A program made the translations under genes and the position numbers. Of a DNA stretch of 64,000 bases, positions 1 to 64,000 are shown piece after piece. Numbering within the stretch: the stretch's first letter is position 1; every line of letters starts with the position of its first letter. The notes beneath the pieces were generated by a model. It did no database searches. It saw nothing but the letters and a program-made list of their open reading frames with translations, and had not been told where the DNA came from. The stretch lies in sequence record NC_041917.1. One strand, written 5' to 3'.

Positions 1-268
1 TATCTTCTCCTGAAGTCGCATAGTACTTCGCACTTTTTGTTCAATCACCTTTTTTCAAAAATGATAACATGAGGTTCAGGAAAATCTCGAAGGTACGTGA
101 AATCAAATACGAATTCTAAAAAATTTGGAGTACCCTCTAGACTTTTGCTGAGATCTCGAAAGTACAAAAAACATATAAGGAAGTGTGAAAATTTTATTGA
201 ATTGAAAAGTACTAAAGTACTATTTTGTACTGTACAAAAACACAGTACAAAAATAATTGAAATAAACC

Positions 269-297
269 TTGACGTGTTACGGGTGCGATGATATGAT
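269..297 (+). promoter_or_regulatory. sigma70-like promoter with no downstream ORF
   Basis: TTGACG(269-274)-17 nt-TATGAT(292-297). Confidence 0.7.
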
Positions 298-303
298 GTA
301 TCC

Positions 304-470
304 AAGATGAAGAACACAGTTAGACACCTCTCTCGTTGACGCTGTATGAATCATCTAGTACTGGTAAATTGCCGAACATGTTGCCGCATGTTATTACTGG
401 TACGAAATGGGAATACCTTATTCCCCTCTCTCTTTCTCGCTATTGTTCAGGAAAGATTTAGTACTGAACG
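304..470 (+). ncRNA. candidate structured ncRNA
   Basis: Follows the promoter; helices 305-310/351-356, 358-367/394-403, 375-380/387-392, 409-415/419-425, 445-450/464-469; no ORF. Confidence 0.4.
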
Positions 471-748
471 TTTGGAAGTAATACTGTACTAATTAGGATA
501 GTACTTTATAATGAGTTCTCATGAAGCACACGCTGGAGAATATATTATAAAGTACTATCCTTTTTTGCATTGTACTATAAGAATAGAAGTACTAATAGAG
601 TACCTTTTGATAGATGGATTTGTTTTGAGGATTGTCTGAATTTTGGGTGTACTATCCCTATCTGCTATCTATAGATGGATAGACTTCTGGCAGTGTAGAT
701 GTATAGATGGTTGAACGTCTAGACAGCTATCCTTCTGGATGGCTAAAT

Positions 749-788
749 GTCTAAACGTCTAGATGGTTATCCCTCTAGACGTTTAGAC
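749..788. repeat. perfect 15-bp inverted repeat
   Basis: GTCTAAACGTCTAGA(749-763)/TCTAGACGTTTAGAC(774-788), 10-nt loop. Confidence 0.95.
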
Positions 789-982
789 GGCTAAACGCTT
801 TTTTGTCTCGATTTTCCATTAGTTCCCCTTCCGCGTCTAGTTAGTACTAGGCAGAATCGAAAGGCGTCTTTTCGTGTTGACAGAGCTATATTATCAAACG
901 GTGATCCATTATGCAAGGACTTTTTTCAATAAAAATAAATTTGACAAGTACAAACCGGATGTAGTACTATAATCACAACAAA

Positions 983-1007
983 GAGAAATTTGTAGCCCAC
1001 AGGGTGC
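983..1007 (+). repeat. promoter-locked element E1
   Basis: GAGAAAT-TTGTAG-CCCACAGGGTGC; promoter TTGACA 941/TACTAT 965-970. Confidence 0.85.
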
Positions 1008-1070
1008 CAAGATCCGCCTATTAGAAATTAAATGCGAATGAGAATCATTACCGATTATAGGTATATCTCC

Positions 1071-1096
1071 GCACCCTCTGGGGTATCCGATTTCTC
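1071..1096 (-). repeat. promoter-locked element E2
   Basis: Minus strand GAGAAAT-CGGAT-ACCCCAGAGGGTGC; minus promoter TTGCAT(1137-1132)-17-TATTAT(1114-1109). Confidence 0.9.
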
Positions 1097-1520
1097 TCGT
1101 CTGAAATAATAATATCAAAGTACGGTATAAGATGCAAGGACTTTTTTCGTTTTTGGTGAAAATAGTTTAGATCGTTGTATACGTATAAAGGAAAGGATTT
1201 AAAAGGCGAACAGGTGGAGCGGGGCGAAGGTATAGCAGTACTATATAAACGCCGTGTAATGGTTCCTATGCGTTATATGGGGGCATGTACACGTATAAAG
1301 GAAAGAAACCCTATAGCAGAACTATTTTTAAAAAGATTGCATAAAGTACTTGCAAAGGTTTACCGGTATGATAATATCTATCTCGTCAACACGACACCGC
1401 TCTTTAACAACTTGCTAGACAATTACTTGATAGTGATTCTTCTCTTTAGAAATAAGGAAAAAGAAAAACAAAAAAGTACTTGACGGCAAGAATGGAAAGT
1501 GTAGAATGTTGGTTATCGAA

Positions 1521-1651
1521 AGGCGGTAAGGTTCGCCGGATGATAGGAAAGGGTAACAGGGCAAAATAAAGTACTGTTGCAGTGTGAAGCCGAAAGTGCT
1601 CACATAGCCTTATAAAAAGCTTACTAACTGTAAGTGACCTATCTACCGCCT
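1521..1651 (+). ncRNA. candidate multibranch ncRNA
   Basis: Promoter TTGACG 1480/TAGAAT 1502; AGGCGGTA 1521-1528 and GATAGG 1542-1547 pair with contiguous CCTATC-TACCGCCT 1638-1651; three internal hairpins. Confidence 0.6.
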
Positions 1652-1785
1652 AACGATGTAACAAAAAAAAGTTTCTAAGAAGTTGAAAAAAGTACTTGAC
1701 GGATAGAAACGAAACGTAGTAATATGTGTTCAAGCCAAACGGCTTACCAAACAAACTAAACTAAACTTTTAAGAGGATTTAAATC

Positions 1786-2448
1786 ATGACTACTACCAAC
1801 AACGCAAAAGCTACCCGTATCACTCTGAACTCTATCGTTTTCGCCAATGCTCCAGTACTGGCAGCGGTTGCCGAAGGTGAACAGCCTCACAGCAAAGAAG
1901 TGATCGCACAGCACAAAACGCAGGTAGCGGAGTTTGTTGCAAATCAGGGTAAAGAACTGGCTGGCTACATTCTCGGCAAAGTTGAAACTCCTGACGTGAT
2001 TCTGGCGATTCTGAAAGAAGCCGCTAAACAGGTTCCAGCAGTACAGAAACAACTGGCAGAAGAAGCCGCGAAAGCCGAAGCCGAAGCCGCAGAACAGCGT
2101 AAAAAAGACGCTGAAGCCGCTGAAGCGAAACGCAAAGCTGATGAAGAAGCACTTCAGGCCGAAAAAGATAAAATGTTGAAAATCCTTACTGATAGCGGTC
2201 TGGATCTGGAAATCGCTCAAACAATGGTCGCCGCTGGCCTGAAAGCAAAAGCACCAGCGAACGCACCGAAAAACAGCTACGAACGTGTAGCGGTAACGGT
2301 GAACGGCAAAGGTTATGATGTTCCAGTACGTGGGAACATGAGCGAAGAACTCAAAGCACTGGTTGCTAAAGACGGCGGGGATCGTGAAGCGTTTATCAAC
2401 AAATACCGCAACGAACCAGCAGCAGCAGAAACCAACACCGCCGAATAA
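1786..2448 (+). CDS. coiled-coil protein with H-NS-like C-terminal half
   Basis: GAGGA SD, own promoter; KMLKILTDSGLD..GLKAKA..VNGKGYDVPVRGNMSEELKALVAKDGGDREAFI parallels H-NS as recalled from memory. Confidence 0.5.
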   Translation: MTTTNNAKATRITLNSIVFANAPVLAAVAEGEQPHSKEVIAQHKTQVAEFVANQGKELAGYILGKVETPDVILAILKEAAKQVPAVQKQLAEEAAKAEAEAAEQRKKDAEAAEAKRKADEEALQAEKDKMLKILTDSGLDLEIAQTMVAAGLKAKAPANAPKNSYERVAVTVNGKGYDVPVRGNMSEELKALVAKDGGDREAFINKYRNEPAAAETNTAE

Positions 2449-2468
2449 TATCACGGCGTAACGCGAAA

Positions 2469-2486
2469 GGGGGCTAACTAGCCCCC
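2469..2486 (+). terminator. GC hairpin after 1786 gene
   Basis: GGGGGC-TAACTA-GCCCCC; weak U-tract. Confidence 0.5.
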
Positions 2487-2578
2487 TAAGCCGTTCTAAC
2501 AGTACTGTAATGCAATCGGTTATAGTACTGTTAAAACGTCTTAGAAACGATCCTACGGCGTTCTACAATACCTTTTAA

Positions 2579-2863
2579 GTGAGAGTAAACGCTATGGAAC
2601 TAAAACCCATTACAGAGTTAATTGATCCTAAGACAAGGATCGCCCGAACGATGAACGCCGTTAGCAGTACTAAACAAGTATATAGCGGCTATCTGGCTTT
2701 TGTTGTAGATGGGAAGATCCTACAACGCAGGATCTATGATATGGCTTATAATAGCCTTTATGATTCCTGTATGTATATAGTACACCAGAAAGTTAACTAT
2801 GCCGTTAATGTATCAGCTAAACCAATTAGCGGGGCGTTTAACGTTGAATCCTTAACTGTATAA
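2579..2863 (+). CDS. hypothetical protein
   Basis: ORF track; start uncertain. Confidence 0.45.
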   Translation: MRVNAMELKPITELIDPKTRIARTMNAVSSTKQVYSGYLAFVVDGKILQRRIYDMAYNSLYDSCMYIVHQKVNYAVNVSAKPISGAFNVESLTV

Positions 2864-2933
2864 AATTTAGTTTTATTCATAAATATTAAAGCCGCATTGA
2901 TTGGCAATGCGGCTTTTTATTATGGATTAAATT

Positions 2934-3350
2934 ATGAGATACAAAAAACCTGAACCTGTACATATTCAAGGAAAATGCGTTATAGATGGATGTGACAATC
3001 TACAGGCAGTAGTTAAGAAAAACAAATACGGGGCAAGATGTAGCAAACATCTTAGGGAATCATGGCAATCTAATGATCCTGAAATTTTCAAGTATCTAAG
3101 CATTAAAAGATTATATGGATTAGAAAAAGAAGACTATATAAAACTACTTGAATCACAAGATTATAAGTGTTACATTTGTGGAACTCATCAAGATGATAGC
3201 AGTAGAGAAGTATTATATGTTGACCATGATCACAGTACTAATAAAATCCGTGGGTTATTATGTCATCATTGTAATACTGGTATAGGAAATTTTAAAGATG
3301 ATCCTGAACTCTTACAACGTGCTATAGACTATTTGAAAAAGAATTCATAA
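2934..3350 (+). CDS. endonuclease VII-family HNH endonuclease
   Basis: CYICG..VDHDH.T.KIRGLLCHHCNTGIGNFKDD signature. Confidence 0.85.
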   Translation: MRYKKPEPVHIQGKCVIDGCDNLQAVVKKNKYGARCSKHLRESWQSNDPEIFKYLSIKRLYGLEKEDYIKLLESQDYKCYICGTHQDDSSREVLYVDHDHSTNKIRGLLCHHCNTGIGNFKDDPELLQRAIDYLKKNS

Positions 3351-3415
3351 AGTACTTGCAATAAGTTTTAAGTACTGTAGAATATCCTATATCGAAACAA
3401 CACGGAGTAAATGAA

Positions 3416-3640
3416 ATGAGATTAAGTAAACTGTTAGCGGAGTTGTCGAAGGTTGCAGAACTTGCGAAAGTACACGGCAACAATGATCCTGATATTTCTT
3501 TTTGGCATGATGAAATTGAAACAATCGAACATTTAGAAGTATCATTCCCGCAAGATCTGGATGATGCCAGAATACCGACTAAAGTACTATCGGAAACTGA
3601 GAAAGGAAACTTTTCATTTAGATTAGTACTACCAGAATAA
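3416..3640 (+). CDS. hypothetical early protein
   Basis: Own promoter, GGAG SD. Confidence 0.75.
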   Translation: MRLSKLLAELSKVAELAKVHGNNDPDISFWHDEIETIEHLEVSFPQDLDDARIPTKVLSETEKGNFSFRLVLPE

Positions 3641-3699
3641 TCTTTACAAAAATGGGGTTGACAGCCAGCCCCAAAAAATGCAATAATACATACAAGCCA

Positions 3700-3725
3700 G
3701 AGAAATGGCGTAACCCACAGGGTGC
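3700..3725 (+). repeat. promoter-locked element E3
   Basis: GAGAAAT-GGCGTA-ACCCACAGGGTGC; TTGACA 3658. Confidence 0.85.
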
Positions 3726-3770
3726 GGAGATCCGTCCGTAGAAAATTCAGTACTTAATAGATATATCTCG

Positions 3771-3796
3771 GCACCCTCTAGGGTATCCGATTTCTC
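3771..3796 (-). repeat. promoter-locked element E4
   Basis: 3771-3800 is 29/30 identical to 1071-1100; minus promoter TTGCTT(3837-3832)-17-CATAAT(3814-3809). Confidence 0.9.
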
Positions 3797-3941
3797 TCGT
3801 ATGTAAGTATTATGCCAGTACTGAGAACATAAAGCAAGGGGTAAACGAAAATAAAAATTAAAATTCAAATGAAAAAGTACTTGCAATAAGTTTTAAGTAC
3901 TGTATACTTACCTTATCGAAACAAATGAAAGGATTTAAGAA

Positions 3942-4334
3942 ATGGAACGTAATGAGCAATTTAGATTAGTTCTTGAAGTACTGGAAAACATGCAAGCTTG
4001 TTTAGATGTTAATGATACATATGTGCGTATCAATGGCAAGAGTTTTAATCTTAATCGACATGCGGGGATCTGCTGGCATGTTCTCGCCTATACTCCTAAT
4101 TGTGATTATTCAGGTATTGGATTAGAATATCTTTCCCCGTTGTTTGTTAGTATGGGCTTACATCCTCATTATCCTGTAGAAATGCAGATCGTTAATGAGT
4201 TAGATCAAGCCCGTTGGATTCATTCAAAAGCAACAGATCAATATAATATCTTGGGCGAAGAAGGAAAGATCCGCCGTAAACTTTTAAAGGATTTGATTCA
4301 GTACTATAAAAAAGAGCTTGCAATTGAATCGTAA
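3942..4334 (+). CDS. hypothetical early protein
   Basis: Own promoter, AAGGA SD. Confidence 0.8.
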   Translation: MERNEQFRLVLEVLENMQACLDVNDTYVRINGKSFNLNRHAGICWHVLAYTPNCDYSGIGLEYLSPLFVSMGLHPHYPVEMQIVNELDQARWIHSKATDQYNILGEEGKIRRKLLKDLIQYYKKELAIES

Positions 4335-4373
4335 TACTGTATAATCTTTTATATCGAAACGGGAGATATAAAC

Positions 4374-4829
4374 ATGAATAGCAAACAATTTCAAGATGCA
4401 ACAAGAGAAGCCTTTTTGAAGTACTTCCCAAATGGCTACATTGGTATTTCTAAATTGTCAATGGGTGGCGGTTGTGGTATCTTCTGCGGGTTGATTGGTG
4501 ACATTAATGATGTGGGCGGGAAGATCCGCATGAATGACCCAATGACAGTACGGGCATTCATTCATGATAATTTTTCATTCAATGACGAAACAACTGATTT
4601 AGAAAATGTTGTTATCGAATTCGATGGATCTTGGATCTCAGTACTTCCAGACAATCCACACAATTATTGTCAATCTCACAAGGTGCCTAGTCGCAAGATT
4701 AACGCGGAGCCGTCAAAGGCATTAATTAATCTAGATAAGTACTTTAAACGCTTAAAGGATAGTGTAACCGAACAAGCTGGATTGAATCGTATTATTCAGC
4801 AAGAAAAGATCCCCGCAAAATATCTATAA
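4374..4829 (+). CDS. hypothetical early protein
   Basis: Own promoter, GGAG SD. Confidence 0.8.
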   Translation: MNSKQFQDATREAFLKYFPNGYIGISKLSMGGGCGIFCGLIGDINDVGGKIRMNDPMTVRAFIHDNFSFNDETTDLENVVIEFDGSWISVLPDNPHNYCQSHKVPSRKINAEPSKALINLDKYFKRLKDSVTEQAGLNRIIQQEKIPAKYL

Positions 4830-4904
4830 TATATTGTCAAAAGTACTTGCATTAAAGTAGCGAGTACTTTACAATAAGTTATCGTTAAGTGAGAGGATAA
4901 AGAA

Positions 4905-5039
4905 ATGTCAAAGATTGAAGCTTACAGAGCTGGACTGTATATGTTTACAGTACCGCCAGTAATAACCAATGCATGGAAAGAAGTTGATTGGATCAATTTT
5001 ATTGATTCTAATGGTAAATGGATGGTTCCTGTAGTATAA
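4905..5039 (+). CDS. small hypothetical protein (44 aa)
   Basis: GAGAGG SD, own promoter; not in ORF track. Confidence 0.6.
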   Translation: MSKIEAYRAGLYMFTVPPVITNAWKEVDWINFIDSNGKWMVPVV

Positions 5040-5059
5040 TTTTAATTGAGGGTTTTACT

Positions 5060-5464
5060 ATGTTTTTACATGTACGCGGTTTTACTGGTGGCGGTTTCTG
5101 CTTTATGATTGATGATAAAGCGGTATCAGTACAAGAAGCATTGATCCAGAATGGTGGACGTTTCCACAAGGCAACAATAAACGCATTGAACAGAAAGAAC
5201 CTTTTTAATGAGTCAGATTTAAAAGCCTTTGAAGAACTGGCAGAATCATTACATAAAGGTTTAACTCCTTGCTCCATTCGTCAAATCCTGCGTAATGATT
5301 ACGGGATCGACGTGTTAAAAACTGATTACCTTATGTTATCATCTTCTCAGGTTGAAGATCTTAAAACTGTTTATAAGTACGCACGTTATAAGGTTCCTAC
5401 TGGTTACGTATTGAAACATTCGCCAATGTACTACTTTTACAGGTATTTGAGCAACGTAAAATAA
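5060..5464 (+). CDS. hypothetical early protein
   Basis: GAGG SD; start moved to ATG 5060. Confidence 0.75.
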   Translation: MFLHVRGFTGGGFCFMIDDKAVSVQEALIQNGGRFHKATINALNRKNLFNESDLKAFEELAESLHKGLTPCSIRQILRNDYGIDVLKTDYLMLSSSQVEDLKTVYKYARYKVPTGYVLKHSPMYYFYRYLSNVK

Positions 5465-5519
5465 TTTAAAAAAGGGGTTGACTACGGTCAGCCCTTTGTA
5501 GTACTATAGTATCACTCCA

Positions 5520-5546
5520 GCGAAATGGACTAACCCTATAGGGTGC
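5520..5546 (+). repeat. promoter-locked element E5
   Basis: GCGAAAT-GGACTA-ACCCTATAGGGTGC; 5514-5592 identical to 15714-15792. Confidence 0.95.
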
Positions 5547-5653
5547 AGTACTGTACCTATAATAAAAATAATTAAAATTCAAATGAAAAAGTACTTGCAT
5601 TAAGTATTGAGTCATGTATAATCATTATATCGAAAGCAAACGAGGGTTTAACG

Positions 5654-5830
5654 ATGGATCATTTAATCGCATTACTTAATGCCTTTTGTATTAAACATGG
5701 GTTAGTACCTGCTAGTGCCGATGAAATGCTAATCGAGTATTTGGGTACTGAAAATCCAGATCCTGCAATTGTTTCATGGTTACAAGCTTATATTGTACTG
5801 TGGGACTGTACAAGTGATTTAGGTTTATAA
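5654..5830 (+). CDS. small hypothetical protein (58 aa)
   Basis: GAGG SD, own promoter. Confidence 0.65.
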   Translation: MDHLIALLNAFCIKHGLVPASADEMLIEYLGTENPDPAIVSWLQAYIVLWDCTSDLGL

Positions 5831-5902
5831 TTAAAATAGTACTTGCAATAATATGTGAGTACTGTATAATTCTTTATATCGAAAACAAACGAGGATTTTT
5901 AA

Positions 5903-6331
5903 ATGAGAACATGTAAAGAGTGTGGTAATGATTGCAAGTTAGATGTAAATGAAATCGTTAACCATTATAACGAAGATGGGAAGATTGATTTTGATTTAGA
6001 TGCGGATCATGTTGCAATTCCTGAATTAACTGACGCCGAAAGTAATATGCAAAATCCAGTACTACAAACGGCATTCAATTTTTCCGGTGATGTACCTTGC
6101 ATTAACTACGGGTTCAATTCTGGCGGTTATGAAAAATTCCAGTACTTTATTTGTGCTGATGGTGGTTGTTTAGGGATCGGGACTGTAATTAATGAGTTCC
6201 ATAAAGTGAACTTTAATGATCCTGATGATAAGCAATGGTATATCGTAGGGGTTGAAGTTAATTACGAAAATACCGAACTGGTAGACGATCACACAGGGGA
6301 TTATATACCAGCAGCGTACAGCGAAGACTAA
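5903..6331 (+). CDS. conserved phage hypothetical protein
   Basis: GAGGA SD; DGGCL..VNYENTEL.DDHTG.YIPAAY pattern familiar from phage hypotheticals. Confidence 0.8.
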   Translation: MRTCKECGNDCKLDVNEIVNHYNEDGKIDFDLDADHVAIPELTDAESNMQNPVLQTAFNFSGDVPCINYGFNSGGYEKFQYFICADGGCLGIGTVINEFHKVNFNDPDDKQWYIVGVEVNYENTELVDDHTGDYIPAAYSED

Positions 6332-6371
6332 ACAAAAGCAACGGGGATCTATGATCCCCTTTTGAGGTTAT

Positions 6372-6635
6372 ATGAATTTACATTATTGTACCAGAAAATT
6401 AGTTGTTGCTTTTGATTGTAGTTCTGATAAAATACATTGTGTAATATACAGAAAGGGAACACCACGCACAGATCACTGGAAAGTACTGCAATCCTATACA
6501 ATGCAACGTAAAGGGTTTAAGCACCTTGATAGCAGGACACAAAAGGCATGTTTACGGCAAGTACTTAAAGTTATGCGTAATCGTATTACACAGGCGTTAC
6601 ATGTTGCATTAACTACCAAGGATATGATAGAATGA
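6372..6635 (+). CDS. hypothetical protein
   Basis: GAGG SD. Confidence 0.7.
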   Translation: MNLHYCTRKLVVAFDCSSDKIHCVIYRKGTPRTDHWKVLQSYTMQRKGFKHLDSRTQKACLRQVLKVMRNRITQALHVALTTKDMIE

Positions 6636-6799
6636 AATATGTAATCTATTATGATCGCAGTACTAAAAGCTGGTGGGGGTACTGGATTGATGAAAATGAA
6701 AATCAGTTAGGTGAAGCTGTTTTTGAATATCAAAAAGAAGATTGCCTGATACTCTTAGGAGAAGTCAAGGAAAATCGTCGGAATTTAATTCAAAAATAA
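6632..6799 (+). CDS. small hypothetical protein (55 aa)
   Basis: ATGA overlap with upstream stop. Confidence 0.6.
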   Translation: MKYVIYYDRSTKSWWGYWIDENENQLGEAVFEYQKEDCLILLGEVKENRRNLIQK

Positions 6800-6853
6800 A
6801 TGAAAAAAGTACTTGCATTCATGTGAGTACTTTTATATAATACTTATATCGAA

Positions 6854-6880
6854 GCGAAATTCGAATTACCCACAGGGTGC
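6854..6880 (+). repeat. promoter-locked element E6
   Basis: GCGAAAT-TCGAATT-ACCCACAGGGTGC; TTGCAT 6813-17-TATAAT 6836. Confidence 0.9.
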
Positions 6881-7028
6881 GGAAGTATATCTATGAAAAA
6901 AAGAATTAAAATTTAAATGAAAAAGTACTTGCATTAGATCGTGGGTATGGTATTATAACTACATCGAGAGGCGGCAATCTCTTGATAATAAAATTAATCA
7001 AATAACTTTTAAGAGAGAGAGAAAGAAA

Positions 7029-7337
7029 ATGTCTAAAGCAAACGCGATAGTATCAATGATCCCTGCAATCCTTCCAATCGGTACTGTAGTAGTTCACAAT
7101 TACGGTGAGTTCACTCATGGTACTATTGTATCTCATGTTGCTGGTGATATGTATGAAGTATTCTTTCCTGTTGAGAACTGCCCACAAACTGCAAAGTACT
7201 TGACAGATGTTAATTCTCGTGTACGTAAAATTCGCTTAAATGCTGGTTTCTTTATCAGCCGCTTTAACTCACTTGCAGCAGTTAAGATCGCACAGAAGAA
7301 GTATAAAAAATCTGGTCTAAAACTGGAAAGCATTTAA
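7029..7337 (+). CDS. hypothetical protein, paralogue of 13449-13781
   Basis: Shared GT.VVHNY..F.HGTI and GFF.S motifs. Confidence 0.85.
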   Translation: MSKANAIVSMIPAILPIGTVVVHNYGEFTHGTIVSHVAGDMYEVFFPVENCPQTAKYLTDVNSRVRKIRLNAGFFISRFNSLAAVKIAQKKYKKSGLKLESI

Positions 7338-7417
7338 TTGTAAAATCATTCACAAAAGTACTTTACTTATATCGTAGAGTACTTTATAATGAAGTTACTA
7401 AGTAAGAGGAAGCAAAT

Positions 7418-7486
7418 ATGAAACGCTGGCATGAAGTACTGTTGTTTGTTTTGTTTATTCTAGTAACTTGTGTAAATTTTAATTGA
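7418..7486 (+). CDS. 22-aa hydrophobic peptide
   Basis: Own promoter, AAGAGG SD; MKRWHEVLLFVLFILVTCVNFN. Confidence 0.5.
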   Translation: MKRWHEVLLFVLFILVTCVNFN

Positions 7487-7496
7487 GAGGTTCAAA

Positions 7497-7736
7497 ATGT
7501 CTTTATATAAAGTAGTAGTGAACTGTATTAGTGTTGGTATGGCTGGATCTCATACTCTGTTAGTATCTGGCGACTTCCCGCATATTAACGAGGCAAGAAT
7601 AGGGATCAATGAGTGGGTGGCTAATGAGTACGCCGGACGCTTAGATGTTAACGTAACATTTTTGAATCATTCAGATCAAATTTATGTTACTGATTTGAAA
7701 TCATCAGATTATGATAAAGTTATTATAATGCGTTAA
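7497..7736 (+). CDS. hypothetical protein
   Basis: GAGG SD. Confidence 0.7.
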   Translation: MSLYKVVVNCISVGMAGSHTLLVSGDFPHINEARIGINEWVANEYAGRLDVNVTFLNHSDQIYVTDLKSSDYDKVIIMR

Positions 7737-7790
7737 CTATATTATCAAAAGTACTTGCAAATAGAAAGCGAGTACTTTATAATGAAGTTA
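7733..7790 (+). promoter_or_regulatory. duplicated early promoter bracketed by two AGTACT sites
   Basis: 58 nt identical to 8362-8419; TTGCAA 7755-17-TATAAT 7778. Confidence 0.9.
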
Positions 7791-7812
7791 CTTTAAGTAA
7801 GAGGATATTGAA

Positions 7813-8061
7813 ATGGAAAATGAAAACATCTTTACAGTTTATGCTTCTGATGCAATAACTCATATTCATCTCATTGATGAAATTGTAAAAAATACGGATG
7901 TAAAAGTATTAGCAGGTAATCCTGATGGATTATACTTTGATAATCCAATGCCGTCTATTACTTACAGTACCAAATTGAGTTATGAAGATTTTAAGAAAGT
8001 ACTGGACAAATCAACCTCATTAGAGTATCATCTTTGTATAGAAGAAGATTGGTATTGTTAA
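7813..8061 (+). CDS. hypothetical protein
   Basis: Own promoter, GAGGA SD. Confidence 0.75.
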   Translation: MENENIFTVYASDAITHIHLIDEIVKNTDVKVLAGNPDGLYFDNPMPSITYSTKLSYEDFKKVLDKSTSLEYHLCIEEDWYC

Positions 8062-8086
8062 TTAACTTTTAAGTGAGATATAATTA

Positions 8087-8365
8087 ATGAAAGCATACGA
8101 ACATAAGACCATGACAGTTGCGGATCTTATTGCTAAACTGGAAAGTACTTATCCGAACAAAAACGCCGTTATCGTTGCGGATCTATGGGACGAAGACGAT
8201 ATTCGTGAAGTAGCACAGGATATTAATATTCAGCTCGACCGCGAAGAATGTCGAGTAGTAGCGGCTTATCTGGATGATACCGCAGATAAGACAAATGGTT
8301 ATAATGATGATAACATTAAGTTAGCCATTTATCAAGTTATTAATTTGGGGCTTATTAATCCTTAA
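8087..8365 (+). CDS. hypothetical protein
   Basis: ORF track, GAG SD. Confidence 0.75.
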   Translation: MKAYEHKTMTVADLIAKLESTYPNKNAVIVADLWDEDDIREVAQDINIQLDREECRVVAAYLDDTADKTNGYNDDNIKLAIYQVINLGLINP

Positions 8366-8455
8366 CTATATTATCAAAAGTACTTGCAAATAGAAAGCGA
8401 GTACTTTATAATGAAGTTATTGAATCGGTACTTATTAACTAAGAGGAAGTATATC

Positions 8456-8659
8456 ATGGCTCAAAAAGATCGTCGTTACTCAATCGCAGCGGAGTTTACT
8501 GGTCACATCTCAGGTAAGAAGCGTCAAGTACTGCGTTTCTGTGGGGCGTGGGTATCGGATCATGCGACACGTCACGAAGCCGAACAAGAGATCGTGAAGT
8601 GGAAAGCCAGCGGTGAAGTGCCAGCGGTTCAATCACAGCGTGTGCTGGTGGAAGCGTAA
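8456..8659 (+). CDS. small conserved phage protein
   Basis: GAGGA SD; start moved to ATG 8456; YSIAAEFTG..VLRFCG. Confidence 0.75.
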   Translation: MAQKDRRYSIAAEFTGHISGKKRQVLRFCGAWVSDHATRHEAEQEIVKWKASGEVPAVQSQRVLVEA

Positions 8660-8735
8660 CACATTATCAAAAGTACTTGCAAACAGAAAGCGAGTACTTT
8701 ATAATGGTTACACTATTAAGCGAGAGGATAACAAA

Positions 8736-9035
8736 ATGAAATTTACAGTACAAGTCGAAGGGGTTGATCTAGTATCAGTCGTCGCAGCATTACAAGAAGC
8801 CGCTAGACTTATCGAAGATGGGAATACTTCTGGATTTGATCGCAATGAAGATGGGAATTTTTATTTTGTAGAAGGCGATCAGCACTTGTTTAGTACTGGT
8901 GAATCATGTACAATGCATACAGCCGTTTGTGAAATGGTGGAGCGTTTACATCAAGGCAATCATTATGATAATGATGAAGAACGCCAAGCTGATATTGATG
9001 TGATGAATAAATTACAAAAAGTAACAGGACGCTAA
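8736..9035 (+). CDS. hypothetical protein
   Basis: GAGAGG SD; start moved to ATG 8736. Confidence 0.75.
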   Translation: MKFTVQVEGVDLVSVVAALQEAARLIEDGNTSGFDRNEDGNFYFVEGDQHLFSTGESCTMHTAVCEMVERLHQGNHYDNDEERQADIDVMNKLQKVTGR

Positions 9036-9040
9036 ACAAC

Positions 9041-9070
9041 AAGTACTGGTGAAATATCCAGTACTGTTTT
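9041..9070 (+). terminator. intrinsic terminator
   Basis: AGTACTGG-TGAAATAT-CCAGTACT followed by T run. Confidence 0.7.
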
Positions 9071-9104
9071 TATATACAGCTTATTCTTTAATAGATACAT
9101 TTTC

Positions 9105-9131
9105 GCACCCTGTGGGTCAAAGACATTTCGC
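9105..9131 (-). repeat. promoter-locked element E7
   Basis: Minus strand GCGAAAT-GTCTTTG-ACCCACAGGGTGC; TTGACA(9173-9168)-17-TATTAT(9150-9145). Confidence 0.9.
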
Positions 9132-9261
9132 TGTCTATGAAGTAATAATACAGTACTTTGGTAATGGTGTCAAGGATTAAATTAAAATTAAAACGAAAAA
9201 AAGCACTTGTAATTATCATGAAGTACTGTATAATCTTTTATATCGAAACGGGAGAATTGAA

Positions 9262-9564
9262 ATGAGATTTATCAAATACAGTTTGATAGGGTATTTTGGT
9301 ATGGCATTACTTTGTACTGTACTTGTTATATGCATTACCGTATTAGATTATTTCGATGGTGATTTTTACGTTAAGTATATCTATGGTGGTTCACATTTCC
9401 GTTATGTAATTGAATTTGCATTACCTGCGATATTTAAAAGTAGCTTTTGGGGCGTACCGTGTGCTATACTGATAGCATGGAAAGTTGATCGTATCAAGGC
9501 GAATGATATGAATAACCATAGTATTAAAGAGCATTTTGGTATTGACTACCCTAAGAAGGATTGA
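9262..9564 (+). CDS. putative membrane protein
   Basis: Two hydrophobic segments; own promoter. Confidence 0.7.
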   Translation: MRFIKYSLIGYFGMALLCTVLVICITVLDYFDGDFYVKYIYGGSHFRYVIEFALPAIFKSSFWGVPCAILIAWKVDRIKANDMNNHSIKEHFGIDYPKKD

Positions 9565-9568
9565 TATA

Positions 9569-9814
9569 ATGAGTACCACATTGAAAGCACTGGTGTCATT
9601 ATTATTCTCAGTACTGTTAACATTCTTATTGTTAACGGAGGCAAGAGATGGTATTGTATGGCGGTTAACAATGTTAGCATATGAAATTGAAGATACTTGG
9701 TATTCTTTCTTGACATATGGTAGCAATGGAGTGTATGCTATATTTCTAGCTGGTATACTTTACATTTTATTTTGTTTAATGTTTGCTATGATGGGAGATA
9801 GTCATGAGAGTTGA
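9569..9814 (+). CDS. putative membrane protein
   Basis: Two hydrophobic segments; AAGGA SD. Confidence 0.65.
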   Translation: MSTTLKALVSLLFSVLLTFLLLTEARDGIVWRLTMLAYEIEDTWYSFLTYGSNGVYAIFLAGILYILFCLMFAMMGDSHES

Positions 9815-9968
9815 GCCAATCAGTAGAATTATTAAGTTAGCAAGTAGTACTGTCAAGAATGAATATCCAAAAAATATTGTTGACAGTACTAGCAGTACGG
9901 TGGTACATTTAGGTCAAGCAACAACGGGTTGCTATGATAAACGTGGTTTAATAAAATGAGGATTGAAA

Positions 9969-10826
9969 ATGGGTAAGCATATTTTTTGGGGTTGTTTAGG
10001 TCTGATTGGTTTACTCGCCATTGGTGCGTTGTTGGGTTCGTTCTATACGGTAGACCAACAGGATCGCGGTGTAGTACTGACTAACGGTAAAATTACAGAA
10101 ATTGCCGAGCCTGGTCTGAACTGGAAAAAGCCATTCGTTACATCGGTGATTGAAATTCCGGTAACTGGTCAGAACAAAAGTTATCCGAACCTTAAAGCGT
10201 ACAGCCGCGATCAGCAGCCAGCAGATATGTCGGTTTCCGTATCGTTCGCCGTTCCAGCGGGTAAAGTGGGGGATCTGTATAGTACTTTCGGGACTATCGA
10301 AAACCTTACAGCACGTGTAATTGACCGTCAAGTACCGCAAGCAGTTGAAAACGTATTTGGTCAGTTTAACGCGATTACCGCCGTACAGGATCGTAATAAG
10401 TTAGTTACTAACTTAAACATTGCAATTAAAAAGGCGATGGAAAACTATCCGGTAATTATTGAATCGGTACAGGTTGAAAACTTATCATTCAGCCCTGCAT
10501 ATGAAAAATCAATTGAAGAACGTATGCAAGCCGAGATCGCAGTAACTAAACGTGAGCAGGACTTTGCACAGGCTAAGATCTCAGCGTCAATCACGGTTGC
10601 CAACGCACAGGCCGAAGCTGATAGCCAGCTTGCTAAGGCAACAGCAGCAGCGAAAGCGACACGCCTACAGGGTGAAGCTGATGCAGCAGCAATTAAGGCG
10701 AAGTCTGACGCACTTAGCAATAATCCGCAACTCGTACAGTTGGCAGCAGTTGACAAGTGGGATGGCGTACTACCTACACAAATGGTTCCAGGTTCTACCG
10801 TTCCATTCGTGAATCTCAACAAGTAA
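9969..10826 (+). CDS. SPFH/band-7 (prohibitin-like) protein
   Basis: N-terminal TM, YTVDQQDRGVV..G..EPGLNWK.PF, coiled-coil, KWDG.LP tail. Confidence 0.9.
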   Translation: MGKHIFWGCLGLIGLLAIGALLGSFYTVDQQDRGVVLTNGKITEIAEPGLNWKKPFVTSVIEIPVTGQNKSYPNLKAYSRDQQPADMSVSVSFAVPAGKVGDLYSTFGTIENLTARVIDRQVPQAVENVFGQFNAITAVQDRNKLVTNLNIAIKKAMENYPVIIESVQVENLSFSPAYEKSIEERMQAEIAVTKREQDFAQAKISASITVANAQAEADSQLAKATAAAKATRLQGEADAAAIKAKSDALSNNPQLVQLAAVDKWDGVLPTQMVPGSTVPFVNLNK

Positions 10827-10958
10827 TTGTATCACAAAAAGCCTCGCAAAGTCGAGGCTTTTTTATTATGAACACAATTAAAATTCAAATGTAAAAGTAC
10901 TTGTATTATATGGCTGATGCTGTTATAGTACTTATATCGAAGCACAGGAGATAATCAA

Positions 10959-11138
10959 ATGGAAGAACTATTGAAGTACTGGAAACGGTTTAGTAATGTA
11001 CCAGTTAATAACAATGACGAGATAGAAGAAAGTTTCTTGCATTTTGATATTGGTACTGATAGAATAGATGTGTGGCAATGGTTCGAAGCACAACATTCTG
11101 ATTTTAATGTATCAAAACTTTTAAGTGGAGAAGTATAA
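10959..11138 (+). CDS. small conserved phage protein (59 aa)
   Basis: CAGGAG SD, own promoter; NDEIEESFLHF..GT.R.DVWQWFE. Confidence 0.7.
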   Translation: MEELLKYWKRFSNVPVNNNDEIEESFLHFDIGTDRIDVWQWFEAQHSDFNVSKLLSGEV

Positions 11139-11563
11139 TGAAAGTACTTTATATTAGTCAAGCCCCACAAGAAGTACAAAAAGCTTTTGGGCATGTACGG
11201 GCGTTGTTTCCTGATGTAAGTCAAGTACTTTATGATCAGGATTGTCGCTGGTGCTATGAAGGGGAAAACAATTACTTCCCTGATTTCGACACAAAAGAAG
11301 TTGATACAAATATACTTGAATCCGGTGCTGATTCACAGTATAATATTGAAGTACCAGTACTTTACAAGATGTTTAAAGAAGTGCTGGTGGCTAAGTGTGA
11401 AGTACCAGATAAGCCAACGGTAACACTTACACAGATCGACCATGATTTGTGGGAAGTAAATGTAGGCGTGGCTGCACATACATGGGAAACTTTAGAATCT
11501 GGTTTAGCAGAATTTAAAGATTCGATTAATGAATATCAATTAAAAATTCCACGTTCTATGTAA
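11138..11563 (+). CDS. hypothetical protein
   Basis: TAATG coupling to upstream gene. Confidence 0.75.
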   Translation: MKVLYISQAPQEVQKAFGHVRALFPDVSQVLYDQDCRWCYEGENNYFPDFDTKEVDTNILESGADSQYNIEVPVLYKMFKEVLVAKCEVPDKPTVTLTQIDHDLWEVNVGVAAHTWETLESGLAEFKDSINEYQLKIPRSM

Positions 11564-11639
11564 TTATTACCAAAAGTACTTGACAGAAGTTATCGAGTAC
11601 TTTATAATAATCACATCAACCACACAAGAGGCACTAAAA

Positions 11640-11960
11640 ATGGAAAAGACAGTATATTGCGGCACAAGAACATTGGCACGTGAAGCAGCAAAAGAACTCA
11701 ACGGCAAATTTAAAGATATGGGCAAAGATGCTCCATATGGTGAACGTTGGGTAGTACTGATTGAAGTTCCAGACGTTCAAGAAGAAGTACATACTCAATT
11801 CGTTGATACTCTGCCAGAAGATGCAGTACGTGTACTGAATCAACCAACAGGCTTTAAAGGTGAACAGACGTTGAAGACTTCCAATAACAAGCCTGTACGG
11901 GTGTTGTGGCGTCGTTCTAAAGTTACTATGCGACTAGCCGCACATCTGGCGAAAGCTTAA
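11640..11960 (+). CDS. hypothetical protein
   Basis: GAGG SD; start moved to ATG 11640. Confidence 0.75.
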   Translation: MEKTVYCGTRTLAREAAKELNGKFKDMGKDAPYGERWVVLIEVPDVQEEVHTQFVDTLPEDAVRVLNQPTGFKGEQTLKTSNNKPVRVLWRRSKVTMRLAAHLAKA

Positions 11961-12012
11961 CAGTAACCGATTGGGGGCGTTATATGCCCCCTTAATTAAG
12001 TGAGTACACTAC

Positions 12013-12255
12013 ATGAAAAAGGTTCAAGTAGATAGTACACAATTACGAATACATTTCAAGGCACAAACAAAAGTACTTGACAAAGCTATTCGTGTTGTGA
12101 AAGAATACAACACTGGTAAAGTAAGGCCAAGACGATTAGGGTGTGGATTGTTTTCAGTACTGGATGTTTCCCGTAACGAGCGAATCGTTATTAAAGATAA
12201 CACACTGAATCTAATGACGCATGAACAATATAATAAATTCGTTGAACGCCGTTGA
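12013..12255 (+). CDS. small basic protein, possible ParE/RelE-like fold
   Basis: 80 aa, basic; SVLDV..NERIV..LMTHEQYN resembles ParE-like family tail. Confidence 0.4.
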   Translation: MKKVQVDSTQLRIHFKAQTKVLDKAIRVVKEYNTGKVRPRRLGCGLFSVLDVSRNERIVIKDNTLNLMTHEQYNKFVERR

Positions 12256-12307
12256 CATAATCCCCTAAATACGTATATAATAACTTATACGATTAGGGGA
12301 TTTTATT

Positions 12308-12775
12308 ATGCCTGGAAAATTCAGATCCAAGAGTGGTGCTACACTAGCAGGACACTCTGATAAATGGAGCGATGAGAATCGTTCAGCAAGTAGCCATGAA
12401 GCGGGGCAAGGCAGTAAAGGCAGTCGCAATCAAGGTACTGGCATTCAAGGAAAAGTTAACGCAATGCCATCACAGGGAATAGATACTTCCCGCATGGATA
12501 AATCAGAAAAGCTAAAGTACTTTAATTCATTAGGGTTACTACAGCCAGAACAAAAGCAAGAACTTTCTATAAAAACATGGCCTGATACTTTACGTAAAGT
12601 ATTCAAAGACGAGCCAGTATATATCAAAGACATTACCGCCGCTTTAAAATCAGTACCGCAAGCAAACTACCCGCAAGCAGTACAAGCAGGATTCAACGCC
12701 ACACAAGAGACAATGAATCAAACCGATGATGTTTATGACATATACGCCGCTATCATGCAAGCCATTCAGGGTTAA
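12308..12775 (+). CDS. hypothetical protein with Gly/Ser-rich N-terminus
   Basis: Own promoter and SD. Confidence 0.75.
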   Translation: MPGKFRSKSGATLAGHSDKWSDENRSASSHEAGQGSKGSRNQGTGIQGKVNAMPSQGIDTSRMDKSEKLKYFNSLGLLQPEQKQELSIKTWPDTLRKVFKDEPVYIKDITAALKSVPQANYPQAVQAGFNATQETMNQTDDVYDIYAAIMQAIQG

Positions 12776-12841
12776 AAAAAGGGTTGACTTAGGTCAGCCC
12801 TTTTGCTATTGTATCAGTACTTAAACAAAAGGAACAAAATC

Positions 12842-13192
12842 ATGAGAAAACTTCTTTTAGCTACATTACTCTTTGCTGGTGCTGTAAACGCACAAACTTA
12901 TGTTTGCAACACTTACACAGTATATCAGGGTGTTGGGAATGGTCAGTACAATAAAATTGATAACAGTACGCCATCATTCAGTACTATCATCGAAACATCA
13001 CGCGATGTAATTAAAGTGTATGTTAAAGGTGAAGAAAGTACTTATACCGAATTCTGGAAAGATTACAATGATTATCGTAATGATACCGGATTGATTAAAC
13101 AGTCTGGTAATGAATTCGAAATCAAAACAGCGATTGAAGATCCTACAGGAACCGCATACATTCCAGTAAAAATAGAATACCATTGCAAATAA
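12842..13192 (+). CDS. exported protein with signal peptide
   Basis: MRKLLLATLLFAGAVNA; AAGGA SD. Confidence 0.75.
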   Translation: MRKLLLATLLFAGAVNAQTYVCNTYTVYQGVGNGQYNKIDNSTPSFSTIIETSRDVIKVYVKGEESTYTEFWKDYNDYRNDTGLIKQSGNEFEIKTAIEDPTGTAYIPVKIEYHCK

Positions 13193-13247
13193 TTAAAATA
13201 AAGACTTGACTCGTTCAGGTCTTTTTTTGTATACTATATTCAATCCA

Positions 13248-13274
13248 GCGAAATGGACTAACCCTATAGGGTAC
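13248..13274 (+). repeat. promoter-locked element E8
   Basis: GCGAAAT-GGACTA-ACCCTATAGGGTAC; TTGACT 13206/TATACT 13230. Confidence 0.9.
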
Positions 13275-13448
13275 ATAAATGTATCTATTAGATATAGTAC
13301 TGGATGTTTGTACAGTACTAAAAGAATTTAAAAATAAGATGAAAAAGTCCTTGCATTAAAATACAGATTTGCTATTATAACTACATCGAGAGGCGGCAAT
13401 CTCTTGGTAAACAAACTTTAAAACATTTTAATTGAGAGAGAAATAAAC

Positions 13449-13781
13449 ATGGCTAACTTCAACGCACAGAACAAAGTAGACCGTACTCCTGCTCACACTT
13501 TAGAAGTAGGTACAATCGTAGTACACAACTACACTACATTCTGTCATGGTACTATTACTGGCTATGCTCCAGATGGTGCTTACCATGTTTATTTCCCTAC
13601 TGATATGGCACCTAACATGCCTAAGTATCAAGCTAACACAGTAGAAGCCACGCAAAACCGTACCCGTACATTGACGGCTGGATCTGGTTTCTTTGTAAGC
13701 AAACACAAGTCATTCGCGTCTATTCGTGAACTGCAACGCAAGTACCGCCAGAAAGGTGCTGCACTGGAAATGTTAGCATAA
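13449..13781 (+). CDS. hypothetical protein, paralogue of 7029-7337
   Basis: Shared motifs and identical 34-nt leader. Confidence 0.85.
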   Translation: MANFNAQNKVDRTPAHTLEVGTIVVHNYTTFCHGTITGYAPDGAYHVYFPTDMAPNMPKYQANTVEATQNRTRTLTAGSGFFVSKHKSFASIRELQRKYRQKGAALEMLA

Positions 13782-13853
13782 CAAATTAAAAAGGGGTTGA
13801 CAATGTTCAGCCCCTTTGTTATAGTATCAGTACTTAAACGAGAGGATAACAAT

Positions 13854-14075
13854 ATGTTTACTGCATTAGAATCTTTGGTTAGAGAAGAAGTTTCGGAAGA
13901 AGAAGTAAAAGCAGGTTTAAAACTGCGTGATCTTTGCATCCAGAATGATCTGGATATTCCCGAAGTACTAATGACGTTGCATTACTTCAATGGTATTGAA
14001 CCAAAATTAATCATTGACAAAGTATCAGCGTTAAACACGCCGTTAATTGAAAATGCAATGCATGTACTGCATTAA
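13854..14075 (+). CDS. hypothetical protein
   Basis: GAGAGG SD; start moved to ATG 13854. Confidence 0.75.
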   Translation: MFTALESLVREEVSEEEVKAGLKLRDLCIQNDLDIPEVLMTLHYFNGIEPKLIIDKVSALNTPLIENAMHVLH

Positions 14076-14197
14076 TGAAAACTATTATTAATGCAATCAT
14101 TCTATCATTTATAATGATACTAGTACAACGTCAAACATCCTTCCCACTGCTTTGTATTATAGCAGTACTGACAGGATTGTTAATTTATAAATGGTAA
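14075..14197 (+). CDS. 40-aa membrane peptide
   Basis: TAATG coupling; hydrophobic. Confidence 0.5.
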   Translation: MKTIINAIILSFIMILVQRQTSFPLLCIIAVLTGLLIYKW

Positions 14198-14248
14198 AAA
14201 TAAAGGCTTGACACGTTCAAGCCTTTTTGTTATAGTACTATCACTCCA

Positions 14249-14275
14249 GCGAAATGGACTAACCCTATAGGGTGT
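14249..14275 (+). repeat. promoter-locked element E9
   Basis: GCGAAAT-GGACTA-ACCCTATAGGGTGT; TTGACA 14208-17-TATAGT 14231. Confidence 0.9.
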
Positions 14276-14404
14276 AGTACTGTATCTATAATAAAATAAT
14301 TAAAATTTAAATGAAAAAAGTACTTGCATTAAGTTTTAAGTACTGTATAATGTTTTACATAGGGTAAGCAATACCGCTTACCCATATTAAGTGAGAGAAT
14401 CAAA

Positions 14405-14986
14405 ATGAAATTTACTGAACTGAATGCTGAACAACAAGCTAGAGCAATTGAAGTACATCGTGATATTAATTTGGATGATAATAGTATCTGGTGCGACTTC
14501 ATTCAAGAGCGTTTTCATTCAGAACTAAATGAGTTTGGTTTTGAAGAAGTCGAATCACGTTATAGTGGTTTTTGTTCACAAGGTGACGGGGCAAGCTTTA
14601 CCGCTGATAACGTTGATATTGAAAAGTTCTTGCGTAAAACGAAACGCTGGACACACTATCGTTCATTACATGAATTCATTCGCATTAATGATATTACATG
14701 TATAGTTGTACGTGATAACGGTTCGCGTTATGTTCACTACAACACAACCGAAGCCACGTTAAGCGGTAACTGGTATATAGATCTTAGCCCAAAACAAGAA
14801 TCATTGTATACTGAATTAGAAAAAGAGATCGATGATTTTATAACGGAGAAAGGTCAAGAATATTATTCAGAACTTGACAAGCATTATTATCATCTATTGG
14901 AAGATGAACAAGTCAAGGAAACAATAATAGCTAATGAAATGGAATTTGAAGAAGATCCACGCGAAAGCTGCGTAACTTATATCTAA
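14405..14986 (+). CDS. conserved phage/MGE protein with YSGFCSQGDGASF motif
   Basis: Motif recalled from a family often auto-annotated as a TA antitoxin. Confidence 0.6.
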   Translation: MKFTELNAEQQARAIEVHRDINLDDNSIWCDFIQERFHSELNEFGFEEVESRYSGFCSQGDGASFTADNVDIEKFLRKTKRWTHYRSLHEFIRINDITCIVVRDNGSRYVHYNTTEATLSGNWYIDLSPKQESLYTELEKEIDDFITEKGQEYYSELDKHYYHLLEDEQVKETIIANEMEFEEDPRESCVTYI

Positions 14987-15051
14987 ATTCAAAATAGGGA
15001 TTGACAAGTTCAATCCCTTTTGATACTCTATCAGTACTGAAACGGAGTTAT

Positions 15052-15174
15052 ATGAAAAAGAAATATATAGTTCTGTACAGTACTTTAAACGAAGCTTACA
15101 TTCAAGGCCAAAAAATGGAACGCATTGTTCAAGTACTGATTGTTATTTTATTCATTTTGTACTGGATACTGTAA
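15052..15174 (+). CDS. 40-aa peptide with C-terminal TM
   Basis: Own promoter, GGAG SD. Confidence 0.5.
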   Translation: MKKKYIVLYSTLNEAYIQGQKMERIVQVLIVILFILYWIL

Positions 15175-15324
15175 TGAGAATAATCAAGTACTACAATGGT
15201 GTAAGTATTAAAATGATTGATACCGATCATTTTGTAGTACAGAAAGGCCGTATAAAAATTACTTGCAAACGTGCCGTAATTGCATTATACTATTTCTATC
15301 AACTAATCATTAAGTGAGAAGAAA

Positions 15325-15660
15325 ATGAGAAAACCAAACGTAGAATTACTTTGCGATTCACATCATGGCGTTTACATTCCGCAAATTATGATCCATCGTC
15401 TTAAAGACAATGGTTGGCGTAATATTCCACTTAATGCCGTGGAAGTACTTTCGCATCCAGATAATGAAGATTATTGGGATACATGGAATCAAGTACTTGA
15501 CAATGCTGAATGGCATGATGAATACACTACACAAGTCTTTAAGCTACATCATGATGGTGACTTGTGGGCGTATTGTGAAGCGTCAATGTCGCCTACAGAG
15601 TATCATAACATGTTCGGTGAATATCCTGAATGGTTCAATGAAGAACTCGAAGAAGCTTAA
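15325..15660 (+). CDS. conserved phage hypothetical protein
   Basis: DSHHGVYIPQ..YWDTW..VLDNA..DGDLW. Confidence 0.8.
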   Translation: MRKPNVELLCDSHHGVYIPQIMIHRLKDNGWRNIPLNAVEVLSHPDNEDYWDTWNQVLDNAEWHDEYTTQVFKLHHDGDLWAYCEASMSPTEYHNMFGEYPEWFNEELEEA

Positions 15661-15719
15661 AAGAATTACAAAAAGTACTTGACTACGGTCAGGTACTTTG
15701 TTATAGTTATATTACTCCA

Positions 15720-15746
15720 GCGAAATGGACTAACCCTATAGGGTGC
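15720..15746 (+). repeat. promoter-locked element E10
   Basis: Identical to E5; TTGACT 15679-17-TATAGT 15702. Confidence 0.95.
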
Positions 15747-15873
15747 AGTACTGTACCTATAATAAAAATAATTAAAATTCAAATGAAAAAGTCCTTGCAT
15801 TAGAATATCAGTACTGTATAATCTTTTACATAGACAGGAGATAGTCTCTTGTCAAAGCAAAGGAATTACAATC

Positions 15874-16221
15874 ATGATTAGCATCCAATCTACTCTTAAT
15901 GACCTGATCGCACATCGTGAACGCCTGTTGAATGAATCCATCAAACATGCGTCAACTATTGGTTATGTGTATATTAGACCATTTAACTTAGGCTTGCTGG
16001 TGGAACAATTACCCGAAGGTGTACAAGTCGGGCCAGCGATGGGCGATGAACTCCCTACTATCTTCTCTGAACGTATGGCTAATGCCAATCTTTCTCTTGT
16101 AAAGAGTATTGCAAAAGAGCCAGAAGTCAAATTTGTTTCTATCCAAAAATATATTTCAGATTCACTTGAAAGTACTGAAAACACTATCAAGATGATTCAA
16201 TCATTACAACCAGAAATTTAA
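15874..16221 (+). CDS. hypothetical protein
   Basis: Own promoter, hairpin leader, AAGGA SD. Confidence 0.8.
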   Translation: MISIQSTLNDLIAHRERLLNESIKHASTIGYVYIRPFNLGLLVEQLPEGVQVGPAMGDELPTIFSERMANANLSLVKSIAKEPEVKFVSIQKYISDSLESTENTIKMIQSLQPEI

Positions 16222-16276
16222 TTAAAAATAGGGGTTGACGAGAGTCAGCCCTTTTTGCTATAATAATTCCAATGAA

Positions 16277-16303
16277 GCGAAATTCACTAACCCTATAGGG
16301 TGC
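16277..16303 (+). repeat. promoter-locked element E11
   Basis: GCGAAAT-TCACTA-ACCCTATAGGGTGC; TTGACG 16235/TATAAT 16259. Confidence 0.9.
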
Positions 16304-16438
16304 GGAAGTGTATCTATATCTTTTAGTACTGTATATCTGTACAGCAAAAATAAATTAAAAATAAGATGAAAAACAGCTTGCAATGTAATGCTGGTGGATG
16401 TATTATATCTATATCGAAACAGCAACGGGGTACAAGAA

Positions 16439-16678
16439 ATGGCTAATAAAGAATTTGAATTTAAAGTTAGAAAATGGTCAGATACTAATGCTAGACCGTT
16501 TGATGTAGTACTGTTGGACTATCTCAAAAACAATCAGCATTATCAACCTAACGTTGAATTCAGTACTGAAGCCTTAGCCAATCAACATTTGGTTTCGTTG
16601 CAAAATTCAGTACTTAACAATCCTGATAGTGTTAACTTTATTCGTGATCATTGGCCTGTTGATGGTGGCATCGAATAA
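16439..16678 (+). CDS. hypothetical protein
   Basis: Start moved to ATG 16439. Confidence 0.7.
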   Translation: MANKEFEFKVRKWSDTNARPFDVVLLDYLKNNQHYQPNVEFSTEALANQHLVSLQNSVLNNPDSVNFIRDHWPVDGGIE

Positions 16679-16761
16679 AAATTTAAACGTAAAAAGTACT
16701 TGACTACATCAGTTGAGTACTTTAAAATAGAATCTTAATCAACGCAATAGGAAACGAAATC

Positions 16762-17655
16762 ATGAAAATGTACAAAGGTATCGCAGGTAAAGCAATCAAA
16801 GAAAACCGTCCACTGCTAAGATCAGAACTGGAACTGGTTGTTCCTTCTATCTTTTCAAGTACTGGACACGAATCACGTTCAGCACGGTTCGCACCTGTTG
16901 CAACAATTGACGTTGTTGACCGCTTAGCAAAGGAAGGTTATCAACCATTCTTTGCGATTCAGTCAAATGTACGTGACGAATCTAAACGTGAATTTACTAA
17001 ACATATGCTGCGTTTCCGTCAGCATGATGGCAAAACATCCGGCGAATCTAATGAGATCATTCTCGTTAACGCCAACGATGGCACAAGTGCCTATCAATTG
17101 ATGGCTGGTCAATTCCGTTTCGTTTGTGCTAATGGTCTAGTTATGGGCAATATGAAGCATAACACAAAGATCTATCACAAAGGTAACAACATCATGGATG
17201 ACGTTATCGAGGGCGTTTACACTGTAGTAAAAGACTTTGATAACATCGAACGTTACAAACATGAAATGCAACGTATCCAGCTTAATGATGTTGAGCGTAA
17301 GACATTCGCCACCGCTGGCTACCTCATGAAAGAAGGTTTGCCAGAAAGTGGTTCACTGGATGACGCTGTTTATAACCCATTACAGTTGTTATCACGCAAT
17401 GGCCTGAACAGCCTTGACCAGTACGATAACAGCTTATACAGTACTTTTAACACTGTACAGCAGCACTTAATTAACGGCGGTCAACGCTCATTCATGGAAG
17501 ATCGTAACGGTCGCACCCGCCGCCGTTCAAGCCGTGGAGTTACTAATATCAATAAGAACATTGACATTAATAGTAACTTATGGCAACTCGCTACTGCACT
17601 GGTAGAAAAGAATACTAAGGTTGTGCATGATATTGTTGACGCACAATTATCATAA
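16762..17655 (+). CDS. DUF932/DUF945-family protein
   Basis: KHMLRFR..EIILVNANDGTSAYQLMAGQFRFVCANGLV. Confidence 0.85.
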   Translation: MKMYKGIAGKAIKENRPLLRSELELVVPSIFSSTGHESRSARFAPVATIDVVDRLAKEGYQPFFAIQSNVRDESKREFTKHMLRFRQHDGKTSGESNEIILVNANDGTSAYQLMAGQFRFVCANGLVMGNMKHNTKIYHKGNNIMDDVIEGVYTVVKDFDNIERYKHEMQRIQLNDVERKTFATAGYLMKEGLPESGSLDDAVYNPLQLLSRNGLNSLDQYDNSLYSTFNTVQQHLINGGQRSFMEDRNGRTRRRSSRGVTNINKNIDINSNLWQLATALVEKNTKVVHDIVDAQLS

Positions 17656-17743
17656 TAATTAAGTACTAAAATCATGTAAGGGGTTGACACTTGTCAGCCC
17701 CTTTTGCTATACTTCTTTTACACCAACCGGAAAGGAAAAACAA

Positions 17744-18091
17744 ATGTTAGATGTATATGTAAGATCAGATTTAGTTTCAAATGGTCGCAATGAGTTCGGT
17801 ACTGAACAAGAAAAAACAGAGTACTATATCATTGCTGAATCATCAAGCGGTCAACGTATTAGATTAGATAGTGTATCAATTGTTAATAGAGAATACACTG
17901 ATTCACAATGTACTGAGTACTTAGAACGTATCGTTACTAAAATTAATAATCATTTAGCTGGTGGCGGAAAATTAAATCTAGATTACTGGTACGAAATTGA
18001 TCCTTGCTATGGTTCACAACGTTACATTGATTTAGATAGTACTGGTTACTTCTATAAGCGTGAGAAACGCGAAGATTCTTATAAAAATTAA
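17744..18091 (+). CDS. hypothetical protein
   Basis: AAGGA SD; promoter/leader duplicated at 18097. Confidence 0.75.
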   Translation: MLDVYVRSDLVSNGRNEFGTEQEKTEYYIIAESSSGQRIRLDSVSIVNREYTDSQCTEYLERIVTKINNHLAGGGKLNLDYWYEIDPCYGSQRYIDLDSTGYFYKREKREDSYKN

Positions 18092-18158
18092 TACTAAGGG
18101 GTTGACAATAGTCAGCCCCTTTTGATATACTTCTTTTACACCAACAAAGGAAAGTATT

Positions 18159-18356
18159 ATGACTAGACAAGAAATAATTAAAGCGGCTAACAAAGTACTG
18201 TCATACAACCATCTCGAAATGATGGAAGCTATGGAAAGAGTACTAGGCACGTTTGGCGAAGATAATAAAGATGAATTCGCCGCTGTCTATGATGAAGTAC
18301 AGGATATTTTATATCCTCATGGTACTGGTGAAGATGCAGTATACTGCGAAAATTAA
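18159..18356 (+). CDS. hypothetical protein
   Basis: Own promoter, AAGGA SD. Confidence 0.75.
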   Translation: MTRQEIIKAANKVLSYNHLEMMEAMERVLGTFGEDNKDEFAAVYDEVQDILYPHGTGEDAVYCEN

Positions 18357-18417
18357 TATTTGACAACCGCTGTCAGTACTGATATACTGACAGCATATTA
18401 AACGAGAGGATACAATC

Positions 18418-18597
18418 ATGGTACAAGTAGATATGACTGAATTGCGTAAACGCTGGTATGATCTGGCACGTGCGGGTACTGCGATCACTGGTGATAACAG
18501 AACGCTATTCAATACACTGGATGGCTGGCAGCGTCAAGAACTAAAGAATGCATATGTTCAGGGCATGACTGATGAAGTTCAGACATGGGATGAATAA
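18418..18597 (+). CDS. small hypothetical protein (59 aa)
   Basis: GAGAGG SD, own promoter. Confidence 0.65.
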   Translation: MVQVDMTELRKRWYDLARAGTAITGDNRTLFNTLDGWQRQELKNAYVQGMTDEVQTWDE

Positions 18598-18652
18598 TTA
18601 AAAAGAAAGGCTTGACTTCGGTTGAGCCTTTTGTTATAGTACTATCAATGCA

Positions 18653-18679
18653 GCGAAATGCACTAACCCTATAGGGTGC
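18653..18679 (+). repeat. promoter-locked element E12
   Basis: GCGAAAT-GCACTA-ACCCTATAGGGTGC; TTGACT 18612-17-TATAGT 18635. Confidence 0.9.
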
Positions 18680-18784
18680 CAAGATCCGCCCGTAAAATAT
18701 ATTAAAATTCAAATGAAAAAGTACTTGACTTATATCTACTGAAATTGTATTATGTATCTATTGAAAGCAAACGAGGGCAATACC

Positions 18785-19057
18785 ATGAGAGTTACTACAC
18801 TGATTAAGAAGCTGTTCGGTAAAGATTCAATCTCTGACTACATGGAAGTACTGGATGATGATGAAAAGAAATCAGTACTTGAGTACTACTCTATTCAAAT
18901 GGATGAAGATGCAAGCGAACCAGATTACTTTGTTAAGTACTGGCAGGATGGATTATATACTGTCAAAGATATTAATGGTAATGTTATCGTGCATACATAT
19001 AATGTGCGACTGCTAAAAGAAAAGTTAAAAGTACTTGCAAACAAGTCTAAGGTTTAG
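18785..19057 (+). CDS. hypothetical protein
   Basis: GAGG SD; start moved to 18785. Confidence 0.7.
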   Translation: MRVTTLIKKLFGKDSISDYMEVLDDDEKKSVLEYYSIQMDEDASEPDYFVKYWQDGLYTVKDINGNVIVHTYNVRLLKEKLKVLANKSKV

Positions 19058-19113
19058 TATTATATATTCATCGGGAGGCAATACCGCTTCCCTTCTTAAT
19101 CAGGAGCTTCACC

Positions 19114-19515
19114 ATGAACTTCACTACTAACTCTTTCAATGATGTACTGGTACTGGCTAAAACCTTCGGCGTTGCTGCACTGGATTATGCAGTACAGAAC
19201 AACACTATTAACATTGCATTCCCTGCACTGGTCAGAGAATGTAAGAGATGGGCAACTCGTCAAATCATTGAATTGCAGAATGTCAATGATGGCAATGTAG
19301 AGTACAGTATTGATGCTGTATTCAAGGCAGAGTTAGTACTGGATCAGTACGATACTAACCTGAATGACATTACTGTTGTTCGTACAGGGTTCGGTGCTTA
19401 CACTAAGCCAGTGCGTCAGGCAATGCAGGACGGCGACATTAACGCGGATACATTAGAGTATATCCTTAATGATGTACGCCAGCGTAATGAAGCACGTAAG
19501 GTGCTCGGCCTCTAA
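19114..19515 (+). CDS. hypothetical protein
   Basis: CAGGAG SD, hairpin leader. Confidence 0.8.
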   Translation: MNFTTNSFNDVLVLAKTFGVAALDYAVQNNTINIAFPALVRECKRWATRQIIELQNVNDGNVEYSIDAVFKAELVLDQYDTNLNDITVVRTGFGAYTKPVRQAMQDGDINADTLEYILNDVRQRNEARKVLGL

Positions 19516-19584
19516 CAAAGTACTTGACAATACATCAAGCCACTGGCATACTGTCGGTGGCTTTGTCTATTAGGAGATACCAAC

Positions 19585-19791
19585 ATGTTTAATGTAGTAG
19601 GTTGTTTAGGCGTTACCATCGGTCAGGCTGATAGCATTGATACAGCCATCACTCTAGTACAGTCACAGATAACAGTGAGCGATAAGAAGCGTACAGCTAT
19701 GCGTAACGCACTGCAACGCCTCAAGGTAGGCCAGCAGTATCAGATAGACTACGGCGGCACTGGCTGCACCGTACAGCGTGTAGAAGGGTAA
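19585..19791 (+). CDS. hypothetical protein
   Basis: AGGAG SD, own promoter. Confidence 0.75.
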   Translation: MFNVVGCLGVTIGQADSIDTAITLVQSQITVSDKKRTAMRNALQRLKVGQQYQIDYGGTGCTVQRVEG

Positions 19792-20007
19792 GCAGTACTA
19801 TGTTATACCCATTTTTATATTAATTCAAAAAATATCTTATACAAAATAAAAGTACTTGACTTTTAAAATGTATAAGGTATTGGTTAACTTTTCTGTATAT
19901 AACGTTGAAGGACTATGCAAATTTTTTTGCTTACTAAAGGCCAGTAATGCTTAGCACCCCTATAATCGGGGTATAGGTATTACTGGCTATACTATTTGGA
20001 GTAAATT

Positions 20008-20577
20008 ATGGAATATGAAAAGATAAAAGAAATGTTTTTAAAAGTTTGGCCTATACTAATTCCACTCATGCCCCCATTAAATCAGTACAGTACTCCTATT
20101 GATAATGAATACTTCGCGGAGTACATAACCTTCTCCCCGAATCATATCTTCAGGATATACGGTAATGGTGGTACTAAGTTATCTGACATACTATTTGAAA
20201 TCAGTTACAATACTGAAACGAAATACTTCAGTACTTTTACTGAGGACACTATACGTATTGCACACTGGAAGAAAGATTTACCTCGTTTCTACGCCCTTCA
20301 TGATCCAGATAACTCTAAGGAGAATGGTCAGGGATATACTTTCATCCAGTACCCATGTGATACTGATTATTTCTTTCAGAGGATGACAGTACAAAATACG
20401 TTAGAATATGAAGAATATGAATTATGGGATACTGAAGTAATGGTTATGCAAGAAGTACTCTCTGATCATCCTGCATTAAGTATAGGTTTAGTACTACGTG
20501 ATGAGTATCTTACACCTGATGATGTAATTAAGATAGGCGTAGAGTTCTTTGAAAAGATGTGGGAAAATAAAAAATGA
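20008..20577 (+). CDS. tandem paralogue 1 (FQxxT family)
   Basis: YPCDTDYFFQRMT. Confidence 0.8.
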   Translation: MEYEKIKEMFLKVWPILIPLMPPLNQYSTPIDNEYFAEYITFSPNHIFRIYGNGGTKLSDILFEISYNTETKYFSTFTEDTIRIAHWKKDLPRFYALHDPDNSKENGQGYTFIQYPCDTDYFFQRMTVQNTLEYEEYELWDTEVMVMQEVLSDHPALSIGLVLRDEYLTPDDVIKIGVEFFEKMWENKK

Positions 20578-21233
20578 TTAAACTTATACAATTCGTTAAT
20601 GTATGTAAGTCATTAATAGAATGGCATAGTTTACGGACTTCCAACACATCCATTGTTATGAATGATGATAGAATACAATTAAGTACTGGTAATGAGTATC
20701 GTGTACTGTCAGGTGAATCTGGAGCTATTGCAACTAGGTTAGAATTTTATCTATCAGAATATAGACAGGATGTTACATTAGTCCGATTATCGAGACATAT
20801 GGATTTACACATAAAATTAAGAGATGATTATTATTTCTTAATGAATGAAGATAATCTTTTACAATTTGGCATACTCAAAGAAACTACTGGAGTATTGAGA
20901 AAGCTTGCTGAGTACCTTCCATTTCTCGATAAAGATACACCGTACAACCATGATACCTTAGAAGCTTTAGAGTTTCAGTACTTGACTAAGTACAGTATTA
21001 ATGAAGTACAAGCAATGATTGTTTATCATTTACTTCGAGAGTACAGGAAAGATTACCCAGCACATACATTAACTTCAAAGTACACTCCATCGTTAGCAAT
21101 TAATTTTAAAGTACTTGAGGAATGCACAGTACAAGAGTTGCTAGAGATGAACAATCATATACGGAATAAAATAGATGAACTTCAACTTCAAGTACTATCC
21201 AAAATTGAAAGAAATATTAAAACTAATGTCTAA
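20574..21233 (+). CDS. tandem paralogue 2
   Basis: LEALEFQYLTKY; ATGA overlap. Confidence 0.8.
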   Translation: MIKLIQFVNVCKSLIEWHSLRTSNTSIVMNDDRIQLSTGNEYRVLSGESGAIATRLEFYLSEYRQDVTLVRLSRHMDLHIKLRDDYYFLMNEDNLLQFGILKETTGVLRKLAEYLPFLDKDTPYNHDTLEALEFQYLTKYSINEVQAMIVYHLLREYRKDYPAHTLTSKYTPSLAINFKVLEECTVQELLEMNNHIRNKIDELQLQVLSKIERNIKTNV

Positions 21234-21774
21234 GTTCAATACTAACATTACGGATGATATAGAGTATCGTGATGATATATTATCAGTAAGATTGGTGAGA
21301 GTACGTGATGATCGTATGACATTTGATATACATGCAATTGGTTTTGATTATAATTATCCAGTACTTATCATGACGTGGTGTTATAATAACGATGTAGATA
21401 TTTTTTCTAGATTTTTCTACAGTACAGATACATTTATAAGTGCAGTTTATAGTACTACTAATATGAGCAAGTTCCATTATGAAGTTAATGAAAGTATTCA
21501 TGTAAAGAAGGTATGCAAGTTGGATTATCCTTTACGGGAAGAACAAGTGTTTCAGGAGTTGACTAGATTTAATTTACCGTCCGAAGAATCAATTACGACA
21601 TTCATGGATACATCTTATGAAGTACTGAATGGTAGTACTAAGTTTAGTTCTTTCTCTTTTCATCCACATAGTTTAGATGCAAAAAATGAAACAGAGATGG
21701 ATAATATGGTACAATCTATATTGGAAAGGTTAGAGAAGTTGTATCTTGAAAATGACGCAATTTTAAAAGACTAA
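21226..21774 (+). CDS. tandem paralogue 3
   Basis: YPLREEQVFQELTRF; start moved to 21226. Confidence 0.8.
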   Translation: MSKFNTNITDDIEYRDDILSVRLVRVRDDRMTFDIHAIGFDYNYPVLIMTWCYNNDVDIFSRFFYSTDTFISAVYSTTNMSKFHYEVNESIHVKKVCKLDYPLREEQVFQELTRFNLPSEESITTFMDTSYEVLNGSTKFSSFSFHPHSLDAKNETEMDNMVQSILERLEKLYLENDAILKD

Positions 21775-21893
21775 ATAAATGTTATCTTAAAAATTGTTGT
21801 ATAAAAAATAGTCAAAAAAATTTCCGCTTCTAATGATTGCTGTCAAGATAAAATGGCGGGGTCGAGGGGGCGTCGGGAGCGTGGGAAGTAATT

Positions 21894-22490
21894 ATGGAAT
21901 CGATGATAGTACTAAAAGATTTTTACGAAAAGTTTGCTGCACCGATAGCTGATGCTGGATTATTGAGTACTGCAAAGAACACCAAGACCTTAGAATGGGG
22001 AGGTCGAGTTAAGGGGTTAAGATATACATTTACCAGTACTGATTCTTATACAAGTGTTAAGTTAGTAGATGAAACTGATTATACCTTTGCATTAGATGCA
22101 GTATGTTATCGTGAACAAAACGGTGCTATCAATGCAACTCGTACATTTTTCACGAGTCCTACATGGACAGAGATATACACTGGTACAGGATTTAGTACTA
22201 CAAAAATTAATGTATGTCACCGAGATGAAAGTGAATTTCGTCGGGACATGAACTATCCGATATTAGAAGAAGAATACTTTCAGAATAGTACTAGGATTGA
22301 ATTAGAAGAAGAATCTTTCTATCAGTACTTCATGGGATTTGAACCAGCAGCTATAGAGTTATGTTTAAAATTCTCCCACGTTGATAATGGTGTAGAGTTA
22401 GCGAGGACAGTGCTAAATGATACTACTTTAATTAATAACATATTAATGCAATTGAATATTCTTATCATGACATATAAGAGACAAAAATGA
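21894..22490 (+). CDS. tandem paralogue 4
   Basis: YPILEEEYFQNSTRI. Confidence 0.8.
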   Translation: MESMIVLKDFYEKFAAPIADAGLLSTAKNTKTLEWGGRVKGLRYTFTSTDSYTSVKLVDETDYTFALDAVCYREQNGAINATRTFFTSPTWTEIYTGTGFSTTKINVCHRDESEFRRDMNYPILEEEYFQNSTRIELEEESFYQYFMGFEPAAIELCLKFSHVDNGVELARTVLNDTTLINNILMQLNILIMTYKRQK

Positions 22491-22999
22491 GTGAGAAGAT
22501 TTATAAACAGGCTAGAAAGTACTGTGATAAGTTTTTAAGATTACACAAAGTACTTTCTGGCGTACATGAGAAAATTAAAAAGAATTCGTGGAGAAATTCA
22601 CCCTTTAGTACTAATCGGTACATGGTAAATCTAGACAATAATAAGACGGGAATTATAATGAAAATGGCTAGGGGAAAATATAATTCTTATGAAGTACATT
22701 ATCATCTAGCACCATATACACACAGAGATTCACAGCGTAGAAATAATTTTTATGTTATTACGGATCATACTAAATTTATACATTGTAGTACTAAAACAGT
22801 TCAAGACTTACGTGATGTATCAGTTTATGATGAATGTTTAGCATTTCAATTAAGTACTGTATATACGGACAGTGAATTATTTGATTATTATTGTTGTTCG
22901 ATGTTACATACTGCGGGTTTTCGTGGAGCGTGTAGGACTAATGTTCATCATAGTACATGGAAAGCTTTATATCTACAAGCTTTAAGTATTGGTGGCTGA
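22487..22999 (+). CDS. tandem paralogue 5
   Basis: YDECLAFQLSTVY. Confidence 0.8.
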   Translation: MSEKIYKQARKYCDKFLRLHKVLSGVHEKIKKNSWRNSPFSTNRYMVNLDNNKTGIIMKMARGKYNSYEVHYHLAPYTHRDSQRRNNFYVITDHTKFIHCSTKTVQDLRDVSVYDECLAFQLSTVYTDSELFDYYCCSMLHTAGFRGACRTNVHHSTWKALYLQALSIGG

Positions 23000-23000
23000 T

Positions 23001-23588
23001 ATGCAAGAGTATAAAATTTTGACAGATATTGCTTCTGAACTATATAAGATTCGGAACAAAACAATAGAATATTCTGTATCTGATGGAATAGCTGCATCTT
23101 TATGGCCTGAGAGGAAGCCATTCACATCGTACACATTTAAAGTAAGTGGTCCATTAGAGACATATACATCTAAGTACTATAAATTTGTATTAAGCAGTAT
23201 GCACCATTCAGAAAACGCAGTTGCTTTTGCGGAGTTATGTACACTTGAGGTTTGTTTTGATACGGCTTGGTATATTAATAGTATCGATCATCACAGGGGT
23301 AGAATATCATTAAACAATGTTAACATGGATGTTTTATCCATATGTCATGATAGTACTGACAATTCTGCTATGATAGTACTTAGAGATGAAGTAATTACAG
23401 AAGAATGGTTATTTCAATTAATGACTAAGTTTGATATTCCATTTTATGAAGACGTATTAGTACTGAACAGTATAAGGACGGATTTATTTAAATTTCCATA
23501 TAATGTTAGTTTTTGTATAAGGTATTCAAAAGAACATTTACAGAATTTTTTGTTTAAGATTAAGGATTTTTTACATGACCAGAGCTGA
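23001..23588 (+). CDS. tandem paralogue 6
   Basis: ITEEWLFQLMTKF. Confidence 0.8.
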   Translation: MQEYKILTDIASELYKIRNKTIEYSVSDGIAASLWPERKPFTSYTFKVSGPLETYTSKYYKFVLSSMHHSENAVAFAELCTLEVCFDTAWYINSIDHHRGRISLNNVNMDVLSICHDSTDNSAMIVLRDEVITEEWLFQLMTKFDIPFYEDVLVLNSIRTDLFKFPYNVSFCIRYSKEHLQNFLFKIKDFLHDQS

Positions 23589-24144
23589 ATTAATTCAGAG
23601 TAGTACTATGTATCGTCTTCTTGGTGCTTATAAAATCTTCAAAGAGAAGGAAAAAAAGTACAAGGGGAAGTTATATAATTTTACTTTATATGATTACAAC
23701 GATAGTGGTTATGATTTAGAATGTTCGCATCATGGATTATATATTTGGCCTAATGGTGAAGACAGAGATGATAATCAAATCTTTAGTATTGAATACTTGA
23801 AAGATGACCAATGGTGGGTTCAATCATTATTGAATGACTATGAGTTTTCTATTACTCCACGCGAGGCAGTTGAAATCAATGTTGGTGATCATTTAGACCT
23901 TGACAAAAGCAACCTATATGTGTATAATCATCAGGATGAAGAAGAATTATTTGAGGAATATCCAGAAGAATGGTTTTTTCAACAACTGACCGTACAGGAC
24001 ATAATTCCTTTTGAACAATTTAAAGAAGAAGTTAAGTTCTGTAAGAAAATACTTTCTCACGGTATAGATGAGTATGATAGAATCTTTATCTTTAATTTAG
24101 AGAAATTTAATATCAATCTGTTAGAAGGGTTTAAGGAAATATGA
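23575..24144 (+). CDS. tandem paralogue 7
   Basis: YPEEWFFQQLTVQD. Confidence 0.8.
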   Translation: MTRAELIQSSTMYRLLGAYKIFKEKEKKYKGKLYNFTLYDYNDSGYDLECSHHGLYIWPNGEDRDDNQIFSIEYLKDDQWWVQSLLNDYEFSITPREAVEINVGDHLDLDKSNLYVYNHQDEEELFEEYPEEWFFQQLTVQDIIPFEQFKEEVKFCKKILSHGIDEYDRIFIFNLEKFNINLLEGFKEI

Positions 24145-24569
24145 TAGTTTTCCATGCTAGTACTGTTCAGATTACAAACTTTTACATTCCTTACGGTGGA
24201 TTACATTTAGGTGGTATGCACAGTGCTTTGGAATGTGCCTTACGGAAGGTCTATACAGGCCGTGAAGCTGGTATTGATGTGGATACGGTGTACATTCACC
24301 GTTGTTTTCTTAAAGCACTGAAGCCGTTTGAGGCTGATGATATGGGAAGTGATGCATCATGGAAGCGATTAAATCAGACATTAATAGCTACTGCTACAGA
24401 TTTCGATTGTATTAAATATACGAACAAGTACGAGGTTGACGTTGTTCCATCCTATTGTTTATTTGATGCGAGTTTAGTTGAAATCCTTGATTGTAGTACT
24501 ATGCATATGGATATGGCAGAAGATATATTACATGGGACATACACAGATGACTACCGGTACGAGTACTAA
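24141..24569 (+). CDS. ADP-ribosyltransferase-like (ART-PolyVal-like) protein
   Basis: VFHAS..GLHLG..DCIKYTNKYE..SYCLFD pattern. Confidence 0.6.
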   Translation: MIVFHASTVQITNFYIPYGGLHLGGMHSALECALRKVYTGREAGIDVDTVYIHRCFLKALKPFEADDMGSDASWKRLNQTLIATATDFDCIKYTNKYEVDVVPSYCLFDASLVEILDCSTMHMDMAEDILHGTYTDDYRYEY

Positions 24570-25122
24570 AGAAGTACTTTTAGATAAAGAGTTTCGAATT
24601 TCAATGAAGATGTTTGATTTCATGAAGAAGATAAATTTAATATTCATGAATGATTATAAAAATGAATTAGAAACTTCACACAGTATTAGTGTTGGTGATG
24701 ATACAAGTTATACGCTAAAAATGATCAAAGATAAGGCATTTTACATTACCAGAACACGCTCAGAATTTTATTCACAAATATTATTACATGTTGAATATGA
24801 ATCGTATTATACTGGAAGAAACTATTTTGGAGCAGGAAGAACGTACTTACATTTTTCACCACTATTGAATAGTGATTGTATAGTACAAGATAGTGCTTAT
24901 ATTTTGAAGTACCCATATGATTTTGATGAGGCGGCACATTTTCAGGCAATGACACAAAATCATATAACTATTGAAGAAAATTACATGTACGCATCTGAAT
25001 TAATGAAAGCAGTACATTCAGATTCATTTATTTGGGCTGAAATAGTTACTTCTGAAATTGAAGAAGATGAGTACGAGTATTTTGAGAAATTGATAAAATA
25101 TTTCAGGGATTCGATATGCTAA
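24547..25122 (+). CDS. tandem paralogue 8
   Basis: YPYDFDEAAHFQAMTQN; start moved to 24547. Confidence 0.8.
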   Translation: MTTGTSTKEVLLDKEFRISMKMFDFMKKINLIFMNDYKNELETSHSISVGDDTSYTLKMIKDKAFYITRTRSEFYSQILLHVEYESYYTGRNYFGAGRTYLHFSPLLNSDCIVQDSAYILKYPYDFDEAAHFQAMTQNHITIEENYMYASELMKAVHSDSFIWAEIVTSEIEEDEYEYFEKLIKYFRDSIC

Positions 25123-25562
25123 ACATAATTGAAAACATTGATCCAATTAATTACATCATTCAGGATGTATTAAATAACATCAATGGATTAGAGTTAACTC
25201 CACGTAATAATTTTTATATTGGTGAAGGATACTCACTTGACATACAAGAAGTTCGTAAGAATTCGTATAAGTTAAAAGTACGAACAAATAATTTACAAGA
25301 TTTATGTAATATTGCGTTTGATAAGAAGAATCTTATTATTCGTTACAGTCCTGAGTTTTTCTTTGTACAAGAAGGTGCAGCGTTAAGCACGAACTTGTTT
25401 GAGGGACTGTTTAGTTTAGAGGAACTACCTAATGCGTTCAGGAATAATAGTACTGTATTCGGATTAGGTGTAGAATTTGATCATGCTACAATGATGGAAA
25501 CCATTGAACTGTGCCGTAGAATTCGTGATGATTTCTTGCGGAAAATTGCTACGCAAAAATAA
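25116..25562 (+). CDS. probable tandem paralogue 9
   Basis: LEELPNAFRNNSTVF, a degenerate motif. Confidence 0.65.
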   Translation: MLNIIENIDPINYIIQDVLNNINGLELTPRNNFYIGEGYSLDIQEVRKNSYKLKVRTNNLQDLCNIAFDKKNLIIRYSPEFFFVQEGAALSTNLFEGLFSLEELPNAFRNNSTVFGLGVEFDHATMMETIELCRRIRDDFLRKIATQK

Positions 25563-25642
25563 AAGACACTCATGGATGAGTTATAAATACTTTTAGAGCA
25601 CTAAAAGATGTGCTAAAAATACAAGTTCAAGGGAGTGAACAC

Positions 25643-26122
25643 ATGAATAATCTTATTCAAAAAGACAGCGGGCCGATTGATGATGTGATCACTCAAGACG
25701 CTTTTGAAGTACATGGACTAATGTTTAATATTAAAGATATTGTGCAATGTCTGTTTTTGTGCAGTGCAACTATGCATGAATTTTTTAATAACCCAATGTG
25801 TAATTGTTTTGCTGTTACTATTAACAGTAATGATAAATGGGTTATGGCTACACCCATGACAATGAATACTGAATTCAATGAATGTGTAATGCGTAACAAC
25901 AAAGAAAAAACTCCACAATCTGAAGTAGAAAAACTACGTAACACGTATACTAAACCTGATGAGAAACACATACTTATGTTTTTATCGAAGGGATATGTTA
26001 TGGATAATTTTACTGTACAAGAGAGTTATCATGATTTTCTCTTTACAGAAGGTGAACCACATGTTATGATTACTGCGGAAGACATTGAGAGTCTAACATT
26101 AAAAAATCCTTACTTGGAGTAA
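25643..26122 (+). CDS. hypothetical protein
   Basis: GGGAG SD; start moved to 25643. Confidence 0.75.
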   Translation: MNNLIQKDSGPIDDVITQDAFEVHGLMFNIKDIVQCLFLCSATMHEFFNNPMCNCFAVTINSNDKWVMATPMTMNTEFNECVMRNNKEKTPQSEVEKLRNTYTKPDEKHILMFLSKGYVMDNFTVQESYHDFLFTEGEPHVMITAEDIESLTLKNPYLE

Positions 26123-26125
26123 AAA

Positions 26126-26293
26126 ATGGCGAAGTCAAAGAAGAAAGTACAAGAAGCACCTGATGTTCAAAATTTTGTTGCTAAACATATGAATACTTTC
26201 AACAAAGCAAAAACTTTTGTAGATCAAAAGAAAGAATTTAAAAATGGTAAAACCAAACACAAAGGACGTGGCTATGAAGGCACGTCCTTTTAG
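26126..26293 (+). CDS. small basic conserved phage protein (55 aa)
   Basis: GGAG SD; NFVAKHM..FNKAKTF.D.KK..KHKG. Confidence 0.7.
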   Translation: MAKSKKKVQEAPDVQNFVAKHMNTFNKAKTFVDQKKEFKNGKTKHKGRGYEGTSF

Positions 26294-26311
26294 CATTTCA
26301 GGGGTATACTA

Positions 26312-27181
26312 ATGTTAGATTTTAAAAAGCATTCAGTACAAGAAATATTAGATTACGCACGTGAACAAAATCGTAATACTGATACAAGAAGTTTTGTACT
26401 TGGGTATGATAACGAATGTAATGTAATGTTATTATCAAAATGGCAAGATATTGGTGATTGTAGAGCTAAGGTTTATCCTAAAGGATTTTCTGTACAGCGT
26501 GAACAGAAATATATCTTCTATTATAGTAAGTATAATAATTTTACAACTTATAGTTTTGAAAATGTTTCTTTCAGTACTAAGTACAATAAGAAAACCAAGA
26601 CTGAAGAAATTAAAACTAAGATGTACAAATTAAGTAACAAGACTGTTGATATACAAACTGACAGTCAAACTTATACAACTACGTATGAAGATTTACGTAT
26701 TAAAGAACGATTATTCAGAAATGGGTGTAGTACAATTGATGTAGATTTTCCTATAGTACTTTATCAGAACGGTGTTGTTAGTAGTAGGACTTTTGGTGGT
26801 ACTCACATATATGAAAAATATAATAGTAAAGGCGTTTGTACTTTATGTAACTTTAGCTTTTACTATAAGGGAAATCATGCAACTGTTCAAATGTATTATG
26901 ATAAAAAGAAAGGTGCAACATTTTGGATGAATTCTGGTACTGGTAAAACACATTTATATGTAAGAGATAATATAAGAATTCCAGAAATTAAAGAAGCAGG
27001 TATTGAGTACTTGTTTAATGATTTGAATATGTGGAATATAGATTTACTTATGTTCGGTGCAGAAAATTTTGAATGTATCGAGTTCGCCAAAAAACATCTT
27101 ATTCAATTACTCGACAAACATAAAAACCGTTTTGGTACAGCATTGGAAAAAATAAGGATACAGAGTGAAAAGAAAGATTAA
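26312..27181 (+). CDS. hypothetical protein
   Basis: ORF track. Confidence 0.75.
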   Translation: MLDFKKHSVQEILDYAREQNRNTDTRSFVLGYDNECNVMLLSKWQDIGDCRAKVYPKGFSVQREQKYIFYYSKYNNFTTYSFENVSFSTKYNKKTKTEEIKTKMYKLSNKTVDIQTDSQTYTTTYEDLRIKERLFRNGCSTIDVDFPIVLYQNGVVSSRTFGGTHIYEKYNSKGVCTLCNFSFYYKGNHATVQMYYDKKKGATFWMNSGTGKTHLYVRDNIRIPEIKEAGIEYLFNDLNMWNIDLLMFGAENFECIEFAKKHLIQLLDKHKNRFGTALEKIRIQSEKKD

Positions 27182-27488
27182 ATTCAAAGATGGTGCTCCA
27201 AAATACATATGGCTCGGTAATCGAGGATTTCCTAACAAACATGAAGTACTGACATGGCATGATGAATCGATAATCCGAGTTAGTGATGCTCCTAGTTATC
27301 GTGGTGCATTGGAGAGAATTTATACCTTTAGTAAGCTTACTAACAATGAAACAGAAACTGCAAAATACGAATTCGCATTATGTCATTACTTAGATGATGA
27401 AGATGAGGACACGTTTTATCTTTTATTACAACCATTCAGTGAGTGGCATAAAATGATTGATATGGACAATAAAGATGAAACAACATAA
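27165..27488 (+). CDS. hypothetical protein
   Basis: ORF track, GTG start. Confidence 0.65.
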   Translation: MKRKIKFKDGAPKYIWLGNRGFPNKHEVLTWHDESIIRVSDAPSYRGALERIYTFSKLTNNETETAKYEFALCHYLDDEDEDTFYLLLQPFSEWHKMIDMDNKDETT

Positions 27489-27532
27489 TTTTTTTTGGTA
27501 TAATATACGCACCTAAACATGAGGTATAAACA

Positions 27533-27928
27533 ATGAACAAAACGCATTCAACATCACTAAAAGCTATTACTGGTGTAATACTAATTAACAAAGACGGTGA
27601 AGATCATTTGTACTGCATTGATGATATGCAGCATACAAAGCACTTTACTATTGGTCAAATTTTCAATGCAGTACGAGTACTGTATGGTAAAGAAGTACAT
27701 GAGTACGGTAAATTATGGCCTCACTATAAAGTTGATGAGGTAGTTTCGAATGATTGGAAAGCAATTCAGTCAGCAATGGAAAGTTGCACATCAGATTATG
27801 ATTTCCTAGTTGAAGCATGTAAACAGCTTAACGAGGAAGTACCTGAGATTGTACCACGAGATAAAGTACAACAACGTTTAGAAATGTATAAAGAGACAGT
27901 AATTAAGATTGCATCTCAAGCACAATAA
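27533..27928 (+). CDS. hypothetical protein
   Basis: GAGG SD, promoter upstream. Confidence 0.75.
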   Translation: MNKTHSTSLKAITGVILINKDGEDHLYCIDDMQHTKHFTIGQIFNAVRVLYGKEVHEYGKLWPHYKVDEVVSNDWKAIQSAMESCTSDYDFLVEACKQLNEEVPEIVPRDKVQQRLEMYKETVIKIASQAQ

Positions 27929-27949
27929 TTTATTATAAAGGAATATAAT

Positions 27950-28300
27950 ATGTCAAATGGAAGCGACAACAAATTCAATATGTTCGATGGTCTAGATGTA
28001 GAAAAAACTCGTAAAGTTCTTCACGATGAAGACCATGAAACAAGTACTGGTGAAGTATCTGAAGTACCTGATGAAATTGTAAGTATTACAATGAAGACAG
28101 ATACTCGTAAGAAATATGCAGCAGCAGTTGTTGCACGTTCGCAGGAAGAATATGACACATATGTTATTGGTCATTATTTCGAAACACTAATTCATCCAGA
28201 AACTAAGCAAGAGTACCAAGTTAAAGTTACTGTACTTAAACCTGAAGTTAATCCAATGGAATTAATGCGTCCTGCATACGCTTACAGTACTAATCACTAA
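27950..28300 (+). CDS. hypothetical protein
   Basis: AAGGA SD; terminator downstream. Confidence 0.75.
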   Translation: MSNGSDNKFNMFDGLDVEKTRKVLHDEDHETSTGEVSEVPDEIVSITMKTDTRKKYAAAVVARSQEEYDTYVIGHYFETLIHPETKQEYQVKVTVLKPEVNPMELMRPAYAYSTNH

Positions 28301-28345
28301 TAATAAAAAAGGGGCTATATGCCCCTTTTCGCATAGGAAAAATAA

Positions 28346-28681
28346 ATGAGTACAGGTCAAATTGTTACGTTAGCTTATATGCTGGTAGGTATTGTAGTAA
28401 GTTTATACATTGTATTATCGTATATTCGTGGTGTATTTGAGTACATAAAACAGTTATATACGGCTAGGTATGTAAAACCAAGGGAAATTAAAATACAATT
28501 CGGCAATAGTTTACATAGTACAAATTATGAACATTGGACAATTGTAATAGGAATTTCATTTCTACTAACTATTATGCATATTTTTTGTGCATTATTTATA
28601 TGGCCTGTATTCTCTGTGTGGTTGATTAGTTATACGATACGTGTGGCACGAGAAAAGAACTTTGGTTCTGGAGATTATTAA
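28346..28681 (+). CDS. membrane protein
   Basis: Two hydrophobic segments. Confidence 0.7.
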   Translation: MSTGQIVTLAYMLVGIVVSLYIVLSYIRGVFEYIKQLYTARYVKPREIKIQFGNSLHSTNYEHWTIVIGISFLLTIMHIFCALFIWPVFSVWLISYTIRVAREKNFGSGDY

Positions 28682-29454
28682 TGTTATCAATTAAAGATTT
28701 AATAACATGTCAACGTACTTGGGATGATAAAATAAGAACAATCGCAAACATGATTGATCCTAAGTTACTATCCATTTTATCATATGAAGACATATTCAAT
28801 GACAAGTACAAGGATGATACTCTACAAGAAAAATATACAGAAATAGTTTATCCATTAATTGTAGAGTATAAAAAAGAATTTAAAGAATTAAGAGACAAAT
28901 ATCTATTGGATTATATTAATGATATGGGTAATGTACTTGATTCATTGGGCTATTATGTGGATTCAGGTGAAGAAGCAGGTAATGTACTTGATTCAATTAC
29001 TAATGATTTCATTCCATGTGTTGAAATTGAACATGTATGGAATTATGTATACAATGAACTTCAGATAGATATTCATCGACCGTTTTGGGTAAGAAGTGGA
29101 TACAGTTTAGTTGGTAATAATGAATATGTATCAGTAGAGAGTAATAGTTCTCCATCAAAATTCATTGAATACAATAGAAATAAATTTAATAGAAGTTATG
29201 GTGAAAAGCGAATAGATATATTTAAAAGATCGGTACGTCAGGCTGATGAACTATTTGATTATGATATTCATATTCAACCTCTTTCTAAATTCGAAGATGA
29301 TAAATTACCTAACAATTATAATGATGCAGTACGTAGGCATTTAATTTTACGTCATGCATTAGAAAATCAAAATTTAATAGAAGACAATGCACATTACATA
29401 TCAAAGATTACAGAAGAAGGTGAAGTGCAGTTCTTGGTAACGGGATATTTTTAA
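28681..29454 (+). CDS. hypothetical protein
   Basis: TAATG coupling. Confidence 0.75.
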   Translation: MLSIKDLITCQRTWDDKIRTIANMIDPKLLSILSYEDIFNDKYKDDTLQEKYTEIVYPLIVEYKKEFKELRDKYLLDYINDMGNVLDSLGYYVDSGEEAGNVLDSITNDFIPCVEIEHVWNYVYNELQIDIHRPFWVRSGYSLVGNNEYVSVESNSSPSKFIEYNRNKFNRSYGEKRIDIFKRSVRQADELFDYDIHIQPLSKFEDDKLPNNYNDAVRRHLILRHALENQNLIEDNAHYISKITEEGEVQFLVTGYF

Positions 29455-30239
29455 TGTTTTTAAAATTCTTTTTAACACTCAATAATTCAACAGGTAGATT
29501 GGTTGGTGGAAATTCAGGAAAAAATAAATTACTAGTTAGTACTCATAACGATCACAAAAAGGAACGGCATGAGACTATAACATTTAACAATGTACTAGAT
29601 TCATTCATGCGTTCCATTGATAATCCTACTCGTTTCGACTTCGGTCTTAATCAGACTAGAGAAATATTAATCAACATTTCTGATGAAGCAATGTTCCAAT
29701 TAGAAACATTATCTGTACCAGAAAATTGTTATTGTACCTATAATTTAAATACTAAGTTAATTGGATTTGGTAACAATATGGCTGAAGCAGAAGAAGCGAC
29801 ACAGGAAGATAATTTTGGATGGGGATACAAATCTAAAAGTTCTAATAATGATTTATTCTTTAATTATTTTGTTGAGATGCCAACAGTACTACCTTATAAA
29901 TTTACTGTACCTGATGTATTTTATGAGCAAGTACTTCAAGAACTGAAACCATATATTGTTAATGAAAAACTTCATATATTCAAAGGATTCAGTGATTTTG
30001 TACTAAAGAGCAGTAAAGAAATAACTGAGTATTTTGATAATTATTATACTGAAGTTTATGATGAATCTAAGATACGTTCATTATCACCATTTAAGAAGTC
30101 CGAGATGCGTAAAGTGATTGAATGGTTCATGGAGGATGATATTGACATTGTAGCCAATAAAGAATCCTTAGCTATTGAGTATGGTACTATAGGTATTTTG
30201 TGTAGAAAAATAATGAATGTTTCGGGTGAAACGTTCTAA
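29454..30239 (+). CDS. hypothetical protein
   Basis: TAATG coupling. Confidence 0.75.
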   Translation: MFLKFFLTLNNSTGRLVGGNSGKNKLLVSTHNDHKKERHETITFNNVLDSFMRSIDNPTRFDFGLNQTREILINISDEAMFQLETLSVPENCYCTYNLNTKLIGFGNNMAEAEEATQEDNFGWGYKSKSSNNDLFFNYFVEMPTVLPYKFTVPDVFYEQVLQELKPYIVNEKLHIFKGFSDFVLKSSKEITEYFDNYYTEVYDESKIRSLSPFKKSEMRKVIEWFMEDDIDIVANKESLAIEYGTIGILCRKIMNVSGETF

Positions 30240-30260
30240 AAAAATGTGTTATAATATATA

Positions 30261-30287
30261 GGACAGCAAGATAAGCTGTCCTTTTTT
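30261..30287 (+). terminator. intrinsic terminator
   Basis: GGACAGC-AAGATAA-GCTGTCC-TTTTTT. Confidence 0.75.
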
Positions 30288-30920
30288 AATTGAGAAAAAC
30301 TCTGAATGGCCTTGTTAAACAAGGAAGTTTTAACCCTGATCCTATCGAAAAGTAGATGGCAGATGAGTAGATCATTCAGTACGAACAGCAAAAGAAACCC
30401 GTTAGAAGTACGTGCAGTCAATCAAATGCGACATAAGACACTGAGATCACGGCAATGCGGCTGTATAAAGCATGACAGTACTACATAAGTTCATGCCTAG
30501 ATAGACATATAGGATCGCACCTACCTAATGTATAAGGGAGTCAAAAAAATGCGATTGATTTATTACAATATAGATCCGTCCAGAATTTGACAAGTACTGA
30601 AGCTGTTCATGTAGCTTTTGTACTAAGTGTAGTAAGACTACGACCGTTGTATAGAACCGCGATAGGGAGAAACCGGACAACCCGCTTCCGCTCAATTAAG
30701 AAATTCGTGACATGAAATTGCTATGACTATCATCGTCAGTTTTATTCTTCCCTCCCGATGGGGGGATGAAAATGCATCAACAAATCTCGTCAGTACTATT
30801 AAGTAAGTAACTATAAAATGTAAATTCAGAATGAACGTAGTGCTAACGAAGTTCAGAATGAATTTACTGGAACATCGCAAGATGTTCCTTGTATAATGAG
30901 AATCAGCAAAGTACTGATTC
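30286..30920 (+). ncRNA. candidate large structured ncRNA, family unassigned
   Basis: ~650 nt without a credible long ORF; many helices including a GNRA hairpin at 30869-30888. Confidence 0.5.
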
Positions 30921-30939
30921 TATGTAAAGTGAGATGTAA

Positions 30940-31467
30940 ATGAAAGTTGTATACAAATGCAAAAATACGGACACAGTACTTGATTCCGTAGATATGAGTA
31001 CGTTTAATGGTTATATTATTCAAGTGGAGAAAGGAAACAAAATCAGCAATATTACAGAGGTTTATAAGAATGTAGTACTTGCTAAGATTAGTTTACGTCC
31101 CTCCAAAACACCACTCATACACAAAGTTGAATACAATGGTCATATAGAATACCGTTACAATAACAACAATGTTAGTAGTGTTTATTATGAATTTAATGAT
31201 AAAAAATATGGAGAGTACTTAAAATTTGATTTGAATGGAATACTTTTGGATAGGATTTTCTATTACGAAGGAAAGGATGTAACTTCAGATATAATTCAAT
31301 TTCTTGGTTACACTGATGATTTATCTTCATTTAAGAATTATGAATTTAAAGAAGATGAACTGTTTAACATCATGATGAAGTACGGTTTTTATTTTAGATT
31401 TCGCAATGAATCGGAACGGGATAGTTCTGAATTTGACCGTATCACAGAGTACTGTCAACACATATAA
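30940..31467 (+). CDS. hypothetical protein
   Basis: ORF track. Confidence 0.75.
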   Translation: MKVVYKCKNTDTVLDSVDMSTFNGYIIQVEKGNKISNITEVYKNVVLAKISLRPSKTPLIHKVEYNGHIEYRYNNNNVSSVYYEFNDKKYGEYLKFDLNGILLDRIFYYEGKDVTSDIIQFLGYTDDLSSFKNYEFKEDELFNIMMKYGFYFRFRNESERDSSEFDRITEYCQHI

Positions 31468-31475
31468 GGAAATAT

Positions 31476-32015
31476 ATGGAAGATAATGAAAAACAACAAT
31501 CAGTACATTTTAGTTCTGCATCTAATACATGGGATACTCCTGATGAATTTTATCAGAAACTAAATGCTGTTTGGAATTTCACATTAGATCCTGCTGCAAT
31601 GGCAGAAACAGCTAAATGTGAAAAGTACTATACACCTGAAACTGATGGATTAGCTCACTCATGGAGTGGTGAAACTGTTTGGTGTAATCCCCCTTATGGT
31701 CGTGAAATAAAGAAATGGTTTAAAAAGTTCGATGAAGAATTCAAAGAAAATGGAACTACTATTATTGCATTACCACCAGCAAGAACAGATACTTTGTACT
31801 TTCACAAGTACGTACAAGAATCAGCAACAGCAATATGCTTTGTAAAAGGCCGATTAAAATTTGACAATAGAAATCTTCCTTCATGGACAGAAGACGGTTC
31901 TCATAAAAAATCTGGTGCACCTTTTCCTAGTATGCTTGTTATATATGATAATGATTTAACAGACGATAAAATTAAAGTACTACAAGAATTAGGTTTCGTA
32001 GTGCGTCCTTGGTAA
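31476..32015 (+). CDS. phage DNA N6-adenine methyltransferase (small Dam-phage family)
   Basis: WDTP..F..LDPAA..DGL..SW..VWCNPPYG..K.W..PARTDT..F. Confidence 0.9.
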   Translation: MEDNEKQQSVHFSSASNTWDTPDEFYQKLNAVWNFTLDPAAMAETAKCEKYYTPETDGLAHSWSGETVWCNPPYGREIKKWFKKFDEEFKENGTTIIALPPARTDTLYFHKYVQESATAICFVKGRLKFDNRNLPSWTEDGSHKKSGAPFPSMLVIYDNDLTDDKIKVLQELGFVVRPW

Positions 32016-32021
32016 TTACTT

Positions 32022-32573
32022 ATGAATAAAACTTGTATAATGATGTATGGGAGAATGAATCCAGTACATTTAGGTCATGGCTTATTATTTGATGTATGTT
32101 TAAGTACCATGAATCAAATACCAAATTCTGAAATACGAATTTACATGAGCACTACTGTAGATAGTATAAGTAATCCTATTCCTCATTGTTTTAAAATGAA
32201 TATGGTTCAAGATTACTTTCCAAGTATTTTTCCTTATATGCAACAGGCACAAGAAGGAACATTATTTGGTACATTAGAAAAGATAGATACTGAGTTTGAT
32301 AATTTAGTACTAGTATGTGGTGAAGATAGATATGAACATTTTAATAATGTACTTCACAAATATAATGGTACTTTATATGAATTTGATGAATTATCTGTTC
32401 GCACTTATGGTGGTCCTCGTGAGTATAATAAGTACAGTGCTACAAATTTGAGACAGGCTATACGAGATAATAATTACAAGGAATTTTGTACCTTCTTGCC
32501 TAATAGGGGTGAAGCTATGAATGAGAAGTACTACGAAATTATTTCTCATTTTATGGGAGTAAACAACTATTGA
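32022..32573 (+). CDS. cytidylyltransferase-like (HxGH) protein
   Basis: GRMNPVHLGH, GEDR, SAT..R motifs. Confidence 0.8.
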   Translation: MNKTCIMMYGRMNPVHLGHGLLFDVCLSTMNQIPNSEIRIYMSTTVDSISNPIPHCFKMNMVQDYFPSIFPYMQQAQEGTLFGTLEKIDTEFDNLVLVCGEDRYEHFNNVLHKYNGTLYEFDELSVRTYGGPREYNKYSATNLRQAIRDNNYKEFCTFLPNRGEAMNEKYYEIISHFMGVNNY

Positions 32574-32854
32574 TGCTTTATAAATTGAATCAAATGTTTT
32601 GGGATGAGAATGAAAGTACTGGTTATAGGCATGTTAGTGTTGAATATAATGGTCGTGTACTAATGGCTGTAACCGCCCACAACGTGTCAAAGGTGTGGTC
32701 ATCTAGGATTATTCCAATGGGATTTTCATTTGAACTGGATGAGGTAGAAGCGTTTTCAGGACTATTTGAAGTACTTCCTTCGTTGATGAAATTCATGTGT
32801 ACTGAATCATTAAGTTCAGAAGAAATGCAGAATTTTCTCTTGACAATCCAGTAA
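32573..32854 (+). CDS. hypothetical protein
   Basis: TGATG coupling. Confidence 0.7.
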   Translation: MLYKLNQMFWDENESTGYRHVSVEYNGRVLMAVTAHNVSKVWSSRIIPMGFSFELDEVEAFSGLFEVLPSLMKFMCTESLSSEEMQNFLLTIQ

Positions 32855-32900
32855 AAGTATTATACAATCTATGAACAACAAAAATTAAGAAGGTAAATGA

Positions 32901-33482
32901 ATGAGCAGTTTAATGACCAAAACTTTTGCTAAGTACTTGCGTTTAGGAATCACACCTAGACCAGTTCGTGGTAATTGGAAAGATGGCGATTACATGTATA
33001 GCATCTATCATGGTGATGTTCAGTACGCCATTGATGATACTGGAGACTATGAGATTGACCACGATGTTGATTATATCTTAGATTGTTTACAATCTAGAGC
33101 AACAATTATTGATCGTAATCACAAATTGATTAGTGAAATCTATGAGCATCTAATGGGTGTACTAGACACTGATATTTGGGTACGAGTTGGTGTAGGTATG
33201 CAGCTTAATGTTGTTTTTGGTTCAGTGGATGGAGAAATTGCTACGTTCATGATGGACTTTGAAGATATGGAAGCATTCAATAAGTTAGTTGAAGAAATCA
33301 AAGCTCAAATCTTGGAAGAAACAAATAAAGAACCGATAGTTGAACAATCAGACTATTTTACTTTAATCTTACATAACCGTGTGGATATTAAATTGTTCAA
33401 AGGTTACTATAACCCAAAAGTTCGTATCCATTTTATGGATGAGTTCGAAGATGATGACGGAGATGATGATGAAGAAGACTGA
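32901..33482 (+). CDS. hypothetical protein with acidic tail
   Basis: ORF track, AAGG SD. Confidence 0.75.
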   Translation: MSSLMTKTFAKYLRLGITPRPVRGNWKDGDYMYSIYHGDVQYAIDDTGDYEIDHDVDYILDCLQSRATIIDRNHKLISEIYEHLMGVLDTDIWVRVGVGMQLNVVFGSVDGEIATFMMDFEDMEAFNKLVEEIKAQILEETNKEPIVEQSDYFTLILHNRVDIKLFKGYYNPKVRIHFMDEFEDDDGDDDEED

Positions 33483-34167
33483 TTACACAAAATTACGTAC
33501 TAAGATCCTTGGAATTATTGAGGGTCTAACGATGTTTGATAGTAAGTACTTTAACGTTCGCCGTGCCTTAGTGTATGCAGAACATGTACATTGCAATCAA
33601 CGCCGAGATGGTACTCCTGAATTTTCACATCAACTTGAAATGCTTTCTCTAGCATTGAGTTTGCATAACTCTCTATTGAAACCATATGAAGTTTATATGG
33701 CTATTATCATTCATGATACAATTGAGGATTATCCACATACTCAACCAGAACTGGCTCAGATGTTTCCTGATGTAGTTAATTATAGTCGAATCTTATCTAA
33801 ATTTAATGATTCAGATTTAAGCACGTACTATAATTATTTTGCACAAATTGCAGCATGTGAAGTGTGTTCTGTTGTAAAATTGATTGACCGTATTCATAAT
33901 CTTAGTACTGCACCTGGTGTATTCAGCACTGCAAAGATTGGAGAGTACTGTGACGAGGTAGATATGTATTTCCTTAGTATGATGCATATTGCAAAAAGTA
34001 ATTTCAATCAACGAGAAGTATATGAAGTACTTAAATTTATTCTTCAAAATGAAGTCCGTACTATTCGTGCATTTTTACGTTTAGCGGAAGCAAAGGAAGA
34101 AGAAGAACGTAAGACAGTCAGTGCATCTGAATTAGTCCAACGTCTAAAAAGGAATGAACGAAAATGA
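33469..34167 (+). CDS. stand-alone RelA/SpoT-type HD hydrolase (SAH/Mesh1-like)
   Basis: H.NQRRDG.P..SH, IIHDTIED, VKLIDRIHNL; start moved to ~33469. Confidence 0.85.
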   Translation: MKKTDYTKLRTKILGIIEGLTMFDSKYFNVRRALVYAEHVHCNQRRDGTPEFSHQLEMLSLALSLHNSLLKPYEVYMAIIIHDTIEDYPHTQPELAQMFPDVVNYSRILSKFNDSDLSTYYNYFAQIAACEVCSVVKLIDRIHNLSTAPGVFSTAKIGEYCDEVDMYFLSMMHIAKSNFNQREVYEVLKFILQNEVRTIRAFLRLAEAKEEEERKTVSASELVQRLKRNERK

Positions 34168-35219
34168 GTTTTGAAAAACAACGTAATATTATTACACGTA
34201 CACTAGGCGAAGATAATATTCGCCTTTTAACTACCACTAAAGCTATTTTAGCAGGTGGTGCAATAACTTCTATCTTTAGTGGGAAAGACATTAATGATTT
34301 TGACATTTACTTTCGTAGAATAGAAGATTTAATTACATTTATTCGTAATGCTTATTGTGATGAAGATAATCTATCTGATGAAGAATTTGTAGATTTAGCA
34401 CCATTTTCATTAATATGTACAAGCTATACTAATCGTAGTATTACTTTTAATGTTGATGAATTAAAGATTCAATTAATTCATTTTGATTATTTTGATTCTA
34501 TTCAGAAAATTTTTGATAGTTATGATTTCCATCATAACATGGGAGCATATGATTTCAGTACTTCAGAGTTTGTTCTGGATGAGCATTTCTTAACAGATAT
34601 TGCAGAACGTAGACTTACTTTTAATGCAGGTACTAAGTACCCAATTATGAGTACTTTGCGTGTTTCCAAATATGTTGATCGTGGATATAAGATTTCTAAG
34701 AAGGAAATGTTCAAGATTGCACTAGCAGTTGCTAAACTAAACATTGAATCATGGGAAGAATTAGAAGATCAGCTAAGTGGTTTTTATGGAATTGATGTTC
34801 GTAAAATGTTTGATAAGACGCAAGAATTTAGTATTGATACTGCTATTGAAATGCTAGATTTAGTTGAAGAATTACCAGAGCAAAGTACTGATATTCATCC
34901 TACATTGAAAGATCTTCTATTTAATATTGAAGGTTCTCCGATTAAAGATCAACGTATCTTTTTCAAACAAGTACAAGATAACGGGATAAATTTTGTGTCT
35001 TTACATAGTGGAACTGAAACATTTGGTACAGATCAAATAACCGCATGTGATGGGATGGCAGTATATTGTACTTTTGAAGAAGCGAACAGTACATATTTCT
35101 TCAGAAAAAATTTCCATATTGCTATTTTGCAATTAGTGGAAGGTGAAGTTGAAATGAAGGGTGATAGTCTAGTACTTACTGGTGCAGTAAAACTTTTGGG
35201 AACAAAGGAGCCAACTTAA
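34164..35219 (+). CDS. nucleotidyltransferase (tRNA-NT/poly(A) polymerase-like head)
   Basis: LAGGAITS..INDFDIYF..FDSYDF. Confidence 0.75.
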   Translation: MSFEKQRNIITRTLGEDNIRLLTTTKAILAGGAITSIFSGKDINDFDIYFRRIEDLITFIRNAYCDEDNLSDEEFVDLAPFSLICTSYTNRSITFNVDELKIQLIHFDYFDSIQKIFDSYDFHHNMGAYDFSTSEFVLDEHFLTDIAERRLTFNAGTKYPIMSTLRVSKYVDRGYKISKKEMFKIALAVAKLNIESWEELEDQLSGFYGIDVRKMFDKTQEFSIDTAIEMLDLVEELPEQSTDIHPTLKDLLFNIEGSPIKDQRIFFKQVQDNGINFVSLHSGTETFGTDQITACDGMAVYCTFEEANSTYFFRKNFHIAILQLVEGEVEMKGDSLVLTGAVKLLGTKEPT

Positions 35220-35386
35220 TGTGGTACTTAGAAGTTTGTCAAGATAATTCAGAAACATCGTATGAAACGGTGTTTACTGGATTATATAATACAAAGAAAG
35301 AAGCAGAGGATGAAGGAGCTACTTGGTTTAGGGGTTTAAAGATTATTAAATTCGTACCAATTAGGTCTGAAACCAAAACAGTTTAA
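35219..35386 (+). CDS. small hypothetical protein
   Basis: TAATG coupling, GGAG SD. Confidence 0.55.
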   Translation: MWYLEVCQDNSETSYETVFTGLYNTKKEAEDEGATWFRGLKIIKFVPIRSETKTV

Positions 35387-35427
35387 GGGAGTAATGTAGC
35401 AAGTTTATTCACAAGGAGTGTGGAGCG

Positions 35428-36159
35428 ATGGTAGATCGTATTAAATTTGCAACTGAAATGGCGAACGAGTTGAACATGGCTAATTTTCAGTCTTTAACAT
35501 CCGTAATGGCAGAATACGCAACTGCTGGTGCGGTAGATGGTGTTCAATGTGGTCAAGCTAATATGTTAGCTGATGTATATAGTACTTTAAGTAGTACACA
35601 ATATTCAGTAAAAACATATAAGGATGACTTTGTTTCGTTATATATGAACGGTGTAGTTCAAGAAGAACGTAGATATACTGATCCAATTATTGAACGTAGA
35701 GTAGCGGGTGTTTCTGATCCTAATGGAGAACCGCATATTGTACTTCAGGAAGTACTTCAAGATATTCGTGAGAATGAAGAAAAGAGTAAAGACTTTTACA
35801 GTGTGCAAAACACTGAGACTGTATTACTTGGATATAGTGAAGATGATCAATATTTCTATTTTAGATTGACCGAAATGCCATATGAATATGAACCTCCTGC
35901 TATAGTAGATGTAAAATACTTTACGGATCGTAGCAAGAACTTTAATAAACATGTTGGTAACCGTACATCAATTGTTGGTTTCAATGAAGATGGTATTCAG
36001 ATTTATGAATGGGTACATCCTAATAACCAAACATACACGAGATGTTTGAAGAAGCGTTATTGTTTAGAAGATGCTGATTCATTCTATTTCAAAATAGAAA
36101 AACAATCATATTCACGTCCTGATAATTCAGTACTAATGGGTATGGTTCATATTTGCTAA
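35428..36159 (+). CDS. hypothetical protein
   Basis: GGAG SD. Confidence 0.75.
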   Translation: MVDRIKFATEMANELNMANFQSLTSVMAEYATAGAVDGVQCGQANMLADVYSTLSSTQYSVKTYKDDFVSLYMNGVVQEERRYTDPIIERRVAGVSDPNGEPHIVLQEVLQDIRENEEKSKDFYSVQNTETVLLGYSEDDQYFYFRLTEMPYEYEPPAIVDVKYFTDRSKNFNKHVGNRTSIVGFNEDGIQIYEWVHPNNQTYTRCLKKRYCLEDADSFYFKIEKQSYSRPDNSVLMGMVHIC

Positions 36160-36206
36160 CTAAAATGCCCTGATAGTATCGGGGCATTATTTTATCTGGA
36201 ATATTC

Positions 36207-36500
36207 ATGATAGATTTAAACAAAACGGATTATGTAACTATACTAATAGAGGCAGCTAAAATTCTGGATGGAACTTTAGTACAAAAACCTACTGGTGAAG
36301 TAATTTATACATTAGAAACTGAAAAACCCAATAAAACATATACTTATAATGATTGGGGTAGATATGAAAAAGAATACGGAATGGTTTACTTGAAGCATGA
36401 AAATGGTGTATACTATTCTTATCCAAAGAATAAAATGTTAAAAGTTACGATTTACAAGTACGATTTACAAAAATATATTGACGAAACGTGCGAATATTGA
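36207..36500 (+). CDS. hypothetical protein
   Basis: ORF track. Confidence 0.7.
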   Translation: MIDLNKTDYVTILIEAAKILDGTLVQKPTGEVIYTLETEKPNKTYTYNDWGRYEKEYGMVYLKHENGVYYSYPKNKMLKVTIYKYDLQKYIDETCEY

Positions 36501-36561
36501 TTGACATGGGCTGTCAATCGGTGATATGATGTGCATCTACTTAATTACGAGAGATAAAGAA

Positions 36562-37722
36562 ATGACTAATAAAACCAGTACAGAAATCATGTTTGATGAT
36601 CTGATGACCTTGACTGCAAAAAACGATGCGTTTATGTGGAAAGACTTCACCTCTGTAGGTGGTGGTACTTTTCGTATCTTCTCTTATCGTCTTGCGAGTT
36701 ATTCTGACTTTTTAGAGCGAAATGCTTTAGAATGTCGTGGCAGTATGTTCCTAATTAATGAAGATTGTACATATAATCGTGTTGCATCTCGGACTCCACA
36801 AAAGTTCTTTAATGCATATGAAAATCCGTTCACTATGTATGATAAAAGTATTCTTAGTAATGAGATTGCGATTGTTATGGATAAGCTTGACGGTTCTATT
36901 ATTAGTACTTTCATGGATGTAGATTATATTGTCCGTACTAAATCACATGCATCTTTAAATTCTGATCATGCTTTAAACAGTACTGCATTGCTTCATAAAG
37001 ATAAAGAATTTTACGAAGAAGTATATCAGGCAGAAATTTGCGGATATACGGTTAATATGGAGTATACATCTCCAGAGTTTCGTATTGTTCTTCCATATCA
37101 AGAAGATGGTTTAACAGTATTAAATTTACGTCATCGCCATGATGGAACGTTGTTAATCGGTAAAGAATTGGAAGCTACATTCCCATTACTTTATGCCAGT
37201 TCTGTATTTGCGAAGTACGGTGAAATTGACAGTACTTTTCCAATGCGTGAAACATTGTATGAAAGTATTGAAGCAGTTCGCTCTATGACTGACATTGAGG
37301 GATATGTATTGATCCTTAAAGATGGTCGTATGTGCAAGATTAAAACTGATTGGTACAGTGCATTACATTTTACTAAGGATAGTATTAATGTTGATTCTCG
37401 TCTGTACGAAGCAGTAATTAATGGTGGTTCTGACGATTTAAAACAAATGTTCGGTACTGATTTGTACAGTATGAAAAAGATTGAAAAAATGGAACAGCTT
37501 GTTTTTTCTTGCTATAATAAGCTAGTACATGATGTTGAAACGTTTGTAGAAGCGAACAAACACATGGAACGAAAAGACTATGCTTTAAAAGTTCAGGCAG
37601 AATTACCAAATGAGCTTGGAAAACCAGGTCTAGCATTTAGTCTTTATAATTCTAAGCCCGTAGATTATAAAGGTACGATGTTAAAATACATGAAGGAAGT
37701 CCTTAAAGATTTCGAAGTTTAA
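36562..37722 (+). CDS. rnlA: T4-like RNA ligase 1
   Basis: ECRG..F, KFFNAYEN, MDKLDGSII, EGYV, KIKTDWY. Confidence 0.92.
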   Translation: MTNKTSTEIMFDDLMTLTAKNDAFMWKDFTSVGGGTFRIFSYRLASYSDFLERNALECRGSMFLINEDCTYNRVASRTPQKFFNAYENPFTMYDKSILSNEIAIVMDKLDGSIISTFMDVDYIVRTKSHASLNSDHALNSTALLHKDKEFYEEVYQAEICGYTVNMEYTSPEFRIVLPYQEDGLTVLNLRHRHDGTLLIGKELEATFPLLYASSVFAKYGEIDSTFPMRETLYESIEAVRSMTDIEGYVLILKDGRMCKIKTDWYSALHFTKDSINVDSRLYEAVINGGSDDLKQMFGTDLYSMKKIEKMEQLVFSCYNKLVHDVETFVEANKHMERKDYALKVQAELPNELGKPGLAFSLYNSKPVDYKGTMLKYMKEVLKDFEV

Positions 37723-37750
37723 GGACGTAATAGCCTAACAAGGAGTAGTG

Positions 37751-37987
37751 ATGGCTAAACCGAAGTATAATTCAAAGAAGGGCGATGTACGAACTCCTGA
37801 AGAACATAGAAAAATATTAGAAGAAATTGACGCTTTGCAAAGTGAACGCTCAAGGAAAGGAGTTGTGAAAAGTGCAAAGCGTCTTAAAAATACTTTTGGT
37901 GTTAGTAGTACTATGTATAAGAAGGAACGTAAGCCAAAAAACAAAAAACCAAAGATTTATGATTTAGGAAGATATGCACGTGAATAA
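37751..37987 (+). CDS. small basic protein
   Basis: AGGAG SD. Confidence 0.7.
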   Translation: MAKPKYNSKKGDVRTPEEHRKILEEIDALQSERSRKGVVKSAKRLKNTFGVSSTMYKKERKPKNKKPKIYDLGRYARE

Positions 37988-38204
37988 TCCTCGTAGAATT
38001 GATCTTACAAAGGTTATGTACCATGAACGTGAATTTTATCTTATTCCATCTAGCGTCCTAACCGTTTATGATAAAATCGAAATGGTAAGATACGTTAAAG
38101 CAATTGGTGATACAGCCTTTATTGTCGATAACGAAATGTACTTCGATGAGGGAGCATTTTTCAACTTGACGATGAAGTACTGTGACAAATACGTATTCAT
38201 CTAA
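37974..38204 (+). CDS. hypothetical protein
   Basis: ORF track. Confidence 0.65.
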   Translation: MHVNNPRRIDLTKVMYHEREFYLIPSSVLTVYDKIEMVRYVKAIGDTAFIVDNEMYFDEGAFFNLTMKYCDKYVFI

Positions 38205-38216
38205 AAGGAGATTTCC

Positions 38217-38441
38217 ATGAAAGTAGAAGTAGAACATAGTATTATTCAAGACATGTCGGTAATTAAATTTTTATCTTTAAAAGATTATCACCGAGCACTT
38301 GACTTTTTAGATACGAATGGGTTATCATGGACACCTCTTAAATATAGTTCTCGCTTAGACACCGCTAGTATACGTGTCAGTGAGGGCGTATTAAACATCA
38401 TTACAAATAAATTTGGAATAGGAAAATCATGCCAACATTAA
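38217..38441 (+). CDS. hypothetical protein
   Basis: AGGAG SD. Confidence 0.7.
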   Translation: MKVEVEHSIIQDMSVIKFLSLKDYHRALDFLDTNGLSWTPLKYSSRLDTASIRVSEGVLNIITNKFGIGKSCQH

Positions 38442-39355
38442 CAGTAACAGTAGGACTTCCAGGATGTGGTAAAACCACTTGGGCGAACGAGCAAGTACGT
38501 ACCGCACGGTCTAAGACTGTGAACGTAAATCTTGATGACCTTCGCCAAACAATGGCTGGTTCCCATAGTAACTACAAGTTCCGTAAAGACAACGAACAGT
38601 ACGTGCAAGACGCACAGTACAGTGCAGCGGAACATGCAGCAGCTAATAACTGGAACATCATTGTATCCGACACGAACTTGAATCCTACAGTTCGTGGAAA
38701 GTGGAAAGAATTTGCCAAAAAGCATAATTACACTTATAAAGAACAAAGCTTCTTAGAAGAATTCAAGAAAGATAAAACTTTCTCTCATGATTTCTTTGCA
38801 GTTAAAGGTTTTGTTAAACAGTGTAAAGACCGCAACCTTATGCGTGAGAAATCTGTACCAGAAGATGTAATTGATGGTATGGCTGAAAAGTACTTCTATA
38901 GTGCAATGAAGGTTCAGACACCAACTTTACAAGATTTGGAAGAAGCGATCATTGTAGATATTGATGGTACTCTTGCACATATGGACGGTAAACGTGGCCC
39001 ATACGAAGAAAATAAAGTACTTGTAGATTCACCAGATCCTGAAGTAATTTTGTCAGTACTGGCAGAAAAGAACTTTCTCGGTCGTACAGTGATCATCATG
39101 AGTGGTCGTCATGAAACCTGTAAAGAAGATACTGAAGCATGGTTGGATAAGTATGCTATTCCATACGATCATATCTTCATGCGTGGTGCTGAAGATAGCC
39201 GCTCGGACGACATTGTGAAGTACGAACTTTACATGGAAAATGTACACAACAAATTCAAAGTTGTTAAAGTCTTTGATGATCGCGATCAGGTGGTCGTAAT
39301 GTGGCGGCGTTTGTTGGGTCTTAAAGTTTATCAGGTTGGTTTTGGTAACTTCTAA
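38429..39355 (+). CDS. pseT: polynucleotide 5-kinase/3-phosphatase
   Basis: GLPGCGKTTW P-loop plus DIDGTLA HAD motif, VFDDRDQVV. Confidence 0.95.
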   Translation: MPTLTVTVGLPGCGKTTWANEQVRTARSKTVNVNLDDLRQTMAGSHSNYKFRKDNEQYVQDAQYSAAEHAAANNWNIIVSDTNLNPTVRGKWKEFAKKHNYTYKEQSFLEEFKKDKTFSHDFFAVKGFVKQCKDRNLMREKSVPEDVIDGMAEKYFYSAMKVQTPTLQDLEEAIIVDIDGTLAHMDGKRGPYEENKVLVDSPDPEVILSVLAEKNFLGRTVIIMSGRHETCKEDTEAWLDKYAIPYDHIFMRGAEDSRSDDIVKYELYMENVHNKFKVVKVFDDRDQVVVMWRRLLGLKVYQVGFGNF

Positions 39356-39409
39356 TATAAAGGGGATAGAAATATCCCCTATTTTAATTAAGATAAAGGA
39401 GATTGTACT

Positions 39410-39607
39410 ATGTCAGTTAGTGTTATATATAGAATTAAAAAACTAAATCATGTATATGATTATGATATTATTATCCATGAAGATAATTATTATTTTGAAA
39501 AAGGTTCTACCCTTGTTCATGGTGGTGGTATTAGAGAAGTACTTGAACTAAAATATCCAACTGATCAGTTCAGAATTAATGTAGAAATTGCAATCCATAA
39601 GGATTAA
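39410..39607 (+). CDS. hypothetical protein
   Basis: AGGAG SD. Confidence 0.65.
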   Translation: MSVSVIYRIKKLNHVYDYDIIIHEDNYYFEKGSTLVHGGGIREVLELKYPTDQFRINVEIAIHKD

Positions 39608-39609
39608 TT

Positions 39610-39981
39610 ATGAATAAGCATTTGTTCAATAGAGTACTTAAAAAAATAAAGGTTTATTCTGAAGAAATTAAAATTAATTCAGCATTTGATCCTTTTGAAT
39701 ATGGGGAAACTGATATTTCTGATGAGTTTTGGGGTGAGGTTTATAATATTAATAAATTATATGCTTATATCACTTTATTGAACGATTTAGATGATGAATC
39801 ATGTATTGACATTTATAGTACTTATAATATAGCTACAGATTCGTATGTATCATTGAATGAAATTAATTCTAAAGATTTGGCAATAGATATTAGTAATATT
39901 ATTAAGTATCTCGATGAACATTCAGAACATTTTGATGAAGATGGGTGGAGAGGAAGAATGGGATGGGGATGGAAAAAGTAG
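39610..39981 (+). CDS. hypothetical protein
   Basis: C-terminal GWRGRMGW resembles GWRHRLGW of 40781 ORF. Confidence 0.7.
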   Translation: MNKHLFNRVLKKIKVYSEEIKINSAFDPFEYGETDISDEFWGEVYNINKLYAYITLLNDLDDESCIDIYSTYNIATDSYVSLNEINSKDLAIDISNIIKYLDEHSEHFDEDGWRGRMGWGWKK

Positions 39982-40172
39982 TATATCTATTTTATTACAC
40001 CAGCTATGAAATAGTAGATCATGATGAAGATGGTGCAGTATATTCAAATGAACGTAACGATTTAGGAGCGTTCTACGATTTTCAAACAGGATTAGAGTAC
40101 TATCAACATATGTACCCTAGTAAACAAATACAATATCAAACTATCCAGATAATGGATTCAATTGAGGAATAA
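39969..40172 (+). CDS. hypothetical protein
   Basis: Start moved to 39969. Confidence 0.6.
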   Translation: MEKVVYLFYYTSYEIVDHDEDGAVYSNERNDLGAFYDFQTGLEYYQHMYPSKQIQYQTIQIMDSIEE

Positions 40173-40174
40173 TT

Positions 40175-40342
40175 ATGGGCTTTATTGCTTTTCTAATTTG
40201 GCTTTTTCTGATGGTGATTACCTTCATTAAAGCACGTGACTTCGGTCGTTCTAAGCTACTATGGGTTATTATTGGTTTAGTACTATCACCAATTCTAGCA
40301 CTTATCGGTCTACTAATTTTGGGGAAATCTGATGACAATTGA
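40175..40342 (+). CDS. small membrane protein (55 aa)
   Basis: GAGGA SD; two hydrophobic segments. Confidence 0.6.
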   Translation: MGFIAFLIWLFLMVITFIKARDFGRSKLLWVIIGLVLSPILALIGLLILGKSDDN

Positions 40343-40733
40343 AATTAAACTAAACGATAAAACATATGAACTTCCAACTGATATTGATATTATGGATGAA
40401 CCAGATGATGAACGTGTCATTAAACTAAGCCTTACTCGTGAAGGTATGACTGAAGGTATCTGGATCGTTATTCATGAAAAAGACCTAGAAGATTATCAGA
40501 ATAATGTAGTAGATGAAGAATATACCCGCGTATGCTCTCTATCTAATCATGCAGTTTGTGGTATTCCTTGGGGTGCATATGTTCCTTATAAACTTCAGGG
40601 TGGTGATCGACCGATTGCAGTATTTGAAGATATTATCAATACTGAAACTGATGAAGTCTTTTTCCCTGCTAAAGTACTAGCAGCTTACAAAGAAGCAAAT
40701 CCAGAATCTGAAGAAGATTCAGAAGAAGAATAA
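40332..40733 (+). CDS. acidic hypothetical protein
   Basis: ORF track. Confidence 0.75.
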   Translation: MTIEIKLNDKTYELPTDIDIMDEPDDERVIKLSLTREGMTEGIWIVIHEKDLEDYQNNVVDEEYTRVCSLSNHAVCGIPWGAYVPYKLQGGDRPIAVFEDIINTETDEVFFPAKVLAAYKEANPESEEDSEEE

Positions 40734-40780
40734 AGTAACATTCTAGCCGGAGAGATCCGGCTTTTTCTATAGGTATAGAT

Positions 40781-41134
40781 ATGAGCGAAAGACAATTTGG
40801 TGGATACCAACGAGAACTAGAACTTCATGGTAGAATCGACAATTCAGATTCACGTGAATCATTTTATAGCAACTTAATGGTAATTTATGAACTAGTAGTA
40901 GATTTTGATGATGATTATTGGGAAGATGATGAAGATGCAGATCCCAATGACATGTTCAGAAATTACACATCATTAACTCCTGAAGTACTAGAACATATTC
41001 GTACTGGAATTAAAATCGATGGCGAAAGTGCTAGTGGTGAAATTGATTTCATGTTTGATATGTTAGAAGGGGGTGACATGAATGATTCATTCGGAACAGA
41101 AGGTTGGCGTCATCGTTTGGGATGGGATGAATGA
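40781..41134 (+). CDS. acidic hypothetical protein
   Basis: ORF track. Confidence 0.75.
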   Translation: MSERQFGGYQRELELHGRIDNSDSRESFYSNLMVIYELVVDFDDDYWEDDEDADPNDMFRNYTSLTPEVLEHIRTGIKIDGESASGEIDFMFDMLEGGDMNDSFGTEGWRHRLGWDE

Positions 41135-41340
41135 CAGTACTTTCTATTATATGCATCGTATATTGTATCGGTGCTCTATTAACATTTATAGTCGGTGGCT
41201 ATGTATCAGGTTCATTTAAAGATGGAATATTTGGTATAATTTTCGCTGCCGCTTTTGCATTCTTTTGGTTCTATACTATTCCTGCAATGTTCTATGAAGA
41301 ATATGGTAGAGAACAAAGGAAGAAACGGAGAAAGAAATGA
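41131..41340 (+). CDS. membrane protein
   Basis: Two TM segments, basic tail. Confidence 0.7.
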   Translation: MTVLSIICIVYCIGALLTFIVGGYVSGSFKDGIFGIIFAAAFAFFWFYTIPAMFYEEYGREQRKKRRKK

Positions 41341-41579
41341 AAAAATTATTAGCAGTATTAGTATTGGCATTTACCATAACTGGTTGTGATGGTAGTGCGG
41401 AAGACCGCACAGGAAATTATACATTACCATCTGGATTACAAGACTGTCAAATATATCGTCTTGCAGCAGATGGTATTGGGAAAACTTTATATGTAGTACG
41501 TTGTCCTAATTCAAACACATCAACTACCTTTAGTTCTGGAAAAAATGACTCCACTACTGTCTCAAATATTGGAGGTTAA
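41337..41579 (+). CDS. lipoprotein
   Basis: MKKLLAVLVLAFTITGC lipobox. Confidence 0.8.
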   Translation: MKKLLAVLVLAFTITGCDGSAEDRTGNYTLPSGLQDCQIYRLAADGIGKTLYVVRCPNSNTSTTFSSGKNDSTTVSNIGG

Positions 41580-41580
41580 T

Positions 41581-41937
41581 ATGTCTAAAGTTTATGTAGC
41601 ACTTGATGGTACTGAATTTAGTACAAAGGAAGCAGTATTAGAATACCAAAAGCTATCTGAATTAGCAGGTATTGAATATACTGAAAAACGTAAAGAATTT
41701 TTAATTCTTCGAAATCTATCATTAAATGCATTGGATGCAGTACTTCAGTTTCAAGAAGAATGTCCACATGAATATGTAACTCTTAAAGCATGTTCAGATA
41801 CTGGAAATTATGATCGTTCTCAAGATTCATATTGGTATGAAATACGCTGTAAATGTTGTGAAAAATATTGGACAGAAGATCAGTCAGATTCTCAATATAG
41901 AGGTTCTAGTGATTCTAAAGTTGAAAGGATACGATAA
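41581..41937 (+). CDS. hypothetical protein with Cys motifs
   Basis: GGAGG SD; CPHE..CKCC. Confidence 0.75.
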   Translation: MSKVYVALDGTEFSTKEAVLEYQKLSELAGIEYTEKRKEFLILRNLSLNALDAVLQFQEECPHEYVTLKACSDTGNYDRSQDSYWYEIRCKCCEKYWTEDQSDSQYRGSSDSKVERIR

Positions 41938-42188
41938 TGATTGTAGCAATGCATATTAAAAGTGAATCGTGTGATCACTATTTGGAATTATTTGTTGATA
42001 AAACAGTAGAGCAAATAAAAGAAGAATTATATGACAATATGGAAATGTATGAACCAGTATGTGATTATGCAGTAACCTTTGATGATAGTACTACAAAATC
42101 TGAAAGAAAAGAAGTAAATGATATGCTATCAGATTGGTATGATGATTCATGGAATCGGAATGAAGATGACGGTGATGAAGATGAATAA
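41937..42188 (+). CDS. acidic hypothetical protein
   Basis: TAATG coupling. Confidence 0.7.
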   Translation: MIVAMHIKSESCDHYLELFVDKTVEQIKEELYDNMEMYEPVCDYAVTFDDSTTKSERKEVNDMLSDWYDDSWNRNEDDGDEDE

Positions 42189-42435
42189 AGAAAAGGTAGG
42201 AATAGAATTCACTCTACTTAATAGTTGGGAAGGGTGGGATGAACATGGTGTAGCTGATTTATATTTTTATGATGTAAAGCTAAAGCCAGAAGTATTTGGT
42301 GAAGATTTTCTTAAACAATACGAAGGTAAGAAAATGGATTTAGGTATGTACCTTTCTATTTCAGTTATTGAAGTATATGTGGAAGGAGAAGATGAACCAG
42401 TACTAATTAAAGACGTGAAGTTGAGTCTAATCTGA
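42181..42435 (+). CDS. hypothetical protein
   Basis: Start moved to 42181. Confidence 0.7.
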   Translation: MNKEKVGIEFTLLNSWEGWDEHGVADLYFYDVKLKPEVFGEDFLKQYEGKKMDLGMYLSISVIEVYVEGEDEPVLIKDVKLSLI

Positions 42436-42468
42436 GTCGTAGACTCAGTTTTAATTGAGGAAATAATA

Positions 42469-43065
42469 ATGAACAAAGAACAAATTGAACAAGAGATTTC
42501 TGATTTAACAAACCGTAATACTGAAATTCGTACAATTATCAATCCATATGAAACTGAATTAAGTTCTAATTGGAAACGTATTGAACGTTTAAATGATCGT
42601 TTAAGTGCTATTGTTTCCTCTCAGTTGGAAACGGAAGAAGAACAAATCCCTTACTTCTTACAGGCAGAAAATGGCATGGAACACTACCGTAAGAGTCAAC
42701 AATTTTTTGATTCTATGGGTTTCATGAGTAGCGGTTATTACCCTGAAACAAATCAAAAATGTTTGCAAATTGTCTTGTATAAAGACCGTTGTCGTGATAC
42801 AATGATGAAAGATTCAATCAAAAAAGTACTTCCATTTATTTTACCTGCTCAAGATGATACAGTAGGTGAGGTAAAACGGTTTGGTTTATTTGAACATACT
42901 CTTTCAGAAGGTGGATCTTATAATGTTCGTTATGTTGTAAGTACTGGTGAATGGCAATTAACCATAATGCGTTGGAGTCGGTTTAGTGTAGTATATTATA
43001 ATACTGATTTAGATGCATTTATTGAATATTGTTCACAGAATCATTATTATACGGAAGAATATTAA
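42469..43065 (+). CDS. conserved phage hypothetical protein
   Basis: GAGGA SD; GYYPETNQ..FEHTLSEGG. Confidence 0.8.
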   Translation: MNKEQIEQEISDLTNRNTEIRTIINPYETELSSNWKRIERLNDRLSAIVSSQLETEEEQIPYFLQAENGMEHYRKSQQFFDSMGFMSSGYYPETNQKCLQIVLYKDRCRDTMMKDSIKKVLPFILPAQDDTVGEVKRFGLFEHTLSEGGSYNVRYVVSTGEWQLTIMRWSRFSVVYYNTDLDAFIEYCSQNHYYTEEY

Positions 43066-43066
43066 T

Positions 43067-43318
43067 ATGATATTATTTGCTATTCTATATTCAATGGGTT
43101 TTATTTTTACTATTTTGTATTATATTGTTTATAACATAAATTGTGTCGAGAATGGAGAAGTTTCATTCAGTGATATTATTTTTTGTTCAGTACTATCATC
43201 AGTTGGTTGGTTGTTAGTTCCAATGATTGGATTGGCTGAATTAATTGAAAAAAATTATGGTGAAGGTATTAGTAAATTTTTTAATACTCCACTATTTAAA
43301 TCTAAGGATGTAACATGA
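43067..43318 (+). CDS. membrane protein
   Basis: Hydrophobic segments. Confidence 0.65.
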   Translation: MILFAILYSMGFIFTILYYIVYNINCVENGEVSFSDIIFCSVLSSVGWLLVPMIGLAELIEKNYGEGISKFFNTPLFKSKDVT

Positions 43319-44094
43319 GTCATGTAAAAGTTCTGGATATTCCAGATGAAAAAAATGTTTACATCATTGGTGATATTCACGGTAATTTTGATTTATTTCA
43401 AAAAACGCTGCACGAAATAGGAATCACCGATGATGATGTACTAATTAGCGTTGGTGACCTAGTTGATAGAGGTCGCAATAATGCAAAAATGTTATTTGAG
43501 TTTTTGAATAAAGAAAATAGACATATGGTACTTGGAAATCACGAAGATATGATGATGCGTGGGCGTACTAGTAGAGAATGGTATTTCAACTGGTTGCAAA
43601 ACGGTGGACAAACAACACTAGATGAAATTGGTGCACCAGGTATCGACCATTTCTGTACTTTATTAGAAGATGTTCCACATTTAATTGAAGTAAACCATCG
43701 TGGATATAAATTAGGTATTGCACATGCGGGAATACCACATTATCCAAGTATTAATGATTGGGAAACTATTAAACAATGGACTGAAGATAATGGTGAATAT
43801 CGTTATCAACTTCTATGGGATCGTGATGCAATTCAAATGGCAAGATATGATTTTGAACTTTCTGAAAAAGAAAAATTAGAACGTATCGTGGCTGGGGTTG
43901 ATTATGTAATTCATGGTCATACTGGTGTTCCACACAAATTTGCTTTTGGTAATCGTGTGTGGATTGATACTCAATTCCGTAGTGGTCAATTTACTATTGC
44001 AACAATGGACGATGATCATCTGATGAAGTACTATACTATAGTTCCAGATGAATGGGGTTCAGATGTTGGTTATGAAATAAGGGAAACAAAATAA
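43315..44094 (+). CDS. Ser/Thr protein phosphatase (calcineurin-like, lambda-PP type)
   Basis: GDIHG, GDLVDRG, LGNHE, HGHT. Confidence 0.9.
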   Translation: MSHVKVLDIPDEKNVYIIGDIHGNFDLFQKTLHEIGITDDDVLISVGDLVDRGRNNAKMLFEFLNKENRHMVLGNHEDMMMRGRTSREWYFNWLQNGGQTTLDEIGAPGIDHFCTLLEDVPHLIEVNHRGYKLGIAHAGIPHYPSINDWETIKQWTEDNGEYRYQLLWDRDAIQMARYDFELSEKEKLERIVAGVDYVIHGHTGVPHKFAFGNRVWIDTQFRSGQFTIATMDDDHLMKYYTIVPDEWGSDVGYEIRETK

Positions 44095-44576
44095 TGCGTT
44101 TATACAGTATCACAAATATGTATACCGATGGAATTCATGCAGGTATTCAAACACAGCATAGTACAGTAAGACTATTTGTAAAATATGACAAATCTAGAGG
44201 TGATTATTTCCCACAAGAAGATATGTTATATGATTGGGCATATGATCATGAAACTACTGTAGTACTAAATGGTGGTATGCATGATTCACTTATGGAAGTA
44301 CTAAATCAATTGCAAGAATGGGAACGCCATAATGCAAATGAAGTACTACCATTTGCTCCATTTTTTGAACCAGGTATTAATAATGCATTAACTAGTATCA
44401 GTATTATTATGCCACAAGATGCAATTGATTTTATGTCTGAAATTCGTGCAAAGAAACCACGAAATGATATTATGACTCCAGAGTATACAGAGTTGTATCA
44501 TAATATTCATGTAGCTTACGGGCGTCATGCATTTAAACTATTTGAACTAGTTGCATTCCTACCACTTGCAAAATAA
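44094..44576 (+). CDS. PTH2-like (peptidyl-tRNA hydrolase 2 fold) protein
   Basis: GIHAGIQTQH..W..TTVVLNGG..FFEPGINNALTSI. Confidence 0.5.
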   Translation: MRLYSITNMYTDGIHAGIQTQHSTVRLFVKYDKSRGDYFPQEDMLYDWAYDHETTVVLNGGMHDSLMEVLNQLQEWERHNANEVLPFAPFFEPGINNALTSISIIMPQDAIDFMSEIRAKKPRNDIMTPEYTELYHNIHVAYGRHAFKLFELVAFLPLAK

Positions 44577-44586
44577 GGTAAATCAA

Positions 44587-45819
44587 ATGAGTACTAAAAT
44601 TCCTGAGAAGTTTTATGTTTCTCGTGTATATCGTAGTGCAGAAGAAATTCTAGGTTTCATGGTTGTGGCTGATAATGAAAGTACTAAAACTTTCCAGAAA
44701 GCCAAAGAAAGGGCTGATGGATGGACACGACATAATAAGAATCCGTTGGATGCTATCTATGTAGACAACAAACCACGTTCTGGTTTCCGTTTAGTTACAA
44801 ATGTAAGTCGTTATAGTACTTCCAATGTGGTATGGCGTATTATGCACCCTGAAGGTTTTGAATTTGAAATCACTTCTGATAACATGTGTGATCTTTTAGA
44901 AACTAATACTATTGTTGAAGGTGAATTTCAAGATGAATTATTCTTCACACACAATCGTAAATTAGTTAATCAGAAGACTAAACTCTTTGCTGAAATGATT
45001 CGCCAAGAAGAAAAGAAAAAAGCCACAATTGAGAAAGTTAAAGAACTGGAACCTGGATGTTTAATTAGTGTACCAAATCAGTACAGTTATCGTAATCCAC
45101 CACCGCCACCAGATAAGTATGTGTATTGTGGTAAGTTCCATTCTATTACAGTTAATCGTAATAAGCCTATGGTTCTTGGTGCAAAAAGCTCACTACGTTA
45201 TGTGGTTCGTGAAGTTAGTACTGGTAATTATTACTGTCTATCTAAAATTTCTGATGCATTTACCCCACTTGAACATTATGCAGATATTGATCGTGAAAAA
45301 GTCATTAAGGAATTTAATGAACAAATCCGCAGTGATAAAGTTCAAATTGTACGTTATTATCAATCTGGTTATGTTGAGAATGCAATTGAACCTTTGTTAA
45401 TTAATGATAAGCCATTTACAAAAGATAAATTAAAAATGGAATTCATTAAACAACCTATGAAAGATATTTCAGTAATTGATGATACAAAAATCTATGTTTA
45501 TAATGAACAACGAGTTTTTGGATTCGGACTTATGAATAATGGTGGTCATTGGTATGTTAGCACAGATAAAAATGCGTACAGTAATCATAGCATGGTAGCT
45601 TCTAAACTATTAGTATATCCAATTTCGTCTATTAATGAACAAAATGTTCCACAAATCTCAGTGGATTTATCTGAACATAAAGGAATTGATCATTATAGTA
45701 GTAGTGGTAATGTATTTGGTGTACGTGATCGTTATGGTCGTAGTGGTAGTAAACCAGAACTACGTCACGTTGATATTCCAGAAAACATTGAAGTAGGATA
45801 TTACACACTAGGGGAATAA
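44587..45819 (+). CDS. conserved phage hypothetical protein
   Basis: WRIMHPEGFEFEITSDN motif; start moved to 44587. Confidence 0.8.
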   Translation: MSTKIPEKFYVSRVYRSAEEILGFMVVADNESTKTFQKAKERADGWTRHNKNPLDAIYVDNKPRSGFRLVTNVSRYSTSNVVWRIMHPEGFEFEITSDNMCDLLETNTIVEGEFQDELFFTHNRKLVNQKTKLFAEMIRQEEKKKATIEKVKELEPGCLISVPNQYSYRNPPPPPDKYVYCGKFHSITVNRNKPMVLGAKSSLRYVVREVSTGNYYCLSKISDAFTPLEHYADIDREKVIKEFNEQIRSDKVQIVRYYQSGYVENAIEPLLINDKPFTKDKLKMEFIKQPMKDISVIDDTKIYVYNEQRVFGFGLMNNGGHWYVSTDKNAYSNHSMVASKLLVYPISSINEQNVPQISVDLSEHKGIDHYSSSGNVFGVRDRYGRSGSKPELRHVDIPENIEVGYYTLGE

Positions 45820-45846
45820 TATTCCCCACCGTTATAAGGAAATAAC

Positions 45847-47262
45847 ATGTCAGTACTTGATATTATTTTAAAAATTAAAAAAACAGCCAGTACTAATTCG
45901 AAGAAAGATATTCTTAAAGAAAATATTGATAATGAAGATTTAAAGCGTGTAATTAAACTCGCCCTTGAACCTTCTATTGTTAGTGGTATTAAGAAAATTC
46001 CAGAACCAATTAGTACTGACAAAAATCTTACTCTTTCTGAAGCTCTAACCTCATTAGATGCACTTTACACTCGTACTGTAACTGGTAATGCAGCCCGTCA
46101 ATTTCTTGGTGAACTATTAGGTTCAGTAAATGAATTTGATGCAGACATTATTCGCCGCGTAGTACTAAAGAATTTAGATTGTGGTATTCAAGAAAAAAAT
46201 GCTAATGATGTATTTGGTAAACAATTTATCAAAGATGAACCTTATATGAGGTGTTCATTAGTAGATGAAAAAACTGTTAAGAATATTACATCTTTCAAAA
46301 CTCATGGATATGCAGTTATTGAAACAAAAATGGATGGTCAATATCTTAACAGTACTATTGTAAATGATTCATTATTGTGTACCTCACGTAATGGTAAAAT
46401 TTATGATTTTCTTGGCATGAAAGATGAAGATATGATTCGTCTAGCAAAAAATGTTCAAGCATTGGATTCCCGATTCAGTTCTGGTGTAGTGTTTAATGGT
46501 GAATGTTTAATCATGGGTGATGATGGTAAAGTAGTTAACCGTGAAACTGGTAATGGTATTATTCAGAAAGCTGGTAAGGATACAATGTCCGATTCAGAAG
46601 CAATGCGTGTAGTATTTGTATTGTGGGATGTTATACCATATGATGCATTTTGTAATGGTATTTGGGAAGTTGAAAGACAAGAACGCCGTGAACTATTAGA
46701 GAAAGCGATTAGTACGTTGGAATCAGAATTTGTTCGTTTAGTACATTATCGTAAAGTAAAAGATATTGGAGAAGCTTTTGATTTTAATACTGAAATGATT
46801 GATGCTGGTGAAGAAGGTTCAGTACTAAAATGTGAAAGTGGAATCTGGAAATCTCACACCTCACCAAAACAATTGAAAATGAAATTGAAAATGCAATTTG
46901 ATTTACGTATTATTGGTTTCAATGAAGGTGAAGGTAAACGTAAAGGAATGCTTGGTGCAATTCTTTTAGAATCTGAAGATGGAGTTATCACCGTTGGATG
47001 TGGTACGGGAATCAAAGAAAAAGATAACGAGTGGACATTCCAAAGTATTTGGGATAAACGTGATGAGTTGATGGGAAAAATCGTAATGGTTGAAAGCACC
47101 TCATTAACAAAAGATAAGCGTACTGGTAAAATGAGTATCTTCCTACCTTCTTTCCAAGAATTCCGATTCGATAAAGATGTAGCTGATACATATGAACGTA
47201 TTCTTGAAATTCGTGAATCTGCTGTACATGTTCTTCGTGAAAAATTGGCAAGGTTAGAATGA
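45847..47262 (+). CDS. lig: ATP-dependent DNA ligase (T4 gp30-like)
   Basis: ETKMDGQY, FNGEC, LWDVI, EGSVLK, KLKMK, GCGTG. Confidence 0.95.
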   Translation: MSVLDIILKIKKTASTNSKKDILKENIDNEDLKRVIKLALEPSIVSGIKKIPEPISTDKNLTLSEALTSLDALYTRTVTGNAARQFLGELLGSVNEFDADIIRRVVLKNLDCGIQEKNANDVFGKQFIKDEPYMRCSLVDEKTVKNITSFKTHGYAVIETKMDGQYLNSTIVNDSLLCTSRNGKIYDFLGMKDEDMIRLAKNVQALDSRFSSGVVFNGECLIMGDDGKVVNRETGNGIIQKAGKDTMSDSEAMRVVFVLWDVIPYDAFCNGIWEVERQERRELLEKAISTLESEFVRLVHYRKVKDIGEAFDFNTEMIDAGEEGSVLKCESGIWKSHTSPKQLKMKLKMQFDLRIIGFNEGEGKRKGMLGAILLESEDGVITVGCGTGIKEKDNEWTFQSIWDKRDELMGKIVMVESTSLTKDKRTGKMSIFLPSFQEFRFDKDVADTYERILEIRESAVHVLREKLARLE

Positions 47263-47636
47263 TAATTTACACTAAAAGTACTTATATGGAGCCTAGACAG
47301 GCTCTATATTTTGTTCCATATTTGGATAAACATAGTTCATTACATGGTATTATTGATACAAAATTAATTTTTCAAAGTGATTTTATATCAATCATAGATA
47401 TTGATAAAAACGCACACAAAGTAATGAAAAATAGGTACGAACCACTTGACAGCATGTGGAATTCTGGTACACTATTATCTCGAATCCGAGATGAAATTCA
47501 AATAGGTTCAGAGACTGAAGGGGCGGCATATTCTTATAGTCGTAAATTCAAGTACAGTAATAAATTTGATATTTCATTGTGCGAAAACTTTGAAGAATAT
47601 ATAAAGGCTCTCTATGAAATTCACAGAAATTTCTGA
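47259..47636 (+). CDS. hypothetical protein
   Basis: ATGA overlap. Confidence 0.7.
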   Translation: MIIYTKSTYMEPRQALYFVPYLDKHSSLHGIIDTKLIFQSDFISIIDIDKNAHKVMKNRYEPLDSMWNSGTLLSRIRDEIQIGSETEGAAYSYSRKFKYSNKFDISLCENFEEYIKALYEIHRNF

Positions 47637-48417
47637 TATTCACGGCGAAATTGATTTTATTAAAGAATTACCAGATCAAAAAGATACTATTCTTTTGATT
47701 CCTGGTGATATTCATGAAGTAAAAACATACTCTGCGTATCGTTCTATTGTAGAAGTACTTGTTAATAAGTACAAAGATGTTGTTATGGTTCCAGGAAACC
47801 ACGAATATTACCGTAGTAACATAACTAAAGTACATCGTAAATTAAAAGAACTTGATGATGAGTTTAGTAATTTTCATTTCCTACAAGATGACTTTCGGGT
47901 ATTCGAAGATGGAACTGATAAAGTACTTGTTCTTGGTGGTACATTGTGGACTGATTTTGATGGTGGGAATCCGTTAAGTAAGATTATGGCAAAATCGATG
48001 ATGAATGATTATCGCTATATTCGTCATGGGACTCCTGAATATTATTGGGGTCGTAAATTGATTCCTGATGACGTTGAATTTTTCCATTTCAAAACCAAAC
48101 AATTTATCAAAAATTGTGTTGACAAACACCGTGGAATGTGCGATAATCTAAAAATAGTGGTGATGACCCACCATGCACCAAGTTTTCAAAGTGTTGATTC
48201 ACGATATGCGAATGACAGTTCGAACGGGTTTTATTGTTCTAACATGGATTACTATGTTGGTGATATTAATGCCAACGTTTGGGTACATGGTCATGTACAT
48301 TCATCTCATGATTATATGATTGGTGATACCCGTATTATTTGTAATCCACGTGGTTATGGAAATGTTCACACAAATGAAAATAAAAAATTTGACAGTACTC
48401 TAACATTTGAGGTATAA
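47614..48417 (+). CDS. metallophosphoesterase
   Basis: ISDIH, PGDI, PGNHEYY, TLWTD, THHAPS, HGHVH. Confidence 0.9.
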   Translation: MKFTEISDIHGEIDFIKELPDQKDTILLIPGDIHEVKTYSAYRSIVEVLVNKYKDVVMVPGNHEYYRSNITKVHRKLKELDDEFSNFHFLQDDFRVFEDGTDKVLVLGGTLWTDFDGGNPLSKIMAKSMMNDYRYIRHGTPEYYWGRKLIPDDVEFFHFKTKQFIKNCVDKHRGMCDNLKIVVMTHHAPSFQSVDSRYANDSSNGFYCSNMDYYVGDINANVWVHGHVHSSHDYMIGDTRIICNPRGYGNVHTNENKKFDSTLTFEV

Positions 48418-48419
48418 TC

Positions 48420-48845
48420 ATGGGTAGTTCAGATTCGTTAATCAAACTAATGTCAATGGTTGCTAATAAAACACAAGTAACTATTAACGATCAAGCCATG
48501 TCATTTAGTGAAATGACCATCAAGAGAACATCTGATGGTGGAACTGTTGTTATGATTGATGGTGTTCCGGCTATCGGTGATGATGTAGTCATTAACATTG
48601 AAGTAAATGGTGATGTTGAATCTATTATGTTAGGTTCAGGTACAATTACTTGTGCCAATGTTACCAATGGTATTAAAACAGTTTCAGGGGATGTATTCTG
48701 TGAGAATGTTCATGGGAATATTACCAGTACATCAGGGGATGTACAATGTGATGATGTAGCTGGGAACGTAAGTACTGTTTCTGGTGATGTAGATTGTGAC
48801 GATATTGGCGGGAACGCAAGTACAATATCTGGCGACATTAACTAA
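48420..48845 (+). CDS. beta-helix repeat protein (DUF4097-like)
   Basis: Repeats of (T/V)SGDV.C..V.GN.ST. Confidence 0.7.
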   Translation: MGSSDSLIKLMSMVANKTQVTINDQAMSFSEMTIKRTSDGGTVVMIDGVPAIGDDVVINIEVNGDVESIMLGSGTITCANVTNGIKTVSGDVFCENVHGNITSTSGDVQCDDVAGNVSTVSGDVDCDDIGGNASTISGDIN

Positions 48846-48857
48846 TAAGGATAAATT

Positions 48858-49517
48858 ATGACTACTAATACTATTTCTATTCCATACGTACTAGAGCGTT
48901 CTAGTGAAGGTGAACGTTCTTATGATCTAGCATCTCGTATGATGCAAGATCGCATCATCATGATTGACCATCAATTTGATGAAGCAATGGCACACGTTGT
49001 TAAAATGCAGTTAATGTATCTTGATGCACGTAGTAGTCAACCAATTTCTATCTACATTTCAAGTCCTGGTGGTTCAGTACATGACGGTCTTGGTATTCGT
49101 GATGTAATTGGTAACTGTCGTTCACCTATCAAAACTATTGTTATGGGATATGCTGCAAGTATGGGATGCTATCTACAATCAGTTTGTGGTACTAAAGGCC
49201 AACGTCTTGCTGGACAAAACGCTTTTATCATGGCACACCAAGTATCCAGTGGTACTAAAGGTCTAGTAACTGATCAAGAAATTGCATTGAATCATACTAA
49301 ATCTTTGAACAAACTACTAACTTCACAAATTGCTGAAGCATGTGGTGTCTCTCATGAACAATTCCTAAAAGATTGTGATCGTGATTTGTGGCTAAATGCA
49401 GAAGAAGCTCTTAACTATGGTGAGTTCGGATTCATCGATGGTATTTTGGTTGGTGAACGTAATGAAAAAGGTCAATACAAAGTTAAACGCCGTAATGACG
49501 TGATTGATTGGGTATAA
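48858..49517 (+). CDS. clpP: ClpP-family protease
   Basis: DRII, YISSPGGSV, AASMG (Ser), MAHQ (His), DRD (Asp). Confidence 0.92.
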   Translation: MTTNTISIPYVLERSSEGERSYDLASRMMQDRIIMIDHQFDEAMAHVVKMQLMYLDARSSQPISIYISSPGGSVHDGLGIRDVIGNCRSPIKTIVMGYAASMGCYLQSVCGTKGQRLAGQNAFIMAHQVSSGTKGLVTDQEIALNHTKSLNKLLTSQIAEACGVSHEQFLKDCDRDLWLNAEEALNYGEFGFIDGILVGERNEKGQYKVKRRNDVIDWV

Positions 49518-49520
49518 CGA

Positions 49521-49808
49521 ATGTCTAAAAAACTAATTCGTGGGGGAGAAGTCCCCCAATCTGCTGAAGTATTAAGTACTTCAGAATTTATGGATGTTGC
49601 ACTGGAACAAATTTCCAGTACTGCATTATCAGTAAAGGGTTCCAACGAAGCTGAACCAGTTCTAACAGCTATGTCAGATATTTTGGATTTAATGTGTTCG
49701 TTCTTAAAAGCAAAGAATATTGAACCAAACGCATTATTTGAACATGCAGAAGTACTAAGGGAAACAGAAGGAACTTTCGAAAAGAAAGTAGCAGTAACTA
49801 AGGAGTAA
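49521..49808 (+). CDS. degenerate MazG-like (PRA-PH-like) protein
   Basis: KLIR N-terminus, SDILDL, R..EGTFEK.V C-terminus. Confidence 0.45.
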   Translation: MSKKLIRGGEVPQSAEVLSTSEFMDVALEQISSTALSVKGSNEAEPVLTAMSDILDLMCSFLKAKNIEPNALFEHAEVLRETEGTFEKKVAVTKE

Positions 49809-49812
49809 TACA

Positions 49813-50259
49813 ATGGCTAATAACGATCAATACAAAACAGGGTATGATTTCTTTCAGAAAAGTACTGAACTTCTATCCCCTGAACAGTTGAAACAAATGC
49901 ACCCTCTATTTCGTCGTGGGTATCGTACTGCACAAGAAGATTTGATGAAGAAATCAAATAAAACATTCCCAACAGTACTTAGTGATATTCCACGTAGACC
50001 TGTAACATTTGTTCCTGACGTGAAAGATATTCTCGCGGCTACTCGTCGCCCTCGTATGAATAAACTACATCTTCCACAAATGGAACCAATTTTGAATCTA
50101 TTAGTATCATCTGTAGAACGTGAAAAAGATAAAATTACACGTTATGCTGATGTTGTTCGTCTAGTTGATGAGAAATTTAATATTATTTTACAGTACGGTT
50201 ATGATAGTGGTGTTCTAAATGAGCATGATTTAAAGCAGTATAACTACGACCCAAAGTAA
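49813..50259 (+). CDS. hypothetical protein
   Basis: AGGAG SD. Confidence 0.75.
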   Translation: MANNDQYKTGYDFFQKSTELLSPEQLKQMHPLFRRGYRTAQEDLMKKSNKTFPTVLSDIPRRPVTFVPDVKDILAATRRPRMNKLHLPQMEPILNLLVSSVEREKDKITRYADVVRLVDEKFNIILQYGYDSGVLNEHDLKQYNYDPK

Positions 50260-50306
50260 TTAAAAAGGCCACTTAACTGTGGCCTTAAATATTTTAAGGA
50301 TTATTT

Positions 50307-50858
50307 GTGAGATTACAACCTTATACACCAGAACAAACAGATCAACTACTAGCAGATATTAAATTTATTGCAACACATGCAGTAATTGTAAATGTTGAAG
50401 CAGTGGAAATTCTAGAAAAGAAATATGCAGAGTACTTAGAGCATTTTCGATGGACACTTTTTAAGTGGAAACCATTAGATAAAAAAGGATTTGTAGAATC
50501 ATTGTATATCTATAAATCTTATATTATTGAAAACAAACCATCTGATGGATATTCACGAAGTACTTTTCAAGAACACTTTTTGAATGAACCAAGTAAATTT
50601 TATCGTGGTGAAACATTTCATTTTCGTTTATATCAACACCAATTAGAAAAATATGGTGTACCATTAATTACAGATGATGAAAATAAAATAATTAAGATTG
50701 CATCAGAATTAACTGATTTCATGTTCGATTATGACTTTCATAAAAAATACTCAGTACTTGTAAATTATGCACATCGTCCGTTTGAATTTGATGAAGTAGA
50801 TATTGGTTGGATTGAAAGAGTAAAGCGTTATAAGAAATTAGTGGAGTATAATCTATGA
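50307..50858 (+). CDS. hypothetical protein, trio member 1
   Basis: HRPFEFDEVD. Confidence 0.75.
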   Translation: MRLQPYTPEQTDQLLADIKFIATHAVIVNVEAVEILEKKYAEYLEHFRWTLFKWKPLDKKGFVESLYIYKSYIIENKPSDGYSRSTFQEHFLNEPSKFYRGETFHFRLYQHQLEKYGVPLITDDENKIIKIASELTDFMFDYDFHKKYSVLVNYAHRPFEFDEVDIGWIERVKRYKKLVEYNL

Positions 50859-51382
50859 ATTACCAATTATCAGAAGAACAAAGTCGTGATGTTATATTGC
50901 AGTTAGAAAATTATATTCCCATAATTAATAAACTAAATGAAGTTGCATATAATTTCATGATGAATTATTATAAAACCTATGTTACTAATGGTCAATATTT
51001 TTTTGGATATATGTCGGAAGATAAGTTTTTCAAAAAGTTAGGTTCAAGAAGTGAATTTTTTGCTGTATATATTGAAGATGAAAATATTCATAGAGTGAGA
51101 GCAAGTACTCTTTTTATGGGATTTAATAATAAATTTTTGCGTAAACATGGAATTATTATTGAACCAGTTGATGCAGAAGTTATTTTTGAATCAGTTGCCT
51201 GTCCACGTCAAGATGCTTCTATTATTAATAAAGTACGAACTTTACAACATTTCCTTTCTGAATATGCAAATGTTCCGTTCAAGTTAGGTACAGAAGAATT
51301 AGAATTATATGAAAGAATTAAAACTGTAAATGCGAAACGTATAAAAGTACTTTCAGATGTTGGAGTAGAATATGATTTATAA
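50855..51382 (+). CDS. hypothetical protein, trio member 2
   Basis: NVPFKLGTEE. Confidence 0.75.
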   Translation: MNYQLSEEQSRDVILQLENYIPIINKLNEVAYNFMMNYYKTYVTNGQYFFGYMSEDKFFKKLGSRSEFFAVYIEDENIHRVRASTLFMGFNNKFLRKHGIIIEPVDAEVIFESVACPRQDASIINKVRTLQHFLSEYANVPFKLGTEELELYERIKTVNAKRIKVLSDVGVEYDL

Positions 51383-51866
51383 AAAATTATCACCAAGAGA
51401 AACATCTATTTGGATTAAAAACATTAATAAAGTTATAGACTTAAATGAACAGCTAATGATAATGGTTCGTGCTCGTTATAATTTTATGGATGCTGAATAT
51501 CAAGAAAAGTACTATTCAGGTTGGAAACGATTCTTTTATGAAAGTCGTTGTCATATTGTTTTTGGTAATATATACCAACATGGATCTTGGTTCTTTAAAC
51601 TAAACAAGATGACTCCTTGGACTCGTGCTGAATTGAATATGGATTATCATACTGATAACTATTATGAAAATTGGAAGCGTAAGCTAAAAATGACAAAAGA
51701 ACGTTGGACTAAATATGCAGAACAACCATTCCAAGTTGAAGAAAAGGATGTAATCTTTTATCAGGAAATGGTGGAATTTCACCAAAAAACAATTAAAATT
51801 GCCGAAAAGCTAGGGATAGAATATGAAACATACAACTTGGATGAAGATCGCAAAGATAGTTGCTGA
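51372..51866 (+). CDS. hypothetical protein, trio member 3
   Basis: EQPFQVEEKD. Confidence 0.75.
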   Translation: MIYKKLSPRETSIWIKNINKVIDLNEQLMIMVRARYNFMDAEYQEKYYSGWKRFFYESRCHIVFGNIYQHGSWFFKLNKMTPWTRAELNMDYHTDNYYENWKRKLKMTKERWTKYAEQPFQVEEKDVIFYQEMVEFHQKTIKIAEKLGIEYETYNLDEDRKDSC

Positions 51867-52293
51867 TGAAAGTAAATGTATTTCTCAACATGTTGGTGCG
51901 GTTATTGTAAAAAATGACCGTATTGTAAGTACTGGATATAATGGAACACCATCTAAGCAACAAAACTGTTGTGATGCAAATTCTCATTTAGTCAATGACG
52001 GGTTTCAAGATTGGGTATCCGATGATGCCCGACATGAGCACCACTCATGGAGCCAGCTTCACGAGCTACATGCAGAGCACAATGCTCTTTTGTATGCAAA
52101 TCCACTTGACAGAGATGGAGCAACGTTGTATTGTACTCTACAGCCTTGCTTTGTGTGTTCATTGCTCATTGCGGGATCGGGAATTAAACATGTGATTTAT
52201 GAGACTGAATATCATCGTACACCAGTAGAAGCACTTGACGTTTTGAAAAATGCTGGTATAATTGTTGAAAGACTTTCGGACATTGAGGAATAA
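51823..52293 (+). CDS. cd: dCMP deaminase
   Basis: VGAVIV..GYNG, HAEHNA, PCFVC. Confidence 0.93.
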   Translation: MKHTTWMKIAKIVADESKCISQHVGAVIVKNDRIVSTGYNGTPSKQQNCCDANSHLVNDGFQDWVSDDARHEHHSWSQLHELHAEHNALLYANPLDRDGATLYCTLQPCFVCSLLIAGSGIKHVIYETEYHRTPVEALDVLKNAGIIVERLSDIEE

Positions 52294-52296
52294 AAA

Positions 52297-52569
52297 ATGA
52301 AATTGATTATCTTTTTTGCTATTGCCCTTATCGTATTTGCTATTTTAGCAATGATCATAAAGTCCACATTAGATAGCAAAGATGTGTCTTATGGTAAAAA
52401 GAAAAACACTCGTAACTTTAAGGTTCGCTTTGATGCGGCGGCGGAAAAGTACTATATTGTGAACGAGCTTCAAACTCATGACGAACCAGTTGTTAATTGG
52501 TTAGGTAAACGTGTAATGTACAAAGAAAAGCCAAAAGCAGAATTTGTAACTGAAAAATTGAATGCATAA
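52297..52569 (+). CDS. membrane-anchored protein
   Basis: N-terminal TM. Confidence 0.75.
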   Translation: MKLIIFFAIALIVFAILAMIIKSTLDSKDVSYGKKKNTRNFKVRFDAAAEKYYIVNELQTHDEPVVNWLGKRVMYKEKPKAEFVTEKLNA

Positions 52570-52597
52570 AAAAAGGAGCCTATGGCTCCTTTTTTGT
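52568..52597. terminator. bidirectional intrinsic terminator
   Basis: A-tract GGAGCC-TAT-GGCTCC T-tract between convergent genes. Confidence 0.85.
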
Positions 52598-52615
52598 TTT
52601 TAAGTAATCGTAAAA

Positions 52616-53521
52616 TTAAGCAGTTACTGTTACGACACACGTATCGGTTTTAGAACCGTCAGTTGTTGTCACAGTAATAGTACTTGTACCAACTGCTACA
52701 GCAGTAATTAAACCACTTGAGCTAACAGTTGCTGTTGCTGGAGTACCAGAAACATAAGTTACTGCCTTATTACTTGCAGTAGATGGGGCAATAGTTGCAG
52801 TTAGTTGTTGGGTTGTAGTTCCAGCTAGGCTTAGAGATACAGTTTTTGGTGCTAGGGTAACTCCGGTTACAGCAGTTGTCACAGTTACTACACAAGTATC
52901 GGTTTTAGAACCGTCAGATGTTGTAGCAGTGATTGTTGCAGAACCGTTAGCTACAGCAGTAACCAAGCCAGTACTTGAAACCGTAGCCTTTGTTGCATCA
53001 TCAGAAGACCATGCAATAGATTTATCGGTTGCATCAGATGGTGCTACCGAAGCATCTAGTTGAGAAGTAGCCCCAACTTTTAGTGCAAGTGTATCAGGAG
53101 TTACAGTTACTCCAGTTACAGCCACAGGGTCTTGACCCTGACCTTGATAGTTAGTTAAGAATACTGCACTACCATCTTGTAGAACAACTTTGTTTAGAAG
53201 TAAGCGAACTGCGAAACCTACAACATCACCAGCAGCATCTTTAATGCTAATGCAGAAAGTACCATTAGCTAAGTTGTCAGCTATATCAGAATTAGAATCC
53301 GCTGGATCTAAATCTACACCGGTTTTATCTACACCAGTAATTTTTACGAAAGGATAAACGGTTGCACCGTCAGCAGAAAGCAAATCAAACATATTGATTG
53401 AACGTTGCTTACTGATGCGTACATTTGTTAATTTAGTACCATCGGCTAGAACAGCAGCATCAACGTTGATGCCATCTACACCGAATGGTGACTTATTACG
53501 ACCAGCAATTGGTTTTCCCAT
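52616..53521 (-). CDS. Ig-like (Big_2) domain virion protein
   Basis: Two Big_2 repeats (V.P..ASNK.V.W.S..ATVSS.GL.TAV..G...IT.TT.DG.KT..C.VTV). Confidence 0.9.
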   Translation of the reverse strand: MGKPIAGRNKSPFGVDGINVDAAVLADGTKLTNVRISKQRSINMFDLLSADGATVYPFVKITGVDKTGVDLDPADSNSDIADNLANGTFCISIKDAAGDVVGFAVRLLLNKVVLQDGSAVFLTNYQGQGQDPVAVTGVTVTPDTLALKVGATSQLDASVAPSDATDKSIAWSSDDATKATVSSTGLVTAVANGSATITATTSDGSKTDTCVVTVTTAVTGVTLAPKTVSLSLAGTTTQQLTATIAPSTASNKAVTYVSGTPATATVSSSGLITAVAVGTSTITVTTTDGSKTDTCVVTVTA

Positions 53522-53712
53522 AATTAATCTCCTAGAGAATCATTTATATAATAATATTTATCCAGCCAAGGACTAATATATATTTATTAGGATTTCCTTG
53601 ACATAAATGTGAAGATTTGATATACTCTTTTGGTCTTAGAGACAATTAAATCTGAAGTATTTACTGAAAAAAAGTTGAAACATCAGAAAAAAATCTGTTA
53701 TAATATAAACAT

Positions 53713-53757
53713 CAAAGCGATGTAGCTTTGGCAACAATGACTAAGGGAGTCTTAGAA
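53713..53757 (+). promoter_or_regulatory. double-hairpin leader of NAD gene 1
   Basis: CAAAGC-GATGTA-GCTTTG and CTAAG-GGAGT-CTTAG with SD in loop; promoter TTGAAA 53675/TATAAT 53699. Confidence 0.8.
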
Positions 53758-54825
53758 ATGAAAAATGAAAAAGTATATGTATATATTGGTCGCTTCCAAA
53801 TGGCACATAAAGGCCATGAGGAAACAATTAAACATGCACTAGAAAATGCAGACCGTTTGGTAATTCTTGTTGGTTCGTCTGACCTTGCACGTGATCCTAA
53901 AAATCCGTTCAGTTTCACAGAACGTCAACAGGTACTGGATGCTATGAGTACTCGTTTAGCACAAGAAGAATGGGCTAAAGGGCGTTCGGTTAAGATTAAC
54001 ATCTTACCAATCCACGATTACGTTTATAACAACAGCAAATGGTTAAAAGAAGTACATGAACAGGTTAAATCTGTAACTGTCAGTTCTGATATTACTATTA
54101 CTGGTTGTCAGAAAGAAGCTGACGAAAGTACTTTCTATTTGAACTTCTTTCCACAATGGAAACAGGATTTCATTGAAGAACTTAAAGTTGATGAAGCAAC
54201 TATCAACAGTACTGAGATTCGTAATCAATTCTTCAGTACTAAACAAGTTCCAACGATTCTTCCAGAAGAAACTCAAGAGTTCCTAGAGAAGTTCATGCAC
54301 ACTAAACCAATGGTGTTTGATAATTTGATTGGTGAATTTAACTTCATTAATCGTTATCGTTCTGAAATGATCGAAAAGTTACCATTTAAAACTATCCCAT
54401 TTATTACTGGTGATGCTTTGGTAATTTGTGCTGGTCATGTTCTATTGGTTAAACGCCGCACATTCCCAGGAAAAGGTCTATATGCACTTCCTGGTGGATT
54501 CTTCGATTCTGAACAAGATGGTGATCAAGTAGATGCCGCGATTCGTGAATTAAAAGAAGAAACCAAAATTGATGTTCCAGTAAAAGTACTTTATGGTTCT
54601 ATCCGTGAAAGTATGGAATTTGGTGATAAAAACCGTTCTCTACGCTGGCGTATCATTACTAAGTGTGCGTACATCCAACTTCAGGACAATACTTTACCAA
54701 AAGTAAAAGGTGCTGATGATGCTGAAAAAGCATTCTGGATGCCACTTGGTGATTTGGTTAACAACCGTGATAAATTCTTTGAAGACCATTTGAGTATCAT
54801 TGATACTTTCTTAGGTATTCTGTAA
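53758..54825 (+). CDS. nadM: bifunctional NMN adenylyltransferase/ADP-ribose NUDIX hydrolase
   Basis: GRFQMAHKGH, NPFSF.ER, INSTEIR; ALPGGF..AIRELKEET NUDIX box; start 53758. Confidence 0.93.
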   Translation: MKNEKVYVYIGRFQMAHKGHEETIKHALENADRLVILVGSSDLARDPKNPFSFTERQQVLDAMSTRLAQEEWAKGRSVKINILPIHDYVYNNSKWLKEVHEQVKSVTVSSDITITGCQKEADESTFYLNFFPQWKQDFIEELKVDEATINSTEIRNQFFSTKQVPTILPEETQEFLEKFMHTKPMVFDNLIGEFNFINRYRSEMIEKLPFKTIPFITGDALVICAGHVLLVKRRTFPGKGLYALPGGFFDSEQDGDQVDAAIRELKEETKIDVPVKVLYGSIRESMEFGDKNRSLRWRIITKCAYIQLQDNTLPKVKGADDAEKAFWMPLGDLVNNRDKFFEDHLSIIDTFLGIL

Positions 54826-54868
54826 GAAATATTGGAGTACTTCGGTACTCCATTTTAAGTGAGGTCTA

Positions 54869-55390
54869 ATGCTTTACTGTCAACCGAATAGTTTTTATGA
54901 TGAAATGATGTATGTATCAGAAAATAATGAGAGATTTTTAAAGAAACTCGCATTGACAGAATACAAAATACCTGATACAGTACTAAATCTTGAACCTATT
55001 GGATACCTAATAAAAATAGTTCTTACTGAACCAGATTTTTATGGCAATGATAAAATTATTGCATTACGAACTTTTGGTGTTAATGATTCATTAACAATGA
55101 CACCAAATTGTACTTATATGAGTGTTTATTATGCAATGATTGCAGAAGGTTCATTACTTATATCTAAACCAACCACTTCATATGTTTATATGAATGATGA
55201 AGGTGAAACGATATATAAGACTTCTGATGAGTATGGTGATGAATATCATTATCGAATAGAAGATATTGCAAAAAGTAAAAGTAATGATATATATGCATTA
55301 GATGCTTATGTATATTATAGCTCTAGATTATTTCGTCCAGATAATATCATGGCGAAAATACCAACATTTTTATTAAAAAACATGGCATAA
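54869..55390 (+). CDS. hypothetical protein inserted between NAD genes
   Basis: GAGG SD. Confidence 0.7.
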   Translation: MLYCQPNSFYDEMMYVSENNERFLKKLALTEYKIPDTVLNLEPIGYLIKIVLTEPDFYGNDKIIALRTFGVNDSLTMTPNCTYMSVYYAMIAEGSLLISKPTTSYVYMNDEGETIYKTSDEYGDEYHYRIEDIAKSKSNDIYALDAYVYYSSRLFRPDNIMAKIPTFLLKNMA

Positions 55391-55400
55391 GCCATCAACC

Positions 55401-55445
55401 TGAAAGCGTTGTAGCTTTCACACCTATACTAAGGGAGTCTTAGAT
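55401..55445 (+). promoter_or_regulatory. double-hairpin leader of NAD gene 2
   Basis: TGAAAGC-GTTGTA-GCTTTCA and CTAAG-GGAGT-CTTAG. Confidence 0.8.
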
Positions 55446-56924
55446 ATGAAAAACTTAAATGTAAACTTTATTCTTAATGTTGATTCTTACAAAACTGGTC
55501 ACGGTTTTATGATGAAAGATGGCGTTGTAGCTCTCGAATCAAACATCATTGCCCGTAAACCATCCAAATTCACTACACATGTTGTGATGATGGGTATTCA
55601 GTACTACCTTCAAGAGTACTTGGATATTGTTATCACTGTAGATGACATTGACGAAGCAGAACATGAAACAAACCAACGTGGTGATGATTTTGATCGCGGC
55701 TTTTGGGAGCATATTGTAGAAGTGCATGGTGGTAAAATTCCATTGCATATTCGTGCTATTCCAGAAGGTACATTGGTTCCTGTTGGTTGTCCTTTAGTAC
55801 GTTCTTTCAGTACTGATGAACGTGTAGCAGTTATTGCAAGCTACATTGAAACTCAGTTACAACGTGCAATTTGGTTCCCAACAACTGTTGCAAGTAATGC
55901 TCGTAGCATTAAAGAATTTTTAGCAGATACTATGGAACGTCATGCTGGTCATCGTTTTGTAGATTATCATCTTCATAACTTCGGGGATCGTGGTGCATCA
56001 AGTTTCGAATCAGCAATTCTTGCTGGTATGTCCCATTCAACGGTATTCAGTGGTTCTGATTGTTTATCTGCTAACCGTTACATCAAACATTACTATAATA
56101 CTGACAAAGCATATTTGACCAGTGTTACTGCAAGTGAACATAGTGCAACTTGTTCTAACTCTGATGCAGACAAACGTGATGACTTCAATATGGCAGTCAA
56201 AATGGTTCGTTTGTGGGAGAAGAAAGTTGACAAGTACATTGCAAATGGTTCTGTTGGTGTACCACCAATTGTTTCAGTAGTAATCGATACTTACGATGCG
56301 TACCGTTTCGTTCGTGATTATATCGGTACTCGGTTAAAAGCGACAATTGAAGAAATCGGGAAACGTTGCCCTGGTGCTAAACTTGTTATGCGTCCAGATA
56401 GTGGCGACCCAACAACTATGCCAATCGAAATCATCGAACTATTGATGGAAAAATTTGGTAGTACTGTAAATGCACAGGGATTCAAAGTACTTCCAGCATT
56501 TATCGGTGTTATCCAAGGTGATGGCATCAATGAAACCAGTATTCGTCAGATTGTTTCTAATCTAGATGACAAAAAACTTTCTATTGAAAACCTTGTTTTC
56601 GGTATGGGTGGTAAACTTGTTCATCCTGAAGCTGGTCGTGATACTTATTCTTTCGCAATGAAAGGATCTGCACAGCAACTTGAAGATGGTACTTGGGAAG
56701 ATTTATTCAAAGACCCAATTACCGATGTTGGTAAACGTTCTCTCCGTGGTCGTGTAACGACTTATGAATGCACCAATACTCACAAAATCATTGCTGAGCG
56801 AATTGAATTACAAGAAGTCAATCCATTCTTGAAAGATATGATGGTTGATATGTACATTGACGGTGTTATCATGAATCTTAGTACTTTTGATGAAGTACGG
56901 GAACGTGCTAATAAAGGTCTATAA
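55446..56924 (+). CDS. nadV: nicotinamide phosphoribosyltransferase
   Basis: DSYKTGH, LHNFGDRG, ASEHS, VIDTYD, RPDSGDP, IQGDG. Confidence 0.95.
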   Translation: MKNLNVNFILNVDSYKTGHGFMMKDGVVALESNIIARKPSKFTTHVVMMGIQYYLQEYLDIVITVDDIDEAEHETNQRGDDFDRGFWEHIVEVHGGKIPLHIRAIPEGTLVPVGCPLVRSFSTDERVAVIASYIETQLQRAIWFPTTVASNARSIKEFLADTMERHAGHRFVDYHLHNFGDRGASSFESAILAGMSHSTVFSGSDCLSANRYIKHYYNTDKAYLTSVTASEHSATCSNSDADKRDDFNMAVKMVRLWEKKVDKYIANGSVGVPPIVSVVIDTYDAYRFVRDYIGTRLKATIEEIGKRCPGAKLVMRPDSGDPTTMPIEIIELLMEKFGSTVNAQGFKVLPAFIGVIQGDGINETSIRQIVSNLDDKKLSIENLVFGMGGKLVHPEAGRDTYSFAMKGSAQQLEDGTWEDLFKDPITDVGKRSLRGRVTTYECTNTHKIIAERIELQEVNPFLKDMMVDMYIDGVIMNLSTFDEVRERANKGL

Positions 56925-57016
56925 TATTTTGGGGGCTTTTGCCCCCTTCTTTTTAAGTTAAATAGAGTTATTAAAAGACAAATATAATCAATTTTATAAT
57001 TGAAAATGAGAAAAAT

Positions 57017-57217
57017 ATGAATATTTTTATGGCAGTACTAAGCATTTTCTGCTATATCTTTATAGGTTATCTGGCCTATCATGATCACAGAGAAAAGTTT
57101 AAAGAAGAACCAAATAAGAAAGTTAAGAAAGTACTTTATGCTACAACAGCGATAACATTATATGTTTTAATCGGATTCTTTTTAGCAGTACTTTTGTACT
57201 TGATTTTAACCATGTAA
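57017..57217 (+). CDS. small membrane protein
   Basis: Two TM segments. Confidence 0.7.
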   Translation: MNIFMAVLSIFCYIFIGYLAYHDHREKFKEEPNKKVKKVLYATTAITLYVLIGFFLAVLLYLILTM

Positions 57218-57226
57218 GGGAGTATA

Positions 57227-57673
57227 ATGGCTGGAAAAGGATTTGTGGGTCTATCACTGGATATTGACCAAGCTAAAGAAATTCAAAGAATATTTAAAAT
57301 TGCTGGTGTAGATTGCTTGACACCATCAAAATTTCATGTTACTGTTATGTACGATGAAGACGAGCCGGAAATTGATGTTCTTCCGAATGACAAAAAATAT
57401 TCTGCAACTATTACTGGCGTTGAACGTCTTGGTAAAGTAGGTTCAAAATATGAAGCTATTGCACTAATATTGGAATCATTTGACATTAGTCAACGGCATA
57501 AAGAACTAAAAAACGCTGGATTTAAACATAAATTTCCAGATTTTAAATGTCATATGAGTGTACTTTATCAACCATCAGATACCGATTTGGATTTGATTGA
57601 ATTGATATATAAACTTGGGGTATTACCAGAAGAATTGACATTTGGTAATGAACATTTAGGTAATACAAAATAA
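57227..57673 (+). CDS. acb1: 2H phosphoesterase, T4 gp57B/Acb1-like
   Basis: KFHVTVMY and RHKEL..AGFKHKFPDFKCHMSVLY match the two HxT/S motifs of gp57B. Confidence 0.75.
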   Translation: MAGKGFVGLSLDIDQAKEIQRIFKIAGVDCLTPSKFHVTVMYDEDEPEIDVLPNDKKYSATITGVERLGKVGSKYEAIALILESFDISQRHKELKNAGFKHKFPDFKCHMSVLYQPSDTDLDLIELIYKLGVLPEELTFGNEHLGNTK

Positions 57674-57683
57674 GTAGGTTGTT

Positions 57684-57899
57684 ATGAAAAACGACTTGAG
57701 CGATAATGAAAAACGACTGTACAGCGGGGCATGGGTAGATGAACATTCTTGTGCAAATAATAAAGTGACATGTATACGTTGCTTTGGTAGTTACATTATA
57801 CGTGAATCCCCACGCTCAGTACCAGGAACTGATGGATATTATATTAAAGAGCCACAGTGTCCTCATTGTAAATGTCGTTTATATTTTTCACATCTATAG
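57684..57899 (+). CDS. small zinc-ribbon protein
   Basis: CIRC..CPHC. Confidence 0.65.
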   Translation: MKNDLSDNEKRLYSGAWVDEHSCANNKVTCIRCFGSYIIRESPRSVPGTDGYYIKEPQCPHCKCRLYFSHL

Positions 57900-57907
57900 G
57901 AATACAA

Positions 57908-58699
57908 ATGGAACTCGAAAGCTTTCTTTTAAATCGTGGACAACCACGCCTAGTATTTGCAACTGGTGCTGGATTATCAAAAGAATCTGGTATTAATACT
58001 TTCCGTGACGCTGACGATGAAGGCTTGTGGGATCAGTACAATGTGGATGAGATTTGTAATATTGCAACTTTCCATATTAATTATCAAAAAGTACATCATT
58101 TTTATAATATGCTTCGTGTAAATTTAGCAAATGTTGAACCAAATATTGGTCACCATATAATTGCTGAATACCAACAACTATATGGTCATGACCGTGTATT
58201 ACATATTACTGCTAATGTTGATGATTTGGCAGAACGTGCTGGTGGTACAGCTATGCATGTTCATGGTAAACTGACTGAAGTGGTAGAACCATATAGTACC
58301 AATAGTGAGGATTATGAAGTACTGACCGTTGGTTATGAGAATTTCACACCAACACCAGGAATTATTTCTAAACCAAATATTGTAATGTTTGGAGAAGGTT
58401 ACTGGTTCACCGATGGTGTACGTAAACCAATTTATGATGATCTATATCGAGTACTTGATAATTTAACGTCACAAGATACCGTTATTATTATTGGATCATC
58501 TGATACTGTAATTCCTTGGTCTGTGTATGTTGGTTTAGCTACACCTGCTGAGACACTTAATGTGAATCCAGAAGCCCATGAAAAAGATGATTACTTTACT
58601 TATAATATGTACCAACCAATAAGTAATTCAGTAACAATGATCGATCAGTACGTTCATTCCCGTATGGATCGTCCTGATTATAGCAATGAAGAATACTAA
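57908..58699 (+). CDS. Sir2/sirtuin-family NAD-dependent enzyme
   Basis: TGAGLSKESGINTFRD, TANVDDL.ERAG, HVHG, KPNIVMFGE. Confidence 0.9.
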   Translation: MELESFLLNRGQPRLVFATGAGLSKESGINTFRDADDEGLWDQYNVDEICNIATFHINYQKVHHFYNMLRVNLANVEPNIGHHIIAEYQQLYGHDRVLHITANVDDLAERAGGTAMHVHGKLTEVVEPYSTNSEDYEVLTVGYENFTPTPGIISKPNIVMFGEGYWFTDGVRKPIYDDLYRVLDNLTSQDTVIIIGSSDTVIPWSVYVGLATPAETLNVNPEAHEKDDYFTYNMYQPISNSVTMIDQYVHSRMDRPDYSNEEY

Positions 58700-58708
58700 G
58701 GTTATTTT

Positions 58709-59617
58709 ATGATAGGTTATGAAGAAATTGAATTTGGTACACGCTCAGATCGTTTTGACTGTGTATTCGTGTGGATTTACGCACGTAATTGCACCCCGTA
58801 TACTGGCTACCCTTATAATGACATTCCAAATGTTAGTCTAGTACTAACAGAATTGCGGTATGACGGTTTATTTGGAGCAGTGGGTGGAGCAGTAGAAGCA
58901 GATGATTTGAATCTAGAAGTTGCAGTACATCGTGAAGCAATGGAAGAAATTGCATATGATTTGCCTATTGAACGTTTAGAACCTCTGGCAACATATAAAA
59001 ATAAAATGAGTGGTTCTCATATTCATAGTTTCTCATTAGAAGTAACTTATGAAGAACTGCTTGAAATACGTAAGAACGCATACAACGGCGAGCATTTTAA
59101 TGCTGAGAATGCAGGTATTAATTTACTTCATATTTGTCGGTACTTAAAAGGTGGAAAAGTCGAATGTGGTTGGAATACAATTCTTGAACAGAATTTTGTT
59201 AGTACTTCTAAATTAGAACTAATGAAACTTGCTCGTACTAAAAATCTTGTCATTAATTATGTTGATGACAGTAAAGCACATACGGGTTCTTACAAGATGT
59301 TTATTGATGATCTTCGTGATGTTGAACAGTACTATCCAAATGAAGAATTTGTTGTGGTACGTACATATCAAGAAGCTGTTCAATATGTCAAAGAACATGG
59401 TATGCCATCTTTTGTGTCATTTGATCATGATTTGGGTGATACTGTTAACAAAGATGAAGAAACAGGATATACATTTGCTAAGTACTTAGTGGATTATATG
59501 ATGGATAATCGGATTGCAGTACCTTTCGAATATCATGTTCATAGTGCAAATCCAGTTGGTGCCATGAATATTATGTCCTATTTGGAAAACGCATTTAAAT
59601 TTATTCGGAGTTTATAA
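58709..59617 (+). CDS. NUDT16-like NUDIX fused to cyclic-phosphate-processing receiver domain
   Basis: LRYDGLFGAVGG..LE..VHREAMEEI; C-terminal FIDDLR..SFDHDLG..TGY..HSANPVG. Confidence 0.75.
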   Translation: MIGYEEIEFGTRSDRFDCVFVWIYARNCTPYTGYPYNDIPNVSLVLTELRYDGLFGAVGGAVEADDLNLEVAVHREAMEEIAYDLPIERLEPLATYKNKMSGSHIHSFSLEVTYEELLEIRKNAYNGEHFNAENAGINLLHICRYLKGGKVECGWNTILEQNFVSTSKLELMKLARTKNLVINYVDDSKAHTGSYKMFIDDLRDVEQYYPNEEFVVVRTYQEAVQYVKEHGMPSFVSFDHDLGDTVNKDEETGYTFAKYLVDYMMDNRIAVPFEYHVHSANPVGAMNIMSYLENAFKFIRSL

Positions 59618-59919
59618 TGAAACGCATGTTTTGGTCAGCATTGTTAGCTGCATTTATAGTTTGGGTAATTTCTTGGGCGGTAACTTCAGGTAAAAGTACT
59701 GAACACCAAAACGTATATTATAATACTGGACAAATTGTTGCATTGGGTCAGTGTAAAGGTGGAGAATGTTCATACCAATATAAAGATAATACTGGCTCAT
59801 TGCAATATGCAACATCATCAAAACCAGTTAGTTTAGGCCAACTGGTATATCAAGAATGTTGGTACGAGGAAGCAAAAGGAGATCGCTGCTACGTCGAGTA
59901 CCAACCTAGCAAAAATTAA
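59617..59919 (+). CDS. membrane-anchored protein
   Basis: N-terminal TM, Cys pairs. Confidence 0.7.
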   Translation: MKRMFWSALLAAFIVWVISWAVTSGKSTEHQNVYYNTGQIVALGQCKGGECSYQYKDNTGSLQYATSSKPVSLGQLVYQECWYEEAKGDRCYVEYQPSKN

Positions 59920-59991
59920 TGGTATTTTAGAGTATTAAATACTATTAGTTAATACAAAGTGTTATGCACACAAACTATAAAAAGGATGTTT

Positions 59992-61446
59992 ATGAAACGA
60001 TATGTTCTTGACACAAACGTGATTCTTAGTGACCCACATGCAATTCTTGCATTTGAAGGTTCACATGTTATTCTTCCATTCACAGTACTAGAAGAATTAG
60101 ATTCCATTAAGAGTCGCAAAGTTGATATTAGTAGAGATGCACGTGTTGCGGTTCGCAATATTAGTGCTATTCTTGAAGGTGCAACTCATGAAGAAATTGC
60201 CACCACTGGTGTTCCAATTTCACGTACTCACACCAATATTCACGAGGATACCCGTCTTTTTGTTCTAACCATTGAAGAACTTGATGCAATTAAAACATTA
60301 ACTGGAACTACTTCAGATGATGTTGAATATGCAAAAAATGAAACTCTACGTAATAGCACTGTACCAGATGATAAAATTATTCTAGTTGCAAAACTAAGTA
60401 ATTCTGTACTAGTAACTCGTGATATTAATATGCGAATTAAAGCACTTGCATATGGTGTTGAAGTTCAAGATTATCGTCATGATGTAACAATCGAAGATTC
60501 TGATTTGATTCATACTGGTCACCATGAAGTTGAAGGTTCTATTTGGGATCGCCTTGGTACTGTTTATTCTGAACAACATGGCACCAAACTATTACACTTC
60601 GTACCAAAGGATCAAGTTGATTTCCTACCACCAAATATTTGTGTAGGCGATTTCGTTTATGACGAAGCTGATGTACTTTTTGTTTATGAAGGTGAAGGTG
60701 CACGTTTGGATGAGAATGATGAACCAATTGATGATGAGCAATATGTTGCCTTTATTGATGTTGGACAATCTTCTGCACTAAATCGTAAAGTTTGGCATAT
60801 CAAAGCTAAAAATATCCAACAAGCTATGGCAATTAACAGTATTATGGATAGTGATGTTCATATTACAGTACTATTAGGTTCAGCAGGTACTGGTAAGACT
60901 CTAATTACAATGGCATGTGCGTTAGATCTAGTAATGGAACTAAAGCATAAAAACAAACGTTATGAACGTATTATTTTCTCCAAAACCCAAGATTCCCAAT
61001 TCGAAGATATTGGTTTCTTACCAGGTACTGAAATGGAAAAAGTAATGCCATTCTGTGGTGCGGCAGTTGACGCATTGGAATATCTACACAAAGATGATGC
61101 AAATCCTCAAGGATCAATCGATGAGATTTTAAAACGTAATAAGTTCCAATTCAAAGCATTGAACTTCGTTCGTGGACGTAGTTTCATTAATACAATTCTT
61201 ATTGTAGATGAATTCCAAAATATTACTCCTGCACAAGCAAAAACCATTTTGACTCGTGCTGGTGAGAACTGTAAAGTAATCATTATGGGTAACTTATCTC
61301 AGATTGACAATAAGTTTGTAAGTCCAACTAATAGTGGATTAACTTATGTTACTGAGAAGTTCAAAGATTGGGAAGGTTGTAGAATCATTGAACTAGAAGG
61401 TGTTGTTCGTTCACCACTAGCTGCTTTTGCAGAAGAAAATCTATAA
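59992..61446 (+). CDS. phoH: PIN-PhoH family protein
   Basis: YVLDTNV PIN domain; GSAGTGKT, RGRS, IVDEFQN, GNLSQID. Confidence 0.93.
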   Translation: MKRYVLDTNVILSDPHAILAFEGSHVILPFTVLEELDSIKSRKVDISRDARVAVRNISAILEGATHEEIATTGVPISRTHTNIHEDTRLFVLTIEELDAIKTLTGTTSDDVEYAKNETLRNSTVPDDKIILVAKLSNSVLVTRDINMRIKALAYGVEVQDYRHDVTIEDSDLIHTGHHEVEGSIWDRLGTVYSEQHGTKLLHFVPKDQVDFLPPNICVGDFVYDEADVLFVYEGEGARLDENDEPIDDEQYVAFIDVGQSSALNRKVWHIKAKNIQQAMAINSIMDSDVHITVLLGSAGTGKTLITMACALDLVMELKHKNKRYERIIFSKTQDSQFEDIGFLPGTEMEKVMPFCGAAVDALEYLHKDDANPQGSIDEILKRNKFQFKALNFVRGRSFINTILIVDEFQNITPAQAKTILTRAGENCKVIIMGNLSQIDNKFVSPTNSGLTYVTEKFKDWEGCRIIELEGVVRSPLAAFAEENL

Positions 61447-61493
61447 TATTGTTGGGGATACTTATGTATCCCCGTTTTATTAAGGAAGAATAT

Positions 61494-61928
61494 ATGGAAA
61501 TATATCTATCAGGAATAGTATTGAAATTAAATGAACCAAATCATAATGGTAGAATTTATTCACAGAAAGAAGTTTCAAAAAATATTAGTAATTTGCAAAC
61601 TGATATATTAAGCGGGTCATTGCTTTCTGAAATTGATCCACTTGAGAGAACTACAACTATTAATTTAGATAATGTTGGTGGTTTAGTTGCACGATTAGAA
61701 ATTGTAAATGATAACTTAGAAAGTACTGTTCAAATATTACCAACGGTTAGAGGCCAGCAGCTTATTAGAATGTTGGAAGGTAATGGTGAAGTATTTTTAA
61801 GTTCTCGCGGTACTGGTCAAATTGATAGTGATGGAAATGTTACTAATTATGAATTAATTACAGTTGATATTTTACCATTCCACCTATGCGACGACCCCGA
61901 TAAAATTTGCAAAGTGATAGTGAAATAA
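61494..61928 (+). CDS. T4 gp21-like prohead protease homologue
   Basis: NHNGRIYS, ILPTVRG, LSSRGTG, YELITVD. Confidence 0.7.
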   Translation: MEIYLSGIVLKLNEPNHNGRIYSQKEVSKNISNLQTDILSGSLLSEIDPLERTTTINLDNVGGLVARLEIVNDNLESTVQILPTVRGQQLIRMLEGNGEVFLSSRGTGQIDSDGNVTNYELITVDILPFHLCDDPDKICKVIVK

Positions 61929-61988
61929 TTGAAACAGCAGTGAAAATTGTGGTATAATGTACCCATAACAAAAGAGAAGGAAACGAAG

Positions 61989-62243
61989 ATGGCTAAGCAA
62001 AACGATAAAGATGTAAAAAGTACCCGCAAAGAACTTATGTACAAAAACGAGCAGCTTGAGAATCTATTAGAGCTACGCCGCAAGGGTATTCTAACCCGTC
62101 AGCAGTTCCGTCTATTGACCTTTGATAAAGGTCTACAGGGCAGCACCAAGGGTTCTCCACTAATCGAAGTGTTCGAGTTGGAGAAACAAGGAAAGGGTAA
62201 ACCAGTCCTTGTCCAAAAAGTTCGTCAATGGACTCGCACTTAA
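61989..62243 (+). CDS. basic hypothetical protein
   Basis: Own promoter, AAGGA SD. Confidence 0.75.
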   Translation: MAKQNDKDVKSTRKELMYKNEQLENLLELRRKGILTRQQFRLLTFDKGLQGSTKGSPLIEVFELEKQGKGKPVLVQKVRQWTRT

Positions 62244-62371
62244 TTTCTGGCCTGTTTTGATATAAACAACATAAATAAGTTTACAATAATAAAAATATTT
62301 TTGACTCCATGTTGTTTATATTACATTCTTTTAAGGCCACGCAATGTGGCCTTTTTTATTGGAAAAATAAA

Positions 62372-63097
62372 ATGATTAACAAAGAAGAAGTAAGTAAAGC
62401 AGCAAGAGAAATTGTTCATCACATTATTCTAGATAATATCTATGGATATTTCGAAGAATTAGGTACACCAAATATTGTTGTGTACGGTTCATTCATCGAA
62501 ATGACTTCTGGTTTTGATGTGAAGCCAAATGATATTGATGTTACGATTGTACTTGATGGGGAGTTACCTGAACCACGTCATAAATCATTCTATTTAAACT
62601 TTGTTGAACTACCCATTAATGTAGAGTATATGAGTCGTGAATCATTTCAAAAAGAATTGCATTCATTTCAACCAAAATACTTTATGTGCACAGCTACTCC
62701 TGAACTAAGTGAAGAAATTGATTCTGTATGGAAGAATAAAGAAATTCACGAAGTACGTTCTGGTATAAGTTCAGTAACTTCCAAAGCCTTTGATAAAGGT
62801 CGTAAAAAACTACTAGTTGAAGATGACTATGATGAAGTACTAGGATTAAAAAATATCTATCATGCGTTTAAGTTTCCAATTTATGCTAAATGGTATTTCT
62901 ATCCAGAATTGGCTGAACGTGATTATATTACAGACATTCAGTACTTGAATGAGATTCATAAAGGAATTTATGAGGCTTACAATAATAGTACTGGCACATT
63001 AGAAGAACGTTGTGCGGCGGTTGTACAATTTGCTAAACCACATCATTTATCATTGATGACTGGCTTCCGCATACTATTTCCTAAAAAGGTAGAATAA
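62372..63097 (+). CDS. nucleotidyltransferase-domain protein
   Basis: VYGSF..NDIDV motif. Confidence 0.65.
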   Translation: MINKEEVSKAAREIVHHIILDNIYGYFEELGTPNIVVYGSFIEMTSGFDVKPNDIDVTIVLDGELPEPRHKSFYLNFVELPINVEYMSRESFQKELHSFQPKYFMCTATPELSEEIDSVWKNKEIHEVRSGISSVTSKAFDKGRKKLLVEDDYDEVLGLKNIYHAFKFPIYAKWYFYPELAERDYITDIQYLNEIHKGIYEAYNNSTGTLEERCAAVVQFAKPHHLSLMTGFRILFPKKVE

Positions 63098-63309
63098 TGA
63101 TAGTGTTTATAATTATTGGAATGGTTTTATTATTTCTATTTGGCCTCGCTGCTATTATTGGAAGTGTTATTATTCCAATGTATGTATGTGCATGGACAGG
63201 AAAAGTATCAAAGGGTGAGATTGCAATCAGTATTATAATGTTTGTAATTGGTGCATTTTCATGGTACTATGTGTTTTCTCATATGAGTCTCAACATAGGT
63301 ATTAGTTAA
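63097..63309 (+). CDS. membrane protein
   Basis: Hydrophobic segments. Confidence 0.7.
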   Translation: MIVFIIIGMVLLFLFGLAAIIGSVIIPMYVCAWTGKVSKGEIAISIIMFVIGAFSWYYVFSHMSLNIGIS

Positions 63310-63523
63310 TGGGTGAAATTATTTTTGCATTAATTGAATGTTTAGTTGAATTAATGTGTATGGGTGCAGCAGGATTTTGGATTGTTATGTGTATTTTAGC
63401 AATTGCTGCTGTTGCTGGTTTTGGTTATTGGGCATATATTTGTTAAGGAATTAAAATGATATTACTTATAAAAGGGCGAATGACTTTCCGATTATGAATT
63501 TTTAATCATAATAAGGAGGACAT

Positions 63524-64000
63524 ATGTTCTTTAAGCAAAAATTTAAAATCTGCTATGATAATGGCAATTTCGTAGAAGTTGATGATTTATTAGGATATAT
63601 TGGTTACACTTACGGTGCAGCCGAAGCATTCTACCAAAGAATGAAATTCACTGTTAAAATTGATAAAAGTAGCTTCTGGTCATATTCTCATTCAAGTATG
63701 AATGATTTGGTTGAAACATTTTACTTATTCACTGAAAACAATATCATGATTTCTCCTGAATTGTTTAAAGGTGAGTACTTAAAATATCGTAATCTAGAAA
63801 CTCAAATTTGGCACAGAAATCGTTTATATTCAATGAAACAATGGCGTCATTTCAATTATCGTCGCAGTCATACGACTACCTATGATCGTCGTATGGAAAC
63901 TATCGCAGAACGCCGAGCTATTGCTGGTGTTGTGAAAGAAGAAGGTGAACCAGAATTTCGTGGTCGCCGCCGTTGTATTCCTAATCCGTGGGATGATATA
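63524..64000 (+). CDS. conserved phage protein, truncated by window end
   Basis: AAGGAGG SD; open to the end; RGRRRCIPNPWDD. Confidence 0.7.
   Translation, partial: MFFKQKFKICYDNGNFVEVDDLLGYIGYTYGAAEAFYQRMKFTVKIDKSSFWSYSHSSMNDLVETFYLFTENNIMISPELFKGEYLKYRNLETQIWHRNRLYSMKQWRHFNYRRSHTTTYDRRMETIAERRAIAGVVKEEGEPEFRGRRRCIPNPWDDI

Follow-up and report, generated by a model that had tools for sequence, protein, structure and literature searches.

Lytic phages have, to our knowledge, few structured non-coding RNAs, hardly any of them with a known role. The gene for the pRNA of phi29 (RF00044) lies at the left end of the genome, downstream of an early promoter; the 5' and 3' ends of the RNA pair to give a long helix, its core is a three-way junction, and related phages have its structure in common more than its sequence. 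Such a terminal helix between 5' and 3' ends is a hallmark of excised stable RNAs (tRNA, 5S, 6S, RNase P RNA, pRNA and the processing stems of rRNA). T4-type packaging, as far as we know, needs no pRNA. The early leader of T7 has an RNase III hairpin, R0.3, which we take from Dunn and Studier's map to lie between boxA and gene 0.3 (it is not annotated in the record). The put RNA of HK022 is ~70 nt long and consists of two adjacent stem-loops, with the first paired residue of putL at +3 (PMC9378689). The boxA of gamma-proteobacteria has the consensus GYTCTTTAANA, and the main reported role of Nus factors at boxA is in rRNA folding (PMC5725501). Among jumbo phages, the Rak2-like group is T4-like according to the CBB paper (PMC5259590), which points to portal phylogeny and to replication proteins of the T4 type, and the distantly related PA5oct produces two abundant non-coding RNAs from its terminal-repeat region (PMC7318152).

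Here we examine a window that consists of the first 64 kb of the genome of the Serratia jumbo phage BF (NC_041917). Its + strand carries, at 1514–1658, a 145-nt structured RNA element of seven helices (labelled P0–P7), delimited by folding, alignment and a covariance model, R1, which scores it at 170 bits and finds it as the sole copy within the window.

Early transcription signals in the BF leader

The left end of the BF genome is a 1.8-kb leader without ORFs, situated in the terminal-repeat region, and it is this leader that houses the element. The next gene is gp001 (CDS at 1786–2448 in the annotation of NC_041917), and synteny around the element is the same in every homologue. The physical left end of the genome lies ~1.5 kb from the element, with repeat arrays adjoining at 640–800, and an A-rich tract and an A/T-rich stretch lie 3' of the element.

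The upstream early promoter occupies 1350–1377 on the + strand (-35 TTGCAA at 1350–1355, extended -10 TGATAATAT at 1369–1377). Because it falls below the threshold of our consensus scan, its support is conservation: none of its core letters changes across seven aligned lineages (alignment A5). RNA from this promoter is expected to read through the element. About 14 nt past its predicted start, and 105 nt 5' of the element, is an exact match to the rrn-type boxA (1399–1407, + strand), which fits the gamma-proteobacterial consensus at 1399–1409 and, together with its flanks (CAC + CGCTCTTTA + ACAA, 1395–1410), matches the rrn cac-boxA-spacer oligonucleotide (PMC2724277). All element-bearing lineages have an exact boxA at the equivalent place, 97–106 nt upstream of the element. 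The boxA and the T7-like tandem promoters, which were absent from a preliminary description of this DNA, set the tightest limits on what the element may do.

The element's own sigma-70 promoter lies at 1480–1507 on the + strand (-35 TTGACG at 1480–1485, a 16-nt spacer, -10 TAGAAT at 1502–1507) and is preceded by an A-rich tract and AGTAC. Across nine sequences (alignment A1), no letter changes in GTACTTGAC, which covers the -35 hexamer, or in GTGTAGAATGT. From the spacing we infer that RNA from this promoter would start at 1514–1515, 0–1 nt from P0. Another + strand promoter (1696–1725, TTGACG-18-TAATAT) begins 38 nt downstream of the element and precedes gp001; it is likewise found by the scan and conserved (A1), and the transcript that it should produce has a small hairpin at its 5' end. 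Both of these promoters, one for the element and a separate one for gp001, had been proposed in the preliminary description, and the scan recovered them.

That description had also taken the element for a probable stand-alone RNA, which on the present evidence is a hypothesis. Our scan found no intrinsic terminator between 1350 and the gp001 start (1786), and no U-tract follows the element, so that transcripts from its own promoter are expected to continue into gp001, read-through is expected from the 1350 promoter as well, and a discrete element RNA would require processing. Further, since the element's own promoter lies 3' of boxA, only some element transcripts would carry boxA, and since the gp001 promoter is separate and placed 38 nt past the element, the element would be dispensable in gp001 mRNA.

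Fold, conservation and distribution of the element

The homologue set comprises 10 distinct sequences from Eneladus-/Mimas-type jumbo phages and metagenomic giant-phage contigs, and the cultivable phages that bear the element infect Serratia, Erwinia, Yersinia, Pectobacterium and Cronobacter. IMG/VR contributed L013 (which ends at a contig edge), L114 and L131. In metagenomes, 87 loci carried an 18-base core, the only real ones being L061 and L098, which are one sequence on opposite strands. The distant Rak2-like phages Hallingskeid, Munch, fENko-Kae01 and EJP2, found via the gp001 C-terminal domain, lacked both the element and a + strand boxA in the loci retrieved. Among 5,426 complete E. coli genomes, blastn (word 11) with 1340–1700 gave no match. 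Bacterial copies were also sought in 185,579 species genomes, where the 48 pattern loci, all in unrelated bacteria and about half in uncultured soil or water metagenome bins, gave no model match (at best 19.6 bits, for a 44-nt hairpin) and were rejected. The sequencing runs that contained the sequence (one of unknown kind, two labelled 'RNA' that are probably DNA, and one metatranscriptome) yielded only low-depth Logan contigs, in which RNA and DNA are not distinguishable; the metatranscriptome contributed a few fragments of 30–150 nt, of which two or more came from a relative, with no readable ends or depth steps. Our literature search found no link between Eneladusvirus, Mimasvirus or CBB and non-coding RNAs.

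The fold, which is kept in all 10 distinct homologues, is a chain in which three three-way junctions follow one another, with the 5' and 3' ends paired in a closing helix; all helices are given here for the + strand. The outer helix P0 (1514–1518 with 1654–1658) changes from G-C to A-U in L114 and from U-A to C-G in L061. P1 (1521–1528, AGGCGGTA, with 1644–1651, TACCGCCT) shows double changes from U-A to C-G in GAP32 and from A-U to U-A in L131, with wobbles in CBB and L114. The mini-hairpin P2 (GG-UUCG-CC, 1530–1537) lies within the invariant block AGGUUCGCCG and is identical in all homologues, so that covariation speaks neither for nor against its pairing; judged from the letters, another local hairpin, GGCG (1522–1525) with CGCC (1535–1538), would be an equally possible alternative to it. 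P3 (1542–1548 with 1637–1643) contains GATAGG (1542–1547) and CCTATC (1638–1643) and has 97% of its cells paired; two of its pairs carry a one-sided change to G-U, and the innermost is A-U or U-A in eight of the 10 sequences and A-A in BF. The strands of the P1/P2/P3 junction are A, GGAU and none (1, 4 and 0 nt), and P0 (5 bp), a 2x2 loop, P1 (8 bp) and a stacked P3 (7 bp) possibly form a terminal helix of ~20 bp.

The inner helix P4 (1549–1552 with 1608–1611) is 100% paired, one of its pairs being C-G in seven sequences and G-C in three, and its presence turns the interior into two further three-way junctions. Hairpin P5 (1553–1580; 1553–1559 with 1574–1580, inner pairs 1561–1562 with 1571–1572) is also 100% paired, has two pairs altered on both sides, and displays an AGUACU motif in its loop in every homologue except one. 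The variable arm is P6 (1582–1605), which ends in a C-GAAA-G tetraloop in BF; its basal four pairs covary and three pairs are altered on both sides, while its apical part varies by subgroup (76% of cells paired). Hairpin P7 (1619–1635) has a conserved UAAC loop, is 100% paired in the model-based alignment, and has two pairs altered on both sides. Overall, the first 35 nt of the element are almost invariant and their 3' partners vary.

The pairings listed in the preliminary description are all in the sequence where it had placed them: P1, GATAGG/CCTATC and GG-TTCG-CC in the outer part, and AACAG (1555–1559)/CTGTT (1574–1578), TGTGA..GC/GC..TCACA (1583–1604) and CTTAC (1620–1624)/GTAAG (1630–1634) inside. 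Its branched fold, with a three-way junction closed by end pairing, is retained here, but it had missed the outer helix P0 and the inner helix P4, and with P4 two more junctions in the interior, and it had put the length at ~135 nt, which we correct to ~145 nt.

Several lines of evidence bear on whether this fold is real. The minimum free energy (MFE) of 1514–1658 is -47.8 kcal/mol, as against -32.0 ± 3.6 in shuffled sequences (n = 200; z -4.36, none as good), and the module still folds inside the 417-nt read-through transcript. Folded alone, BF gives an MFE structure that differs in the P2/P3 area; separate MFE folds of CBB, GAP32 and L061, like the consensus fold of the alignment, show the architecture of the preliminary description. 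Across the 10 distinct homologues, standard pairs fill 93.2% of the pair cells, compared with 26–47% when the partners are slid by 1–3 columns, and 13 pairs are changed on both sides, a number that none of 500 shuffles reached. A plain MAFFT alignment, not fitted to structure, still has 91.3% of cells paired and 11 double-changed pairs. The multibranch RNA that had been proposed thus stands (z -4.4, 93% of cells paired), and the compensatory changes that its authors had looked to homologues for are present, in 13 pairs. The + strand is supported by many G-U pairs and by a fold 6 kcal/mol better than that of the - strand, and R1 scores the reverse strand of three homologues at only 8–12 bits. 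Identity among BF, CBB and XbC2 is 77–79% in the element, 59–63% in the gp001 CDS and 49–73% in the flanking spacers. On these sequence comparisons, the element is under selection for + strand RNA pairing and is better conserved than gp001.

Rfam 15 (4227 models, among them 6S, Y RNA/YrlA, pRNA, c4, ribozymes and riboswitches) returned no match in the whole window at gathering thresholds, and at E ≤ 10 with permissive filters over 1–2600 nothing overlapped 1480–1660, which agrees with the earlier remark that the RNA belongs to no recognized family. ARAGORN found no tRNA or tmRNA gene in the window. As for coding potential, BF has no + strand ORF of ≥ 30 aa in 1484–1785, the records of CBB, GAP32 and Kaldavass place ORFs there that disagree in frame, strand and ends, and a six-frame comparison of both strands found no frame with a conserved start and stop. 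The short hypothetical ORFs called in this leader in several records are probably spurious.

More specific candidates were also compared with the element. The architecture of put RNA (~70 nt, two stem-loops; PMC9378689) differs from that of the element (145 nt, seven helices, terminal helix). A boxA-based antiterminator of the nut or rrn kind does not describe the element, as the only + strand boxA, at 1399–1409, is outside it and in the neighbouring transcription unit. A phi29-type pRNA would show conserved complementarity between loops, and none is found. The Yersinia phages, Kaldavass and L061 do not conserve the P2–P6 kissing loop possible in BF (UUCG/CGAA), and a pseudoknot between the UUCG loop of P2 and the CGAA of 1517–1520 conflicts with L114, which has CAGG there and still UUCG in the loop. 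CsrA-type GGA motifs in J2/3 are replaced by GUAUG in the Yersinia phages and GCAUG in Kaldavass, and the -10-like TAAGGT (1527–1532) of a sigma-dependent pause by TCAGGT in the Yersinia phages, XbC2 and Kaldavass and by CAAGGT in GAP32. A riboswitch is at odds with the conserved promoter (1696–1725) between the element and gp001, and no linked terminator or RBS-sequestering helix is present. The hammerhead ribozyme (CUGANGA / GAAA / H core) does not fit junction strands of A, GGAU and none, and has no Rfam match. With respect to gp001 as an RNA-binding partner, sequence searches of Pfam, PHROGs and PDB gave no function, and protein-language-model features gave a weak pointer (0.68) to H-NS/MvaT. 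Full-length gp001 is present in those phages that bear the element, which makes it a candidate partner.

Possible roles of the element

We favour, with a probability of roughly 0.4, the reading that the element represents a new family of phage RNA that is small and stable, produced early from a cassette resembling rrn, and set free by processing. Host sigma-70 RNA polymerase would transcribe it immediately after DNA entry and from two promoters, its own, with the predicted start at the base of the closing helix, and one 130 nt further 5', giving a longer transcript whose boxA would load the host Nus complex (NusB/NusE and partners) as on rRNA precursors. The 145-nt module would be freed by endo- or exonucleolytic trimming back to the long terminal helix (P0–P1 stacked on P3), a step that we propose because no terminator follows the element. 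It would then stay as a stable small RNA, and its invariant junctions and loops might bind a host or phage protein, serving as a scaffold or decoy in takeover. Transcription, start site, processing, stability and action in trans via a protein partner are all parts that we infer. The signs of a discrete stable RNA are a dedicated promoter with an invariant core, a predicted start at P0, the terminal helix and the separate gp001 promoter; the rrn-like context and, as a precedent, the two terminal-repeat RNAs of PA5oct also speak for this reading. The near-invariant 5' 35 nt with their varying partners would fit a co-transcriptional or DNA-level role at least as well, and because synteny is the same everywhere, genomic context cannot separate trans from cis action. 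Points against this reading are that own-promoter transcripts would carry no boxA and that, with neither terminator nor U-tract behind the element, a discrete 3' end would depend on processing.

A broader picture, which we hold to be doubtful, is that of a mini rRNA operon at the entering genome end of a giant-phage clade (UP-like promoters, an exact rrn boxA recruiting the host Nus complex, and a helix-closed RNA) that mass-produces a stable particle RNA or, in its cis version, forms a put-like class. If true, it would mean mass production in the first minutes of infection and a particle of the RNA with a host or phage protein that redirects the cell; the cis version would place beside put another factor-independent RNA able to reprogram RNA polymerase, of a structural class not described before.

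Two rival readings treat the element as part of a leader transcript. A put-like RNA, whose nascent transcript would stay on its polymerase and render it resistant, throughout the early region, to pausing and to termination (an effect that the promoter next to it would obtain through boxA and Nus factors), seems to us rather unlikely, even though the element is at the 5' end of its transcript as putL is (first paired residue +3; PMC9378689), with a predicted start 0–1 nt before P0, no terminator-like site in 1480–1786, its most invariant part in the first 35 nt, and boxA, another antitermination signal, adjoining. Nor is there a terminator between the element and the downstream genes, and further on a strong intrinsic terminator (2888–2916) is followed 18 nt on by the endonuclease VII gene with no promoter between. 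The closing 5'/3' helix, however, can form only once the entire element has been made, whereas put is ~70 nt of two adjacent stem-loops; homologues do not conserve the -10-like TAAGGT of the initial transcript; and in the window the majority of early genes are served by individual promoters, many of which overlap the terminator hairpin before them, so that processive antitermination is not obviously required. The T7-like order of tandem host promoters (A1–A3 in T7), boxA 13-mer and first gene (gene 0.3 in T7) could also house a processing or stability element, the terminal helix being a site at which a nuclease (RNase III or other) frees the gp001 mRNA and, for RNAs starting at 1514, the 5' structure shielding against 5'-end-dependent decay, with the RNA itself functionless. 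The ~20-bp P0–P1–P3 stack would suit this, as would other long hairpins between early genes (e.g. 2483–2547; z -5.8 for 2452–2562) and the small 5' hairpin of the gp001-promoter transcript. Set beside the irregular RNase III hairpins of T7 early leaders and intergenic regions, of about two turns, the helix could reach ~20 bp, with P2 interrupting it and a branched domain in the place of a loop. Against this role, a simple hairpin would suffice, yet compensatory change preserves seven helices and three junctions along with many invariant unpaired bases, and conservation exceeds that of the adjacent gene. As the gp001 promoter lies 3' of the element, much gp001 mRNA would never carry it, and we regard this role as unlikely.

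Selection on + strand RNA pairing beyond the DNA sequence, evident from the compensatory changes and G-U pairs, makes it very improbable that the locus acts as an origin or primer transcript with an R-loop in the A/T-rich stretch (as T4 oriF/oriG or ColE1 RNA II) or as a set of DNA-level protein-binding sites, despite its position 1.5 kb from the physical left end beside the repeat arrays (640–800), the A-rich tract after it, the inverted repeat GGCG-N8-CGCC inside the invariant block and the occurrence in the P5 loop of AGTACT, a genome-wide DNA motif. A new self-cleaving ribozyme or ligand-binding aptamer is more improbable still. Size, branched shape and conserved junction nucleotides are within the range of such RNAs, and the order of helices (helix, hairpin, helix, helix, two hairpins, hairpin) recalls what we take to be the three three-way junctions of the VS ribozyme, a lead only. 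Against this, no known ribozyme or riboswitch model matches at E ≤ 10, junction strands of 1, 4 and 0 nt do not fit the hammerhead core, the candidate contact between the P2 and P6 loops (UUCG/CGAA) is absent from the Yersinia phages, Kaldavass and L061, and the independent promoter between element and gene means that there is no expression platform.

Significance and comparison with known systems

Whatever its role, the element is a new fold that sequence comparison supports strongly (no more than ten lineages yield seven helices and 13 compensatory pairs), and its clear expression signal, together with a narrow clade of cultivable phages, makes direct testing possible. The exact rrn-type boxA, common to T7, suggests from sequence that Rak2-like jumbo phages exploit the host Nus machinery, a use of which we found no earlier mention in these phages. 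Should the element be a stable particle RNA or a put-like modifier of polymerase, it would be a new class on a very short list. The 1.8-kb 'empty' leader of these genomes is best annotated as RNA and signal space.

Among the described systems, PA5oct ncRNA001 and ncRNA002 resemble the element in being non-coding, in lying in a long terminal repeat and in belonging to a jumbo phage that uses host polymerase. They differ in that no structure or covariation is reported for them and in being longer (236 and 451 nt); as homologues they were rejected, for R1 scores them at ≤ 10 bits. The pRNA of phi29 shares the left-end early promoter, the end-pairing helix and the three-way junction core, but the element has no Rfam match and no conserved, mutually complementary loops. 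The put sites of HK022 (putL/putR) are likewise phage early RNA at a transcript 5' end, right behind a host-type promoter, with no dedicated protein gene evident and with transcription running on into early genes; in contrast to the element, put has a V shape with a triplex and no terminal helix, and we see no sequence similarity between the two.

The leader of rrn operons (rrn P1/P2) has A/T-rich tracts upstream of its promoters and a consensus boxA with a CAC flank, as here, and its precursor is a structured RNA enclosed by a helix of its own 5' and 3' flanks; the BF module, however, measures 145 nt instead of kilobases, and the element's own promoter is 3' of boxA. Lastly, the T7 early leader has a single irregular hairpin cut by RNase III where BF has a 145-nt, seven-helix module with promoters directly before and behind it, and outside boxA the two show no similarity (R1 gives ≤ 9 bits on T7). 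Nonetheless, both phages have tandem strong host-type promoters at the left end, pointing inward, both place a structured RNA between boxA and the first gene with no terminator before that gene, and both carry the identical 13-mer CGCTCTTTAACAA (812–824 in T7, where gene 0.3 is at 925, and 1398–1410 in BF).

A branched RNA ahead of the first gene

The window is the first 64,000 bases of Serratia phage BF (NC_041917), a Rak2-like jumbo myovirus of 357 kb in the genus Eneladusvirus, with 100% identity over positions 1–3000. Its first annotated gene, gp001, starts at 1786, and the preceding 1785 bases carry no annotated gene. The structured RNA placed here by the preliminary description is real and its outline was largely right: every listed pairing was found where it had been put. 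The anatomy proved richer, as the element spans 145 nt (1514–1658, + strand) and includes an outer helix P0 (1514–1518 with 1654–1658) and an inner helix P4 (1549–1552 with 1608–1611). The remaining + strand parts are P1 (1521–1528 with 1644–1651), the mini-hairpin P2 (1530–1537), P3 (1542–1548 with 1637–1643), the hairpins P5 (1553–1580) and P6 (1582–1605), both enclosed by P4, and the hairpin P7 (1619–1635). Together they form three three-way junctions in succession beneath a terminal helix that pairs the 5′ with the 3′ end. The minimum free energy is −47.8 kcal/mol, where dinucleotide shuffles reach −32.0 ± 3.6 (z −4.36); the reverse strand folds worse by 6 kcal/mol, and the module keeps its shape within a folded 417-nt read-through transcript. 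Independent minimum-energy folds of the copies in CBB, GAP32 and a metagenomic contig (L061) show the consensus architecture.

BLAST against the phage collection recovered the region from six Erwinia pEa_SNUABM phages (~99% identity), Yersinia fHe-Yen9-03/04 (~86%) and CBB, GAP32, XbC2 and Kaldavass (72–78%). Pattern scans, then a profile and a covariance model (R1), brought in L061 (duplicated as L098) and three giant-phage contigs from IMG/VR: L013 (cut), L114 (355 kb) and L131 (371 kb). R1 found one copy in the window, at 170 bits, and none in the fetched loci of the distant Rak2-like phages Hallingskeid, Munch, fENko-Kae01 and EJP2 or in 48 bacterial genome loci containing the core word; the element is confined to one clade of jumbo phages. 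Among CBB, XbC2 and BF, identity is 77–79% in the element, compared with 59–63% in the gp001 coding sequence and 49–73% in the spacers.

The compensatory changes that the preliminary description had asked of homologues are present. In a plain MAFFT alignment, 91.3% of pair cells hold standard pairs and 11 pairs have changed on both sides, whereas partners slid by 1–3 columns pair in 27–45%; when the 10 distinct sequences are aligned to the model, the figures are 93.2%, 13 two-sided pairs and 26–47%. At least one compensatory pair falls in each of P0, P1, P3, P4, P5, the base of P6, and P7. P2 is invariant and so gives no covariation signal for its pairing; until the 3′ arm of P1 has been made, its letters could instead pair locally as a GGCG/CGCC hairpin. 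The many G–U pairs of the element, together with scores of only 8–12 bits for R1 on the reverse strand of three homologues, place it on the + strand.

The region is not coding. BF 1484–1785 has no + strand ORF of at least 30 aa, and a six-frame comparison of homologues found no frame sharing both start and stop. Hypothetical ORFs annotated over the element and promoter in CBB (L003 1427–1615), GAP32 (L004 4330–4503) and Kaldavass (L006 1496–1585 and 1651–1788) disagree in frame, strand and ends, and are probably mis-annotated RNA and signal space; apparent peptide conservation was rejected as translation of the promoter and the invariant 5′ block. That the RNA matches no recognized family also held: Rfam 15 gave nothing for the whole window at gathering thresholds or over the element at E ≤ 10, ARAGORN found no tRNA or tmRNA, and BLAST against all complete E. 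coli genomes found nothing. We found no paper on these phage genera that mentions an ncRNA. By the tests available, this is a new RNA family.

Promoters, boxA and the fate of the transcript

A consensus scan recovered both proposed promoters. For that of the element, GTACTTGAC, spanning the −35 hexamer (TTGACG in BF), and GTGTAGAATGT, containing the −10, do not vary among the nine sequences aligned; judged by spacing from the −10 end at 1507, transcription is expected to start at 1514–1515, the first base of P0. The preliminary description read the element as a stand-alone RNA; a dedicated, conserved promoter is there, but no terminator-like site occurs on the + strand from 1350 to 1786. P0 is followed by an A-rich tract, which provides the upstream sequence for the next promoter (−35 at 1696); in CBB and GAP32 this stretch contains an additional hairpin lacking a U-tract. 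RNA begun at 1514 should therefore continue into gp001, and a discrete small RNA requires processing. Sequencing runs that contain the region yielded only low-depth assembler contigs, without readable ends or depth steps: one run of unknown kind in which a BF-like phage reaches depth ~4, two runs labelled RNA but flagged as probably DNA, and a metatranscriptome of wastewater containing a few short fragments, at least two from a relative. We infer that the element is transcribed.

A further conserved promoter lies 130 nt upstream on the + strand (−35 at 1350–1355, extended −10 at 1369–1377). About 14 nt into its transcript is an exact rrn-type boxA, CAC-CGCTCTTTA-ACAA (1395–1410, +), which fits the gamma-proteobacterial consensus GYTCTTTAANA (PMC5725501), agrees in 16 of 19 letters with the rrn 'cac-boxA-spacer' RNA of NusA binding studies, and shares its leading C with lambda boxA (PMC2724277). 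It stands 97–106 nt before the element, at the same place in every lineage carrying the element, and is absent from the + strand of the fetched loci of phages without it.

Full-length gp001 (1786–2448) has the same phage distribution as the RNA element; more distant Rak2-like phages share only its C-terminal part. The protein has a coiled middle rich in Ala, Glu and Lys and a conserved C-terminal domain with the motif Y-x-R-V-x6-G-x2-Y-x2-P-x2-G-N-M. Sequence searches of Pfam, PHROGs and PDB found no function; protein-language-model features weakly indicate H-NS/MvaT (score 0.68), a lead only.

The surrounding early region

The homologous stretch of CBB lies within a 22.4-kb direct terminal repeat (PMC5259590), and fENko-Kae01 has one of 19.7 kb. 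BF, CBB and Munch all open with TATC, so base 1 of BF is probably the physical left end. About 0.7 kb from it lies a dense array of short repeats (640–800; TAGATGG, TAGACG and CTATCC types), a possible signal for the terminase, for replication or for injection, which CBB, XbC2 and Kaldavass also keep. The first promoter unit (promoter 269–297) is closed by a terminator-like hairpin and C/U-rich tract (409–435) and could give a separate RNA of ~135 nt; CBB does not conserve this part.

A second promoter-proximal structured RNA (983–1097, +) follows a promoter at 941. Its long hairpin (CCCACAGGGTGC/GCACCCTCTGGGG, outer AGAGAAAT/GATTTCTCT) shows seven compensatory pairs in nine sequences and is more widely spread among Rak2-like phages than the 1514–1658 element, with counterparts in Munch (~1000–1110) and, twice, in Hallingskeid (~1230–1330 and ~1770–1860). 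By eye, its apical part holds a Fur-box-like palindrome, GCGAATGAGAATCATTAC (1036–1053), 15 of whose 19 letters match the Fur consensus; arrays of resembling repeats of the GAGAATGATTATCAT type were seen, also by eye, just upstream in Munch (690–790) and Hallingskeid (940–1040). Such palindromes may titrate the host iron regulator or be controlled by it. Between the two structured RNAs, 95 conserved nt are bordered on either side by a direct repeat, ACGTATAAAGGAAAG (1181–1195 and 1291–1305), which relatives have as well.

Base composition predicts 21 copies of the palindrome AGTACT in 64 kb, but 286 are present (13-fold; the runner-up 6-bp palindrome reaches 2-fold only), most densely in 1–24000. 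The early promoter consensus includes it (AAAGTACTTGAC at −35; CAGTACTGTATAAT at −10 in relatives), though copies far outnumber promoters; one copy lies in the P5 loop of the element, where a single homologue departs from it (TGTACT in L114). Two inverted AGTACTG copies make the ~22-bp long hairpin (2488–2542; z −5.8 for 2452–2562) that follows a GC hairpin (2468–2487) between gp001 and gp002. By analogy with T7 early mRNA, 2468–2547 looks like an RNase III-type intergenic site; Rfam miRNA matches to these hairpins were at chance level. Fused terminator–promoter units, with the next −35 TTGAC in the loop-proximal arm of the terminator hairpin and the −10 a few bases past the stem, recur through the early region (13200–13224, 14202–14226, 15672–15699, 16230–16253).

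Possible roles and likeness to known leaders

Our first choice, at a probability of roughly 0.4, is that the element is a discrete, stable early RNA working through a protein partner. Its 5′ and 3′ ends meet in a terminal helix, as they do in excised stable RNAs; a dedicated promoter has its predicted start at the helix foot, and a second, for gp001, lies directly behind; and the complex branched core is tightly conserved, including junction and loop bases that do not vary. The boxA is in keeping with this, as Nus factors are reported to act mainly in rRNA folding (PMC5725501), and PA5oct offers a precedent in abundant ncRNAs from its terminal repeat (PMC7318152). The missing terminator counts against it. 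Ranked second, and rather doubtful, is a put-like cis modifier of RNA polymerase: putL likewise begins at the transcript 5′ end (PMC9378689), the element varies least in its first 35 nt, and a strong terminator (2888–2916) precedes a gene without a promoter. However, put has a different shape, the closing helix can form only once the whole element has been made, and most early genes have promoters of their own, in many cases merged with the terminator hairpin before them.

The layout would also suit a leader processing or stability element like T7 R0.3, but a simple hairpin would suffice for that, whereas the inner helices are under clear selection; we rank this third and think it unlikely. 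Nothing specific favours a role as an origin primer or at the DNA level, which we consider very improbable, or a new ribozyme or aptamer, the least probable of these readings.

T7 (812–824) carries an identical 13-mer, CGCTCTTTAACAA, between the third tandem host promoter A3 (750) and gene 0.3 (925); the R0.3 RNase III hairpin lies between this boxA and gene 0.3. This identity, and the exact boxA in every element-bearing lineage, suggests recruitment of the host Nus factor complex by Rak2-like jumbo phages. Early phage non-coding or leader RNAs are a known kind; the architecture of this one is new, and so is its setting, which resembles rrn and T7. The BF leader is laid out as in T7 early DNA and in rrn leaders: tandem host promoters that point inward and have A/T-rich tracts upstream, then boxA, a structured RNA and the first gene.

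Follow-up and report, generated by a model that had tools for sequence, protein, structure and literature searches.

A candidate family of large structured RNAs in jumbo phages and enterobacterial integrative islands

A non-coding gap in Serratia phage BF

What occupies the 700 nucleotides that separate the genes BF_0061 and BF_0062 of Serratia phage BF? The window analysed here is a stretch of 64,000 nt corresponding to bases 1-64000 of this 357-kb, Rak2-like jumbo phage. BF_0061 ends at position 30239 (stop codon 30237-39) and BF_0062 starts with an ATG at 30940. The gap between them (30240-30939) is the largest, and the only large, unannotated internal gap within the first 41 kb. From the letters of the window, the original prediction had proposed an ORF-free region of ~650 nt and a candidate large ncRNA at this site, and every sequence element that it listed was recovered at its position. 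The comparative analysis arrives at a conserved, non-coding structured RNA gene of ~520-630 nt with its own promoter, carried by a phage. We estimate a probability of about 85% that the interval from ~30262 to ~30890 is a single gene (copy A below) from a family of large ncRNAs that had not been catalogued before, with its core at 30302-30797. All features described below lie on the + strand.

The gap is non-coding. The ORFs of BF in this interval have 56-62 codons, and in the orthologues stops or frameshifts interrupt every one of them. Third-codon-position bias is absent from the variation within the gap, and the indel lengths in an alignment of 12 orthologues are not multiples of three. The G+C content of the locus is raised (0.357 vs ~0.30-0.33 around it). 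Small CDSs have been annotated inside the region in Yersinia phage fHe-Yen9-04 (g047 and g048) and in Erwinia phage Kaldavass, but their position and strand disagree between the two records. The reading that the region is a degenerate or atypical protein-coding gene, or a group of small genes like those annotated in these two records, deserves next to no credence despite the short ORFs of BF, since these frames are broken elsewhere, codon-position bias is missing and conservation peaks in the blocks that form covarying stems. A small peptide (UAAGGGAG, 8 nt, AUG at 30548) was also rejected, as the sub-domain that hosts it is absent from the B-type paralogues and its frame is not kept.

The region matches 62 phage records. 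Copy A is 70-90% conserved across at least four genera of jumbo phages, in a pattern of long invariant blocks separated by hairpins of variable length. Its setting, with a BF_0061 homologue 5' and a BF_0062 homologue and Dam 3', is retained in Eneladusvirus, Mimasvirus, Asteriusvirus and the 7t3/Kae01 group. Phage BF itself carries four diverged, syntenically conserved paralogues: copy A at 30 kb and the copies at 174.47-175.19, 258.72-259.43 and 335.26-335.90 kb. Other phage genomes contain three to five copies each, and both the copy number and the module content of the RNA differ among phages. All phage copies are co-directional with the genes that follow; the genes flanking and downstream of paralogues A to D are unrelated between copies. 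The hosts of the RNA include cultivable phages of E. coli, Salmonella, Serratia, Erwinia, Yersinia and Cronobacter. T4-like phages harbour a divergent subfamily, a related RNA whose 5' half differs; a pattern scan of IMG/VR did not find this subfamily.

A sigma-70-type promoter with an extended -10 precedes the gene at 30226..30255 (GTGAAA-18-TATAAT with TG), scoring 10/12 matches in the promoter scan, which placed the -10 hexamer at 30250-55. The extended -10 that had been suspected near 30246 is the element TGTTATAAT at 30247-55. The string T-TG-TATAAT is invariant in 12/12 orthologues; TGnTAYAMT lies just 5' of the core in 51 of the 56 non-redundant members of the family, and a -10-like hexamer in all 56. 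Transcription is expected to start at ~30262. Directly 3' of the promoter, the terminator scan detected a hairpin AGGACAGC/GCTGTCCT followed by T6 (30260..30287), the stem of which covaries in the orthologues (e.g. GACAGC/GCTGTC to GACGGT/ATCGTC). In copy A this hairpin is both the intrinsic terminator of the upstream operon and the first 5' hairpin of the transcript, whereas the corresponding terminator of paralogues B to D sits 5' of the promoter. At the other end, the hairpin P15 (30869..30888) is the probable 3' end or a weak terminator; it has no U-tract, and the terminator scan called no terminator there. A -10-like TATAAT for BF_0062 follows at 30892-97, 3' of P15. The hairpin GAAUCAG/CUGAUUC (30900..30920) in the BF_0062 leader, which had been counted as part of the helix-rich region, is present at 30900-06/30914-20 but is conserved solely among the orthologues from Eneladusvirus and Mimasvirus, shows no covariation and probably lies outside the ncRNA. 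A search for RNA-seq from BF or a near relative found none. In four RNA-labelled wastewater runs, short, low-depth unitigs of relatives covered 30275-30795, possibly derived from DNA; the few reads placed on the region contained no joints and no skipped segments.

Covariation and the predicted fold

Covariation was scored among 56 non-redundant homologues over 174,936 column pairs with a G-test whose null is blind to phylogeny, and lineage signal is present among the scores, in that some high-scoring column pairs are non-canonical. The 17 top-scoring pairs are nevertheless all Watson-Crick or canonical helix pairs (ranks below refer to the 174,936 pairs). In the 3' half, 95.6% of the cells are paired vs 36-47% in slid registers, and both sides change in 35 of 42 pairs, values that were reached in 0 of 500 shuffles. 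RNAalifold, run with 12 sequences only, reported compensatory changes in 26 of 79 pairs, and the gain of a single-sequence fold over shuffles was modest (z = -2.1). Compensatory, helix-preserving changes thus exceed those in the controls. The predicted fold consists of ~15 helices tied by four to five pseudoknots, with ~90 invariant nucleotides located mainly in junctions and loops.

The 5' half opens with the long-range helix P1, CUGAAUG/CAUUCAG (30302-08/30373-79), which was among the complementary segments seen initially and which finds a perfect partner in 42 of the 56 homologues, in at least eight sequence versions. P1 contains a variable hairpin, P1a (30310-14/30320-24), and a second hairpin, P1b (30336-38/30360-62, 30341-42/30358-59 and 30344-46/30355-57), with the conserved loop GAAAAGUA and pairs at ranks 13, 24, 34 and 50. 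The 3-bp pairing PK1, GUA/UAC (30367-69/30380-82), flanks the 3' strand of P1 and is 100% canonical; its pair 30368:30381 (rank 5) appears as UA in 35, CG in 11 and AU in 10 sequences, and 30369:30380 as AU in 46 and UA in 10. From this pairing pattern, PK1 and P1 are predicted to form an H-type pseudoknot in which PK1 is stacked on P1. The P2 domain (30385..30464) is closed by an outer helix ACAGC/GCUGU (30385-89/30460-64; 100% canonical), of which the pairs 30385:64, 30386:63 and 30387:62 take ranks 33, 11 and 12, and holds an inner helix CCGU/ACGG (30399-402/30449-52; 94% canonical), the invariant internal loops AAAAGAAAC and CAAUGCG, and an inner hairpin of variable length. From this domain a putative 3-bp tertiary pairing, T1, AUG/CAU (30455-57/30506-08), reaches the CAU within the invariant GAUAGACAUAUA block; the pair 30457:30506 is GC in 46 and AU in 10 sequences (100% canonical, rank 39), and the other two putative pairs are invariant.

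The hairpin P3, GCAUGA/UCAUGC (30470..30496), likewise part of the original prediction (30470-75/30491-96), shows double changes in 6/6 pairs at ranks 1, 6, 19, 36, 43 and 54, the top pair of the whole alignment included. The UAC of its loop pairs with a downstream GUA to give PK2 (30482-84/30530-32), with ranks 8, 22 and 7, 100%, 100% and 89% canonical pairs and two to four pair types each; an invariant UAAGGGA linker (30533-39) lies directly 3' of this GUA. Between the two arms of PK2 stands the hairpin P4, UAGG/CCUA (30510..30523; 97% canonical), the pair 30512:30521 of which is AU in 38, GC in 15 and GU in 3 sequences. The closing pairs of P5 (30540-41/30590-91) take ranks 61 and 32. P5 includes an optional sub-domain with a stem at ~30553-60/30573-80, a conserved loop UACAAUAUAG and a tail CCGUCCAGAAUUUGA; this stem is imperfect in BF and 69% canonical. 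In B-type paralogues the P5 sub-domain is missing, and the same module is inserted in P10 instead.

The 3' half begins with P6 (30593..30624), a hairpin of 13 bp with changes on both sides in 12 of 13 pairs and 90% of cells paired. Its loop UUCAUG pairs with CAUGAA as PK3 (30606-11/30711-16), in which all six pairs show double changes (6/6), 99.1% of cells are paired and ranks 10, 14, 17, 27 and 35 are occupied. P7 (30628..30642) is a hairpin UGUAG/CUACG with the loop UAAGA and double changes in 4/5 pairs. P8, CGCGA/UCGUG (30658..30709), covaries in 5/5 pairs, holds ranks 2 and 4, and encloses both P10 (30692-94/30699-701; double changes in 3/3 pairs) and P9, GGGAG/CUUCC (30665-69/30685-89; 100% paired), with the invariant loop AAACCGGACAACCCG. 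Inside the 15-nt loop of P9 lies the ACAAC that pairs with the GUUGU of the invariant CGACCGUUG block to form PK4 (30646-50/30677-81; 100% paired); its pair 30650:30677 is CG in 39 and UA in 14-15 sequences (rank 15), and the remaining pairs are nearly invariant.

Further 3', P11 (30722..30737) has the consensus GACGA-CUAUCA-UCGUC, which in BF reads UAUGA...UCGUC; it is 84% canonical and varies little. The 3' half of P11 belongs to a repeat, R1 (CUAUCAUCGUCAG, 30727-39), whose counterpart R2 (CAAAUCUCGUCAG, 30781..30793) forms a nearly invariant 3' block. The two repeats covary by identity rather than by complementarity: positions 30730/30785 are UU in 37 and CC in 26 sequences, 30739/30793 are AA in 32 and GG in 28, and 30736/30790 are UU in 56 and AA in 8. 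Between them stands P12 (30745..30770), the C/G hairpin that had been noted near 30750, with CCUCCC (30751-56) paired to GGGGGG (30760-65) and followed by an invariant AUGAAA. It is 95% paired, its only variation is between G-C and G-U, and the G-run is invariant whereas the C strand is variable. An extension of P12 by UUCUU/AUGAA was discarded, being just 52% canonical. A candidate helix P13 (GAUGA 30765-69/UCGUC 30787-91) is 92% paired and nearly invariant in the main family but is not kept in the divergent subfamily.

The two terminal hairpins are documented among close orthologues. P14 (30820..30867) combines GUAAAUUC/GAAUUUAC with UGAAC/GUUCA and shows compensatory changes in A-clade orthologues, in agreement with the nested segments GTAAATTC (30820-27)/GAATTTAC (30860-67) and TGAAC (30832-36)/GTTCA (30851-55) picked out at the start; the family-wide alignment of this region is poor. 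The motif GAACG-N-AGUGA (30833-42) within P14 recurs in almost every member of the family, as a rule in the loop of a hairpin. P15, GGAACAUC-GCAA-GAUGUUCC, had been recognised as a GNRA hairpin (GGAACATC-GCAA-GATGTTCC, 30869-88) and is compensated in Kaldavass and XbC2 (GGAGCUACC...GGUAGUUCC). Across the 3' hairpins at 30820-67 and 30869-88 the compensatory series run from TTC/GAA through CAC/GTG to CTC/GAG, and from ACATC/GATGT to GCTACC/GGTAGT.

Two of the pairings suggested at the outset did not survive the alignment and are chance matches. The outermost one, TTAATTGAG (30286-94) with CTCAATTAA (30691-99), is 44% canonical and is not real. The crossing helix GATCCTAT (30338-45) with ATAGGATC (30509-16) is 67% canonical and without covariation, and each of its arms pairs elsewhere. 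The true pseudoknots are found at other places, namely 30367-69/30380-82, 30482-84/30530-32, 30606-11/30711-16 and 30646-50/30677-81.

Relation to known RNAs and to integrative islands

A cmscan of the whole window against Rfam 15 at gathering thresholds returned 0 matches, in line with the statement that no family could be assigned. Permissive scans (E<=10) of copy A, of 10 loci comprising orthologues and the BF copies B and C, and of 8 divergent loci gave noise only, and neither ROOL (RF03087) nor GOLLD (RF01998) matched at E<=10 over those loci. The likeness to ROOL and GOLLD that had been proposed therefore holds for the kind of molecule, a large phage-borne RNA, and not for membership. 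A literature search found no published description of the family. Neither RNase P RNA nor tmRNA was matched with Rfam, and ARAGORN found neither tRNA nor tmRNA genes in the 64-kb window.

ROOL forms homo-oligomeric complexes by cryo-EM (PMC12286853). Like ROOL, an RNA of ~580 nt carried by phages and prophages, the RNA described here is large and highly structured, does not depend on neighbouring genes and probably works through its three-dimensional shape. It differs in lacking any sequence or structure match, in its residence in phages of Enterobacterales as opposed to Firmicutes and the rumen, and in its three to five diverged paralogues per genome. With GOLLD it shares the character of a very large, ornate phage RNA encoded by a stand-alone gene. 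GOLLD is expressed during the lytic cycle. In contrast to our RNA, GOLLD measures ~800 nt, usually lies beside tRNAs and is known from Lactobacillales and lake metagenomes, and its model gave no match here; the frequent tRNA adjacency of both ROOL and GOLLD has no parallel in the window.

The family extends beyond phages. In ~12-kb integrative islands of enterobacteria, a single, promoter-bearing and self-contained copy of the RNA adjoins the integrase, in the order integrase, RNA, cI (S24), HTH_35, a 286-aa protein, LprI and invertase. The cargo of these islands consists of defence genes: one island carries nSTAND3, AbiGi and DUF4238, and a second carries DarT, DarG and a UvrD-like helicase. 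In the islands the RNA and the cI-like repressor gene point towards each other, and the RNA is not followed by any co-directional gene. No recognisable replication gene was seen in the two island gene layouts that were read. The 286-aa protein was considered as a partner common to islands and phages and rejected, as tblastn against 50,697 phage records gave no match and no PHROG corresponds to it. Among 5,426 E. coli genomes only 2 partial matches of the RNA were found, and a set of 72,556 plasmids gave none.

Possible roles of the RNA

On the basis of this genomic context, the most likely reading is a folded RNA that is expressed early and acts in trans, be it as a decoy, a scaffold or a ribozyme. 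Its transcription by host RNA polymerase would be early during infection and, in the islands, constitutive, and it would act in trans via its compact three-dimensional fold, not as the leader of the next gene. We prefer a mechanism in which a folded RNA particle, possibly an oligomer of paralogues, would serve as a decoy, sponge or scaffold by binding or titrating either a conserved factor of the host or one involved in defence or counter-defence. Known RNA decoys such as RNA anti-CRISPRs are likewise RNA-only, driven by their own promoters, spread over phages and mobile elements and placed among defence and counter-defence genes. Such decoys are short and imitate a defined RNA of the host, whereas the present RNA is ~10 times larger and mimics nothing recognisable.

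A large catalytic RNA, either self-processing or acting on another RNA in the manner of RNase P or self-splicing introns, appears rather unlikely. Long-range pseudoknots, invariant junction nucleotides, interchangeable peripheral modules and sheer size are all typical of large ribozymes, and the family is kept in lineages without an obvious common protein partner. Against catalysis, no Rfam ribozyme model matched at E<10, no catalytic motif was recognised, the defining elements of RNase P RNA and of group I and II introns are absent, and the few reads placed on the region showed neither joints nor skipped segments. The RNA is not an intron because it is not inserted in a gene. A self-splicing intron is further contradicted by the intact flanking genes, the RNA's own promoter and the terminator at the 5' edge, the location of the paralogues between unrelated genes, and the lack of a core match (Intron_gpI, Intron_gpII and group-II-D1D4 at E<=10 in three permissive scans). 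A resemblance to CR-I/CR-V of RNase P was dropped, as the two CCCG-containing blocks are not mutually complementary and no model matched.

Less probable again is a role at replication origins as a primer or R-loop transcript, with each of the four copies marking one origin in the style of T4 oriF/oriG or ColE1 RNA II. The copies are spread around the genome (30, 174, 259 and 335 kb), and their number recalls the several origins of T4; each copy has a strong promoter whatever the local operon, and variable, A+T-rich DNA lies 3' of the invariant G6 run. ColE1 RNA II, likewise a promoter-driven non-coding transcript with a G-run, is ~550 nt long, close to the size of the predicted RNA. The islands without a recognisable replication gene would, on such an account, carry a copy of the RNA for replication by the phage replisome. 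The tertiary structure, however, is far more elaborate and conserved than in these systems, and four to five pseudoknots with ~90 invariant loop and junction nucleotides exceed the needs of any known primer RNA. Moreover, neither a GC-skew inflection (examined at copy A) nor a change in gene orientation marks the copy-A locus, phages differ in the number of copies and in the modules that these contain, and inspection of the alignments by eye revealed neither iterons nor repeats.

A long 5' leader that regulates BF_0062, the Dam methylase gene and the genes beyond them, be it a riboswitch- or attenuator-like device or a processive antitermination element, is very improbable. The co-directionality of each phage copy with the following genes and the lack of a strong terminator between copy A and BF_0062 would fit such a leader. 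A role in cis is disfavoured, however, because the neighbours differ among the four paralogues, leaving no constant association with any downstream gene, and because the island copies converge on a repressor gene with nothing co-directional after it. In addition, BF_0062 has a separate -10-like element and leader hairpin, and the RNA measures 500-600 nt. Known leaders are about one fifth of that size.

Returning to the trans-acting RNA, a more far-reaching version is doubtful: a self-assembling or catalytic RNA machine in the conflict between phage and bacterium, whose paralogues hetero-oligomerise or each neutralise a different host defence, and of which the islands have captured one paralogue. 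If so, the island paralogue would poison or exploit the machine of the jumbo phage during infection, and the co-evolving UCGUCAG repeats would serve either as binding sites of a shared partner or as switches between alternative helices.

To our knowledge, very few large structured RNAs of bacteria and phages are known, namely OLE, GOLLD, ROOL, HEARO and raiA. Each of these opened new biology. The present candidate has unusually strong comparative support, and its recognition corrects the records of several phages in which small ORFs are spuriously annotated. As a natural RNA of ~500 nt with a dense tertiary network, it is a target for cryo-EM and for benchmarks of structure prediction; it lives in cultivable phages and is therefore directly testable. 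New twists are the three to five conserved paralogues per genome and the sharing of one RNA between virulent jumbo phages and integrative islands laden with anti-phage genes. This sharing suggests that the RNA takes part in defence or counter-defence, and its presence in both phages and small defence islands therefore makes the family probably a new player in the conflict between phages and bacteria.

A conserved non-coding gap and its promoter

The interval 30200-30960 matched Serratia phage BF (KY630187.1) with 100% identity and at identical coordinates in a blastn search of 50,697 phage records, and the window thus corresponds to bases 1-64000 of this 357,154-bp Rak2-like jumbo myovirus of the genus Eneladusvirus. 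In the KY630187.1 record, BF_0061 ends at 30239 and BF_0062 starts at 30940, leaving a 700-nt gap without annotated features. Within the first 41 kb, the only other large stretch lacking annotation is the opening 1.8 kb (window 1-1785 holds no annotated gene). Four BF ORFs of 56-62 aa lie inside the gap. Each is broken by 1-5 stops or frameshifts in eleven orthologues, with the single exception of one ORF that is stop-free in phage EJP2, yet shifted in frame there by a length change. Variable sites are distributed evenly across the three codon positions. Since the ORFs are broken and no codon position is preferred, the region is non-coding as judged by sequence comparison, as the original prediction of an ORF-free stretch had it. 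Small CDSs annotated within the RNA in other phage records (g047 and g048 of fHe-Yen9-04, L002:755-886 and 1024-1236; small CDSs in locus L003; 7t3_0243-0245 in L009) vary in strand and position, are not conserved and are probably annotation artefacts.

Blastn of 30200-30960 retrieved 62 matching phage records; 18 had more than 80% query coverage and 73-100% identity, and the others share a core of ~480 nt at ~70%. The element is syntenic in Eneladusvirus, Mimasvirus (GAP32, CBB, XbC2), Asteriusvirus (PBECO4, ph0011, EJP2, fEgEco12) and the 7t3/fENko-Kae01 group, in the order BF_0061 homologue, RNA element, BF_0062 homologue and Dam methylase. Long invariant blocks run through the alignment, e.g. 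AGTACGAACAGCAAAAGAAACCCGTTAG, CACGGCAATGCGGCT, GATAGACATATAGG, TAAGGGAG and ACGACCGTTG, and further AGAAAC-G--CAACCCGCTT, CATCGTCAG, GGGGGATGAAA and AACAAATCTCGTCA; the segments between them vary in length by amounts not divisible by three. Two RNA-repair genes, RNA ligase 1 (BF_0072, window 36562-37722) and polynucleotide kinase/phosphatase (BF_0076, 38429-39355), are located 6-8 kb downstream of the RNA.

The extended -10 element proposed upstream was recovered by a promoter scan as GTGAAA-18-TATAAT with an upstream TG (30226-30255, plus strand, 10/12). T-TG-TATAAT is invariant among orthologues, and TGnTAYAMT directly precedes the core in 51 of the 56 family members aligned. A terminator-like hairpin followed by T6 was detected at 30260-30287 on the plus strand. 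In copy A, the RNA gene of the window, promoter and upstream-operon terminator overlap, and the predicted transcript therefore starts with the terminator hairpin; in the other BF copies, B to D, the terminator comes before the promoter. The scan of the copy A locus gave no canonical terminator closing the RNA, whose 3' end we infer to lie after the hairpin at 30869-88. The sequence was found in no infection transcriptome, and four RNA-labelled wastewater runs yielded only low-depth contigs of relatives, 151-300 nt long, over 30275-30795. TGnTATAAT occurs elsewhere in the window as well, with ten motifs in all on the plus strand (9562, 16256, 21379, 27496, 30247, 37510, 41232, 52254, 53696 and 61950) and two on the minus strand. 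The motif at 53696 has ~30 nt of upstream similarity to the RNA promoter (blastn, 53676-53707), which is consistent with an early-promoter set.

Covariation and architecture

With 12 orthologues, RNAalifold found 26 of 79 pairs to be compensatory. A larger alignment comprised 56 members sharing under 96% identity and taken from phage records, IMG/VR, metagenomes and bacterial genomes, and was scored by a G-test with average-product correction over all 174,936 column pairs. The 17 top-scoring pairs are all canonical and lie in stacked helices, as do ~45 of the best 63. This covariation set yields helices P1 to P12, four pseudoknots, namely PK1 (30367-69/30380-82), PK2 (30482-84/30530-32), PK3 (30606-11/30711-16) and PK4 (30646-50/30677-81), and a tertiary triplet, T1 (30455-57/30506-08), all on the plus strand. 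The 3' half was also aligned separately. There, 95.6% of cells are paired, compared with 36-47% after sliding the partners by 1-3 columns; changes on both sides occur in 35 of 42 pairs, the covariation score is 0.62 versus at most 0.13, and none of 500 shuffles matched the observed values. The single-sequence minimum free energy is mildly below that of shuffles (z = -2.1), in a fold model incapable of holding pseudoknots.

The complementary segments, GNRA hairpin and extended -10 of the original prediction are all present in the window sequence where it had placed them. Its CTGAATG/CATTCAG helix is P1, kept with at least eight different sequences, and its GCATGA/TCATGC helix is P3, among the covariation-derived helices. 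Close orthologues also show covariation in the two 3' hairpins (30820-67 and 30869-88), the first of which carries a family-wide GAACG-N-AGUGA motif. Two proposed pairings are chance complementarity, and neither covaries: the crossing GATCCTAT/ATAGGATC (67% canonical) and the outer TTAATTGAG/CTCAATTAA (44%). The call of a large non-coding RNA itself agrees with the non-coding status and with helices supported by covariation in 56 members. We put the probability that copy A is a structured, independently expressed non-coding RNA at roughly 0.85.

Two 13-nt repeats, R1 (CUAUCAUCGUCAG, 30727-39) and R2 (CAAAUCUCGUCAG, 30781-93), both end in UCGUCAG. Throughout the family a letter change in one is mirrored in the other, with same-letter covariation at four positions (UU/CC, GG/AA, UU/AA and AA/GG; 64 sequences). 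In a divergent subfamily both read ACGAAG. Such parallel change might be due to a partner that binds both repeats, or to a helix switch in which they pair alternatively with one strand. A conserved module at 30553-30589, with loop GUACAAUAUAG and tail CCGUCCAAAAUUUGA, occupies P5 in the A, C and D paralogues, and P10 (L140:~4440-4480, L029) in B-type copies and some copies from bacterial islands; a few copies carry it at both sites.

Paralogues and enterobacterial islands

Pattern scans and nhmmer revealed 3-5 copies of the RNA per jumbo-phage genome. BF has four, a count taken from one pattern scan (four BF loci) and from the 3-5 places that BLAST matched in each record, and only copy A falls within the window. 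Copy D (KY630187.1 ~174470-175185) adjoins EndoVII, copy B (258716-259426) is upstream of an ADP-ribosylglycohydrolase gene and copy C (335260-335903) lies between BF_0518 and BF_0519. Every copy occupies its own ORF-free gap of 650-740 nt on the plus strand among unrelated flanking genes, and B, C and D each have their own promoter. The conserved blocks are all common to the paralogues; optional modules differ. Between P11 and the C/G hairpin P12, copies D and B contain a hairpin that resembles a terminator and has a U6-7 run (L148:~4160-4210, L140:~4510-4560). This hairpin is absent from copy A and could be the source of a shorter isoform or be structural only. In the maximum likelihood tree, phage CBB's syntenic 'A' copy and a related contig (L006, L151) group with C-type paralogues and not with other A copies, a hint that paralogues have undergone gene conversion or replaced one another.

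A 24-base degenerate pattern located 62 metagenome loci and eight bacterial-genome loci, all with the family present; the bacterial sources are Buttiauxella, Silvania hatchlandensis, Enterobacter chinensis, Serratia fonticola, Serratia sp. 2723, Enterobacteriaceae RIT714 and two MAG contigs. In four of the eight (Buttiauxella, Silvania, E. chinensis and RIT714) the RNA directly follows an integrase, either a tyrosine or a large serine recombinase, and in three of these islands it is visibly convergent with a cI-like S24 repressor gene. Both islands seen at full extent measure ~12 kb: that of a Buttiauxella MAG (L234:5930-18400) carries nSTAND3, AbiGi and DUF4238, and that of S. hatchlandensis (L237:2496-13206) DarT, DarG and a UvrD-like helicase. 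Integrases are interchangeable and the anti-phage cargo is swapped around a constant backbone of the RNA, cI (S24), HTH_35, a 286-aa protein without Pfam, PHROG or phage tblastn match, an LprI-like protein and an invertase. Island promoters read TTGAAA-17-TATACT or a near variant (ATGAAA-18-TATACT in Buttiauxella). Since the islands contain no phage structural genes, they are defence islands or satellite-like elements and not full prophages, and the two ~12-kb elements may be either. The S. fonticola copy borders on another island, one with a serine recombinase and two ParB-like genes, and adjoins a duplicated rof.

The island copies fall into a single clade (SH-aLRT 97), which also holds a copy from a 349-kb jumbo-phage contig; among isolate phages, the island RNA is matched best by a fifth copy in Xanthomonas phage XaC1. 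Together, these sequence relationships indicate exchange of the RNA between jumbo phages and islands. In the divergent subfamily P6 to P12, the 3' half, are retained but the 5' half is different; its metagenome contigs (L179, L185, L203, L204, L205 and L223) carry genes for a T4-type portal, baseplate, Dda helicase, DHFR and a phage sigma factor. Among 5,426 E. coli genomes there were two partial hits, and the family was absent from the 72,556 plasmids searched.

Affiliation and possible roles

The original prediction had assigned no family, and a search of Rfam 15 (4,227 models) likewise gave no match at gathering thresholds, the divergent subfamily included; at E<=10, copy A, two BF paralogues, nine orthologues and eight divergent members returned scattered noise only. 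The RNA is therefore not ROOL, GOLLD, OLE, HEARO, raiA, a group I/II intron, RNase P, tmRNA, 6S or another of the families modelled there. No tRNAs were found near it, and no description of it was found among 8.4 million full texts.

Given the strong sigma-70 promoter, host polymerase would make the RNA at the onset of infection and, in islands, constitutively. Its dense tertiary contacts and its independence of the genes around it suggest a trans-acting RNA working through its shape. It is kept in elements without a shared protein, and its neighbours include defence and counter-defence genes. We favour a role in which the RNA would bind or titrate a conserved host or defence factor and so serve as a decoy, sponge or scaffold, perhaps with the paralogues assembled together. 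A ribozyme is an alternative, and the relocatable GUACAAUAUAG/CCGUCCAAAAUUUGA module resembles the peripheral elements of large ribozymes. Another is an origin primer; the local profile around copy A displays no GC-skew inflection. A cis leader was rejected, given unrelated downstream genes and island copies without one, and an intron on account of its own promoter and the lack of a split host gene. Any specific function, including the favoured binding or titration, is tentative at best; the R1/R2 repeats and the relocating module may be clues to the mechanism. The RNA is a new family within a known kind, the large ornate RNAs of phages and mobile elements, and is unusual in its multi-paralogue set, its presence in defence islands and its 4-5 pseudoknots.

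Follow-up and report, generated by a model that had tools for sequence, protein, structure and literature searches.

Serratia phage BF carries, before each of its NAD-synthesis genes nadM-Nudix and nadV, its clade's version of a conserved family of 5'-leader RNAs found on NAD-synthesis cistrons. The family is widespread and was found neither in Rfam 15 nor in the literature that we searched. As far as can be judged from sequence, the leader probably sets the amount of NAD-synthesis enzymes that is made. Bacteria deplete NAD as a major strategy against phages, and phages are known to counter this with nadV together with nadM (NARP2). The NARP2 study reportedly described this phage NAD+ reconstitution pathway (Nampt and Nmnat) as a counter-defence; the nadV and nadM-Nudix genes of BF constitute the NARP2 enzyme pair, and the NARP2 work concerns the proteins.

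The window analysed here comprises bases 1-64000 of Serratia phage BF (NC_041917.1). The NAD module and its candidate transcription signals are organised as follows.

53598..53626, + strand: upstream sigma-70-like promoter TTGACA-17-TATACT, TG-extended (consensus match only, 11/12)
53675..53704, + strand: proximal sigma-70-like promoter TTGAAA-18-TATAAT (consensus scan)
53758..54825, + strand: nadM-Nudix (BF_0106), bifunctional NMN adenylyltransferase / ADP-ribose pyrophosphatase (annotation, homologues)
54833..54852, + strand: UUCG-tetraloop hairpin followed by UUUU, 3' of nadM, terminator-like or a stabiliser (terminator scan, folding)
54869..55390, + strand: BF_0107, hypothetical protein, without a leader copy (annotation, sequence)
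55446..56924, + strand: nadV (BF_0108), nicotinamide phosphoribosyltransferase (annotation, alignment)
56931..56956, + strand: intrinsic terminator-like GGGGGC-UUUU-GCCCCC with a U-run, closing the module (terminator scan)

Judging from the position of the proximal promoter, whose -10 box and distance to hairpin 1 are kept in relatives, the transcript would start about 2-3 nt 5' of hairpin 1 of the nadM copy. For the nadV copy, which is internal to the transcript, the consensus scan gave no promoter-like site directly 5' of hairpin 1, and a scan for intrinsic terminators or attenuators lists nothing on the + strand at either copy of hairpin 1; the terminator-like sites that it does give are 54833-54852 and 56931-56946. 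The UUCG hairpin behind nadM keeps its stem among relatives with a variable loop. The intervening BF_0107 lacks the element, as the initial annotation had stated, and shows no significant similarity to the motif-bearing small-ORF families of other phages.

Both copies of the leader run from a stable hairpin through a G-poor linker into a weak Shine-Dalgarno (SD) hairpin, which is followed by 2 nt and the ATG.

53713..53730, + strand: hairpin 1, nadM copy, CAAAGC-GAUGUA-GCUUUG (MFE fold -7.8 kcal/mol, z -4.05)
53731..53740, + strand: linker, nadM copy, 10 nt, GCAACAATGA (sequence)
53741..53755, + strand: SD hairpin, nadM copy, CUAAG-GGAGU-CUUAG, CTAAGGGAGTCTTAG (fold -3.3 kcal/mol)
55401..55420, + strand: hairpin 1, nadV copy, UGAAAGC-GUUGUA-GCUUUCA (MFE fold -8.2 kcal/mol, z -4.39)
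55421..55428, + strand: linker, nadV copy, 8 nt, CACCTATA (sequence)
55429..55443, + strand: SD hairpin, nadV copy, CUAAG-GGAGU-CUUAG, CTAAGGGAGTCTTAG (fold -3.3 kcal/mol; covariance model)

In each case both hairpins belong to the minimum-free-energy fold, and the 16-mer core of hairpin 1 is present in two exact copies. The shared elements lie exactly where the initial annotation had placed them and with the sequence that it gave, including a closing pair that is inverted from C-G to G-C between the copies and a gap of 8-10 nt to the SD stem. Its reading of the SD as lying in the loop of a CTAAG/CTTAG stem holds for the stem; the SD itself is only half in the loop, with GAG in the loop and AAG(G) in the 5' arm. 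The SD spacing is optimal (first G at -10 or -11), and SD-in-hairpin sites as such are fairly common across BF (10/84 genes), a point against the operator reading favoured below. The further remark that the element was seen before no other gene was borne out by an exhaustive scan of the whole window with R2, a covariance model of the BF clade, with filters off, which found only these two copies, at 57.2 and 54.2 bits, and nothing above 16.4 bits elsewhere in the 64,000 nt. Beyond the window the statement has a blastn basis, the leader hitting exactly two places per BF-like genome. Two copies at most 1.7 kb apart in one genome could resemble each other by accident or result from a recent, functionless duplication at this locus; however, the 21-mer ACTAAGGGAGTCTTAGAWATG is present twice where 0.01 occurrences would be expected by chance, and compensatory conservation across genera, families and host domains refutes such an origin, to which we assign a negligible probability.

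Among the jumbo-phage relatives examined, the leader is kept before both genes in 11 out of 11, and the stems show compensatory changes. The BF-clade stems were judged from per-sequence folds and model R2; MAFFT misaligns the members of this clade that have a 5-nt loop. Phage OC carries the leader although its NadM and NadV share just 34% and 41% identity with the BF proteins. Variations on the theme include SD-stem arms that are swapped in RaK2 nadM (CTTAG...CTAAG) and G-U pairing in the GAP32 stem (GGT/GCC). Hairpin 1 is less constant in this clade: its loop drifts between close relatives (GAUGUA vs GCGGA), reads AUUUU in XaC1 nadM, and in the more distant jumbo phage Vibrio phage 2.275.O the hairpin is absent, with the SD hairpin kept. 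Such drift and loss suggest that in BF a sensing role of hairpin 1 may have weakened or disappeared.

In more than 100 uncultivated phages of IMG/VR we found leaders of the same design, their hairpin 1 capped by an R-N-N-G-A pentaloop that is AUAGA in most cases; the genes behind them are nadM, nadV, one nadA and small co-operonic ORFs. Such a leader also precedes nadM and nadV in Ruegeria phage RpAliso and, on the chromosome, the nadM and nadV genes of bacteria that include Moraxella, Acidithiobacillus and Marinicella. From phages of Alphaproteobacteria to Moraxella and Acidithiobacillus the AUAGA loop stays the same, with NadM and NadV diverging to ~35-40% identity. The BF copies share the layout of these NAD-module leaders, namely an R-N-N-G-(U)-A loop on hairpin 1, then a linker poor in G, and an SD hairpin whose end lies 0-3 nt from the start codon of an NAD-module cistron. 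Model R1, built from the non-BF clade only, detects BF-clade leaders weakly (E 0.002 to 4.4; E = 2 for BF nadV), and the BF nadM leader is not among the matches listed for it. One locus (L032) bridges the clades by joining an ATAGA loop to the exact BF SD hairpin, and this 15-mer precedes NadM or NadV in 24 out of 24 IMG/VR matches behind which a start codon opens an ORF longer than 80 aa. Contrary to what had been proposed, the element is thus not private to BF, the family extending to distant phages and bacterial chromosomes and to nadM, nadV, nadA and small co-operonic ORFs. The initial annotation had also named a lack of conservation in other phages as a ground for rejecting its proposal; decisively, a covarying element is present in many of them.

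Evidence for selection on the RNA structure comes from 118 distinct leaders, in which 86.6% of cells are paired as against 55.9% in shuffles, and in which the covariation score is 0.742 as against 0.189 (0 out of 500 shuffles reach 0.742), slid partners scoring no more than 0.10. Changes on both sides were seen at 14 of 15 pairs, an independent MAFFT/RNAalifold run found 8 of 9 pairs to be compensatory, and the SD helix is paired in 98.7%. G-U pairs are frequent, with 13 at one pair and 81 closing the SD hairpin. In the pentaloop, A1 (1.00), A3 (0.96), G4 (1.00) and A5 (1.00) are conserved, with stems that vary freely.

The family is tied closely to NAD synthesis, whether one starts from the genes, as above, or from the motif. 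Gene-agnostic pattern scans of IMG/VR samples gave at least 43 matches with both hairpins; among those listed, at least 28 stand before NadM or NadV, at least 5 before members of a family of small ORFs found at the head of nadM operons, at least 1 before NadA and at least 1 before a radical-SAM gene of the same module, and none of at least 195 listed hairpin-less matches stands before NadM or NadV. In 1.14 Mb of flanks reaching 10 kb to either side of nadM, 131 of 136 matches fall in the bins from -1 to +4 kb relative to nadM, the remaining five lying at -4, +5 and +8 kb. Of the motif genes, 127 of 128 have a matching SD hairpin, compared with 3.7% among 1307 neighbours. No proteins other than NadM and NadV turned up in all modules examined for the pair; for the motif-bearing small ORFs, Pfam and PHROG gave no function. 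The proposal of a dedicated translational control element thus stands in so far as the RNA structure is real, under selection, linked to NAD genes and placed over the SD; it falls as regards exclusivity to BF.

NAD regulons are controlled by repressors of the NrtR, NadR or NiaR type, and both elements are inverted repeats, which could serve as DNA palindromes for a dimeric factor of this kind. However, the arms covary freely around a conserved asymmetric centre, the G-U pairs and the swapped arms of RaK2 nadM speak against a DNA site, and all 136 matches lie on the coding strand at a position fixed relative to the start codon. An operator at the DNA level is therefore highly improbable.

Loop positions 2-3 and the loop length vary by clade (AUAGA, AGAGA, AGGGA, GNNGUA, GGGGU, GGAGU), and copies within one genome share the loop class or length (ATAGA with ATAGA; AGTGA or AGAGA with AGAGA; GNNGTA with GNNGTA; GCGAA with GCGGA; GGGGT with GGGGT). 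The appearance of GGA in some hairpin-1 loops (GUGGA, GCGGA, AGGGA, ACGGA), together with an SD hairpin (A-A/G-GGA-G in the loop) that resembles a CsrA site and a two-hairpin spacing that suits a CsrA dimer, brings to mind a global host regulator of the CsrA/RsmA type, bound to two GGA loops of which one covers the SD. Yet the main loops, AUAGA and AGAGA and, in BF, GAUGUA and GUUGUA, are all devoid of GGA and do not provide the two GGA loops; the hosts include Alphaproteobacteria, which generally lack CsrA, and a global regulator offers no reason for exclusivity to NAD genes. We consider this reading very unlikely, if slightly less so than a DNA operator.

The linker differs in length from member to member of the family and is rich in A, U and C, with 4% G as against a background of 22%. 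Hairpin 1 is stable and the SD hairpin weak, with median energies of -8.5 and -1.95 kcal/mol respectively. On inspection, no partner for the loop or the 3' arm of hairpin 1 was conserved in the linker, in the arms around the SD or in the opening codons, and no conserved pseudoknot or alternative pairing, on which most riboswitches depend, was found, a point against the mechanism favoured below. The inclusion of the SD and the SD-AUG spacer in hairpin 2 points to control of translation initiation, and a weak SD hairpin next to a stable hairpin 1 fits a structure that requires an effector. Copies within operons, as at BF nadV and bacterial nadV, indicate that the leader is not merely a protector of 5' ends, and its spread over bacteria as well as unrelated phages speaks against a factor particular to one host or one phage. 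We therefore regard an effector-controlled translational operator of some kind as the likely nature of the leader; that it regulates at all, in which direction and in answer to what, we infer from these features.

In the mechanism that we favour, hairpin 2, which pairs the 5' half of the SD with the SD-AUG spacer, is conserved but weak and would block the 30S subunit only if something stabilises it. Hairpin 1, with its stable stem and R-N-N-G-A pentaloop (a G-N-N-G-U-A hexaloop in BF), may act as the specificity or sensor element, connected to the SD hairpin by the flexible G-poor linker. NAD+, NMN or ADPR could then bridge both loops and keep the SD hairpin closed, giving feedback repression, which falling NAD, for example after an NAD-depleting defence, would release. 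A small molecule, specifically an NAD-family metabolite, is tentatively our first choice of effector, ahead of a protein encoded by the module, even though a pentaloop and a triloop make a very small sensor for an NAD pocket, which counts against a metabolite.

Traits generic to riboswitches are present, namely a covariation-supported structured 5'-leader element and an association with genes of one pathway (nadM, nadV, nadA) across distant taxa, in phages and Proteobacteria. With regard to an expression platform of mutually exclusive structures, the SD lies within hairpin 2, no conserved alternative pairing was found, and the SD hairpin is weak (-3.3 kcal/mol in BF). The known NAD+-I and NAD+-II riboswitches likewise act in cis from the leaders of NAD-metabolism genes; NAD+-I consists of two stem-loop domains in tandem and NAD+-II involves the SD, both as here, and the genes behind the present motif include one nadA. 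The motif differs from both in lacking a conserved internal bulge and a pseudoknot, and in its taxa and main genes (nadV, nadM). The Rfam model of NAD+-I (nadA motif) gave no match on the window at the gathering threshold or at E up to 10, nor did that of NAD+-II (pnuC motif) at E up to 10; neither model matched 20 phage and 15 bacterial loci (E up to 1) or the nadA-nadM-nadV contig (E up to 10). An NAD+-II-like pseudoknot was sought by inspecting the alignments, and neither loop has a conserved complement in the linker or start region. Rfam 15 as a whole returned nothing relevant for the BF window, 35 related loci and the nadA contig, and our literature search found no paper describing an RNA leader or riboswitch on nadV or nadM, nor a 'NAD-III' class.

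In layout, the leader comes close to guanidine-II (mini-ykkC), a translational control element with two small hairpins, conserved loops, a variable linker and a 3' hairpin over the SD. It shares with that class the two hairpins, the variable linker and the SD in the 3' hairpin. However, both mini-ykkC loops are ACGR and pair with each other, whereas the present loops, RNNGA or GNNGUA and G-GAG-U, are non-complementary, and the gene context is NAD synthesis rather than guanidine; ACGR tetraloops and an Rfam match to guanidine-II are both absent.

A translational operator bound by protein may also be considered, in which NadM-Nudix or NadV would bind the hairpin-1 loop and clamp the SD hairpin, perhaps modulated by NAD, NMN or ADPR, much as T4 gp43 or E. 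coli ThrRS control their own translation. An invariant loop on a short hairpin whose stem is free to vary is typical of operators that proteins bind; in those of Mu Com/mom, T4 gp43 and E. coli ThrRS, a protein-recognised hairpin lies 5' of structure at the ribosome-binding site, and binding sets ribosome access. NadM and NadV are both oligomeric nucleotide-binding enzymes and alone occur in all modules checked for both, the conserved weak SD hairpin needs a stabiliser, and loop classes that differ by clade and agree within a genome suit a co-evolving protein better than a fixed pocket. On the other hand, we know of no RNA-binding role for NadM or NadV, Pfam and PHROG scans gave no RNA-binding domain in the other motif-bearing ORFs, autoregulation by metabolic enzymes is rare in bacteria, and the AUAGA loop stays constant across hosts despite the divergence of both enzymes. 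The sequences are unrelated to the Mu Com, T4 gp43 and ThrRS operators, and the present motif differs in spanning many phage families and bacteria and in being repeated before each cistron, with a binding protein that is only a candidate. On balance, a module-encoded protein is possible but rather doubtful as the effector.

A lead in this direction is the loop in pyr mRNAs that binds PyrR, a metabolite-modulated RNA-binding protein related to phosphoribosyltransferases, which we take to be an AGAGA-type pentaloop closed by C-G and so to resemble a clade of the present family (..CC-AGAGA-GG..). However, the mechanism of PyrR is transcription attenuation, in Firmicutes, and NadV belongs to a different phosphoribosyltransferase class; the Rfam PyrR model had no match on three AGAGA-loop loci (L055, L056, L058), and a literature search on the resemblance gave unrelated papers only.

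The leader might instead be a constitutive expression cassette that senses nothing, in which hairpin 1 guards against decay from the 5' end or marks a boundary for processing, the linker is a standby site for ribosomes and the SD hairpin presents GAG in a loop for efficient and equal initiation. The nadM copy beginning 2-3 nt after the presumed transcript start, the G-poor linker, an SD hairpin too weak to block ribosomes alone, the SD-loop hairpins at other BF genes and the few phages that keep the genes with hairpin 1 missing or altered are all consistent with it. Such a cassette leaves unexplained the invariant loop across more than 100 lineages, the restriction to NAD genes with absence from about 1300 neighbouring genes, and the intra-operon copies far from any 5' end, and we regard it as unlikely, more so than a protein operator.

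Should the effector be a metabolite, the leader may represent a third, structurally distinct class of NAD-family riboswitch, a bipartite two-hairpin aptamer whose ligand, the dinucleotide or NMN or ADPR, bridges the RNNGA pentaloop and the SD triloop and thereby clamps the ribosome-binding site. Bacterial nadM-nadV operons and phage NARP2 genes would have this class in common. We advance this class with some reserve; if it is real, phages would raise NAD rebuilding exactly when a defence depletes NAD. To our knowledge, NAD riboswitches have so far been known in narrow lineages only. A dedicated RNA control shared with bacterial chromosomes would show that NAD counter-defence is regulated, and the leader would be a new candidate sensor of the NAD pathway, RNA- or protein-based, a question that can be addressed with an RNA of 55 nt. 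The motif is also a compact signature for finding NAD modules, and the unknown small ORFs under the same leader may belong to the NAD pathway.

Two further observations were made in BF. The GCTTT in the 3' arm of hairpin 1 and the TATACT in the nadV linker recall a T4-type MotA middle promoter; this candidate was rejected, the spacing being wrong, a start there removing the SD, and the arrangement not being conserved outside the clade. An extra R1 match at 39351-39412 (E 0.065) proved to be an ordinary intrinsic terminator (GGGGATAGAAATATCCCC with a T-run) followed by an SD.

Both leaders lie within a 3.6-kb stretch that matches Serratia phage BF (KY630187), a jumbo phage of the genus Eneladusvirus with a 357-kb genome, at 100% identity and equal coordinates. 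The matching leaders described in the initial annotation are confirmed: a stem-loop (hairpin 1), a linker and a second stem-loop holding the Shine-Dalgarno sequence (SD hairpin) precede both nadM-Nudix (NMN adenylyltransferase / ADP-ribose pyrophosphatase) and nadV (nicotinamide phosphoribosyltransferase).

Features of the BF locus
53713-53730, hairpin 1, nadM copy, CAAAGC-GATGTA-GCTTTG
53741-53755, SD hairpin CTAAGGGAGTCTTAG, nadM copy, ATG 2 nt further on
53758-54825, BF_0106, nadM-Nudix
54869-55390, BF_0107, hypothetical
55401-55420, hairpin 1, nadV copy, TGAAAGC-GTTGTA-GCTTTCA
55429-55443, SD hairpin CTAAGGGAGTCTTAG, nadV copy, ATG 2 nt further on
55446-56924, BF_0108, nadV
56931-56946, terminator-like hairpin after nadV

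The linkers measure 10 nt (nadM copy) and 8 nt (nadV copy), and the minimum-free-energy fold of the BF leaders consists of both hairpins, hairpin 1 being stable (-7.8 and -8.2 kcal/mol, z near -4) and the SD hairpin weak (-3.3 kcal/mol). A 21-mer of the leader occurs twice against a chance expectation of 0.01. R2, the covariance model built for the BF clade, run over the entire window with filters off, scored 57.2 and 54.2 bits at the two sites and at most 16.4 bits elsewhere. The last score belongs to ATGGCGTTGTAGCTCT within nadV (55515-55570, E 0.15), which resembles hairpin 1 with 3 mismatches and is probably a chance likeness or a leader remnant inside coding sequence. A TTGAAA-18-TATAAT promoter has its -10 box 9 nt ahead of the nadM copy, which would put the transcript start some 2-3 nt before that leader. 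The nadV copy starts 10 nt past the BF_0107 stop codon, and no promoter-like site was found directly upstream of it.

Both hairpins were found before both genes in all eleven related jumbo phages (fHe-Yen9-04, GAP32, CBB, XbC2, Kaldavass, Hallingskeid, EJP2, Munch, XaC1, RaK2 and uncultivated relatives); blastn placed the leader at exactly two sites in every BF-like genome, and R2 gave exactly two significant matches in each BF-clade locus of +/-10 kb. The hairpin-1 stems vary in sequence while their pairing is kept: CAAAGC/GCTTTG, GAAAGC/GCTTTC, CAAGGT/GCCTTG (with one G-U pair), CCAAC/GTTGG, AAGAAC/GTTCTT, CCGAT/GTCGG, GTAGC/GCTAC, AGAGAGT/GCTCTCT and AGAGAAC/GTTCTCT. SD hairpins occur as CTAAG..CTTAG, CTAA..TTAG and TACC..GGTA, and RaK2 nadM has the arms swapped (CTTAG..CTAAG).

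The leader had been regarded as private to the NAD-salvage genes of this phage; it proved to belong, as one variant, to a broad RNA motif found also in distant phages and on bacterial chromosomes. Ochrobactrum phage OC (Kyanoviridae), whose NadM and NadV are 34% and 41% identical to those of BF, carries the exact SD hairpin and an upstream hairpin before both genes. Wherever a start codon and an ORF longer than 80 aa came after CTAAGGGAGTCTTAG in IMG/VR, the gene was NadM or NadV (24/24); the remaining occurrences were scattered chance matches with no such ORF after them. Uncultivated phages with proteins 33-43% identical to those of BF show the same layout in their nadM/nadV loci, with a variable hairpin-1 stem on a pentaloop (mostly G-AUAGA-C, also AGAGA, AGUGA and ACAGA), a linker of 4-26 nt and an SD hairpin of 5-7 bp that has a G-GAG-U tip and stops 0-3 nt short of ATG. 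The BF hexaloop, G-N-N-G-U-A, can be read as an R-N-N-G-A loop with one inserted U, and bridging forms exist, namely BF-clade pentaloops (GUGGA, GCGGA, GCGAA, GUGUA) and contig L032, in which an ATAGA loop is combined with an SD hairpin identical to that of BF.

Of the cultured phages, Ruegeria phage RpAliso bears the canonical leader at both genes (E 1e-5), the loops of Ralstonia phage RSP15 are AGGGA and ACGGA, Stenotrophomonas phage DLP6 has an SD-like hairpin-1 loop (GGAGU), and KP27 and Aeh1 retain mainly the SD hairpin. In chromosomal nadM-nadV operons, nadV is preceded by the G-AUAGA-C hairpin and SD hairpin, and a second set lies roughly 1.2 kb further upstream, ahead of nadM (Moraxella boevrei, M. 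osloensis, Enhydrobacter, Marinicella, Acidithiobacillus, Microbulbifer sp. TYP-18, a Cellvibrionaceae MAG, Tepidiphilus, Thiorhodococcus, Thiocystis).

The covariance search at phage nadV/nadM bore out conservation in other phages, with compensatory changes in the stems. RNAalifold on a MAFFT alignment of 69 leaders found such changes in 8 of 9 pairs. Pairing occurs in 86.6% of cells across 118 distinct model-aligned leaders, against 55.9% in shuffles, and the covariation score stands at 0.742 compared with 0.189 (reached by 0/500 shuffles; slid partners <=0.10), with the SD helix 98.7% paired. Positions 1, 3, 4 and 5 of the hairpin-1 loop are 96-100% invariant, linker G content is 4% against 22% in surrounding DNA, and the first G of the SD lies at -10 or -11 relative to AUG.

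Specificity was assessed with R1, a covariance model built only from leaders outside the BF clade, on both strands of 69 loci (+/-10 kb round nadM, 1.14 Mb). All 136 matches lie on the coding strand, 131 of them in the bins from -1 to +4 kb as counted from nadM and the other five at -4, +5 and +8 kb. Of the next ORFs downstream, 58 are NadV, 46 NadM and 32 others; 23 of these others fall into three families of proteins of 105-125 aa directly 5' of nadM, and nadM then begins right at their 3' end, without its own leader. These families head nadM operons in uncultivated phages (e.g. L189:9648-10001, L192:9673-9996, L207:3621-3995) and gave no Pfam match and only 'unknown function' families in PHROG; one is Cys/His-rich (..C..NHTDGCGW.YE..H..C.C..) and, judged from its residues, could bind metal. 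In the window, R1 gave a weak false match to an intrinsic terminator at 39361-39384, GGGGATAGAAATATCCCC with a T-run, containing GATAGA by chance. On the uncultivated contig L116 (1-294), a partial tmRNA match lies just 5' of the nadM leader, scoring 53 bits with Rfam beta_tmRNA (below the gathering score of 84) and 47.6 bits with permuted tmRNA (just above 47).

An SD hairpin of matching geometry precedes 127 of 128 motif genes against 48 of 1307 other genes in the 69 loci. In the BF window, 10 of 84 genes (~12%) have the SD in a hairpin of 5 bp or more ending within 3 nt of the ATG (for example at 1786, 25643, 27950, 35428 and 45847), compared with 3.7% in the other phage clade, and BF may favour structured ribosome-binding sites generally; the full two-hairpin element occurs in BF only at the two NAD genes. 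Two gene-agnostic pattern scans of IMG/VR gave, among the matches listed, at least 43 with both hairpins: 28 before NadM or NadV, 5 before members of the Cys/His-rich small ORF family, 1 before a radical-SAM gene of the same module, 1 before quinolinate synthase (Pfam NadA, E 1e-83) and 8 doubtful. No NAD gene followed the hairpin-less matches listed (0/195). On a 49-kb viral contig (L373, reverse-complement 5293-9841), NadA, NadM, NadV and a radical-SAM protein are consecutive, and nadA, nadM and nadV each have their own leader copy. A similar radical-SAM gene bears the leader in two other loci, L178 and L415.

Neither Rfam 15 nor the searched literature yielded the broad motif, BF variant included. 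The leader matches no Rfam 15 family, including the models of the NAD riboswitches (nadA and pnuC motifs), mini-ykkC and PyrR, and no paper linking nadV or nadM to an RNA motif was found; NARP2 itself is reported as a pathway of proteins. With no U-run after the hairpins, the leader is not a terminator; nor is it a typical CsrA leader, because the main hairpin-1 loop lacks GGA. A DNA operator was rejected as well, given covarying arms, an asymmetric centre, frequent G-U pairs and the confinement of all matches to the coding strand.

These comparisons of sequence demonstrate a two-hairpin RNA under selection, sited on the ribosome-binding site of NAD-synthesis cistrons. That much of the proposed dedicated translational control of NAD salvage stands; control itself is the best available reading, and we infer that the leader acts on translation initiation. 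It is repeated ahead of each independently translated cistron, at 5' ends and inside operons; it might also be a constitutive stability and initiation cassette, which we consider improbable. Across the family, hairpin 1 has a median of -8.5 kcal/mol, compared with only -1.95 kcal/mol for the SD hairpin. Since the latter is too weak to act alone yet almost perfectly conserved, an effector may stabilise it, for which the invariant loop of the stable hairpin 1 would be the obvious recognition element. The motif moves with the NAD genes among unrelated phages and bacteria, and the effector should therefore be a universal pathway metabolite or a module-encoded protein. We tentatively favour a metabolite, because the regulon includes nadA and such a distribution is typical of riboswitches. 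The loops are clade-specific and matched between the copies of one genome, which is real evidence for a protein partner encoded in the module, a possibility that we rank slightly lower. As the hairpin-1 loop drifts in the BF clade, sensing may be altered or relaxed in BF itself.

Other structures and genes accompany the BF leaders. Immediately 3' of nadM, a terminator-like UUCG-tetraloop hairpin, GGAGTACTTCGGTACTCC, with a U-run (54833-54852) could be a terminator or mRNA stabiliser separating nadM from the next gene; its stem is retained in GAP32, CBB, Yen9-04, XbC2 and Kaldavass with differing loops. A small hairpin around the BF_0107 stop codon (55382-55395, ATGGC-ATAA-GCCAT), just 5' of the nadV leader, recurs at the same position in the related loci L002-L005, L007 and L010, as TTGG-TATAA(A/G)-CCAA in Yen9-04, GAP32, CBB and XbC2 and as TTGGCA-TAA-TGCCAA in XaC1. 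Because its stem varies in sequence yet remains paired, this hairpin may belong to the nadV leader of the BF clade as its third element. Further NAD-related genes, a Sir2-like gene and a second Nudix hydrolase (57908-59617), lie 1 kb 3' of nadV, without the leader.
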